In this document: piece by piece, positions 1 through 64,000 of the stretch
Position numbering within the stretch: position 1 is the stretch's first letter
How the letters are laid out: every line of letters starts with the position of its first letter
Source of the DNA: a plasmid
Reading direction: 5' to 3' (one strand)
DNA: 64,000 bases
Assembly (NCBI RefSeq): GCF_054482525.1
Contig: NZ_JBTHVG010000007.1
Program-made: the position numbers and the translations under genes
The notes under the pieces: model-generated
What the model was told of the DNA's origin: nothing
Databases searched by the model: none
What the model saw: the letters and a program-made list of their open reading frames with translations, nothing else

Positions 1-164
1 GTCGGTGTTTCCCCTTCCGTTTTCCGTTTCAGTGTCAGTACCGGTCGTTTCTGCTCTGTCATGATTGCCCTGACCTTTGTGAAAATATGTCCTCCAGGTC
101 GTTGAAACTACTCACTATGATATTAAGCTGACCTCAACGACCTCTGACATATTAATACCGACAA

Positions 165-1025
165 TTAAAGATGTTTTTTAAACCATTGCGTCTGTACTGC
201 CGCCACACGTTCAAAAAACGCGCCTTTATAAATATCATAATGGCATGCGTCAGCTTCCTCGTATAATTCCTTAGTACCAGAAGCAACAGCATCATATAAG
301 GCTCTTCCCTGTTCTGGTGGATTAACACTATCCTGGCCGGCAATAACAACCAAAACTGGGCACTGTACTTTGGCTGCGCTCTCTGCCGGTTTATATTGCA
401 ACGTCTCCATAACCGTAAGGAAAGGTATTTTTATATCCATTTCAGGATACTGACCTTTTACCTTCTCGAAGAATACCTTTGATTCATTATCACTCAGTAC
501 CCGGGTAACCCCCACAAACATCTCTTTCCCGGTATTTTTCTTCTTTTCTGCCATTTTATTCAGCGTGGACAGAAAAGAAGCTTTCTCCAGTTCATTCATT
601 TCTCCGGTAACCAGAACCTCACCGTCAGCAAAAGCCAGCTGGCTGACAATACATTTTACGCGTTGGTCCTGCGCAGCTGCACTGAAGACATGCCCCCCTC
701 CCAGCGATGTTCCCCATAACCCAATACGCTGATTATCAATACATACCTGCTTTTCTGCCCAATTGATAACTGAAATAATATCTTCGGTCTGCATTGCCGG
801 AACCAGACGACCTCGTTCCCCTTCACTCTCACCGAATCCACGATAATCAAAAGTAATCGTTGCAAACCCGGCTTCTGTAAACGCATTCGCAAAGGAAGGC
901 AGCAGAACATTCCGGATACCGCAAAATCCATGGCATAAGAGAATCAAAGGATGTTTTATATTTCCTTCCGGGACACGAAATGTCAGGGCAATACCTTCAG
1001 GGAGTTTGTGATCCGTAATTTTCAT
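165..1025 (-). CDS. alpha/beta-fold serine hydrolase (dienelactone-hydrolase-like)
   Basis: 286-aa ORF with G-x-S-x-G nucleophile elbow (GTSLGGG) and downstream Asp/His candidates (AGQDS, CHYD); lies immediately after traX. Confidence 0.7.
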   Translation of the reverse strand: MKITDHKLPEGIALTFRVPEGNIKHPLILLCHGFCGIRNVLLPSFANAFTEAGFATITFDYRGFGESEGERGRLVPAMQTEDIISVINWAEKQVCIDNQRIGLWGTSLGGGHVFSAAAQDQRVKCIVSQLAFADGEVLVTGEMNELEKASFLSTLNKMAEKKKNTGKEMFVGVTRVLSDNESKVFFEKVKGQYPEMDIKIPFLTVMETLQYKPAESAAKVQCPVLVVIAGQDSVNPPEQGRALYDAVASGTKELYEEADACHYDIYKGAFFERVAAVQTQWFKKHL

Positions 1026-1083
1026 AAATATCCTGTGTTATGTTGTTTATTAATAAGCAGAATCAGCGCCAGCATCATACCAG

Positions 1084-1830
1084 TCACACAGCCAGAACGC
1101 CCAGCACAGTAAGATGACAGGCATAGAACGTCGGGAAAAAATCCCCGTACCAGAAACGGGGTAGTGATTTCCCTGTACAGGACACCAGACCAACAGTCAG
1201 CACCGTCATCACAAGGCCGGCCACCGCCGCTGCATCACTGGTGGCAAGGTTAAGCGCCGGAATAACAGCCAGCAGGCAGGCGACCAGCGCCAGACGTTCC
1301 ATTCTGTCTTCCGCCCGGTACAGCCTGTGGCTGACTGCCAGCATCAGCAGCCCGGCAATGCCGTAACTGGTGCCGGAGAAAGGCAACCACATTGCCAGAA
1401 GCAACATGGTCTCTGCGGAACGCCACCAGGTGCGCGTTTCACACCATGTCAGCACCTGTGCCGCAACTGCAAAGGCAAACAGGATATTCCCCTCATACCA
1501 GGGAAAGCCGGCCAGATAATATGCGAACTGGGCAATCACCGCCCATCCCCACAGCCGGTTAATGGCCTCCTGCCGGATATGCGTATGACGGGACAGATTC
1601 AGCCCCCACACCAGGGCAAACAGCGGAAAGGCCCCACGCCCGACCAGAAACATCCACGACTGGTCCAGATGCAGAATGCGGTTTGCATGGTCCAGAACCA
1701 TCAGCACCAGTGCCACCGTTTTGATGATATCCCGCTGTCCGGGTGACCAGACCAGCAACGACTGCAACCAGGTATCGGTCCGGGCAGCCAGTGAATCATT
1801 ACGTGTTGTGTTCGTGTTATCCGTTGTCAT
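1084..1830 (-). CDS. traX: TraX, F-pilin N-acetylase
   Basis: 248-aa polytopic membrane protein, same length and position as F TraX, directly after traI. Confidence 0.88.
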   Translation of the reverse strand: MTTDNTNTTRNDSLAARTDTWLQSLLVWSPGQRDIIKTVALVLMVLDHANRILHLDQSWMFLVGRGAFPLFALVWGLNLSRHTHIRQEAINRLWGWAVIAQFAYYLAGFPWYEGNILFAFAVAAQVLTWCETRTWWRSAETMLLLAMWLPFSGTSYGIAGLLMLAVSHRLYRAEDRMERLALVACLLAVIPALNLATSDAAAVAGLVMTVLTVGLVSCTGKSLPRFWYGDFFPTFYACHLTVLGVLAV

Positions 1831-1849
1831 CAGCGTTTATCTTCCTGTG

Positions 1850-4800
1850 TCAGTCTCCGCCCAGGGTTTTCTCTTTCTGCAGGTCACGAACCATATCCCG
1901 CTCCATCTGCTGCAGTCGCTCCTGCAGCAGATTTTCCCGGGCAACCTCCCGGACCGCTTCCCGCACCCGTTGTGGTTCACGCAGTACACTCTCCGGCAGC
2001 GCGGCTTCCCGTTCAGATATGGCAGACCGGTCACGCTCCAGCCCGGCAATATCCCTGACAGCCTGCTCTGTTTTGCCGTCCGGCAGGTCAGGTTTGTTCT
2101 CTGCCATTTTACGGACAATTTCATCCGCACGGCGTTCCGTTTCACGGCGGATGGCCTCTTCAGCCTGCCGCTGTGCCAGTACCTCTGCCGTGACCGGTTC
2201 GCCATTTCCGGCTCCCGGCTGAACGCTGTTGTCCGGGATATCCCCCCACACGCGACCACCGGTGATGGTTCTGGGATTCCACGGACGACCTTCACCGGCG
2301 ATTCTTACCACCACACCGCTGTCAGGATTATCACGGGCAATCCGGACACCATCCTGCATATTATCAGCCAGCAGGCTCTCTCCGTTACGGCTGCCCTGCA
2401 GGGCCACGAACTGCGCATCCCCGCTGCCTTTCACCCGGCCTTCACCACTGAAGCCCCGCAGCCCGTTTCCGTCATCCGTGGTCAGCGGGTTCAGCCAGAT
2501 ACCAGCTGACTTGCCGTTACGGTCAAAAGCCGGCAGTGCCACATACGGCTGCGGATATTTGCGCCCGGGTGCAATAAACCGTGCAGGACTGTCTCCCCCG
2601 GCCAGCCCTGCCTGACGGAGAACGGCACGGCCGGCCACCACGTCCCGCAGCTCCCGCGCCGTACTGAACAGCCGCTCTGCATTCATGACCTCCCGGTCCG
2701 ATTTCGGCTCTAGCACATCGTGGGCAGTTCCTTTCTGTACGGCATTGTTGATGGCATCCGTCCAGCCCTGACGGTTATCGGTGTACACCTGCACATGCTG
2801 CTTCATACGCGACAGGGCCACGTAGGCTGACTCAAAGCCGGCCATCAGTTTCCGGTTACCTTCCGTGCCTTCAAGCGCGATGGCAAAGGTTTCACTTGCC
2901 CCCTGCGCACCGTGGGCGGTGATGGCATAAGCCAGGTCAATATGTTGCTCTGCCCGCTCCTGACCTGGGCGAATCACCCGGATCTGCTGTCCGTCCGACA
3001 GCGTGACACTGTCACCGGAAACCGCTGTCACCGTCCAGACGCTGTTGGCCACATAACCTCGCTCCCGGTCACTCTTCGTGAAGCGCATCCGGTCACCGGT
3101 TCCCACCCGGATGGTGTCCGGGGTGTACAGTGTGACGCCTTCAGCCACCGCCTCCCGGGGCGAAATCAGCCGCGTGTTACCTTCCGCATCCTCCAGGGTT
3201 ATCAGCCCGTCATCCTTGCTGATACCGGCAATCCGGTGATACACACTATCCACCAGGGCAAGGGCATCCGGGTTATTCTCCCAGGTGGAGAGACGACGCA
3301 GTTCTCCGTCACGTATATTCGCTGTGTTCAGGACAGGCACCATGACCTGCTCTTTGCCCAGCTCACCGGCCTTTTCCCGTGCATCATGAATCATGCTGTT
3401 CAGTACGCGCCGGTCCTCATTCAGGTGTGTGACAATCAGCGTCTGCTCCCGTGCTTCCGGTGTCCTGCCGGTATAGTCGCGGACAATGGCTTCATACAGT
3501 GTCATGGGGATATCCGGGAAAGCCTCGCCTTTCAGCATCGCCTTCTGCTGCGCTTCTGCCAGTTTCGCTTCCTGGCTGTGACTGAACTCCGTCACGGAGT
3601 GCTCCGGTGCCCATGCGCCCTCCTGACGGGGAACCTGAGACGGTTTCACACTCTCAAGCCCGGACAGTGCCCTTTCCACATCCCGGTTAATCAGGCTGTA
3701 TACCGCCTCCCGCAGTTCCGGCGTCTGACGCACAATCTCCTTCATGATGACCACATCGGCAGCACTGCGCGTCTGCTGGAGACGGAAAGGCTGACCGGGC
3801 GCGATGGCCTGCAACTGGTCCGTGTCACCACTGGCCACGGCACGACCGCCACCGGCCGCAATCAGGGCGTATGCCCGTGCCATGTCGGTATTGCCCACCA
3901 TAGAGCTCTCATCGAGCAGGAACAGCGTGTTGCTGAAATTCGGCGTTTCTCCGCTGCGCTGCAGCAGCTGCGTGTCATGCAGAAAGGACGCCAGCGTCTG
4001 TGCATCCACGCCGGCGCTGCGCATCTCACCGACCGCACGGTGCGTGGGCCCCAGCCCCACGACACGGGGACGTTCACTCTCCGGCAGCATGTTCACGGCT
4101 GACATCACCGCCCGGAACTGTGTGGTCTTACCCACACCGGCATAGCCCTGCACCACCGTGAAACGGTCGGACGTTTCCAGTATCATGCGGGTAGCGGCAC
4201 GCTGTCCTGATGTCAGTTTCTCCATGAGTTCGCCAGGTACTCTCTCCATCAGTGGCGTGACCGCCTCCTTACCTTCGAGAATATGGCGAAGAATGCTCTT
4301 TTCTGCCTCATACGACGCACGGGAAACCAGCAGGCCTGTGCCATAGCCTTTTGCCACATCCACATACAGTAAATCACCGCGTTTTATCTGCGCATTGATT
4401 TCCCCTCCCAGTTCAGTAAAACTGGTTCCTTCTGCAGCAAACGACTTCGCCTCTGTCAGCAGGTCCACCATGCTGAAGGCCAGGTTTTTACTTTCCACCA
4501 CAGGAAGCGCCAGATGAATAGCCTGCTGTGCCGGCGTGTGAAGCCCGGTTTTCTGCAGACTGATAGCGGTTTCCAGCAATGTCTCACCGGCACGCGCCTT
4601 TATCTGCTCAGAAACCACCGTAAAGGAGGGATGGCGGGCAAGTTTTTCCGCAGTACGGGTTTCATCCAGTGAGGAATACAGCCGGACATCACGACCGCTG
4701 CGGGCCAGACCGTTCAGGGTGGCGTTGTCCATTGCCATCTGTGTGACGGAGGCAAAAACCTTCGCACTGTCGCTGACGGAATGCCCGGGCGTTTCCACCC

Positions 4801-7120
4801 AGCCGTTCTCCAGCTTCAGTGCCATGAATGGTGAATCGCTCACAGGCAGGGAGGCCGGTTCAGCCCGCCCCGGCACAACAACCGTCATCGCATCTTCACT
4901 GACGGATGCCACCTGCAGGCGGTCACCGCCGGAGACGCGGAGTCCGGGAATTTTCCCTGTCACCCTCAGTCGCTCGCCGTCTGCCACCGGCATTTTTTCC
5001 GGCCGGAACAGCGACCAGCTGCTGTCCAGGGAGGAAATACGCACCACCTGCGTTTCATCCTGCGCATCCCGCAGGGTCAGGCTGTTACTCTGCGCCGTCA
5101 CCCGGTCGATAACATAGCGGTCATGACTGCGTGTCTCCGGGTTCCACTGCTCCATCACCATCCCCGGACGGTACATATCCCGCAGATAACGGCTCCGGCT
5201 GTCCAGCCAGACCGGCGACAGGGCGGTCATGGTTACCTCCGGGCGTCCGAGCACGCCCTGTGTTTTCAGCTCACTGCGAATGGCCTGTGTCAGTATGGCC
5301 TGTTCCCGTACCCCGCTGACCTGTGCCACGCTCTCTTCTCCGGCTTTCACGCTGGCAGCAAAATCTCCTGCCAGCCGGGCATAGCGGACATTACGGTCCG
5401 GTTCACTGATGATGGTGGCCGGCCGCTGTTCTCCCCCCTGCCAGCGATATGTGTTCACCCCGGCATCTTTCATGGCCATCAGTGCACTGCCTGTACCGGT
5501 TCGCTGCCCGCTGTCGGTTATCAGGACCTGTACGTTATGACGTGCGGCACCGTCCAGCAGGGTTAACGTCTCTTTCAGGGAGAGTTTTTCGCCCTGGTCA
5601 ACGATAACAGTATTGCCCGGCGTGAAGGCCATGCCCTCCTGCAGCTGACGACGTCCGGTTATCAGCTCACCGGACAGCCGTTCATCCTGCTTCAGGTTCA
5701 TCTGCGAGCGACGGTCAGCGGCGATAATCTGCACCTCCCGCCCCTGCTCCCGGGCCATCATGACCAGCTCCGCCACCCGCTCACGCTGCCCGGCTGCACC
5801 GCCCTGCCCGGACACAATAGCCAGCGACGGGCGATCCTGTGCCAGAACACTGACCGCATCGCTGTAACCGGCCGTCCGGGGGACACTTTTCTCCGGATGT
5901 ACGGTCACCCGGTTCTGTTTCATGATGTCACGACTGAGTGCCCGGACTGACAGCTCATCGAGCACATGAATCCCGGACGTGAACAGCCCCTTCTCACGAT
6001 CGAGGGGGATAAGCTGCTCACGGCTGATGGCCTCATCGATACCGGCGCGTGCCCGTTCAATCACACCATTTTCCGGCGGCAGTATGCCGACCGTTCTGGC
6101 CAGCACGTCCGTGTACGTAAACTGCACTTTGCGTTCACTTAATCCGGCAATGGCCTGTGTCACCGCCTGCTGCACATCCGGCCCGTCCTGTGAAGCGGGT
6201 CCGGGCGTCTGCGTGCGGGTCTCCGCCCGTTGGTCCGCCGCGTCACGATACGCCCGGATGTCGAACCCGGTTTCCTTCAGCGTCTGCATCCATTCAGCCA
6301 TTCTGACTTCAGGATCGACGTGCTGTTTGGATTTTCGCGTATCCAGTGCCGCCACATCCCGGGATTTCAGCGAGGCGTCTTCCCCGACGGCCTCCCGGAT
6401 AGCCTGTGAGCGTCCGGAGAAGGCCTCCACCGGTACGCCCGGCATCTCCCACATACCGTGCTTACCAACCACTTCCGTTTCATAGCCTAGCGCCTCAACC
6501 TGCTCTTTCAGTTTTTCCCGGTAGAGCCTGCCGAAGGCAATCTGATTAGCGTACACATTCTCAATGAACCCCGTTTTCCCCACTTTGTCACTGCTCAATG
6601 TCTTCCACTCGCCGTTATGCTGCGTGACATTGGCCACTACCGCATGTGTGTGTAACTGTGGTTCCTGATCGCGACTGGTGTCGTGGTTAAACAGTGCCAT
6701 CACCAGATTACCGGTCAGCACCGTTTCTGACTGTCCGTCCGTCATAACCCGTGTGGAAGCCAGCGCCTCCACCTGACGGACAGCAAAATCCACGGCCTGG
6801 TTATGTGCATCAATAAGACGTTTATCACCGCCTAACATGGCCATCACGGAGACACTTTTGGGGGCGGAGAAGGTCAGGTCGTAGCCGGGACGATGCTTAT
6901 TACTGCCATCCTGCATGCGGCTTAAATCCGCTCCGTCCGGCAGCTTCCCCTCCAGAAGACGGGTAAAAACATCCTTATCGACGCTGCCCTGCAGCCCCAG
7001 CTGTTCAGCCCCCCTGCCGGCCCAGCGTTCTCCCATGCTGCCCAGCACATAGTAATTATCCTTGTCGGTATAATAGTTACCGGCACTTCCGGCCGATCTG
7101 ACCTGCGCGATACTCATCAT
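1850..7120 (-). CDS. traI: TraI relaxase/DNA helicase I
   Basis: 1756 aa from the internal start MMSIAQVRSAGSAGNYYTDKDNYY (F TraI N-terminus); Walker A GYAGVGKTT; the called ORF extends 7 codons upstream. Confidence 0.95.
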   Translation of the reverse strand: MMSIAQVRSAGSAGNYYTDKDNYYVLGSMGERWAGRGAEQLGLQGSVDKDVFTRLLEGKLPDGADLSRMQDGSNKHRPGYDLTFSAPKSVSVMAMLGGDKRLIDAHNQAVDFAVRQVEALASTRVMTDGQSETVLTGNLVMALFNHDTSRDQEPQLHTHAVVANVTQHNGEWKTLSSDKVGKTGFIENVYANQIAFGRLYREKLKEQVEALGYETEVVGKHGMWEMPGVPVEAFSGRSQAIREAVGEDASLKSRDVAALDTRKSKQHVDPEVRMAEWMQTLKETGFDIRAYRDAADQRAETRTQTPGPASQDGPDVQQAVTQAIAGLSERKVQFTYTDVLARTVGILPPENGVIERARAGIDEAISREQLIPLDREKGLFTSGIHVLDELSVRALSRDIMKQNRVTVHPEKSVPRTAGYSDAVSVLAQDRPSLAIVSGQGGAAGQRERVAELVMMAREQGREVQIIAADRRSQMNLKQDERLSGELITGRRQLQEGMAFTPGNTVIVDQGEKLSLKETLTLLDGAARHNVQVLITDSGQRTGTGSALMAMKDAGVNTYRWQGGEQRPATIISEPDRNVRYARLAGDFAASVKAGEESVAQVSGVREQAILTQAIRSELKTQGVLGRPEVTMTALSPVWLDSRSRYLRDMYRPGMVMEQWNPETRSHDRYVIDRVTAQSNSLTLRDAQDETQVVRISSLDSSWSLFRPEKMPVADGERLRVTGKIPGLRVSGGDRLQVASVSEDAMTVVVPGRAEPASLPVSDSPFMALKLENGWVETPGHSVSDSAKVFASVTQMAMDNATLNGLARSGRDVRLYSSLDETRTAEKLARHPSFTVVSEQIKARAGETLLETAISLQKTGLHTPAQQAIHLALPVVESKNLAFSMVDLLTEAKSFAAEGTSFTELGGEINAQIKRGDLLYVDVAKGYGTGLLVSRASYEAEKSILRHILEGKEAVTPLMERVPGELMEKLTSGQRAATRMILETSDRFTVVQGYAGVGKTTQFRAVMSAVNMLPESERPRVVGLGPTHRAVGEMRSAGVDAQTLASFLHDTQLLQRSGETPNFSNTLFLLDESSMVGNTDMARAYALIAAGGGRAVASGDTDQLQAIAPGQPFRLQQTRSAADVVIMKEIVRQTPELREAVYSLINRDVERALSGLESVKPSQVPRQEGAWAPEHSVTEFSHSQEAKLAEAQQKAMLKGEAFPDIPMTLYEAIVRDYTGRTPEAREQTLIVTHLNEDRRVLNSMIHDAREKAGELGKEQVMVPVLNTANIRDGELRRLSTWENNPDALALVDSVYHRIAGISKDDGLITLEDAEGNTRLISPREAVAEGVTLYTPDTIRVGTGDRMRFTKSDRERGYVANSVWTVTAVSGDSVTLSDGQQIRVIRPGQERAEQHIDLAYAITAHGAQGASETFAIALEGTEGNRKLMAGFESAYVALSRMKQHVQVYTDNRQGWTDAINNAVQKGTAHDVLEPKSDREVMNAERLFSTARELRDVVAGRAVLRQAGLAGGDSPARFIAPGRKYPQPYVALPAFDRNGKSAGIWLNPLTTDDGNGLRGFSGEGRVKGSGDAQFVALQGSRNGESLLADNMQDGVRIARDNPDSGVVVRIAGEGRPWNPRTITGGRVWGDIPDNSVQPGAGNGEPVTAEVLAQRQAEEAIRRETERRADEIVRKMAENKPDLPDGKTEQAVRDIAGLERDRSAISEREAALPESVLREPQRVREAVREVARENLLQERLQQMERDMVRDLQKEKTLGGD

Positions 7121-7201
7121 AAACGTATATCCCTTTGACATATCCCGGTATCAATCCCACAATGGATATACACAAGACATATCCACATAAGGAGGCAAAT
7201 A

Positions 7202-7429
7202 ATGGAAACCACCGTATTTTTCAGCAACCGCAGCCAGGCGGTCAGACTGCCAAAAGCGGTTGCATTGCCGGAAAACGTAAAACGCGTTGAAGTGATTGCT
7301 GTCGGACGAACCAGAATCATTACGCCAGCCGGAGAGACATGGGACGAATGGTTCGACGGACACAACGTCAGCGCCGATTTTATGGATAACAGGGAACAGC
7401 CCGGCATGCAGGAAAGGGAGTCATTCTGA
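7202..7429 (+). CDS. vapB: VapB/MvpA-type antitoxin (AbrB/SpoVT fold)
   Basis: 75 aa METTVFFSNRSQAVRLPKAVALPENVKRVEVIAVGRTRII; stop overlaps the start of the downstream PIN gene (tgatg). Confidence 0.88.
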   Translation: METTVFFSNRSQAVRLPKAVALPENVKRVEVIAVGRTRIITPAGETWDEWFDGHNVSADFMDNREQPGMQERESF

Positions 7430-7827
7430 TGCTGAAGTTTATGCTCGATACCAACATCTGCATTTTCACGATAAAGAACAAACCCGCCAGCGTCAGGGAG
7501 CGTTTTAACCTGAACCAGGGGAGAATGTGTATCAGTTCGGTCACCCTGATGGAGCTGATATATGGTGCAGAAAAAAGCCAGATGCCTGAACGTAATCTCG
7601 CTGTGATCGAGGGATTTGTTTCCCGCATTGATGTTCTGGATTACGACGCTGCCGCAGCCACACACAGCGGCCAGATAAGAGCAGAACTTGCCCGTCAGGG
7701 ACGCCCTGTCGGGCCATTTGATCAAATGATCGCAGGTCATGCCCGCAGTCGGGGACTGATTATTGTGACTAATAACACCCGGGAATTTGAACGTGTGGAC
7801 GGTCTGAGAATTGAAGACTGGAGCTGA
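7429..7827 (+). CDS. vapC: VapC/MvpT-type PIN-domain toxin
   Basis: 132 aa starting MLKFMLDTNICIF (PIN N-terminal acidic residue), translationally coupled to vapB. Confidence 0.88.
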   Translation: MLKFMLDTNICIFTIKNKPASVRERFNLNQGRMCISSVTLMELIYGAEKSQMPERNLAVIEGFVSRIDVLDYDAAAATHSGQIRAELARQGRPVGPFDQMIAGHARSRGLIIVTNNTREFERVDGLRIEDWS

Positions 7828-7835
7828 CCTGTTCA

Positions 7836-9989
7836 TCAGAAATCATCTCCCGGCTCAACATCCTCCCCGCGCTCCCGGTGCACATTGATGTTCACCTCTT
7901 CACGACGCTGCATCTTCTGCTGGATATCCGGATTCTGCTCCCGTTGCCATGCCTCATAAACGGCCATATCCACCACTTCACCGGATTCACTGATCCCGGG
8001 TGGCAGTTGCTGTTCCATCTCTTCTTCCGGTTTCATTTTCAGCTCCTGCTCGATCCCCCCTGCCGGAACATTCACACCTGCATCTGACTTCTTATCGTTG
8101 ATGGCAGGAGACACCGGCTGTTGCGGCTGTTCAGCCTGAGTCACGTCTTCTCCGGAAACAACCTCCGGGACATCCGGTTCGAAGAGGCTGGCCATCTGAC
8201 GACCTTCTGCTTCCCTTGCGGCAAGTACGGCACTCAGACGGTTCTCCATTTCCGGGTTGATGTCACGCGGAATAAACTCCGGAGCGACCTTCGGTCGTGT
8301 CTGATATTTCAGGGAGAGTTTTACTGCCGGATACGGTCCGGGCAGGGTGACATAACAGGTCAGATCCGGCAGAGACTGAATGTCGGAATAACTGACCAGC
8401 GTCTGACGCTCCATATCCTTACCGGTCGATACCCCGTCACGTACCGGATCAGCACCGTAGGAATACTGCTCGCTGGCTTTCAGGTGCTCTTTCTCACCAA
8501 TTTCACCGGCAGCGAACTCTGCAATCTTATGGCTGGGAGAACGGAAAAAGGCACGGGTGTTCATGACGTCAAACAGCGTGGCAGCCGCTTTCTCACCGTA
8601 GATATCTTCCAGCTGGGCATAGGACTGGATACCAAACACATAACAGCCACCGAACTTACGGGCTTCCGGCAGGATCTCCACCAGATCCGGCAGTTTGTGT
8701 AACGTGGGTAACTCGTCACAGAAAAACCACACACGACGGTTACGGTTTTCTCCCATTGCCAGCAGACCACGAATAGCAATGGACAGCCACATGGAGATCA
8801 CCGGCTTCAGGGAGGCATGGGTGTCGGCGTTCGACGAAATAAACAGCCAGCCGTTTTTCTGATCTTCCCGGACACCACGCATCCAGTCACGGATGGTGAA
8901 GGGCTCACCGTTATGCTCAATCCCCTGCAGGTAACGGATGGCTTTCACGTAGTTGGTCAGCACAGCACGGATGGATATGGCCGTTTTCTCGATTTTCTCT
9001 TCCACCAGGTTGGCCGCCGGTGAATTACGCAGGAAGGTACGCAGCTTTTCAATTTTGATGGAAAGCAGTGTGTCCACCAGTTTGCTGTAGCTGCGGTTGG
9101 GGTCATTACGCATCAGGTATGCCGCTTCCGCAAAAATGGTACGTCCTGAACCCTGCCAGAACGGGTCCTCTTTTGTCCCCATCGGGATCAGAGTATTTGC
9201 GGTATTATCAAAATCTGGCTGTGTCAGGCACTCCTTCCACAAATCCCAGGCAGCACAGCGTGCATCCAGCGGATTCAGGATTTTATCGATGGAGGGATCA
9301 TAGTAACTTTTAACAAATTCCCCCGAACGGTCATAAATCACCACCATATCACCACGCTGACGGGCGTAGTTGGCCAGACGACGGATAACCTCCGACTTAC
9401 CGGCCCCGACAGTGCCGTGCAGACAGAAGTTCTGGATTTCAGAATCCCGGATAATCGGCAGATCGCCAATCCGGATATCGGAATCCTTGCCATCTTTTTT
9501 CAGCATCCTGGCCACCTCTTTCGGATTGTCAGTCAGCTGACGACCACCTGTGATTTCATTTTCGCTCTGTTGTTTACCCTGACGCCCCAGAATCCAGGAG
9601 ACAACAAAGAAGGTGATCAGGCAGATAACCAGGGCCACGACAGACGCCAGAACGAATGCCGACCATAACTGCTCACCGCACCAGATCATATATTTATCAT
9701 GCAGTACCTGAGCCGCGTTCATCCGGAAGGTTTTGCCGTAATACTGGATCTCATAGACCGGCTGGGACCTGATTAAATCCCGCATGCCTTCCAGCGTGGT
9801 GCACCACCAGTAAATGCAGCCATTCACAAACGTCTGCCAGCTTATTTTTACCCATAAAACCAGACCAACTAGGATCCAGAAAAAAATAAACAGGCAGTAA
9901 AGTATGATATTGGCGATCTGACTGAACATGCGGATACGCATGGACGCAATCTGACCGCCCTGGGTCATATCCTTTGCGTTAAAACTCAT
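7836..9989 (-). CDS. traD: TraD type IV coupling protein
   Basis: 717 aa, N-terminal transmembrane segments, Walker [13 protein letters not shown]-rich C-terminal tail; same length as F TraD. Confidence 0.95.
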
Positions 9990-10140
9990 GATGATATTCT
10001 GAAGAAAGAAAGTCAGTCGGACTGATTATTAATGATGAAAAGATTAATAACCGTTAAATTCCGGCTTCGCCGGCAACACTTCACGGTCGCACAAAGAATT
10101 TGCACAACCGCTCAGTGTTTTCATATTTATTTCGGAAACG

Positions 10141-10176
10141 CCGGGGAGAAATAAAATTTATTTTATTTCTCCCCGG
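10141..10176. terminator. perfect palindromic hairpin in the traT-traD spacer
   Basis: ccggggagaaataaaat / attttatttctccccgg arms with a 3-nt loop; lies between the traT stop and traD start. Confidence 0.45.
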
Positions 10177-10241
10177 GGTTGGACAACGAGCAAAGCGAGG
10201 CGTCAGTCAGGAGGCCGGTCAGACCAGCCTCCGGAAGATAA

Positions 10242-10973
10242 TCAGAGAATATTTGCGATTGATTTGGCCAGCTGGTCTTCGAGAACAGGCTTCGCCTCTT
10301 CAAATTTCAGGTTAACCTTGTTCGCATTTGAGACCACACGGGTCTGGTATTTATGCTGGTTACCTGTTTCAGTACTGGTCTGAATTTTCGCACCTGATGT
10401 GCCCTGACGCAGGGCGGCAACATTATCCGTTGTCACCGTTGCCTTAGTACGCTCTGCAATCTGCACATCCGTGATCATGGTATAGTTCACATCTTCCACC
10501 ATCGCATCTGCAGCCATACCCACCAGACCGGCAGCAAGGCCCACACCGAGTGTGGCACCGGCAGAATTGGAATTATATCCGGTGATACCGGCACCTAACG
10601 CTGCACCAACTGCTGCGCCTTCATAACCACGGTTCAGCCATCCCTGAGACTCCCGCAGATCCATCTTATCGGCCTTCAGCACATTCGCCTGAATCCAGTA
10701 GTAGGCTTTATCCGGAGAAGTCACCACCTGATACCCTTTTGCTTTCACAGCATCAGCAATTTTGCCCTGCAGCCCACTCATGTCTTTATCAGACGTGTTT
10801 TTGATCTGCAGAAATACCGTGCGTTCGCTGGCGGGTTCAAGCCAGATGGTCTCACTCATCTGAGTCTTCACCTCAAGGTTACGCTTCTTGATTGCTGTGC
10901 TCATCGCACCACACCCTGAAAGGGCCAGAGTGGAACTGACCAGTGTAACCATCATCAATTTTTTTGTTTTCAT
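10242..10973 (-). CDS. traT: TraT surface-exclusion lipoprotein
   Basis: 243 aa from [21 protein letters not shown] (lipobox); the called ORF is extended upstream. Confidence 0.9.
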
Positions 10974-11004
10974 CAAATTACCTTTTTTACAAACTACAGT
11001 TTTC

Positions 11005-11502
11005 TTATTGCCTGTCATAATAGTCCTGCCAACGAGTCCCAAAAGTATTTCCCGCTGAATCAAAGCCTCCATGCATAGGATATCCGGTTGAAGGGTTATA
11101 GTAGATCGTTGGGGTCTGTTCAATGCCCCCGAAGTCTAACTTTTCACTCCCATCATATTGGTCTTTGAGTTGATTTTGCCCCCATTTTTTTATGCTTATG
11201 CAACCACTAACTTGCCTTAATTCGTATAGTGTACCAATGATAAAAACCATCAGGCTTAATAACGGAGAGAGTAAGGAAGATACTGGCATCGTTATATACC
11301 AAACGCCTTTACTAAACTTAAACTCATCCGACACATCCCGTTTTTTTCGTATTTGAGAGAACAACCAGATAAACAGTCCCTGCCATAGCACTATGAAGAA
11401 CAGCATAAAAACTGTTTCGGCATTCCCCCAATCAGCCAGATAACAGGCGATAAACTGTATCACTGTTACCAGAGCAATATGGGCTAAACATCTCATTATC
11501 AT
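11005..11502 (-). CDS. traS: TraS-like entry-exclusion inner-membrane protein
   Basis: 165-aa hydrophobic protein in the traG-traT slot; assignment is by position and membrane character only. Confidence 0.5.
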
Positions 11503-11517
11503 CTCCCAAACACAGTA

Positions 11518-14340
11518 TTATTGCTTATACTTATCCTGATACTCCTTTGCCCTTTTCATCAGTTCCTGTGGACTGTCAGCCCCGGGCATTCTTTCCTGAG
11601 CCGACTTTTCTTCATTATATTTATTATTCTGAGATAATGCCTCTGTTTTATGGTGATTCTGCAGTTCAGAATACTGTCCTCTTACAATATTTTCCTCGCC
11701 ACGTATGCTGTTCTGAGTATCACCTATATTCCCTTTATATTCTGTGACCATATTATCAACCTGATGTTTTACATCATTACGGATATTACTGTCCTGCGTT
11801 CTTTGCTCAATAATGGCCTGATGTCCCTGATGGTCAGCAATAATATCCTGACTGCCTCCACCCGAAGGTACGCTCTCCATTCCTTTACCAATATCGCCAC
11901 GGGATTCCCGCCAGGCATTATCAACACCAGGCTGTATCTGTTCCTGCACAAAAGACCAGGCCATTGCCCGACGGCGTTCTGCAATCTCCGGCGAACTGGT
12001 ATTTGTCAGAATAGCTTCGGCATCCTGCGGTGCGTGTTTCATCACATACTGTGCAAACTGTTGCGACAAATCTTCGCTCATCTGCCCACTCATGCTTTCA
12101 GTACGGGATGCCATTTCAGCATATTCATGGCTGCGGGTCATATTCGTCGTGTACTGGTCGTAACTCTGTTTCGCTGAATTCAGGGCTGCAGACAGTTGAT
12201 CCACCCGGGAATCAGCATTATTGTCAGTATGGCTGCCGGATTCACTGACTTTGCGACTGGTAAAGTAATCGCTGGCCTCTTTAAAGTCCTTACTGGCTTT
12301 AGCGTCAATATCATGACGAGCATCATAGCTGGCCCGTGAACCACTGCTGGCCTGATGCGCATCATCATCACTCCAGTCAATGCCAGCCCGACCACCACCT
12401 CTAACGCCTAATCCTCCACCAACACCAAGAATTTTAGGTTTAACCCCCCATTCAGCATGAGCATCTCCATACATCCCGGCAGAAGCTCTCGTACTTCTGG
12501 ATGCCAGTTCCTGAGTCGCCTGCTCATTACTGATATTATGCGCCTTCGCATAGCTTTCCACTGCACTGCGCATACGGCTGGCCATCATGGAGTCCTGTGC
12601 ACTCATCGTACTGTCAGCACCACTGGTGACAGAGTCACTGCTCCCCCGGTTAGAACCAAACTGACTGAGCGTGTTCCAGGCACTGGCAATACTGCTGCTG
12701 AAACCATGCAGGGCACTTTCTGCTCTGTTCGACGCCTCCCGGGCCATTTCCTGTTGTGCCACTGCAATCTGACGCGTTGCATTGATACCGACCGGTAAAC
12801 GGGACATCGCTCCGCTTGCATCCATCACCATATTACCGTCACGGGTCTGTGTGGCGGTTGCGCCACTGCCGGTCTGGTACATCATCTGACCAAACGACGT
12901 GGTGCTGTTGGTGCTCCAGCTGAAGCCGTTCACGTTTTCCGTCTGCATGTTGCCGTAGGAGTAATTACCGTCAACCACACTACCTGCCGCACTGGCAGTC
13001 GGGCTGATAGCAGAGGAAGCGAAATGGCTGTACACACTGGAAAATCCGGCCCCAAGCCCCCTGACCATCATCCAGGATAATGGCGGGATCATCATGGAAA
13101 GATACCCGGCAGTGGAAGCCAGATCGGAGTATTTCAGTTGTATCTGTGAAATTTCAGAGAGCACCACCGGCGCACCATTCTGTTTCGCATAAAATGTCAT
13201 GGCACTGTTCAGAATGGCGTACAAGAGTGGCCATGACTGCAGCCACATCAGGGCAAACACATAACCTTTCAGGACAGACAGCGTCAGTTTGTTGAATACA
13301 GCCGCCAGTACCAGGAGCGGGAAAATACCGATGGCGATCCCCGTCAGGATGGTCTGCGTCATGGGCAGTGTCCGCATCGCCACATGACCGATGGAGACAT
13401 GTGCCAGACGTTGTTTCTCCATCGATGACGTGGTGGCCAGATTCACCAGGCTGGCCGAATCACCATTACGTGCGGCATAACTGGTGATCCCCTCCTTCAG
13501 CGCATTGATGGTGACATTCTGGCGGATGATCTGGCTGGCTGATTTACTTGAGCCATAGAAGTAACTGTAACTGTCGCCAATCAGCGTACTGAACAGCAGG
13601 TTAGGATCAGGGCGTCCACCAAATAGCTGCTGGGCATAATAATGCCAGGTTTTTCCGCCACTCTGTGTGTCCAGATTCAGCTTGTCTTTCAGCGAAACCG
13701 ACGCGTCCTTACAGGTTACGAAATTATTATTGCTGTCATAAACGCCCCGCAGCGGGCTGGGGCGGGAAAAAATCAGCGTGTAGGGATCAGCGGAGGCCAT
13801 CAGCTCCTCCAGCGTGTATTTGTGGTTCAGGTAAATATCCCCCATAACACAGTTCTGCACATAATCCTGGAAAAGATTGGCGATTTCCGGATTGCGGGAC
13901 AAAAAGTCGGTGCTTTTTGATACCAGTTCTGCGCCAAACAGCATCCCCGTTTTGCTGTAGGTGACACTGTCCGGTTGCGTGAAGATCATCTCGTAACTGG
14001 CCACCATTGCATGCCCGATACGGGTCGTCAGTGAAAGTGGCATCGCCAGTCCGACCGGCACATTATCCACCCGGTGAACTTTGACCAGGTCACTGTTATC
14101 AATAATCTGCACCGATGTGCGGACATTAACCAGCAGGCTGATAAGCACAAATACGGCCACCCAGCCCAGCAAATCCATCACGTTGTGCCGCTGTACCCAC
14201 ATTACGGCCACCGCGAGAACAGACAATGTGAGCGCAATTTTTTCAATGGAATCCCACGTCCTGGTTCCCATAAAGGCGGCAATGGCGTTCAGGTTATTCC
14301 GCAACCACTCACCACCGGCAATCACATAAACTTCATTCAC
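11518..14340 (-). CDS. traG: TraG mating-pair stabilisation protein
   Basis: 940 aa, size and position match F TraG; polytopic N-terminal half. Confidence 0.9.
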   Translation of the reverse strand: MNEVYVIAGGEWLRNNLNAIAAFMGTRTWDSIEKIALTLSVLAVAVMWVQRHNVMDLLGWVAVFVLISLLVNVRTSVQIIDNSDLVKVHRVDNVPVGLAMPLSLTTRIGHAMVASYEMIFTQPDSVTYSKTGMLFGAELVSKSTDFLSRNPEIANLFQDYVQNCVMGDIYLNHKYTLEELMASADPYTLIFSRPSPLRGVYDSNNNFVTCKDASVSLKDKLNLDTQSGGKTWHYYAQQLFGGRPDPNLLFSTLIGDSYSYFYGSSKSASQIIRQNVTINALKEGITSYAARNGDSASLVNLATTSSMEKQRLAHVSIGHVAMRTLPMTQTILTGIAIGIFPLLVLAAVFNKLTLSVLKGYVFALMWLQSWPLLYAILNSAMTFYAKQNGAPVVLSEISQIQLKYSDLASTAGYLSMMIPPLSWMMVRGLGAGFSSVYSHFASSAISPTASAAGSVVDGNYSYGNMQTENVNGFSWSTNSTTSFGQMMYQTGSGATATQTRDGNMVMDASGAMSRLPVGINATRQIAVAQQEMAREASNRAESALHGFSSSIASAWNTLSQFGSNRGSSDSVTSGADSTMSAQDSMMASRMRSAVESYAKAHNISNEQATQELASRSTRASAGMYGDAHAEWGVKPKILGVGGGLGVRGGGRAGIDWSDDDAHQASSGSRASYDARHDIDAKASKDFKEASDYFTSRKVSESGSHTDNNADSRVDQLSAALNSAKQSYDQYTTNMTRSHEYAEMASRTESMSGQMSEDLSQQFAQYVMKHAPQDAEAILTNTSSPEIAERRRAMAWSFVQEQIQPGVDNAWRESRGDIGKGMESVPSGGGSQDIIADHQGHQAIIEQRTQDSNIRNDVKHQVDNMVTEYKGNIGDTQNSIRGEENIVRGQYSELQNHHKTEALSQNNKYNEEKSAQERMPGADSPQELMKRAKEYQDKYKQ

Positions 14341-15713
14341 CGCGTGCTCCCTCCGAAGTGATAGTTGTTTTGGTAACGACTGAGCATGCGGGCGGAAAGC
14401 TGCTGACGCATGTAGCTCATCTGACGATCGACAACCAGCAGCGCATCCTGCTGTACCTGCACCTGTGACTGAAACGCCGCAATCTGCCGGGTGGCATCAT
14501 TCATGTTGTCGTTAATATGTCCGATAACCGCTTCGTCATAATTTCCCGTGGCCACCATCGCCCGGGCCTGCTGTATCAGCTCCTGAATGTACTGCAGCAG
14601 GATGTCGTAACCGATATAGTCCGTCAGCTGGTAAATCATGCTGTTGGAAACTCCGAGCATCTGCGGGTCAACCAGGTATTTGAAGACGGGGATGGTGGTA
14701 CTGGAAATAAAGCCTTTTTCCTTGTCATCCAGAGGCGTGTCACTGACCGCCTTGTTCTGAATGCTGGCCAGAAGTTTAGTAATCTGAGACTTCAGTGCAT
14801 TATCCCGGCTGATAGTCACCGGTGTGTCTGCCACCACTTTCAGGCATTTATCAGAATCGTTGCAGTGATAAATTTTTGCTGTGCCGCCTTCCATCATGGC
14901 CCGGATAATTGAGCGGTCAGTGGTTCTGGCTGACAGCGGTGTGATTTCGCCGTTGGGACCAAACACCAGTGAGCCGGTCAGCGTCATCACAAATTCTTTC
15001 AGCTCTTTGTTGCCGTCAAACATTCTGTTTTTGGAAAGCGCATTCCACATGATGTTGATGTTTTTGGTCACCCGCTCCTTATCCTTGTCGCTGGCTTTAT
15101 CCCTGACACTGTCAGATTTCCCGCCAACGGTACATCCCTGCCGGGAAGCCGCCCAGTCAGCAAAAATATTGCTCTCACCGGCAATGTCCTGACAGACTTT
15201 CTGCTGGGACACCTGCGTCCGGGGGAAAAGCCCGCCGATAATCCCCTGTGCAGCCTGGCAGGAACTGAGGTTCATACTGTTAATGTCGCTTGCCATTTTC
15301 TGCACGAAGTCTTTTGCGGTTTTTATTTCCGGCACCGTTGTCTGCAGGGCAAGGTCAAAAAAGTAACCGGCAGCATTGCTCATAATCTGCTTAACAAAAC
15401 GCTGCAACTGCTCACCATTAATAAAACTGAACGAGCCGAGATAGGCGTCGATGCCGCCACATCCAGCATTGATATCCGGCAGCGTCATGGAAATTAGCTG
15501 AACATTTTTGACCTGAGTACGGGCATACAGGGAGCCACCGTAAGCATAGCCGGCGGCCTGCCCCTGCCAGACGCCCGGCTGTGTGGTATTGGAAGCAAAT
15601 CCCAGCTTATTAAAGAACTGATTCATGTCGCTGTTCACATCCGCTGACGCTGCAGGCGTCACCGTCAGTAAGGCGGCACAAAGAACCAGAAGAGGTTTAA
15701 TGCGTGGCATCAT
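14337..15713 (-). CDS. traH: TraH pilus assembly protein
   Basis: 458 aa with signal peptide; same length as F TraH. Confidence 0.9.
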   Translation of the reverse strand: MMPRIKPLLVLCAALLTVTPAASADVNSDMNQFFNKLGFASNTTQPGVWQGQAAGYAYGGSLYARTQVKNVQLISMTLPDINAGCGGIDAYLGSFSFINGEQLQRFVKQIMSNAAGYFFDLALQTTVPEIKTAKDFVQKMASDINSMNLSSCQAAQGIIGGLFPRTQVSQQKVCQDIAGESNIFADWAASRQGCTVGGKSDSVRDKASDKDKERVTKNINIMWNALSKNRMFDGNKELKEFVMTLTGSLVFGPNGEITPLSARTTDRSIIRAMMEGGTAKIYHCNDSDKCLKVVADTPVTISRDNALKSQITKLLASIQNKAVSDTPLDDKEKGFISSTTIPVFKYLVDPQMLGVSNSMIYQLTDYIGYDILLQYIQELIQQARAMVATGNYDEAVIGHINDNMNDATRQIAAFQSQVQVQQDALLVVDRQMSYMRQQLSARMLSRYQNNYHFGGSTR

Positions 15714-16090
15714 TCTTGCCCTCCCTTAATGTGTTCTCCCGGTGCATACGACATTTCAGCAGGAATATCTCGATATTTCCGTATATTAATTCGTACATTG
15801 GGGACAGAAAAAAATGTAACAAGAAACCCGGCTGCAAGCGCATATAACGCATACGGAATGGCATATATCAGGATATTCCACATATAACTCGAATTATTTA
15901 ATTCCGGGTCCGCTTTCCACGAATCAATACAGGCATCAAAAATAATATCCATAACTGTCCATAAAACAATTCCGGCAGTCAGGAATACCAGAGACAACCC
16001 AGCATACCTGCCAGTAATTCTGGAAATGTATTTATAATCTCGTTCTGTACTTCTGATTTTGAGCTCAGGATTACTTTTATTTTCTCTCAT
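15710..16090 (-). CDS. trbF: TrbF
   Basis: 126 aa from an internal Met; membrane protein in the traH-trbJ slot. Confidence 0.55.
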   Translation of the reverse strand: MRENKSNPELKIRSTERDYKYISRITGRYAGLSLVFLTAGIVLWTVMDIIFDACIDSWKADPELNNSSYMWNILIYAIPYALYALAAGFLVTFFSVPNVRINIRKYRDIPAEMSYAPGEHIKGGQE

Positions 16091-16358
16091 TATAAGTTCC
16101 CTCTGATATTTCCGATGATTCATTCAGACCGGTCATGCGGCTGTAATATATTTCAGACACCGAAATCCATCCCACAATTGCCCCCACAAAAAACACAACA
16201 GAAACAGAAAAGGTAAGACTCAGCGAAACGACAATTTCTACAGGGCTGGCGGGATAAAAAAGCCCCTGACGGATAAAGGGGATATTCAGGCTGACGATTA
16301 TTCCCGTCACGATGCCGGATATTCCGGCAATGAGTAACACCACCTGCTTATTTCGCAC
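16077..16358 (-). CDS. trbJ: TrbJ
   Basis: 93 aa if started at the GTG giving VRNKQVVLLIAG...; small membrane protein in the expected slot. Confidence 0.5.
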   Translation of the reverse strand: MRNKQVVLLIAGISGIVTGIIVSLNIPFIRQGLFYPASPVEIVVSLSLTFSVSVVFFVGAIVGWISVSEIYYSRMTGLNESSEISEGTYNERK

Positions 16359-16893
16359 CTTTTTTTCCTCCGTACATCTGCAAAACGGTATCCACCCGCG
16401 CCATAAAACCGGCGGCATCCGTTGCCCCCTGTAAAAGCGGTAATGCCTCAAGCGTGTTGACGTTGACCAGGAAGGTGGTCGGTGTGGCCACCGGGATATT
16501 CGGGAAGAAGGTCTGCATCACCTCCGGTGGCACCGGTAATGCTTCAGGAAAGGCCGTATCCCCCTGACCATCCAGGGTGTAGGAAAAAACGGAAAAGCCG
16601 TACTGCTGTGCCAGCTGTTTCAGTACCGGGTCAAACTGGTGACAGTAAGGGCAATGCCCCTGCATAAACAGCACCACCTTCCAGTCGGCCAGGTTAACCT
16701 GCCTGCCATTACTGAGGCGGAACCAGCGGGGAGCCGGCTTTGCTGTCCTGGCTGACGTGCCTGCTGCCGGTTGTGCAGGCTGCGTAGCCATACCCTGCGG
16801 ATTCCAGAGTCGCTCTATTTCATCCCGGGTGGAGGCCTGCACAGCAGCGGCGCTCAGCAACAGGGTGAACAGCAGTGATTTAGTGAGAGACAT
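16348..16893 (-). CDS. trbB: TrbB periplasmic thioredoxin-like disulfide isomerase
   Basis: 181 aa, signal peptide, CxxC motif (HCPYC). Confidence 0.8.
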   Translation of the reverse strand: MSLTKSLLFTLLLSAAAVQASTRDEIERLWNPQGMATQPAQPAAGTSARTAKPAPRWFRLSNGRQVNLADWKVVLFMQGHCPYCHQFDPVLKQLAQQYGFSVFSYTLDGQGDTAFPEALPVPPEVMQTFFPNIPVATPTTFLVNVNTLEALPLLQGATDAAGFMARVDTVLQMYGGKKGAK

Positions 16894-17164
16894 GTCCGCC
16901 CTCCTGCTGCCCTTCCATCATGGCCTGTTGCCTGGCTTCCAGTGCCTCACGCTCTTCCCGGCTGACACGGGCAATCCATGCATCCAGCACCTGGTATGCG
17001 CCGAACAGTACGAGAATGGCCGCAATCAGCTCCGCCAGAAAAAAAGCCATCCAGGGTTTGCTGTAAACAAGACGGGCGACGATATGAAACCAGACACCCA
17101 GGGAAAATACCCACATTCCCGTAATATCAAGCCGGGGTAAAGAGAATCTGCGTTTACTTATCAT
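16880..17164 (-). CDS. traQ: TraQ pilin chaperone
   Basis: 94-aa membrane protein; same size and position as F TraQ. Confidence 0.7.
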   Translation of the reverse strand: MISKRRFSLPRLDITGMWVFSLGVWFHIVARLVYSKPWMAFFLAELIAAILVLFGAYQVLDAWIARVSREEREALEARQQAMMEGQQEGGHVSH

Positions 17165-17244
17165 GTTAAACTCCGGTTATTATTTACATGAGAGTATTCA
17201 TGTCTGTAATATTCGCGTTTGTGTGATATTAATCAGAGGTACAA

Positions 17245-17559
17245 ATGGAAAAGCGATCTTTTAAAGAAAAACTGGAAATAATCAGAAACATAATAAGAGA
17301 GTCGTTACCGGGAAATGCGGCAATTATTGCGCTGATATATGCAGCATCACATTCATTACCGGTCAATGCCTTCCCTGACTATCTTGTAATAAGTTTATTA
17401 AGTATCGCAGCAGGCATCGTTGTATTATGGTTATTTTCAATTATCTATATTTATTTTTGTGAGCTATTCAGAAGCCACTGGATTGCGGTATGGTTTATCA
17501 TATGGTCTTCAGTAATCAACCTCATTATTTTGTATGGTTTTTATGACCGTTTTATATGA
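17245..17559 (+). CDS. artA: ArtA (anti-tra-strand ORF)
   Basis: 104-aa hydrophobic ORF on the opposite strand between traQ and trbA, as in F. Confidence 0.5.
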   Translation: MEKRSFKEKLEIIRNIIRESLPGNAAIIALIYAASHSLPVNAFPDYLVISLLSIAAGIVVLWLFSIIYIYFCELFRSHWIAVWFIIWSSVINLIILYGFYDRFI

Positions 17560-17560
17560 C

Positions 17561-17908
17561 TTAGCCTGTCATAAGCCCCCTTATAAAAAACCACATCACT
17601 CCGGACCATACCGATGACAACACAATACAGATAAATATTCTTCTGAACCTGTCGAAGCTCGTAACGTCCGGTAATGCGGCCGCAACTATTGAAACAACCA
17701 GTGCTGCGCCCTGACTCATAATTGCACCACACAGAAACCAGAGACTGGCGGTAAGCACATATAAACACGCGATATTAATAACAAGGAAAACCAGTGAGCT
17801 CAGGAGAAACATTTTCCTGTCATTACGCTCAGAAAAGAAATAACCGGCAATAATGACAAATATTAACAGAACAACACCTGTAAACATTTTCAAATAATCT
17901 TCACTCAT
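17561..17908 (-). CDS. trbA: TrbA
   Basis: 115-aa membrane protein in the traF-traQ interval. Confidence 0.6.
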   Translation of the reverse strand: MSEDYLKMFTGVVLLIFVIIAGYFFSERNDRKMFLLSSLVFLVINIACLYVLTASLWFLCGAIMSQGAALVVSIVAAALPDVTSFDRFRRIFICIVLSSVWSGVMWFFIRGLMTG

Positions 17909-17923
17909 AAATCAAATCCGCGA

Positions 17924-18667
17924 TTAAAAATTGGGTTTAAAATCTTCAGAAACGTTCAGGAACTGTTTTGCCAGGTCGTCCTGCGAAATAAAGCCGTATG
18001 ATAACGGGCGAATACTGCCCTGTTTCGGGTCAACCAGCATCATGGCCGGGAAATATTTCACGCCGAGGCGCTGCGCCTGCCCCTGGTCAGTCCGGGAATC
18101 CGGCAACAGCGGATTAATCACGCCATCCACGGAAACGGGAATAACACTCAGACCATACGTATCCCGGAAGCCATTAATGACCTGCGCCAGTTGCCCGTCG
18201 ATGGGGTCCTGCCCCCGGTAAAAAAACATGATGCCGTAGTGTTCAGCCAGTTTCGCAATGGCCTGTCGCTGCTGCGCCTGGTCTGCTGCCAGCTGGTTCC
18301 GTACCGTGCCGTTGTAATGGCTGTACTGCAGGTTATAGTCCAGTTCAGGATGTGCCAGCATGGCCTTTCTGGCGCTCATGGTGAAAAGCCCGGCCTGCTG
18401 AGTCCAGTAATTTTGCAGCCGGAAATATTTCACAAAATTATCCACGCCGGGATACAGAATGGCTTCGTACAGCGCCCGCTTTGTTGCCGTCTGCAGTGCG
18501 GCCAGTTTCTGCATAATATCCGGTTCCTGACGGGGGGCTGCAGATACAGGTTTATTTTCTTTTTCCTTCGGATTTATTTTCTCGTTATACCACTGCCAGC
18601 CTGCATCTTTTCCTGACGCCGGAAAAATAAAGCAGCAGAGTAACAGTGGCAGTAATGCTTTATTCAT
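17924..18667 (-). CDS. traF: TraF pilus assembly protein (thioredoxin fold)
   Basis: 247 aa from MNKALLPLLLCCFIFPASG; the called ORF has 10 extra N-terminal codons. Confidence 0.85.
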   Translation of the reverse strand: MNKALLPLLLCCFIFPASGKDAGWQWYNEKINPKEKENKPVSAAPRQEPDIMQKLAALQTATKRALYEAILYPGVDNFVKYFRLQNYWTQQAGLFTMSARKAMLAHPELDYNLQYSHYNGTVRNQLAADQAQQRQAIAKLAEHYGIMFFYRGQDPIDGQLAQVINGFRDTYGLSVIPVSVDGVINPLLPDSRTDQGQAQRLGVKYFPAMMLVDPKQGSIRPLSYGFISQDDLAKQFLNVSEDFKPNF

Positions 18668-18920
18668 CTTCATTCCTTTCATCACTTTTTCTTTCATCAG
18701 GTTTCTGCAGGTCAGTCAGGGCAGAAAAACAAAAATACAGAATAAACAGGAGCACACCGGAGTAAAGGATAACGAAAGCAGCGGCAAGCATCCCGTCTGC
18801 CGTGGTTTCTTTTACCGTATCCCACGACCAGATAATTACCGGAGAAATGACAATCGCTGTAATCAAAAGCCGGATAAGAAAATCAATAAAACGGTTCGAC
18901 GTGAATATGACTTTCATCAT
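18660..18920 (-). CDS. trbE: TrbE
   Basis: 86-aa membrane protein; same size and position as F TrbE. Confidence 0.6.
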   Translation of the reverse strand: MMKVIFTSNRFIDFLIRLLITAIVISPVIIWSWDTVKETTADGMLAAAFVILYSGVLLFILYFCFSALTDLQKPDERKSDERNEDE

Positions 18921-18943
18921 TTCCCCCGGTTATTTCCCATACC

Positions 18944-20752
18944 TTACTGTCCTGCCTGTTTCAGCTGGTCAGCAATCTGCTCTTTCACTTTCTGCGTCAG
19001 AACGCCACTGTCCGGGATTTTCTGGTTATTCATCAGGTCTTCGTAGAAGTTAGTGAAATCCAGTCTGTTGAACTGAATTTTCTGCAGCTCATCAACCGTA
19101 ATCCCCCGACAGTCAGGATGCTTCGCACTACCAAAACTGATACGCAACTGACCGTTGCGCCCCTGCTGCTGGACTATCTGCGCCAGCTTCGAATCAAACT
19201 GACAGTAGCTGCGTTTTTTCTCCAGACAGACACCCAGCACTTTCTTCGAACAGAACTCCCCGACGCTGACGGTCAGTTTGTTTGATTTTGCTTTAGCCAG
19301 GGCCTTTTCATCACTGCTGCATTTGGCCAGCCCGATATCCTGTCCCCAGCCGCTGTCCTTACAGCAGTTGCTGTATCCGGCTGCAGCCTTCTTACAAAAT
19401 TTCGCCTGACCGGTGAAAGCACGGACATCCCCCCCGTTCAGCGCCGCAACATCCTTACCTGCTGCGGCCAGTGCCGCCAGCTGAGAAACGGCTTCGGCAA
19501 AATCATTACTCTGCCCGCTCTGAGCCTTATCGCATTCGCCATCGAGACAGAATACGTCTCCCCCACAGACCATCACTTTCCCGGATGTTTTTGACTCACA
19601 GGAGTACGTGGCATATTCATGCAGACAGGCACCTTCTTCGGAGTAAAAGGCACACTGGTGTGACACCAGGGTACAGGCAGGATTGTCGGTGTAGGTCTGA
19701 CAGGTTCCCTTGTCTGCTGACTGCGTGACATACGTGTCCCGGTATGCCCAGCAGCTCTGGTACATGCTGTATGACTGACCGTCTTTCACCAGCGTCCTGT
19801 TCCCGCCAGCCTCCGTACATTCTGTTTTTGTCAGTTTCCCCTGCTCCTTGCTGAACGGGCAGCTTTCAGACCAGACAACATACGGGGTGTACGAGGCTTT
19901 TTTTACCCTGACAACCAGACGCAGCTTCATTGCCGTATGACGTTTGAATTTTGTATTCCCGACCCGGACGGGGTGAGATGACGTAAAAGCCACACCGGCA
20001 GTCAGTGTTTTCTGTACTGGTGTAAATGAGGCATCTGCTGAGTATTTGGCATTCCAGCTCAGTGGGGTTCCCAGTACTGTAATTGTCATAGGTACACTCT
20101 TCTGCAAGTAAGTACGACTCCAGCTGTAATGCGCATCGACAATTTCACCGGTAACGGGAGAGGTAATGGAGACAACATACTGACCATTCACTTCACGTGC
20201 AGGTAGCTGACTCATTTCATACTCCAGCGTCCGGGTTTCCCATGTGGTACTCCCCTGCAGCTCCATACGGGCAGTTCGTGTGCAGTACTGCTCCACCTGT
20301 AAATCCCGCTCACAGGTGTAATTCGTGTATTCACTCCTGCTAATCTCCTGCGCACTGCACTGCTGCCCGGTGTTTCCCACAATGCTGTCAGCCCGGTTCA
20401 CCACATCCCTGCCGGTCTGGATAAACGGTGCATCCGGTGAAAGAATGTCTTTCGGCTTGTTCATGAATGACTCTGTAATGGTTTTTCCGGTTTCACCGGT
20501 CGCCCATTCCGTGGTGCCGTCATTTTTCAGGCCGCCATCCCCGCCGGCAGTCACGCCACCGTAATATTTTGTCTCGTCCGGATTCGCGTTATAGCCGGGG
20601 ATACTCTCCTGTGGCTTAAAGCCCTGAATACTGCTGCTTCCCTGCCCTTTGATCTGGTGAGCAAAATCAGAACCGGCCCGGTAATCACTGTTGCTGTCAG
20701 CCTGTGCCATGCCGGCAACCAGAGCCAGTATCAGAGGTAAAATACGTTTCAT
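18944..20752 (-). CDS. traN: TraN mating-pair stabilisation outer-membrane protein
   Basis: 602 aa, signal peptide, cysteine-rich C-terminal half; same length as F TraN. Confidence 0.9.
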   Translation of the reverse strand: MKRILPLILALVAGMAQADSNSDYRAGSDFAHQIKGQGSSSIQGFKPQESIPGYNANPDETKYYGGVTAGGDGGLKNDGTTEWATGETGKTITESFMNKPKDILSPDAPFIQTGRDVVNRADSIVGNTGQQCSAQEISRSEYTNYTCERDLQVEQYCTRTARMELQGSTTWETRTLEYEMSQLPAREVNGQYVVSITSPVTGEIVDAHYSWSRTYLQKSVPMTITVLGTPLSWNAKYSADASFTPVQKTLTAGVAFTSSHPVRVGNTKFKRHTAMKLRLVVRVKKASYTPYVVWSESCPFSKEQGKLTKTECTEAGGNRTLVKDGQSYSMYQSCWAYRDTYVTQSADKGTCQTYTDNPACTLVSHQCAFYSEEGACLHEYATYSCESKTSGKVMVCGGDVFCLDGECDKAQSGQSNDFAEAVSQLAALAAAGKDVAALNGGDVRAFTGQAKFCKKAAAGYSNCCKDSGWGQDIGLAKCSSDEKALAKAKSNKLTVSVGEFCSKKVLGVCLEKKRSYCQFDSKLAQIVQQQGRNGQLRISFGSAKHPDCRGITVDELQKIQFNRLDFTNFYEDLMNNQKIPDSGVLTQKVKEQIADQLKQAGQ

Positions 20753-21390
20753 TTCCCGGAATCTCCTTTCCCTGCCAGTAAATCATGAGCCACCTGCCGG
20801 CAGTCACCCGTGGCGGCCACTTTCTCCAGCGCCTGGCCGACCCGCAGGTTTCCCCGGATGATGTCGTATCCCTGACTGCAGAACACCACCAGTGCCGGTA
20901 CAGTGCGAATGCCGTACTGTGAAAACAGCGTCGGGTCGATCTGAACACCATCAGTCGCTCCGTCTTTCACCAGGGACAACACAGCTTCAGCGGTGGTCTT
21001 CAGGTCATTGTTCACCATGCCCCGCAGTGTGGCCGGAATACCGTAGTGCCGGGTTTCGCCCAGCATTCGTTTCAGCCCCTCTTCGGGAATGGAAAACGAC
21101 ACAAAATACAGAGCACCCTGCCGGGGTTTCCCGTCCTGCGAAGCCTGCTGTTTACGAACCAGCTCATCCAGGAAATGGTTATCTGAACGCTGAAGGGGGG
21201 TTTCCAGCACCTGTTTCTCCGCCCAGGCTTTCAGCTGATGGTCAGGTTTTTCACGCAGTTGTCTGCTTAAATTTTCCTGCTGCTTCAGGAACTGGCGGTT
21301 TTCAGGAGTGTTCACGTTTTCTGACGCCATAACCGCCCCGTTCAGCATCATCAGCAGTGCTGCCAGAGATTTCATACTCAGCTTCATCAT
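20749..21390 (-). CDS. trbC: TrbC pilus assembly protein
   Basis: 213 aa with signal peptide, in the traU-traN slot. Confidence 0.85.
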   Translation of the reverse strand: MMKLSMKSLAALLMMLNGAVMASENVNTPENRQFLKQQENLSRQLREKPDHQLKAWAEKQVLETPLQRSDNHFLDELVRKQQASQDGKPRQGALYFVSFSIPEEGLKRMLGETRHYGIPATLRGMVNNDLKTTAEAVLSLVKDGATDGVQIDPTLFSQYGIRTVPALVVFCSQGYDIIRGNLRVGQALEKVAATGDCRQVAHDLLAGKGDSGK

Positions 21391-21395
21391 TCACC

Positions 21396-22388
21396 TCACA
21401 GGAAGACACAGTTACGTTTACGCCACATCAGGTAGCCGAAGTTTTTCTTTGTGTTGGGCGGATTTTTCCCGGTTTCCCAGCGGGTCACGCTGCGCCCGAA
21501 CGGGTGGCACTGCCCGCTGTCCGGATACATATTCACCATCTGGTAACGCCAGCGTTCTTTGGGCAGGATTGGGGACGGATATTCATTACAGACGGCGTTA
21601 TTTTTCCCGATGGTTTCCATAATCATGCCCTGACGGTGCAGCTTGAACGCCATGCGTTCACTGACCAGCAGGGAGGACTGCAACGGACTGGACTCATTAC
21701 TCACCCAGCCATTGAACGGGTACATACTTCCCTGCGAACCGGCACACCAGAACAGAACATCGAGAGGCATATTAAAGGCGCTGGCAATCGCATCTGCTGC
21801 GCAGGCTCCCTGTGCTATCGGATTGGCAAAGATGACAGCTTCCGGATTGAGAATGGTGGTCAGGCTGCTGTCCGTCCAGGTGGGGTCGATTTCAGAAAGA
21901 TAAGCGATATCCAGGTCACCACCTTCCAGACAGCCCAGCGATGTGATGATGTTCAGCCAGTACGTCAGCGGGTATTTGTACCAGTGAACGTGATAGAACG
22001 CCCCATTTACCTGCTTCTCATCCTTTTTCGCCGTTCCCTGTGCCGTTTTACCAAAAGCCGGCAGGCTGAAGCCCAGGTTCACCATGCATCCCGGTGACCG
22101 GGTGACGTCCGTCAACGCCATCGGCTCCCAGTAACCAATGGCCAGCCCGATACGCCTGAACAGCGGCGGCGGTGCCGGACAAATCTGAATGGGCATCGAC
22201 GGGTTCGCCGTGTCGGGGACCTTACCCTGACTGACTTTGATACTGCCCAGCGAGAGCGGGAAAATACAGCTCCAGCAGATATCTGTGATCGGGTTTACAA
22301 AACGCCCCTCACAGGCAGAATCCGCAGACGCCGCAGGGACATGACCGGCGAAAAGGAATAACATCAGCAGCCACAGCCTTCGCTTCAT
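21396..22388 (-). CDS. traU: TraU
   Basis: 330 aa with signal peptide; same length as F TraU. Confidence 0.9.
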   Translation of the reverse strand: MKRRLWLLMLFLFAGHVPAASADSACEGRFVNPITDICWSCIFPLSLGSIKVSQGKVPDTANPSMPIQICPAPPPLFRRIGLAIGYWEPMALTDVTRSPGCMVNLGFSLPAFGKTAQGTAKKDEKQVNGAFYHVHWYKYPLTYWLNIITSLGCLEGGDLDIAYLSEIDPTWTDSSLTTILNPEAVIFANPIAQGACAADAIASAFNMPLDVLFWCAGSQGSMYPFNGWVSNESSPLQSSLLVSERMAFKLHRQGMIMETIGKNNAVCNEYPSPILPKERWRYQMVNMYPDSGQCHPFGRSVTRWETGKNPPNTKKNFGYLMWRKRNCVFL

Positions 22389-23017
22389 TTTCTGCCCTCC
22401 TCTGCCGGAATAAATTCCACCTTCAGGAAGCGATCGCCGGGAACGGCGCTCACCCGTGCCGGGACCTGATCAATGCCGAGGCGCTGGCAGAGCACACCGT
22501 TCTGGTCAAAGTAAACACGGCTGTCCAGAGACTTCTGCATCTCCGGGATACTGCCTTGCACGAGGATAATTTTGCTCTCCAGTGTGGGCGGCGTCTGGCG
22601 TTTCATCCAGGCCACCTGCGCCGGATCATCGCCATTGATGAAATACAGCGTCTGGTTAAAAGGAACATACTGCAGCGGATTCATCACTTCACCCTGACGG
22701 GCAAACACCCGCCCTTCGTTATCCCGGATATCCGCAGCCAGTCTGACGGACGGGTCAAACAACCGGCTGCCGTATTTCTCCGTGCGTCCGATACCGGGCA
22801 CGGCAGGGGGCCGCAGACTGTTGCGGATCACCCGCTCCTTAAAGGCATCCATTTTCCGGCCCATCTCACCGGACTGCTCCAGTGCCGTCAGGCGCTGCAT
22901 GATCACCGTCAGCATGTCCGGCTCCTTTACCGGCCACAGATCGCCCCAGGTACCAAGATCGGCGGCGGCCACACTCTGCCCCCATATCAGCAGGGCAATC
23001 AGCCCCCGGCATCTCAT
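22385..23017 (-). CDS. traW: TraW
   Basis: 210 aa from MRCRGLIALLIWGQSVAA; the called ORF is extended 38 codons upstream. Confidence 0.85.
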   Translation of the reverse strand: MRCRGLIALLIWGQSVAAADLGTWGDLWPVKEPDMLTVIMQRLTALEQSGEMGRKMDAFKERVIRNSLRPPAVPGIGRTEKYGSRLFDPSVRLAADIRDNEGRVFARQGEVMNPLQYVPFNQTLYFINGDDPAQVAWMKRQTPPTLESKIILVQGSIPEMQKSLDSRVYFDQNGVLCQRLGIDQVPARVSAVPGDRFLKVEFIPAEEGRK

Positions 23018-23400
23018 GGTTCCGCCCTCATTCGCCGGGCAATATCCTGCTGGATTTCCCGGGTGATATCCGGTGCCCCCTGTACCACAGCAGGCGACAC
23101 CAGAATGACCGCGTGGTGTTTCTGCTGCCACGCCTGCAGGCTGGCTTCCAGTGCCGTGTTAAAACGCGCTGAAAGGGCTTTTGACTGCGCTTCTGACAGT
23201 TGTTTCTGACTGGCTCTGTCAAAAAACGCATCCACGGTCTGTTTCATGTTGAAGGCGACAGTCACCGGTGCGTTCAGTCTGACAATGCCGTAACTGACGG
23301 CTGCGTTCAGTAACACCATTGCCAGGCATCCCGGCACCGTCCACCACCAGTGGCTGCGTCGTTCTGCCATGACGTCGGCGGGTTTCTGCGTTGAACTCAT
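23014..23400 (-). CDS. trbI: TrbI
   Basis: 128 aa; same size and position as F TrbI. Confidence 0.75.
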   Translation of the reverse strand: MSSTQKPADVMAERRSHWWWTVPGCLAMVLLNAAVSYGIVRLNAPVTVAFNMKQTVDAFFDRASQKQLSEAQSKALSARFNTALEASLQAWQQKHHAVILVSPAVVQGAPDITREIQQDIARRMRAEP

Positions 23401-26024
23401 GCCACACTCCTGTATTTCTCATGTTCTTCCAGCCAGGCTTCCAGCGAAGCCATTTCCGGCCCTGACTTCTTCCACGCCAGCTGCCACACTGCCTCATGAA
23501 TACTCAGCCCCTCTTTACGCTTCTGCTGCACAAACTCAAAATCCGGGCCGTCAGAGCTGTACATGGCGCGGCTTAACGGGTCCACAAACAGACGGTGCCA
23601 GGAGGAATGGTTTTCCACCTGCAGCAGGAAGGAACTGAACCACTGGTCTTTGGCCGCACCAAACTTACCAATCATGTCGCGCTGCAGTGGCAGGAACTGG
23701 TCCGGATACAGTTGGTTGTATTTCGCGAACTCCTTCGCACTCTGTTTGAGGATAATTTTGTAGGAGGAGTTACCCCATGCCGCGCGGGCAGCACTGGAGG
23801 CCTTATCAGAGTCAAAGTCGACGATGTTCTGTGTGATGGTGATATAGGCACCGGTATGACGGCGGGCCGTACGGTAGCCTTTCTCAATAAATTCACCGAC
23901 CTTGTGATTTTTGAAGTCCAGCAGACGCCAGCCTTCATCAATAACGTTCAGTTTCTTGAGGTTACGCGGCGTGCGGTACATCCTGTTCTCGATGTAGATA
24001 ATCAGGGAGAACATCACCGCAACCAGCAGTGACGGACGGTCTTCCAGTCCGCCCAGCTCCAGCACCACCATTTTTGCGTCATCCCGCAGGGACGGCTCAT
24101 CAGAGTTAAAATACTGGCCGTAAGTGCCGTTGGCAGTGTACTGGTCAAGCAGCACAATCATTTCGTCCAGACGGCTGCGGATAGTCGGTGACTCGGCATA
24201 CTGCTCGCTGTCACTGGCGTTTTTCAGGAAATCCACCACGTCATCAATACGTGCTCTGTTCTCTTTGGCCAGCCAGGAGGCTCTGACCGCCTGCAACAGC
24301 AGACCTTCATGCACTTCATCCAGGTTACCGTTGGGGCTGGCCATCACTGACAACTGGTCACGGACACGCTCCGCTGACTGGTCAATATCGGTGATGTTCG
24401 CAAACGGGTTAAAACGCAGGGTTTCACCGTCCAGATACACCCCGCCCATGTTCTCACACAGGGACTTGTATCCATCCCCCATGTCGAACACCACGGCAAA
24501 GCCTCCGGAGTCCAGCACGCTGCGGATAAGTGGCTGTATCAGCCCGGTTTTACCGGCCCCGGAGGTGCCACAGACCGCCATGTTGTAGTTGGTGTTATTC
24601 ATCCCCCGGAAGAAAATATCGATAAACGCCAGCTGGTTACGGTAGGTGGGTGCCAGCAGACCTGCCGGTGTCAGGGGGTTATCCGCCACTAACGGCATCA
24701 GGTTGGCAACATTAAAGCTCTCTGCGCGCTGAACCACTCCGGCCTCTTTCAACTGTTTAAACAGCCCTTTCCCGGCCATAAAGGGCAGGCAGGTCAGGAA
24801 ATTGCGCATGTGGTTAAAGCGCGGTGAAATCAGCTCAAAACCGTTTTTACGAAAGCTGTTCAGGATGTCCTGCTCCACTTCCAGCGCCGTTTCATTATTG
24901 TCCTTGCAGAATGCTGTGATGTTGAGGAAGTAGGACACCACGGAGGACTGACCGGAGCCCAGCCGCTGACGCAGTTCCCCCCACTCCTTCGCCTCTTTCT
25001 CCACGGACGGAAACCATTTGGCATAGGAGGTCTTCGACTTTTTCTCCAGGTCCATGTACTTCAGGTTGGCTTCGCTGTGGGTTTTCACCTGGTCTTCCAC
25101 CACCAGAGTCAGCGTCAGGATGAACGGACAGGAGATGGACAGTTCCGGGTTCAGCAGGTTGCTGTAGTTGTCGGCCACGTTCCACAGGAAGGCGATTTCC
25201 GGGTTACGGGCCAGATGGAAATTCAGGATGCGGGCCGTGCTGTTCCTGCCGTTCTCACGCAGGCCCAGCGTCAGGTAATCAGCCCGGACTTTCAGATCAA
25301 AACTGTCCTCCACACACTGATAATTCAGATCAGAATACGGGTCCAGCTGACGTCTTTTCGGGTACAGGGAGTCCGGGTTATGGTTAATCATCTCCCCGAC
25401 AATATCGATAAAGGCCTGTGCATCCACCGTCTGTGTGGTGATACTGGCCCCCTGTAACGACGCCCGGATGATTTTCACCAGGTTTTCCATTTCCAGAATG
25501 TCGGCCCGGCTTTTTTTCTTCGAAGGAGAACAGTACGAGATAAACACCCGGTAATGGCGCAGGGTCAGGGGCAGATTCATCCCCTCCGGCAGCGGAAACT
25601 GTGTCGCTGCCGCTTTCATATAATAGGCCCGGGTAATGGCGTTAAACCGTTCAGCCTGTTCACCTGACCAGGAGAACTCACGCAGCCCGTATTCAATCCT
25701 GTCACCAACCAGCTGACTGGACATCAGATGGATACACAACGGAATACCGCGCGGCAGTTTGGTGCGCAGCATGTGATCGAGGGCCTCCACAATGGACTCA
25801 TTCGCCCCATTGATGGGGATGGCTTCCAGCATAAAGCCCATCGTGGTGTCATTCATGAACAGACCGGATTCCTGGTTGTAATCACGGTACGGCAGCAGAC
25901 GGCTGAACTGCGGGAAGCTCATTTCGCCCAGAACTTCATTGGCCTTTGCGGATTCGTCAGGCAGTTTCAGTGCTGTGACGAGGGAGTTAACCGCCTGAGT
26001 GACGGCCTCAAGTGGGTTATTCAC
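23397..26024 (-). CDS. traC: TraC (VirB4-like type IV secretion ATPase)
   Basis: 875 aa, Walker A GTSGAGKT; same length as F TraC. Confidence 0.95.
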   Translation of the reverse strand: MNNPLEAVTQAVNSLVTALKLPDESAKANEVLGEMSFPQFSRLLPYRDYNQESGLFMNDTTMGFMLEAIPINGANESIVEALDHMLRTKLPRGIPLCIHLMSSQLVGDRIEYGLREFSWSGEQAERFNAITRAYYMKAAATQFPLPEGMNLPLTLRHYRVFISYCSPSKKKSRADILEMENLVKIIRASLQGASITTQTVDAQAFIDIVGEMINHNPDSLYPKRRQLDPYSDLNYQCVEDSFDLKVRADYLTLGLRENGRNSTARILNFHLARNPEIAFLWNVADNYSNLLNPELSISCPFILTLTLVVEDQVKTHSEANLKYMDLEKKSKTSYAKWFPSVEKEAKEWGELRQRLGSGQSSVVSYFLNITAFCKDNNETALEVEQDILNSFRKNGFELISPRFNHMRNFLTCLPFMAGKGLFKQLKEAGVVQRAESFNVANLMPLVADNPLTPAGLLAPTYRNQLAFIDIFFRGMNNTNYNMAVCGTSGAGKTGLIQPLIRSVLDSGGFAVVFDMGDGYKSLCENMGGVYLDGETLRFNPFANITDIDQSAERVRDQLSVMASPNGNLDEVHEGLLLQAVRASWLAKENRARIDDVVDFLKNASDSEQYAESPTIRSRLDEMIVLLDQYTANGTYGQYFNSDEPSLRDDAKMVVLELGGLEDRPSLLVAVMFSLIIYIENRMYRTPRNLKKLNVIDEGWRLLDFKNHKVGEFIEKGYRTARRHTGAYITITQNIVDFDSDKASSAARAAWGNSSYKIILKQSAKEFAKYNQLYPDQFLPLQRDMIGKFGAAKDQWFSSFLLQVENHSSWHRLFVDPLSRAMYSSDGPDFEFVQQKRKEGLSIHEAVWQLAWKKSGPEMASLEAWLEEHEKYRSVA

Positions 26025-26183
26025 ATGAATTCCTTAGTTGAAAAATAAAGCGAGAAATGCGGTAGCCATGAAGGGAATACCTGTAATTAACGCGCCATTT
26101 CCCGGCGCATATACAAAGATTTCTGTTTTCTGAATATCCACTCATGTTCATCCGGAATTAAATCACTATGTTCTGCGACTGAC

Positions 26184-26405
26184 TTATGCATAATGTTTTC
26201 TCTGTCTTTCCTGATACGCCTGACATTCAACGCACAACGTCACACCGGGAAATATTTTCCGCCGGGCTTCCGGAATAGGATTTCCGCATGCTTCACAGAG
26301 ATAAACAGGAATACCATGAGCATTTATTTTCTGGCGTATCCGGTTTATTCCTGTCATGGTCAGTTGTTCTGTCACTGAATATGCTTCATCGGCTTCATCA
26401 CTCAC
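26184..26405 (-). CDS. traR: TraR (DksA/TraR C4 zinc-finger protein)
   Basis: 73 aa with CEACGNPIP...CVECQ zinc finger. Confidence 0.8.
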   Translation of the reverse strand: MSDEADEAYSVTEQLTMTGINRIRQKINAHGIPVYLCEACGNPIPEARRKIFPGVTLCVECQAYQERQRKHYA

Positions 26406-26539
26406 GGAATATTCCTCCCGACATGTTCTGACACGCTACCGCCCATCCCTTTTCACGCACAGGGCACTCGTTTTACAGGCAGATTTTGAATACAGAAAGC
26501 CCGCCGGCATTGCCGGCTGATATACAACTTCAGGGCCAG

Positions 26540-27055
26540 TTAATTAATACGTGGTTTTCCCCACGCAGACGGTTTAATAACAAAAAACACGCTGGATGGC
26601 TGATGATAAACATCCTGGTTATCAATATAAGGCGCTATCCATAATGCTGCCGTCTGCTCACCCGTTCTTAGCGGACGAGGAGGTGTTACCGGCGTAACTG
26701 AACTGACCGGAACAACCGTTTTCACTTCCCGGGCAGCGGTAAACAGCGGGCGAGGTGCCAGCAGTTTCTGCTCCGGATGTGCTGTCACCGCAGGTCTGCT
26801 GCCGGACGGAGTGGTCGCGGTGACGGTCTGCACCGGCATTGTCCGGAAGTTCCCTTCAGCCAGGCGCGGCAGTGATGCCGCAACCGGCTTTGCTTCTGAG
26901 GACTGCTCCAGTTTTTTGGCCTTCTCATTGGCCTGCTCCATCGTCATACAGGTATCGGATGTGGTGGCGTTACACTCAAATTCCGTACTGGTTCCGGCAC
27001 AGCCGGAAAGTAATAAGGTCCCCAGCAGAGGAATAAAGAAAGAAATCTGTTTCAT
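26540..27055 (-). CDS. traV: TraV lipoprotein
   Basis: 171 aa with lipobox LLSGCAG. Confidence 0.85.
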   Translation of the reverse strand: MKQISFFIPLLGTLLLSGCAGTSTEFECNATTSDTCMTMEQANEKAKKLEQSSEAKPVAASLPRLAEGNFRTMPVQTVTATTPSGSRPAVTAHPEQKLLAPRPLFTAAREVKTVVPVSSVTPVTPPRPLRTGEQTAALWIAPYIDNQDVYHQPSSVFFVIKPSAWGKPRIN

Positions 27056-27303
27056 TGTCCCTCACCTTTCTCATCGCAGTTCACAAAATCCTTCTTCAAA
27101 TCCCTGACCGTACAGGTTTTTACAATGTCAGGATTTTCAAAAACCGTACTCCGTGATGATTTATAAACATATGCCACAATGCGTTTCCCACCCGCATCAG
27201 GTTCTGGTGCACTGACTTCACATAACGGAGGTGTTATTCCGGACTCATACAGCACCGGATAATTTATTTTTTTGACGCTGCCATCAGAAACCAGCTTATT
27301 CAT
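27052..27303 (-). CDS. trbG: TrbG
   Basis: 83 aa in the trbD-traV slot. Confidence 0.55.
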   Translation of the reverse strand: MNKLVSDGSVKKINYPVLYESGITPPLCEVSAPEPDAGGKRIVAYVYKSSRSTVFENPDIVKTCTVRDLKKDFVNCDEKGEGQ

Positions 27304-27314
27304 CGAAGGGTTCC

Positions 27315-27512
27315 TTATATTTCTGAATTCTTCATCACACCGACAGCAGTCATATTAAAATTGTCCGGCAATGACTCAGAACCGAATTTCTCCGGTGCAG
27401 GAAGTACGATTCTTGTGGCGCAGTTACTGAGAACAGCATGCATAAAATCATCTGACACGGTTTTACCCGGCACAGAGAGGGCTGTAATAACATTAATATT
27501 ACGCATGTTCAT
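27315..27512 (-). CDS. trbD: TrbD
   Basis: 65 aa from the internal Met MNMRNINVITALS; position matches F. Confidence 0.5.
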   Translation of the reverse strand: MNMRNINVITALSVPGKTVSDDFMHAVLSNCATRIVLPAPEKFGSESLPDNFNMTAVGVMKNSEI

Positions 27513-28092
27513 TTTTATCTCCGTTGTTTCTGTTTGTTCTGTCATCAGGAAGATAAACAGGGCATTTCCTGATTTTTCCCGGCAGGGAAGCGTCTTCCGT
27601 ATAAACTTCCTTCAGATGTTCATCTGCGGTTACCACCCGGATACATTTCATTTTTCCGGGTCGCACCGGATATTTCCCGGTGATCGCTGCCAGCGAGACA
27701 TACATCAGTGCCAGTGTTGCCCATAATGCGGTGACCAGTTGCATCAGTGACCGGTCAGTCTCCCTGACATAATCTGCAGCATCAGCCGCGCGGTAATGGC
27801 AGATATCCTGTATTTCTGATCTGCCTGAAGAATCAGAGGAAGAAAACCAGCATTCACTGACCGGGAACTGTCCGGCAGGTGCTGTTTGTCTTACGAAGTT
27901 AATCTCCTTAACCAGTAATTTCCCCGGCGTGGTGTTGTCCTTCCATAAAACAAACAGAGCCATCAGGGCCATTGTGGCCAGTGGCAGAATGACGGTGTAC
28001 TTCAGACACCAGAACAGTCCTCGCAGAACCCGGGCGACAACATACCGGGCGGCATGGCCCGCCTGACGGGACGACGTATTATTTGCCATCAT
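27499..28092 (-). CDS. traP: TraP
   Basis: 197-aa membrane protein between traB and trbD. Confidence 0.65.
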   Translation of the reverse strand: MMANNTSSRQAGHAARYVVARVLRGLFWCLKYTVILPLATMALMALFVLWKDNTTPGKLLVKEINFVRQTAPAGQFPVSECWFSSSDSSGRSEIQDICHYRAADAADYVRETDRSLMQLVTALWATLALMYVSLAAITGKYPVRPGKMKCIRVVTADEHLKEVYTEDASLPGKIRKCPVYLPDDRTNRNNGDKNEHA

Positions 28093-29506
28093 TGCCCCCT
28101 CCCTGACTGCCGGACATAAACTGCTGCGGATTCAGGTTGCCCAGCTGCTTCAGCATCTGGTCAGTATTAAAGCCGTTAAGATGACTTTCAGCTGATGGCG
28201 GAACAGGAACCGGACTTTCCGGATTGTCTTCTTCCGCTCTGCTCTGCGTGCGTTCCAGCGCCATCTCTTCCACGGTTTTCAGCTGGAAGCCGTCCTGGAA
28301 CACCACGGTCACTTCGTTGCCCGCACCAATCGGTATCACCGGGTGATACTGTTCGGCACGTTTGATGTAGTAGTCACTGAGCGTCTGTGCGGCTTTCGAT
28401 GCGCCGCCACCGATACCCATTTTAAGGACATCGCCGGCCCCGTAAGCAGCAGTGGCACCCAGCCCGACAGCCGGCTGGGAGGCGCGCTCCATTCCCTGAC
28501 CGATACCGTCAACAAATCCCGCGCCCCATGCCCAGCCGAGGATTTTGCCGTTACGCATCACCACTTCGCCCTTGATACCGTTTTTACCCCGGAAGCTGAC
28601 ATGCCCCTTAATCGGCATATCAATAGTTTTGCCGTCCTTCAGGCAGCTGATATTGCGGGTACGTACAATGGCACGCTCACTGGACACATCCCCCCAGGCT
28701 TCCAGACCAACAAAACATCCCGTTGCGTCATACGTCTTGCTGTTCGGCATTTCCACCAGGCCGGTGATACGCAGCTGCATCGGCACCGTGGATTCATTAC
28801 CGGTGACAGAGGCATTGGCATCCGCCCCTTCAATCAGCATGGCTTTCGCAAAACTTCCTGACGGAATGTACGGCAGTGATGGTCCCTGTTTTCCCTCATT
28901 ACGGGTAAACACCTTACGCTGTATCCGGTTAGGCACCGGCACAGACTGGTACGTCACCTGTGGTGGTGGCGTGACACCATTCCCGGGATAAAACGCCGTC
29001 GGCGGTGGAACAGCAACGCTGCCCTGCGGCGGGAAGGATACGGGGGTGTTTCCTGGCTGTGGTTCGCCTTCCGGGCCGGGCGGTGAGGCAGGCATCTGCG
29101 GTACAGGCTCACCGGTCGCCGTGACGGGATTAGCACCCAGGGCTTTTACCTGCTCTGCCAGGGCGGCATTGTCCTGTCCCAACTTTTCAATACGACGCTG
29201 GTCATCACCGCGCTGTTTGTTCAGAACATCCAGCTCACGACGGATTTCCTCATACTGCTTCTGCATCTGCGCTGCCGTCACCTGCATCTCGGTGGTGGCA
29301 TGCTGACGCACCTTGTCATCAAAGGTCGTATCCACCACACCGGTCATATCCGGCACAGGCTCCTGTTCAGCCACGGTTTCACCGTTACCGGACATGTCCA
29401 CATCAGACAGATACAGTGCCCCACCAATCGCGGAGGCTGTACCGACAACCACAATCCCCAGCCACAGGTACTGCTTGCGTTTCACAATGGTATTGATACT
29501 GGCCAT
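28079..29506 (-). CDS. traB: TraB (VirB10-like)
   Basis: 475 aa, N-terminal TM anchor, proline-rich linker; same length as F TraB. Confidence 0.9.
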   Translation of the reverse strand: MASINTIVKRKQYLWLGIVVVGTASAIGGALYLSDVDMSGNGETVAEQEPVPDMTGVVDTTFDDKVRQHATTEMQVTAAQMQKQYEEIRRELDVLNKQRGDDQRRIEKLGQDNAALAEQVKALGANPVTATGEPVPQMPASPPGPEGEPQPGNTPVSFPPQGSVAVPPPTAFYPGNGVTPPPQVTYQSVPVPNRIQRKVFTRNEGKQGPSLPYIPSGSFAKAMLIEGADANASVTGNESTVPMQLRITGLVEMPNSKTYDATGCFVGLEAWGDVSSERAIVRTRNISCLKDGKTIDMPIKGHVSFRGKNGIKGEVVMRNGKILGWAWGAGFVDGIGQGMERASQPAVGLGATAAYGAGDVLKMGIGGGASKAAQTLSDYYIKRAEQYHPVIPIGAGNEVTVVFQDGFQLKTVEEMALERTQSRAEEDNPESPVPVPPSAESHLNGFNTDQMLKQLGNLNPQQFMSGSQGGGNDGK

Positions 29507-30234
29507 CAGTTGCCCTCCCCGTCACGGATGACATACACATCCATGCGCGCACCTGCCAGTAACTGGCTGGCAGGCTGGCTGAACATCACGGCACGGGTTC
29601 CCGGCTGCCAGAAGTCACTTTCCCGGATATTCAGGGCAGACAGCGTTTTATTTTCCACGGCAAAGCGGACCATCTTCAGGTGATTCCCCGTCCATACGGC
29701 ATCTGCCACTGAAGACAGCCCCGCCGGGGCCTGCAGGGTTTCCTTTGTCACTGGGACCTGATACCAGCCTGCGGGTAATTTTCCGCCACGGACGGCCTGG
29801 CTGATGGTCACAAGCAGGGATTCGTAAGGCGTGGACGTTTCCCACGCACCGGCTTCTTCTCCGGTTCCGCGCAGGTCACTGACCAGCTGAATGGTACGCC
29901 CCGCGCCTTCACGGGGAACGGCCTGAATGGAAAGATTCAGACCACGTTCTGTTTCCAGAATGAACGTAAAGGGCTTTTTGTTGACGGTGGCAACCACCAC
30001 ACCGCCGGAGGCGGTCTGCTCATTATTGGTCAGGGCACCATCCAGACTGTTCACGGCGATAATCCGGTCACCGGGAACGGTAAACAGATTCGGGCTGGTA
30101 TTGCTGATGGCAATACTGGCCTGACCACCGTTCACCATTGGCACCACGGTGGGGGCCAGCGTACCGTTTGCGGCCATCACGCTGCAGGAAAAAAACAGGC
30201 TGCCGAATATTATTGCCGTATTATTTTTTCTCAT
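29506..30234 (-). CDS. traK: TraK (secretin/VirB9-like)
   Basis: 242 aa with signal peptide. Confidence 0.85.
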
Positions 30235-30787
30235 CGTCTGTTTCCCCGAAATTATCCAGCCAGGTCACCCCGTTTTCCCGCTTCAGAATAAGGATGTAAT
30301 GTTTGATATCAGTGAAAGGTTTTGAATCACCAATCCAGGTTTTAAGCACACCTCGAATTTCCACACGGCCATACTGAGGCCAGACACGAACACTGGTCTG
30401 GAAAAAGGCTGAGTTCACGTTATCGTTTTTAATACGCTTCGCTTCTTCAGCCAGAATAACTTTCATCTGGTTCTGTGCGCCCGGGCGGATATATTGCAGA
30501 AGCGCCTGATGTGAGGCATCGACGGTTTCTGATGAAACATTCAGACGGAGGGCAATAAATGACAGCGCCATCTGCTGTAAATAAGAGGCGTCGGCACTGT
30601 TCTGTGACACGGCAAAGGGGGCATTAAATGCCATTGGCGTCACGGCAGTGCGTTGCTCATTCTGAAGACGGTAGTTATTCACCCCCTGAATGACGTTAAC
30701 AGAGAGGCTGAGAACAATAAGCACTGACATAAATATAAAGGCGATGGCCATTACACGACTGGTACTTAAACGGGCACCGTGTTCCAT
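30221..30787 (-). CDS. traE: TraE
   Basis: 188 aa with N-terminal TM segment. Confidence 0.85.
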
Positions 30788-30808
30788 ATAACAATCCTGG
30801 TATCAGTT

Positions 30809-31120
30809 CTATTTAATCCACTGCCGGAAACACGAATCGGGAACATTATGAAAAATACCGCGCAGCAGGGCTGTTGGCATATACCAGTAAATCAGGTCAC
30901 GTAACCAGGAACTGCCCCGCCCTTTTTTCAGTTTTTTAATCCCGAAATAAACCAGAACCGCTGCACCAATACCGAACAGATATTTCGATGTTGTGATACC
31001 CCAGCCAATACAGATTGCTGCGGGGATCAGTTCATCCAGTGGCAGGCCAAACCAGCGGCTCTGGTTGGTCAGTGTTTCCGGGAAACGATATTTCTTAAGT
31101 TTATTCTCGTCTCCCGACAT
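30809..31120 (-). CDS. traL: TraL
   Basis: small membrane protein directly downstream of traA; the true start may lie inside the called ORF. Confidence 0.75.
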
Positions 31121-31134
31121 CGTTTTATTTCCTG

Positions 31135-31500
31135 TCAGAGGCCAACGACGGCCATACCCACAGCAATAAATACAGAGATGATGGCAAAACCGGCCAGGAA
31201 CTTGACGTTTTTGGTCATCATGTACATGACAGCACCGACCAGAACTTCAGCCAGAACAACCCATTTAACAACACTGGAGTCCTTACCGAAGGTCGCCTTA
31301 ACCGTGGTGTTACCGCTTGCCATCAGGTCCTGACCACTGCTGCCGGCGGCCATCGCCAGCTGCGGGAAGAACATCATCAGAACAGCAGCCGGGATCACTG
31401 CGCGAGCCAGGCGAAGCATATTCAGACGAGTGAATTTAGAAAAAAACGACTTCTTTTTGACGGGCGCAGAAGCACCCTGAACACTTAAAACAGCATTCAT
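31135..31500 (-). CDS. traA: TraA propilin (F-pilin precursor)
   Basis: 121 aa: long leader, then [70 protein letters not shown]. Confidence 0.95.
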
Positions 31501-31532
31501 AAGTTACCTCAATTTCGGATAAATGAATAAAA

Positions 31533-31934
31533 CTAGAGTGTATTAAATGTTATATCTTCCTCTTTATCTGCCTCCCTGAATATCTCCGAGTTATAAAAAT
31601 CAGGAAACTTGATCAAATGATCAATAACTCTGTCTGCAGCCTCATCTGTTTTACACCATCCACTACGATTTTTGGCTGCAATAAGTAGCTGGTTAGTTTC
31701 ATCATCCAGACGCATTGTCAGATACTTAACCAGCGACTTACCATAGATATTCCCTGCCCTGTTAAACTTTGGATAGCGGTGAAGATGATCTTTAAGTCTT
31801 ATTACTGCCTCAAACGATCGACTTCTTCCGCTTCTGTTACTTGCCTCAATTAATAGACTTTCCACATCTACAGGTAATTTTAGTTTTACCATCTTACCTG
31901 TTGCAGAACGTGTACCAAATCTTTTCAATAACAC
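31533..31934 (-). CDS. traY: TraY ribbon-helix-helix oriT-binding protein
   Basis: about 131 aa with a duplicated RHH motif (KLKLPVDVESLLIEASNRSG / VKYLTMRLDDETNQLLIAAKNRSG). Confidence 0.85.
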   Translation of the reverse strand: MLLKRFGTRSATGKMVKLKLPVDVESLLIEASNRSGRSRSFEAVIRLKDHLHRYPKFNRAGNIYGKSLVKYLTMRLDDETNQLLIAAKNRSGWCKTDEAADRVIDHLIKFPDFYNSEIFREADKEEDITFNTL

Positions 31935-32026
31935 CTCCCGCTGTTTATCTTCTGGTTACCACTTATGTTTACAGAATAATCAGAAAAGGTAAATAGACGG
32001 AAAGTCTATATTTTATTAACACCTTA
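31935..32026 (-). promoter_or_regulatory. P_Y region (main tra operon promoter, TraJ-dependent)
   Basis: AT-rich spacer between the traJ stop and traY start; functional assignment by analogy with F. Confidence 0.5.
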
Positions 32027-32716
32027 TTAACGCGTATTTATGATACACATAGCCTTCTCGTATAAATAATAAATAAACTTTTTATTGTAGAGTAAGATAA
32101 TTAACTCATCTTTATTAGAAACAGAGAAGTAGTCGCATATCAGAGATGCGTGTTTCTTTGATGTGGAGATGGATATATTTAATATTCTTGCTATAGCATT
32201 ATGACTGATTCCGGTGCTATATAAGTAAAAGACATCATTTACATATGATGATACAGAAGAATCATCACTCATTCTTCTGATTATATTTCTGATATCATCA
32301 CTGACAATCGTTTTTTGATTATAACTGTCTTTATGACGAACATGAGCAGCATCATAAAATTGCCACAGAATAATATTTCTGTGTCCATTAAGAAATGACT
32401 GGACAGATATTGTCCAGAATCTGTTCTGAATAAAAACATCCTCTACAAGATTAAGATGCGTATGCTCATTCCTGTATGCTTCCATCTCTGTGACAGAGAT
32501 CAATTCACAAAAATCTCTCTGCGACAGAAGCCATTTTTCAGCACTTTGATCTTGTGTAAGAAATGACTCATGAAACAGCGTATTGCAAAAAATAAATTTT
32601 CCAGTTTCGTCCCTGATACAGGCTGGATTTGGATAATCCTGAATAACTGCCGTCAGATTTTCCAGCAGATCTATTTGACGAGCATGTTTTTGTTGAATAC
32701 GATCCATCGGATACAT
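32027..32716 (-). CDS. traJ: TraJ transfer activator
   Basis: 229 aa from MYPMDRIQQKHARQIDLLEN; the called ORF is extended 27 codons upstream. Confidence 0.85.
   Translation of the reverse strand: MYPMDRIQQKHARQIDLLENLTAVIQDYPNPACIRDETGKFIFCNTLFHESFLTQDQSAEKWLLSQRDFCELISVTEMEAYRNEHTHLNLVEDVFIQNRFWTISVQSFLNGHRNIILWQFYDAAHVRHKDSYNQKTIVSDDIRNIIRRMSDDSSVSSYVNDVFYLYSTGISHNAIARILNISISTSKKHASLICDYFSVSNKDELIILLYNKKFIYYLYEKAMCIINTR

Positions 32717-64000: not shown

Follow-up and report, generated by a model that had tools for sequence, protein, structure and literature searches.

UilS was described in Serratia marcescens RM66262, where mutation of uilS abolishes the urea-induced loss of C10-AHL and complementation brings this loss back (PMC11633161). 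The Serratia gene also confers AHL loss when expressed in E. coli TOP10, and the AHLs of P. aeruginosa are removed too (PMC11633161). It is located on the chromosome, under the influence of LuxR, AHL, urea and CpxR (PMC11633161). The evidence is biosensor-based: acidification, HPLC and mass spectrometry are not mentioned, and the word 'purified' is used in the paper only for CpxR and for PCR products (PMC11633161). Hence, given the nature of the assays and that neither a purified enzyme nor an identified product is reported, the name 'lactonase' is chemically unproven for Serratia UilS. AidA, from Acinetobacter baumannii, is another quorum-quenching enzyme with an alpha/beta fold, and is 28% identical to Serratia UilS according to the authors' figure (PMC11633161). 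Regarding AHL-degrading enzymes in bacteria with a conjugative plasmid, BlcC of Agrobacterium degrades OOHL, tuning the transfer of pTi (PMC7690428).

On plasmids, R100 contains a 286-aa ORF (WP_000704523.1) between traX and finO. We take this ORF to be the one that publications on R6-5 and R100 call 'orf286' (Cram et al. 1991, Gene 104:85; van Biesen & Frost 1992, Mol Microbiol 6:771). The ORF found at the same place in the window (the whole stretch of 64,000 nucleotides that we analyzed) shows 96.2% amino-acid and 96.5% nucleotide identity to that of R100; the 58- and 102-nt spacers at its two sides are identical, and otherwise nothing of substance differs. The window gene is another allele of the R100 gene. 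RefSeq now annotates it on E. coli plasmids as uilS, the name that we use here, while in older PLSDB records the same gene is labelled 'alpha/beta hydrolase'. The presence of uilS between traX and finO was therefore already known: it is a common, named gene of R100-type F-like plasmids. The features of the region are collected in Table 1.

Table 1. Features at the distal end of the tra region in the window. Positions are those of the window; (-) is the minus strand.
Feature	Position	Strand	Remarks
finO 5' end	1..62	(-)	first 20 codons; gene cut by the left edge of the window
uilS-finO spacer	63..164	(-)	102 nt; long imperfect hairpin at 84..153
uilS	165..1025	(-)	286-aa ORF; R100-type 'orf286'; stop codon at 165-167
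codon of His262	240-242	(-)	catalytic triad, uilS
codon of Asp232	330-332	(-)	catalytic triad, uilS
codon of Ser107	705-707	(-)	catalytic triad, uilS
Shine-Dalgarno AGGA	1031..1034	(-)	5 nt before the uilS ATG; read from the minus-strand letters
traX	1084..1830	(-)	F-pilin acetylase; 248 aa; NCBIfam PRK13706 529.7 bits; Pfam TraX E=3.9e-65
traI	1850..7141	(-)	relaxase/helicase; 1763-aa ORF; annotated TraI in matching plasmids

uilS begins with an ATG located 58 nt past the traX stop codon, and is co-oriented with traX and traI. Its product gave Pfam matches to Abhydrolase_1 (E=2.4e-32) and Hydrolase_4 (E=2.7e-20), with the GTSLGG motif at residues 105-110. The first of these matches, together with an NCBIfam match at E=5e-152, hundreds of homologues and dN/dS values of 0.08-0.21, places the ORF far beyond chance. 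We thus confirmed that it is a true gene, and that a previous annotation made from the letters of this DNA (hereafter, the sequence-only reading) was right in calling it a serine hydrolase of 286 aa, with GTSLGG and in the orientation of the tra operon. The same reading took it for the last gene after traX, which it is not: an ATG at position 62 of the minus strand, 102 nt downstream of uilS, opens a frame whose translation matches the start of FinO in F, and which continues beyond the left edge of the window. The location of finO, one of the checks that had been suggested, can be seen in the E. coli plasmid p14EC020b (IncFIB/IncFIC, 166 kb), a 100% match over the first 1900 bases of the window, in which a complete finO of 561 bp, annotated FinO, comes directly after the hydrolase gene.

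In an alignment of 25 homologues with identities of 63-98%, residues G105, T106, S107, G109, G110, D232 and H262 are invariant, and so is the H32-G33 pair, in our view the oxyanion-hole motif. From this alignment, an AlphaFold model was built (pLDDT 83.7, pTM 0.84). It places Ser107 between a strand (96-106) and a helix (108-119), and Asp232 and His262 after strands 224-229 and 252-257, respectively, in the canonical topology and with a helical cap over roughly residues 135-217. GxSxG, Asp and His are present in the order and topology that are canonical for an alpha/beta hydrolase. When the model was compared to the PDB using Foldseek, the top match was an alpha/beta hydrolase from Chloroflexus (7QJM, TM 0.85), followed by E. 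coli YcjY (5XB6), the thioesterase DcsB and various esterases and lipases. A sequence search of the PDB concurs with these matches, the nucleophile and acid residues being aligned. The fold assignment that the sequence-only reading had proposed as a check thus came out as an alpha/beta hydrolase. Neither a signal peptide nor a membrane segment was detected in the product (maximum Kyte-Doolittle value of 1.49 in a 19-residue window). According to the modelled fold, the triad and the lack of both signals, the product is predicted to be a soluble, cytoplasmic Ser-Asp-His hydrolase.

This is the fold class of AidA, which is only a distant relative. BlcC-type enzymes are lactonases of the metallo-beta-lactamase fold. 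Unlike them, the uilS product lacks an HxHxDH motif and gave no match to Lactamase_B, which sets it apart from the AHL lactonases of the metallo-beta-lactamase (AiiA-like) type. Its likeness to the BlcC/Ti system would lie elsewhere, in the presence of an enzyme predicted to degrade AHLs in a bacterium with a conjugative plasmid.

Against the NCBIfam equivalog NF047920 ('UilS family quorum-quenching N-acyl-homoserine lactonase'), which has a curated cut-off of 400 bits, the product scored 505.5 bits, with residues 2-286 covering positions 1-285 of the 285 in the model. Judged by its sequence, it is a member of the UilS family. It is 64% identical to P0122, with 78% positives and no gaps over 286 aa; P0122 is the representative of a cluster of 194 members (90% identity), is attributed to S. 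marcescens and named UilS family by its source databases, and may differ from UilS of RM66262. The latter is also a protein of 286 aa with the same GxSxG, Asp and His residues, and the lack of a signal peptide in the window protein fits the cytoplasmic location that the UilS paper gives as predicted for lactonases (PMC11633161). In contrast to the chromosomal and regulated gene of Serratia, uilS in the window belongs to a plasmid, has traX and finO as neighbors and no regulator gene next to it, and is found in hosts that make no AHL. From this analogy, 'AHL lactonase' is a reasonable inference for the plasmid protein; at 64% identity to P0122, its substrate preference may differ. In the literature searched we found no report of AHL degradation by the IncF allele.

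One could argue that the true substrate of UilS is something other than an AHL, and that the protein is a general carboxylesterase, thioesterase or lactone hydrolase. In that case, the AHL loss seen in Serratia would be secondary or indirect, and the plasmid gene would have a different use in detoxification or metabolism. We consider this explanation rather unlikely, but several observations speak for it. The closest structures are generic (7QJM, YcjY 5XB6, DcsB, feruloyl esterases and monoacylglycerol lipases), members of the family are variously labelled dienelactone hydrolase, esterase or S33 aminopeptidase, and the UilS paper does not include an assay with purified enzyme (PMC11633161). 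The chromosomal neighborhoods also fit it. In S. marcescens (loci L051-L053), uilS is directly downstream of NicX, MarR, 2Fe-2S ferredoxin and molybdopterin-dehydrogenase-cytochrome c genes and overlaps the end of a convergent LysR gene, and in Erwinia its neighbors are dehydrogenases, with no luxI or luxR within 5-6 kb. For S. marcescens and Erwinia billingiae we found no gene of the LuxR family within that distance, nor could one be seen in the S. inhibens locus; the synteny of uilS and luxR stated in the literature (PMC11633161) was not reproduced within 5-6 kb. On the other hand, AHL loss disappears when uilS is deleted, returns upon complementation and is gained by E. coli expressing the gene (PMC11633161), and the NCBI curators made NF047920 an equivalog.

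The order traX-uilS-finO is also found in pO157-type and other plasmids. In F, pSLT and CP039405, by contrast, finO begins 54 nt after traX and there is no trace of a hydrolase. traI, traX and finO are ordered and oriented in F and pSLT as they are in the window, but the uilS module of about 1 kb is lacking. According to these comparisons, the distal tra region has two standard layouts, traX-uilS-finO (R100-type) and traX-finO (F). The statement of the sequence-only reading that finO follows traX in classical F-like plasmids holds for F and pSLT and fails for the R100 type, where uilS stands between them. Likewise, the pairing of traX with the hydrolase, which that reading had asked to trace across IncF plasmids, is kept in the R100 and pO157 types and is missing in F, pSLT and CP039405. 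The boundaries of the insertion were set from gene coordinates, given that MAFFT, used to align the junctions of both types, put the 3' end of traX in the wrong place.

With a query spanning finO'-uilS-traX-traI', at least 2083 PLSDB records showed a coverage of at least 80% in one collinear place; the arrangement is that of R100 and is not unusual. Of the 5426 complete E. coli genomes searched, 1933 have uilS (about 36%; 2017 records), and 2048 of its 2055 places are on plasmids. traX is present in 3374 of the same genomes (3875 records). Comparing the numbers of records, uilS is found on roughly half of the E. coli replicons with traX. The sequence-only reading had also named two findings that would tell against it, a triad that is not conserved, or a gene confined to this one plasmid with finO directly adjacent. 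finO is indeed adjacent, but the triad is intact and the gene is found on many plasmids.

uilS does not behave as a member of the tra gene set: F, pSLT and CP039405 lack it, and its relatives on chromosomes are not surrounded by tra genes. The hydrolase is mentioned neither in the 'Five shades of F' paper nor in that on pKF3-70. The sequence-only reading had suggested that the hydrolase acts together with TraX on pilin or the envelope, for instance as a deacetylase or esterase linked to transfer. All that speaks for it is the adjacency of both genes and their shared orientation. Yet F, pSLT and about half of the E. coli replicons with traX have no uilS, and tra operons are complete on plasmids that lack it. 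Besides, its product has neither signal peptide nor membrane segment, in contrast to TraX, an integral membrane protein; the base composition of uilS does not match that of the tra region, and it has relatives in genomes and contexts devoid of tra genes. A role of this kind, for a predicted cytoplasmic product that is dispensable in F and pSLT and has relatives unlinked to tra, is highly improbable.

The same reading had offered the alternative of a hitchhiking cargo gene, and this one has stood up well. The GC content of uilS is 44.3%, with 36-41% in the flanking spacers, compared to 57.4% in traX and 59.7% in traI. A motif scan of one genome per species gave relatives that are 56-71% identical to the window protein, among other genera in Pantoea, Erwinia, Yersinia, Edwardsiella, Kosakonia, Enterobacter, Citrobacter, Serratia, Brenneria and Burkholderia. 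The homologues of Erwinia billingiae and S. marcescens are chromosomal and non-conjugative in context, being surrounded by dehydrogenase and regulator genes and not by tra genes. IncF alleles are closely related to each other, with 92-99% protein identity among the five compared, and the nearest outsiders are at about 70%. In these five plasmid alleles dN/dS was 0.08-0.21 for uilS, a sign of strong purifying selection, versus 0.17-0.34 for traX, and the triad is intact in all of them. One of the five, on a plasmid of E. coli 2014C-3057 (NZ_CP027386.1; locus L055), retains uilS and its 58-nt upstream spacer intact, with IS600, IS66 and integrase remnants in the place of traX and finO; here uilS outlived the surrounding transfer genes. 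The low GC content, the chromosomal relatives without tra, the dN/dS values, the triad and this last locus point to uilS as a functional cargo enzyme at the traX-finO junction, a foreign gene kept for its protein product.

The searches also gave copies in other settings. Fragments of IncF-type uilS (94-99% protein identity) were found on short contigs from assemblies that represent their species, labelled as a Clostridiales MAG (L018), a Collinsella MAG (L028), Terrisporobacter mayombei (L009) and Acinetobacter idrijaensis (L043), with traX alongside in the first two. In such unrelated taxa, they look like contamination or mis-binning of enterobacterial plasmid DNA. Some genomes (loci L024-L026 and L029-L030) have several UilS-family matches each. 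Enterobacter asburiae TN152 has three contigs with one match each, and scaffold2 of Klebsiella pneumoniae ATCC 13883 contains an IncF-type copy (97.6%) beside traX and a second copy with about 70% identity.

Regarding the expression of uilS and finO, simple scans gave no promoter-like or terminator-like site on the minus strand of either spacer. The 58-nt traX-uilS spacer is nearly identical across five plasmids, and the length of 102 nt of the uilS-finO spacer is kept in R100, pO157-type and other plasmids. Since both genes are on the same strand, with conserved spacers and no terminator between them, their co-transcription as part of the distal tra region is plausible. Within the 3' coding end of traX, about 60 nt ahead of its stop codon, a GC-rich stem and the T-run that comes after it (CCCCGTTTCTGGTACGGGG ATTTTTTCCC; positions 1143-1161 of the minus strand) resemble a terminator.

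The hairpin in the uilS-finO spacer folds as RNA at -31.7 kcal/mol (z = -3.2) and includes a perfect 10-nt inverted repeat (96-105/134-143). As no T-run follows, it does not qualify as an intrinsic terminator; the hairpin may serve the processing or the stability of the finO mRNA. The hairpin is identical in three of the five plasmid alleles. The pO157-type allele keeps most of the pairs through G-U wobbles and breaks one, and the allele of E. coli 2014C-3057 has an unrelated sequence at that position, which makes too few distinct alleles for covariation support.

van Biesen & Frost (1992) reportedly put the stronger repression by finO of the R6-5/R100 type down to higher levels of finO mRNA, linked to the upstream orf286. 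Co-transcription of uilS and finO would fit such an effect. One could then think that the main selected role of uilS is in cis, with the orf286 segment lengthening or stabilizing the finO transcript, which would strengthen FinOP inhibition, and with the enzyme being incidental. The position of uilS immediately upstream of finO, the fixed 102-nt spacer with its stable hairpin, the lack of a terminator between them and the reported link to finO mRNA are consistent with such a role. However, the low dN/dS and the intact triad indicate selection on the protein and not on the RNA alone; moreover, uilS is intact in E. coli 2014C-3057 despite the loss of traX and finO, and homologues occur without finO. 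We therefore see a mainly cis-acting role as improbable, although an effect in cis is compatible with an enzymatic one.

Taken as a whole, the reading that we favor, and hold to be somewhat more probable than all others together, is that uilS is a gene of chromosomal origin that encodes an AHL-hydrolyzing cargo enzyme in R100-type IncF plasmids, co-transcribed with finO and external to the conjugation machinery. uilS would have been acquired from an enterobacterial chromosome and become fixed in the traX-finO gap of these plasmids. By comparison with S. marcescens UilS, its product would hydrolyze the AHLs that diffuse into the cell, with Ser107 as the nucleophile, so that a host that produces no AHL (E. 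coli, Shigella, Klebsiella or Salmonella) would gain a plasmid-borne quorum-quenching activity. uilS would be transcribed with finO, and its sequence would thereby raise the level of finO mRNA, as reported for orf286.

What such an activity could be good for is a matter of speculation. E. coli, Salmonella and Klebsiella do not produce AHLs and sense foreign ones through the LuxR solo SdiA. AHL-SdiA signalling has been reported to lower the transfer of RP4 from E. coli to P. aeruginosa. Given that the hosts sense foreign AHLs and given this precedent, a plasmid enzyme that degrades AHLs could matter for SdiA eavesdropping. For the IncF plasmid pSLT, sdiA slightly lowers transfer and AHL has no effect. 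The presence of uilS on pSLT was considered as the reason for this insensitivity and ruled out, as pSLT does not carry the gene. There is no known activation of IncF transfer by AHLs. Against a benefit from AHL degradation, E. coli makes no AHL itself, and AHL levels in the gut are reported to be low. That R100-type IncF plasmids carry uilS in order to blind their hosts to foreign AHLs, clearing them before they reach SdiA, is a proposal that we regard as doubtful, and unlikely as things stand.

For the annotation of F-like plasmids, the correction is simple: traX-uilS-finO and traX-finO are both standard distal ends of their tra regions. The gene is carried by about 36% of the completely sequenced E. 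coli genomes, with the AHL role of the plasmid allele being a prediction from its Serratia relative. If the blinding of hosts to foreign AHLs were true, the plasmid would alter SdiA-dependent behavior and might relieve the repression that AHL-SdiA signalling exerts on conjugation towards AHL producers, and uilS would be a hidden variable in SdiA experiments that use F-like plasmids. About one third of the sequenced E. coli strains would then be plasmid-borne quorum quenchers.

Follow-up and report, generated by a model that had tools for sequence, protein, structure and literature searches.

An antisense vapBC toxin–antitoxin module between traD and traI of an F-like plasmid, and the trbH reading frame that may bridge it

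The DNA analyzed here is a 64,000-nucleotide stretch of plasmid (NCBI RefSeq assembly GCF_054482525.1, contig NZ_JBTHVG010000007.1), hereafter the window, in which the conjugation genes traD and traI lie on the minus strand, separated by a spacer that carries a VapBC toxin–antitoxin pair on the plus strand. The features of the locus are as follows:

1850–7120, minus strand: traI, relaxase/helicase, from the open reading frame (ORF) list; F-type start ATG at 7120–7118 (MMSIAQ...)
7117–7836, minus strand: 'trbH' ORF, 239 codons (239 aa), antisense to vapBC and spanning the entire spacer
7122–7145, plus strand: vapO2-like operator repeat (GTATAT..CATATCC), holding the −35 element TTGACA (7135–7140) and directly adjoining the traI start codon
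7158–7184, plus strand: −10 element CACAAT (7158–7163) and vapO1-like inverted repeat GGATAT-N9-ATATCC (7164–7184, or 7161–7184)
7202–7429, plus strand: vapB, antitoxin of 75 aa with an AbrB/SpoVT-type N-terminal domain; Shine–Dalgarno AGGAGG at 7190–7195
7429–7827, plus strand: vapC, toxin of 132 aa, predicted PIN-domain tRNA(fMet) endonuclease, whose ATG overlaps the vapB stop
7828–7835, no strand: gap of 8 nt separating the stops of vapC and traD, which converge; taken from the sequence
7836–9989, minus strand: traD, coupling protein, from the ORF list; stop TGA at 7838–7836

The minus-strand ORF containing traI runs from 1850 to 7141, with the F-type MMSIAQ start inside it at 7120–7118; the window TraI has 97% amino-acid identity to F TraI (tblastn), and the traI and traD calls agree with the RefSeq annotation of an identical plasmid. 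All coordinates given in a first-pass annotation for traI, vapB, vapC, traD, and the 239-aa ORF hold, and they confirm that vapBC lies antisense within the traD–traI spacer. That annotation had also described vapB and vapC as translationally coupled, and the stop of the former and the start of the latter indeed overlap as TGATG (7427–7431). It had placed about 8 bp and no hairpin between vapC and traD: the vapC stop (7825–7827) and the traD stop (TGA on the minus strand, 7836–7838) are exactly 8 nt apart, and a terminator scan found no terminator-like hairpin within or beside this gap. Read on the minus strand, the first bases of the gap, TG, and the A of the traD stop make up the trbH ATG. 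The trbH frame is joined to both neighbors, its ATG overlapping the traD stop (TGATG) and its TGA overlapping the traI ATG (ATGA). A promoter scan of the spacer gave no promoter-like site on its minus strand, and an Rfam search found no RNA family inside it.

Profile searches identify the plus-strand pair as VapB and a PIN-domain VapC, as initially proposed. VapB matches Pfam PF04014 over residues 6–48 (E = 3.5e-5) and NCBIfam NF040493 with 110.6 bits (cut-off 60), and VapC matches the Pfam PIN family PF01850 (E = 2.1e-21) and NCBIfam NF010285, 'tRNA(fMet)-specific endonuclease VapC', with 289.1 bits (cut-off 143), its residues 1–132 aligning to a 132-position profile. Both assignments are far above chance. 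VapC is identical to Shigella VapC (PDB 6SD6, chain C) at 130 of 132 positions, with near-equal scores for 3TND and the F VapC entries 9H6A–D, and VapB is identical to the S. sonnei VapB in 6SD6 at 73 of 75. The window VapC translation contains all four of D7, E42, D98, and E119 (Shigella numbering), known from structural work as the conserved acidic residues of the VapC active site. From the 98.5% identity to the characterized Shigella enzyme, we infer that the window VapC would cleave initiator tRNA(fMet) in the anticodon loop. In comparisons with homologues, dN/dS is 0.03–0.11 for vapC and 0.06–0.13 for vapB; the plus strand is the strand under selection.

The vapBC promoter scored 10/12 in the promoter scan, and the vapO2-like repeat has a second copy 39 bp away as a direct repeat. 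Promoter and operator sequences are kept in all nine aligned homologues, Azotobacter included. The Salmonella vapBC system has a two-operator layout in which vapO1 overlaps the −10 element (PMC3378870), and the sites predicted in the window, one over the −35 and one at or beside the −10, match this layout, as would be expected of a type II operon that autoregulates by conditional cooperativity. The VapBC complex may repress the module's promoter through 7122–7145 (over the −35) and 7164–7184 (beside the −10).

Much is established about near-identical systems, in which VapC, a PIN-domain endonuclease, cuts initiator tRNA(fMet), VapB neutralizes VapC in a hetero-octamer, and the VapB–VapC complex represses its own promoter at two operators. 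VapB is degraded by Lon, so that plasmid-free cells are poisoned and the plasmid is stabilized. Radnedge et al. reportedly found in 1997 that the F vapBC homologue did not stabilize a test plasmid. The module was formerly named mvpAT or STBORF1/2, and its presence in the trbH slot of F-like plasmids is already known: it has been annotated and crystallized, and its part in plasmid stability and in antibiotic tolerance has been investigated. The spacer matches 1,178 plasmid records, 1,166 of them over its full length, and vapB and vapC are annotated between traD and traI in plasmid records among the matches listed. The spacer very probably carries a VapBC type II toxin–antitoxin module native to F and many F-like plasmids, with trbH as its mirror frame.

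The identity of the minus-strand ORF follows from alignment: the spacer is ~97% identical to that of F (NC_002483), with 239 codons in both, and the ORF at 7117–7836 is F trbH, as its length had suggested. The first-pass annotation saw vapBC as occupying a slot that F assigns to trbH; nothing was displaced, because F itself carries and annotates vapBC in the same spacer, and 'trbH' therefore always was the antisense mirror frame of F's own vapBC. The 239-aa product had been called featureless, and it matches no Pfam or NCBIfam family. Finally, the two strands had been treated as alternatives. The plus-strand genes are genuine, and sequence comparison suggests that both strands are translated, the plus strand for its proteins and the minus strand only as a frame kept open from traD to traI.

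Several measures bear on whether trbH encodes a selected protein. Over vapC, the dN/dS of the trbH frame is 1.2–5.7, and the wobble positions of vapC take 39 of the 47 window–pSLT differences and 66 of the 97 window–Pantoea differences. Between lineages, the TrbH frames are 0.33–0.50 identical, against 0.40 ± 0.04 when simulated from VapC constraint alone, and the dS of vapBC falls inside the range of the neighboring traI and traD or exceeds it. By these comparisons, the amino-acid sequence of the trbH frame is not under selection.

The openness of the frame is a separate matter. We assembled a slot set of 12 sequences from five lineages (the F clade, pSLT/L023, Pantoea, Enterobacter, and Serratia), all with vapBC between traD and traI, and none of the 12 has a stop in the trbH frame. 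Vap homologues outside the slot have 1–6 stops, except for one copy of 64% GC and the slot-derived L005 (Fisher's test against the slot, p = 0.0014, on lineage counts that are not fully independent, as slot lineages share ancestry); enterobacterial non-slot copies have 1–3. Each slot ORF has its start overlapping the traD stop, as TGATG or TAATG, and finishes on the traI ATG; the Serratia ORF opens with a second copy of the traI start, ATGATGAGCATTGGCCAA. Of the eight gap bases, the TG needed for the trbH ATG is the same in five slot sequences, and the remaining six vary freely. Spacer lengths in the five lineages (715, 751, 766, 778, and 781) all equal 1 modulo 3, the intergenic segments of slot lineages differ only by multiples of three, and so do all four indel events inferred in plus-strand non-coding DNA. 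A mutational-opportunity test, in which ~4% of vapBC-synonymous changes make a stop in the trbH frame, predicts 8.2 stops for the at least 205 differences observed in the slot clade, where there are none (P = 3e-4); for a clade relocated behind traX, it predicts ~3 stops, and 3 are present over ~65–90 synonymous differences. The frame is also broken in L003 and L024, where vapBC is antisense between traT and traD. One apparent slot copy with a broken frame, from Serratia sp. B1 (L021), was set aside: its vapC, traI, and traD all appear disrupted, vapC and traD are annotated intact in a 99.7% identical record, and the disruption is likely a sequencing artefact or a decayed plasmid.

In translationally coupled cistrons, a stop codon shares bases with the next start (TGATG or ATGA); in long operons, translation shields against Rho-dependent polarity. 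Judged on sequence, trbH has the attributes of a coupled bridge cistron: it overlaps its neighbors at start and stop, is stop-free beyond the no-selection expectation, and keeps its register. Like such cistrons, its frame runs from the traD stop to the traI start in all slot lineages; it differs from them in showing no selection on its product and in lying antisense to a toxin–antitoxin operon. We therefore favor, with somewhat better than even confidence, the reading of trbH as a bridge ORF that is translated without any selected protein product, in which selection would act on translation itself and not on the peptide. The antisense vapBC cassette may have been inserted at an overlapping traD/traI junction that was duplicated on insertion. 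trbH would thus begin at the former traI start codon, overlapping the traD stop, and this start would now open a frame of ~240–260 codons ending on the new traI ATG. Selection would hold the frame stop-free and in register, so that ribosomes leaving traD could travel across the back of the toxin–antitoxin operon, antisense for 715 nt, and stop at the traI ATG. The result would be that traD-to-traI translational coupling is preserved, or that the transcript is protected from polarity. Against such a bridge stand L003 and L024: there, too, the tra transcript presumably crosses vapBC, yet the frame is broken. An inspection of composition found no marked C-rich, G-poor tract suggestive of Rho loading in the minus-strand RNA of the spacer, a result that favors neither Rho protection nor simple coupling. 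We know of no described 'product-less' bridge across an antisense cassette, and the literature searched contained neither a 'product-less' bridge ORF nor the open-frame pattern of trbH.

A different account places the weight on regulation. Because vapBC is oriented against the tra operon, a tra transcript reading from traD into traI passes vapBC in antisense, and the arrangement might serve mainly to let convergent tra and vapBC transcription interfere, whether through collision of RNA polymerases, through antisense pairing, or through a VapBC–operator roadblock at the traI start. Transcriptional interference is plausible from the convergent geometry: the stops lie 8 nt apart at a junction with no terminator-like site, no promoter-like site was found on the spacer minus strand, and the predicted vapO2 adjoins the traI ATG. 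Moreover, at each of the three tra-operon positions where vapBC was found, it runs antisense to tra, and in Shigella an antisense 'as-trbH' transcript has been reported. On the other side, the module has diverged alongside traD and traI, with synonymous distances similar to theirs or higher; this shows that it has long coexisted with a functioning tra operon and not been in conflict with it. As the main explanation, we regard interference as possible, with a probability well short of even; it is also compatible with trbH serving as a translated bridge.

The open frame might instead be a by-product of codon usage, since minus-strand stops need TTA, CTA, or TCA in vapC, which are rare here, with the junction overlaps inherited from an ancestral traD/traI overlap. 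Under tra-gene codon usage, the probability of finding no stop is 0.5–0.6 in Pantoea and Enterobacter and 0.05–0.14 in the F, pSLT, and Serratia lineages. CTA is avoided outside the slot too, with one exception (1 of ~130 CTN codons across the homologues compared), and TGATG-type junctions exist without vapBC, e.g., TAATG in L003. These observations fit a by-product, but non-slot enterobacterial copies do acquire 1–3 stops, and the departed clade has 3 per ~65–90 synonymous differences, in line with the 4% opportunity, against 0 per at least 205 in the slot clade. Nor would codon usage explain why all four non-coding indel events are multiples of three, or why the ATG-completing TG is fixed while the adjacent six bases vary. 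We relied on tra-gene codon usage and the mutational-opportunity test as nulls. Two others were rejected. One permuted the synonymous codons inside vapB and vapC; several sequences gave P = 1, but with no TTA, CTA, or TCA in these genes to permute, the test is uninformative. The other, built on the four-fold third-position composition of each gene (P = 0.01–0.04), was judged too strict because CTA is avoided nearly everywhere. Overall, we consider codon usage an unlikely explanation.

That trbH is a true protein-coding tra gene, as F was originally annotated, overlapping opposite-strand vapBC and giving a functional product, is very improbable: the ORF of 239–260 codons is open in all traD–traI lineages, its start and stop are coupled to its neighbors, its indels preserve frame, and the ancestral traI ribosome-binding context that it inherited makes its translation probable, but it matches no Pfam or NCBIfam family, its dN/dS over vapC exceeds 1, its 33–50% identity across lineages is no more than VapC constraints produce, the synonymous sites of vapBC are not slowed relative to traI/traD, and its length shifts in whole blocks (239, 250, 256, and 260 aa, and 281 aa in L029). 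Maneewannakul and Ippen-Ihler are said to have found in 1993 that a kan insertion in F trbH left transfer unreduced, and disruption of trbH reportedly affected neither transfer nor Stb activity.

If trbH is indeed a translated bridge, a 'gene' that has stood without explanation ever since the tra region of F, a classic conjugative plasmid, was sequenced would be accounted for, and the Shigella 'as-trbH' antisense transcript would be a relic of tra expression. The bridge would also be a clean natural case of selection for translation itself, in which an operon absorbed an inverted selfish cassette while retaining the coupling of an essential downstream gene. For annotation, the lesson is that an ORF conserved open and in frame need not encode a selected protein.

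Three known systems are close to that of the window. The VapBC (MvpAT, STBORF1/2) of the Shigella flexneri and S. sonnei pINV plasmids occupies the same locus, with the same flanks as traI/traD remnants, at ~98% nucleotide identity, and has the same operators and the same vapB–vapC overlap. However, the pINV tra operon is defunct, whereas traD and traI are intact in the window. VapB residue 7 is F in the window and L in Shigella, and VapC of S. flexneri pSF5 has K32, T80, G124, and T128 where the window has R32, S80, D124, and I128. The F plasmid (NC_002483), at ~97% nucleotide identity, shares the architecture, the spacing, and the 239-codon minus-strand ORF, and differs by point changes only (F residue first): L7F, N54H, and S55N in VapB, and V43L, T80S, L89R, and G124D in VapC. 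For the VapBC of F, the structure has been solved, and tolerance mutations fall at the N-terminus of VapB (PMC11796401). Salmonella pSLT vapBC2 is more distant: it lies in the same slot, with the same 715-nt spacer, but its nucleotide identity is 87% and its dS from the window copy ~0.6–0.7. It has been described as 'encoded within the trbH gene' and contributes to plasmid stability (PMC5065971).

The traD-traI spacer of the window holds the vapBC toxin-antitoxin module on the plus strand and the trbH frame on the minus strand. The main features are as follows, with traI taken from the ORF list and the vapBC promoter from a promoter scan:

165-1025: alpha/beta hydrolase gene
1850-7141, minus strand: traI ORF, with the F-type start MMSIAQ at 7120
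4195-4271, plus strand: AS-traI, antisense RNA family inside traI (Rfam, 103.7 bits, above gathering threshold)
7117-7836, minus strand: trbH ORF, 239 codons
7122-7145 and 7161-7184: two copies of a 24-nt repeat, 39 bp apart, upstream of vapB
7135-7163: vapBC promoter, TTGACA-17-CACAAT, upstream of vapB
7190-7195: AGGAGG, upstream of vapB
7202-7429, plus strand: vapB, 75 aa
7429-7827, plus strand: vapC, 132 aa
7836-9989, minus strand: traD
13536-13621, plus strand: AS-traG, antisense RNA family inside traG (Rfam, 63.9 bits, above gathering threshold)
32710-32821: FinP and traJ 5' UTR
38768-38944, minus strand: sok antitoxin RNA (hok/sok type I system)

This gene content, which also takes in traX and the full tra block, is typical of an IncF plasmid segment. 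vapB stops and vapC starts within a shared TGATG, 8 nt (7828-7835) separate the vapC and traD stop codons, and the trbH ORF opens on an ATG overlapping the traD stop and closes on a TGA overlapping the traI ATG. All coordinates of the first-pass annotation agree with the ORF list and the sequence, as does its description of vapC and traD as convergent, about 8 bp apart and without a hairpin: consensus scans found no terminator-like hairpin where vapC meets traD, nor, on the spacer's minus strand, any site resembling a promoter. Any transcript reading from traD into traI is necessarily antisense to vapBC, as had been noted.

Profile searches confirmed the plus-strand pair as VapB and a PIN-domain VapC. 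For VapB the hits are Pfam PF04014 (E = 3.5e-5) and NCBIfam NF040493 (110.6 bits against a cut-off of 60); VapC hits PIN PF01850 (E = 2.1e-21) and aligns over its full length to NCBIfam's 'tRNA(fMet)-specific endonuclease VapC' profile (289 bits against a cut-off of 143). The window proteins share 130 of 132 (VapC) and 73 of 75 (VapB) residues with their counterparts in 6SD6, a crystal structure of S. sonnei VapBC; 3TND, 5ECW/5ECY and 9H6A-D, the last from the F plasmid, are further matches for both. Read from the alignment, VapC carries all four acidic residues (D7, E42, D98, E119). It has R32, S80, D124 and I128, versus K32, T80, G124 and T128 in S. flexneri pSF5; in Shigella, a polymorphism at VapC residue 32 has been associated with how well different species retain pINV. 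VapB residue 7 is Phe in the window (METTVFF; codon at 7220-7222) and Leu in F, Shigella, pSLT and all other aligned homologues. VapB L7P is among the F-plasmid mutations reported to confer antibiotic tolerance and to stabilise the plasmid more strongly (PMC11796401).

To determine which strand is selected for protein, the window was compared with homologues from F (L001), Shigella pSF5 (L007, with tra remnants only), E. albertii (L008), pSLT (L002) and Pantoea (L004), all with vapBC in the traD-traI slot, and from E. coli (L003, between traT and traD) and Salmonella Onderstepoort (L005, after traX). For vapC the dN/dS ratio lies at 0.03-0.11 and for vapB at 0.06-0.13; the trbH frame, which complements the vapC codons exactly, has a ratio of 1.2-5.7 over vapC. 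Wobble positions of vapC take 39 of 47 window-pSLT and 66 of 97 window-Pantoea differences, and VapC is still 83% identical where TrbH-frame identity is down to 45-50%. Over deep pairs, TrbH-frame identity is 0.33-0.50, versus 0.40 +/- 0.04 in simulations of independent synonymous choice under VapC constraint alone. In the same plasmid pairs, vapBC dS lies within or above the range of flanking traI and traD, a synonymous divergence that shows long, stable coexistence of vapBC with both genes. By dN/dS, simulated identity or dS relative to traI and traD, no selection on the TrbH amino-acid sequence was detectable; judged by these sequence measures and the wobble bias, the plus strand is the one selected for protein.

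The trbH frame is nevertheless kept open in the slot. Twelve sequences have vapBC between intact traD and traI, in five lineages: the F clade; pSLT with a Salmonella IncFIB plasmid (L023); Pantoea (L004, L018); an Enterobacter MAG (L016); and Serratia (L025-L028). Between deeply separated lineages, vapC dS is at least 1.4 or saturated. In 12/12 the frame is stop-free over the whole spacer (239-260 codons), its ATG shares an A with the traD stop (TGATG; TAATG in L016), and its TGA overlaps the traI ATG. All five spacer lengths (715, 751, 766, 778, 781) are 1 modulo 3, length differences in the two segments that do not code for vapBC (81/117/120 nt and 8/23/35 nt) are always multiples of three, and in the 8-nt gap the ATG-completing TG is invariant while the remaining six bases vary freely. 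Outside the slot, L003 and L024, with vapBC between traT and traD, have 2 and 3 trbH-frame stops, L011, L019 and L022 have 2, 3 and 1, and non-enteric Vap copies have 1-6, with a single stop-free exception of 64% GC. The frame is thus open in 5/5 slot lineages, which share ancestry, versus 1/11 elsewhere (Fisher's test, p = 0.0014). Under a null of tra codon usage, the probability of an open frame is ~0.5-0.6 for Pantoea and Enterobacter and 0.05-0.14 for the F, pSLT and Serratia lineages; CTA is shunned in nearly all homologues. Serratia sp. B1 (L021, CP123617.1, 3480-6440) has a frameshift in vapC and seemingly only fragments of traI and traD, probably through assembly error rather than biology; the 99.7% identical AP028492 has vapC (mvpA) and traD annotated intact.

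A natural control is provided by a Salmonella clade (L005, L030-L032) carrying the same cassette just past traX, at the operon end, with a traD tail remnant in at least L005 and L032. At a vapC dS of only 0.36-0.59 within the clade, the frame has acquired one stop in L030 and L031 and three in L032, those inside vapBC all from vapBC-synonymous changes (Leu40 CTG>TTA, Leu28 CTC>CTA, Thr11 ACC>ACT before CAG). About 4% of vapBC-synonymous single-base changes yield a trbH-frame stop: in the relocated clade ~3 were expected over ~65-90 observed differences and 3 seen; in the slot lineages 8.2 were expected over at least 205 and 0 seen (Poisson P = 3e-4; P = 0.017 at a halved rate).

We lean towards reading trbH as a bridge ORF, proposed to be translated from traD to traI without a selected product. 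The broken frames in L003 and L024 show that openness is not required wherever tra transcription crosses vapBC; it would persist only where the cassette split a pair of genes that had been coupled. Insertion into F trbH (trbH::kan) reportedly leaves transfer unimpaired, and therefore any benefit of the bridge may be quantitative. Where no vapBC intervenes, traD and traI abut (TAATG in L003, a 6-nt gap in L024). The Serratia bridge ORF opens with ATG ATG AGC ATT GGC CAA, which repeats the genuine traI start lying ~780 nt downstream; the first ~18 nt of traI (ATGATGAGCATTGGCCAA) recur on the traD side of the cassette (L025, 4228-4270 and 3470-3490), and Pantoea junctions are likewise duplicated. 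S. proteamaculans (L029, 4270-4950) retains, between traD and vapC and upstream of the bridge, a 226-aa fragment from the TraI N-terminus, which is annotated as 'MobF family relaxase'. From the abutting junctions and duplicated starts, the cassette appears to have inserted at an overlapping traD/traI junction, duplicating it in doing so; the bridge ORF would thereby have taken over the ribosome-binding site and start codon of the ancestral traI.

Transcriptional interference between tra and vapBC, the earlier proposal, is compatible with the bridge reading. Close vapBC homologues occupy three tra-operon sites, traT-traD (L003, 3074-3699; L024, 3580-4205), traD-traI, and after traX (L005, 3076-3701; L030-L032), always against the tra direction. 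Both repeats hold GTATAT/GGATAT...ATATCC half-sites, kept in 9/9 aligned homologues from E. coli to Azotobacter, and match the experimental vapO2/-35 and vapO1/-10 layout of Salmonella; vapO2 adjoins the traI start. Given the forced antisense transcript, this operator position and the three antisense sites, interference predicted from geometry is therefore plausible. Overall, the earlier interpretation is partly supported.

The first-pass annotation placed vapBC in the trbH slot of F; the wording should be that this DNA and F trbH are one and the same. Radnedge et al. are said to have described in 1997 STBORF1/2 wholly overlapping trbH on the opposite strand, trbH interruption having no effect on stability. 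The F spacer aligns at ~97% identity without internal gaps, and RefSeq F (NC_002483) annotates vapC and vapB between traD and traI. A PLSDB megablast returned 1,178 records (1,166 full length) from Escherichia, Salmonella and Shigella, with vapB/vapC annotated at the spacer among the matches listed; ~400 plasmid records have at least 99% identity, and the 761-bp query is identical to pM160133_p2. A 2025 preprint depicts trbH as an antisense transcript without assigned function. In Salmonella, VapB turnover via Lon and conditional cooperativity were also shown (PMC3378870), and pSLT vapBC2, homologous to Shigella mvpAT, is 'encoded within the trbH gene' (PMC5065971). The F-plasmid VapBC structure is solved, with antibiotic-tolerance mutations at the VapB N-terminus (PMC11796401). 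With the F annotation, the plasmid records and this published work, the module's identity and the finding as stated are therefore already known.

Follow-up and report, generated by a model that had tools for sequence, protein, structure and literature searches.

The plasmid analysed here carries a transfer operon of the F type, and its entry-exclusion locus raises the question of which kind of TraS protein it encodes and which donors this protein would keep out. According to the established model, which derives from F and R100-1, TraG of the donor recognises the cognate TraS of the recipient, and the TraS specificity determinant has been assigned to residues 610-673 of TraG (Audette et al. 2007, as cited in PMC9797247 and PMC7555446). 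A physical TraG-TraS complex has never been detected (PMC7555446). The first-pass annotation of the window, i.e., of the whole stretch of 64,000 nucleotides under analysis, had singled out the TraS-slot protein as the least F-like product of the tra operon and had proposed that such a divergent TraS could define a distinct exclusion group.

The traS locus in an F-like transfer operon

The F-like tra operon is located entirely on the minus strand and extends from traM (around position 33286) to traX (around position 1111). The traS gene (11005-11502, minus strand), which was assigned as an entry-exclusion gene of the R1/R100 type (PF10624) from the list of open reading frames, the Pfam match and the identity to R1 and R100, is intact from ATG to stop. 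Its neighbours are traG, whose stop codon is located 15 nt upstream of it, and traT, whose start follows 31 nt downstream. The first of these neighbours (traG, 11518-14340, minus strand) encodes the mating-pair stabilisation protein that is also the donor-side partner of TraS, and the second (traT, 10242-10973, minus strand) encodes the surface-exclusion lipoprotein, the other half of the exclusion pair, which is F/R1-like (99.6% identical to F TraT and 99.2% to R100 TraT). The true traT start was placed at 10973 (243 aa) because the alignment to F and R100 TraT begins there; the 293-aa frame with a TTG start (10242-11123) represents an upstream over-extension of traT into traS and was rejected. 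The plus-strand frames 11192-11356 and 10888-11058, which overlap traS, were also considered spurious, because the coding gene around them is strongly conserved.

Direct reading of the sequence revealed a Shine-Dalgarno-like GGGAG upstream of traS (11503-11507, minus strand). Because this motif abuts the first ATG (0 nt spacing) but sits 6 nt before the second one (11496), TraS may start at M3, which would result in a product of 163 aa, and some TraS homologues are indeed annotated from this position. The gene is AT-rich (GC 0.41 compared to 0.52 for the operon). In other plasmids the identical gene is named 'entry exclusion protein' by PGAP (WP_000605857.1). A promoter and terminator scan of the region 10100-11700 yielded nothing beyond shuffle expectation, and no Rfam family was found within the traS interval. 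Elsewhere in the operon, an antisense RNA match inside traI (Rfam AS-traI, 4195-4271, plus strand) scored 103.7 bits, above the gathering score, and a vapB/vapC-like toxin-antitoxin pair was located between traD and traI (7202-7827, plus strand). Such a pair is present at the same position in F and in pSLT-type loci and is missing from R100 and R1.

To compare the operon with that of F, the 33 annotated tra/trb products of F (NC_002483), and also those of R100 (NC_002134), were translated and each gene was searched against the window by tblastn. Thirty of the 33 F products were 97-100% identical to the window, many of them 100%, and lower values were obtained for TraG (91%) and TraX (89.5%). 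The F TraS query gave no match at the traS locus. Direct comparisons of the two TraS proteins were equally negative, as the best E value in blastp was 0.45 and the hhalign probability for the profile of the window TraS family against F TraS was 0.4%. TraS thus stood alone among the tra products in lacking any detectable similarity to the F protein, and the claim that it is the least F-like member of the operon was borne out. High identity to F TraS, which the first-pass annotation itself had named as the result that would speak against it, was not found, and its core observation stands. The presence of a 165-aa membrane protein in this slot was also confirmed at the level of the open reading frame and its three hydrophobic segments. 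The accompanying statement that most tra products match those of F exactly in length needs a correction for TraG, which has 940 aa, as in R100, while F TraG has 938. The second least F-like product, TraX (1111-1797), aligned to F only over residues 12-240 of 248 and was 87% identical to R100 TraX.

F TraS (NC_002483.1, 88274-88795) shares the operon slot with the window protein and is likewise a small hydrophobic inner-membrane protein, whose function is the same by annotation and by experiment on F. However, it matched no Pfam family and is paired with a different TraG 610-673 segment than the one found in the window. Neither similarity to F TraS nor an F-type TraG partner was observed, and F TraS is best regarded as a functional analogue of the window TraS and not as a demonstrable homologue.

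The R1/R100 family of TraS proteins

The window TraS matched the Pfam family PF10624 (TraS) over the full profile (positions 1-157 of 157) with 334.5 bits and an E value of 9.5e-101, the gathering cut-off being 27.4 bits. PF10624 likewise recognises the R100 slot protein, but F TraS gave no match to any Pfam family, and PF10624 therefore corresponds to the R100/R1 type. Besides the profile match, the window protein shares with this family the position between traG and traT, the small size, the predicted hydrophobic and inner-membrane character, the conserved residues and the R100/R1-type TraG partner. A scan against NCBIfam returned no model.

Among classical plasmids, the best match was the TraS of R1 (NZ_KY749247.1, 84246-84743, WP_000605861.1), which also has 165 aa, is encoded in the same slot between traG and traT, and is identical to the window TraS at 157 of 165 positions (95%), tail included. 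The eight substitutions between the two proteins are N27S, M33I, F35C, D56H, Q97R, D114N, T130P and I133T, and the last four of them were counted to the tail. The R100/R100-1 TraS (NC_002134.1, 73994-74479), which is the PF10624 member that has been studied by experiment, is 72% identical to the window protein overall. Its anchor (aa 1-100) is near-identical (about 95%) and the framework of the C-terminal motif is shared, but its tail (aa 101-165) differs in the linker and at the end. The same picture was observed at the DNA level. The 5' part of traS (aa 1-100) is 96% identical to R100 and 94% to R1, whereas the 3' part (aa 101-165) is 96% identical to R1 and has no alignable DNA in R100. The TraS of the Salmonella virulence plasmid pSLT (cluster P0022) belongs to PF10624 as well and has the same linker type (CISIKxW...) and C-terminal end as the window TraS, although its anchor is more divergent (73% identity overall); pSLT TraG carries S657 and D659, as does the window TraG.

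The two parts of the gene correspond to different parts of the protein. The 5' part (11203-11502, minus strand) encodes the conserved membrane anchor, for which three transmembrane helices are predicted and in which one loop is rich in K/R, and the 3' part (11005-11202, minus strand) encodes a hydrophilic tail, in which a variable linker (aa 101-135) is followed by a C-terminal motif. The Kyte-Doolittle profile placed hydrophobic segments at approximately aa 6-24, 31-49 and 67-92; the loop at aa 50-66 contains six K/R residues, and the C-terminal 70 aa are hydrophilic. In the AF2 model, which was built from an alignment of 25 sequences and has a mean pLDDT of 69 with a low-confidence tail, helices span residues 2-22, 27-55, 65-99 and 104-116, and residues 117-130 are disordered. 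The topology predicted from the positive-inside rule and this model is that the N-terminus would be inside and that three transmembrane helices would be followed by 70 periplasmic C-terminal residues. A sequence search of the PDB with the TraS family profile gave only chance matches to GPCRs (E > 0.2).

An exhaustive cluster search of 1.84 billion representatives recovered just 50 clusters of the TraS family. The family alignment A2, which reaches down to 23% identity, showed a conserved anchor, a linker that is hypervariable in both length and sequence, and a conserved C-terminal motif, NPxTGxPMxGxxDxxGNxxG (aa 136-165; 11005-11097). The motif is retained across PF10624 down to 23% identity, and no description of it was found in the literature examined. 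In A2, W40, F44 and N136 are invariant and C20, W25, P80, P137, G140 and G145 nearly invariant; all of these residues are present in the window TraS.

The distribution of the gene does not support the idea that this TraS is unusually divergent. DNA matches to traS were detected in 2160 PLSDB plasmids, of which 343 were at least 99% identical and 1308 covered at least 80% of the gene. The F-type traS was found in 556 records, and it is thus the F type that is rarer in PLSDB. For the tail variant of the window taken by itself, about 860 PLSDB records reached 95% identity or more. About a third of the complete E. coli genomes (1760 of 5426) had a traS match. Together with the Pfam score, these numbers show that traS is a genuine gene rather than a chance reading frame. 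Of the traS-family matches in such genomes, 18 of 1883 were chromosomal rather than plasmid-borne, and these may represent integrated F-like elements or Hfr-type insertions. The window allele itself is already catalogued, as it is present and named in RefSeq. Judged by its sequence, the protein represents an ordinary TraS of the R1 type rather than a new determinant of exclusion.

The plasmid that carries this allele is a ColV-type IncFIB/IncFIC virulence plasmid, with aerobactin genes (iuc/iutA), sitABCD, sopAB, psiB, ssb and hok/sok in the rest of the window. The ColV-type virulence cargo in 39001-64000, which comprises iutA/iucABCD, an MFS transporter gene, crcB, sitABCD, IS1 copies and sopAB, is 100% identical to avian and human ExPEC plasmids; some of the matching records carry a group II intron or an IS insertion that is missing from the window. 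The full 24.4-kb tra segment has a 100% match in many plasmids, which come from humans, pigs, dogs and poultry. The wide occurrence of the allele and the identity of the tra region in many plasmids argue that traS is maintained and working. It could be supposed instead that the gene is decaying, or no longer functional, and was brought in as a remnant together with a recombined traG; its AT-richness and the missing NCBIfam model might be cited for this. However, this is hardly credible for a gene with an intact frame, a ribosome-binding site and all family-invariant residues, of which hundreds of independent plasmids carry an identical copy.

Mosaic structure of traG

To map the breakpoints between F-like and other DNA, nucleotide identity to F, R100 and R1 was calculated in sliding windows. 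Identity to F was 98-100% from traM to about position 14015 (approximately traG codon 110) and again from about position 10985, at the traS/traT junction, which delimits an approximate non-F patch of recombinant appearance (about 10985-14015, minus strand) between traG codon 110 and the end of traS. Within traG, the 5' end (14016-14340) is 99% identical to F. The following stretch, 13016-14015 (codons of about 110-440), is 84-85% identical to F, R100 and R1 but 98% identical to traG in the loci carrying TraS clusters P0004 and P0087, which have a different TraS linker type. The region 11005-13015 is R1-like (94-97%), and its traG portion 11518-12565 is 96-97% identical to R1. It appears from these identities that traG is an at least three-way mosaic, with an F-like 5' end, a middle part from a third lineage and an R1-like 3' half. 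An antisense RNA match inside traG (Rfam AS-traG, 13536-13621, plus strand, 63.9 bits, above the gathering score) falls in the non-F mosaic segment. The backbone around the patch distinguishes this operon from that of R1. The tra backbone of R1 is R1-type and that of the window F-type, and traH together with the 5' half of traG is just 76-92% identical to R1 in nucleotide sequence.

The alignment of the window TraS and TraG with F and R100 that the first-pass annotation had proposed as a check was carried out, and it showed that the change extends to the donor-side partner. TraG codons 610-673 (12322-12513, minus strand), the published TraS-specificity segment, are of the R1/R100 type in the window, with 59% identity to F and 86% to R100 at the protein level, whereas the flanking residues 451-609 are 99-100% identical to F. 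Compared to R1, window TraG residues 595-671 are identical, and differences follow at residue 672 (Y672N) and at 681-684; Y672 and K681/S683/K684 of the window are absent from R1. Compared to R100, residues 610-656 are identical, and differences occur at positions 657, 659, 663, 667-670 and 672-673. Because TraS is near-identical to that of R1, TraG 595-671 is identical and the patch lies within an F-like operon, we interpret the locus as an R1-type TraG/TraS module for entry exclusion within a tra backbone of the F type, apparently introduced via a recombinant patch of about 3 kb.

Predicted exclusion specificity of the TraG/TraS module

The reading that we favour, with a probability of roughly 0.85, is that the gene is a functional traS of the R1/R100 family, which would form an R1-type module together with TraG on an F operon as a result of recombination over about 3 kb. 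In this event F traS would have been replaced completely and F traG for the most part. The protein would reside in the plasmid-bearing cell's inner membrane and block DNA entry from donors with the matching TraG segment, so that R1-type donors, including those carrying this same plasmid, would be excluded. The F TraG would probably not be recognised by the window TraS, nor would F TraS be expected to exclude this plasmid, and only the weaker surface exclusion would be shared with F through the F-like TraT. A specificity differing from that of F is expected because the protein in the slot bears no relation to F TraS and the recognition segment of TraG has changed as well; this part of the proposal of a distinct exclusion group is supported. 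With regard to R1, both partners agree at the sequence level (157 of 165 residues in TraS, and all of TraG 595-671). It is likely, although not certain, that the specificity is identical to that of R1, given that TraS differs at eight positions and TraG at residue 672 and at 681-684.

The same differences could be cited for a novel group separate from F, R1 and R100, in the sense of the distinct exclusion group suggested by the first-pass annotation: eight substitutions in TraS, and TraG Y672 and K681/S683/K684, which R1 lacks. We regard such a group as very improbable. From end to end, the TraS protein is 95% identical to that of R1, the TraG segment does not depart from R1 until after residue 671, and the KASK variant of TraG also occurs with a different linker type (in the P0004 locus), so it does not track TraS. 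Accordingly, the proposal of a distinct group was retained only with respect to F.

A different possibility is that the window plasmid shares the specificity of R100, in which case this plasmid, R1 and R100 would all cross-exclude one another via their common parts. Such common parts do exist, since TraS aa 1-100 are about 95% identical to R100 and TraG is 100% identical at 610-640, with the identity extending to residue 656. However, the TraS tail cannot be aligned with R100 at the DNA level, and the nine TraG positions of difference from R100, all of which are located between residues 657 and 673, fall inside the 610-673 segment. Reportedly, Willetts and Maule (1974) placed R1 and R100 in different exclusion groups, with R1 in a group of its own. 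Together these points make a common specificity with R100 unlikely, though less so than a new group. The four or more exclusion groups reported for F-like plasmids also speak against it (PMC8628072, in the passage that cites Willetts & Maule 1974 and Fernandez-Lopez 2016).

For the preferred reading of an R1-type module, the question arises of which part of TraS would set the specificity. Among the closer relatives, the TraS tails combine two types of linker with two types of end in a mosaic fashion, and natural chimeras such as the P0004 and P0112 types demonstrate that proteins with mixed tails do occur. We compared 16 natural TraG/TraS pairs, including those of the window, R1, R100, pSLT-type plasmids and pAPEC-O2-R. 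In all 16 pairs an R100/R1-type TraG 610-673 segment was combined with a PF10624 TraS. Linker type 1 (CISIKxW...) occurred with TraG D659 in nine of nine pairs, and linker type 2 (CVSVREW...) with E or N at position 659 in seven of seven. The R100-specific tail end goes together with T663 and NTQS at 667-670 of TraG, while TraG 681-684 assorts independently of the TraS type. As the sample is small, a distance of about 1 kb separates the loci and the sequences share ancestry, this covariation should be taken as a lead rather than a result. It is consistent with the tentative idea, which we hold to be possible but rather doubtful, that the linker (aa 101-135) of the putatively periplasmic tail sets the specificity and co-evolves with TraG residues of about 653-673, and that the C-terminal motif carries out the blocking. 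In a 2020 review the TraG-binding region of F-like TraS was described as unknown and engineered TraS chimeras as unstable (PMC7555446). If true, the linker reading would indicate where in an F-like TraS the TraG-binding region lies.

A comparable arrangement is known from the SXT/R391 elements, where the small inner-membrane protein Eex of the recipient corresponds to a short, variable stretch of the donor TraG and the two genes lie side by side, as here (PMC11493245). However, Eex is unrelated in sequence, and the Eex/TraG determinants are reported to be cytoplasmic (PMC11493245, in the part citing Marrero & Waldor 2007), in contrast to the predicted periplasmic location of the window TraS tail.

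The diversity of TraS, the cognate specificity of TraG and TraS and the existence of several exclusion groups in F-like plasmids are all already established. F and R100 TraS are only about 17% identical and have almost no shared sequence (PMC7555446), multiple traS variants occur in E. coli collections (PMC9465074), and of 256 F-like plasmids only about 30% have a homologue of F TraS (PMC8628072, in the passage citing the two studies named above). The practical value of the finding is modest, and nothing in it is new in principle. What it illustrates is that typing of the replicon or backbone as F-type does not predict exclusion behaviour. As regards entry exclusion, this ColV-type plasmid should be able to enter cells that carry F TraS, and its host should accept F. 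Its exclusion partners would be R1-like plasmids, which bears on the question of which IncF plasmids co-infect and recombine.
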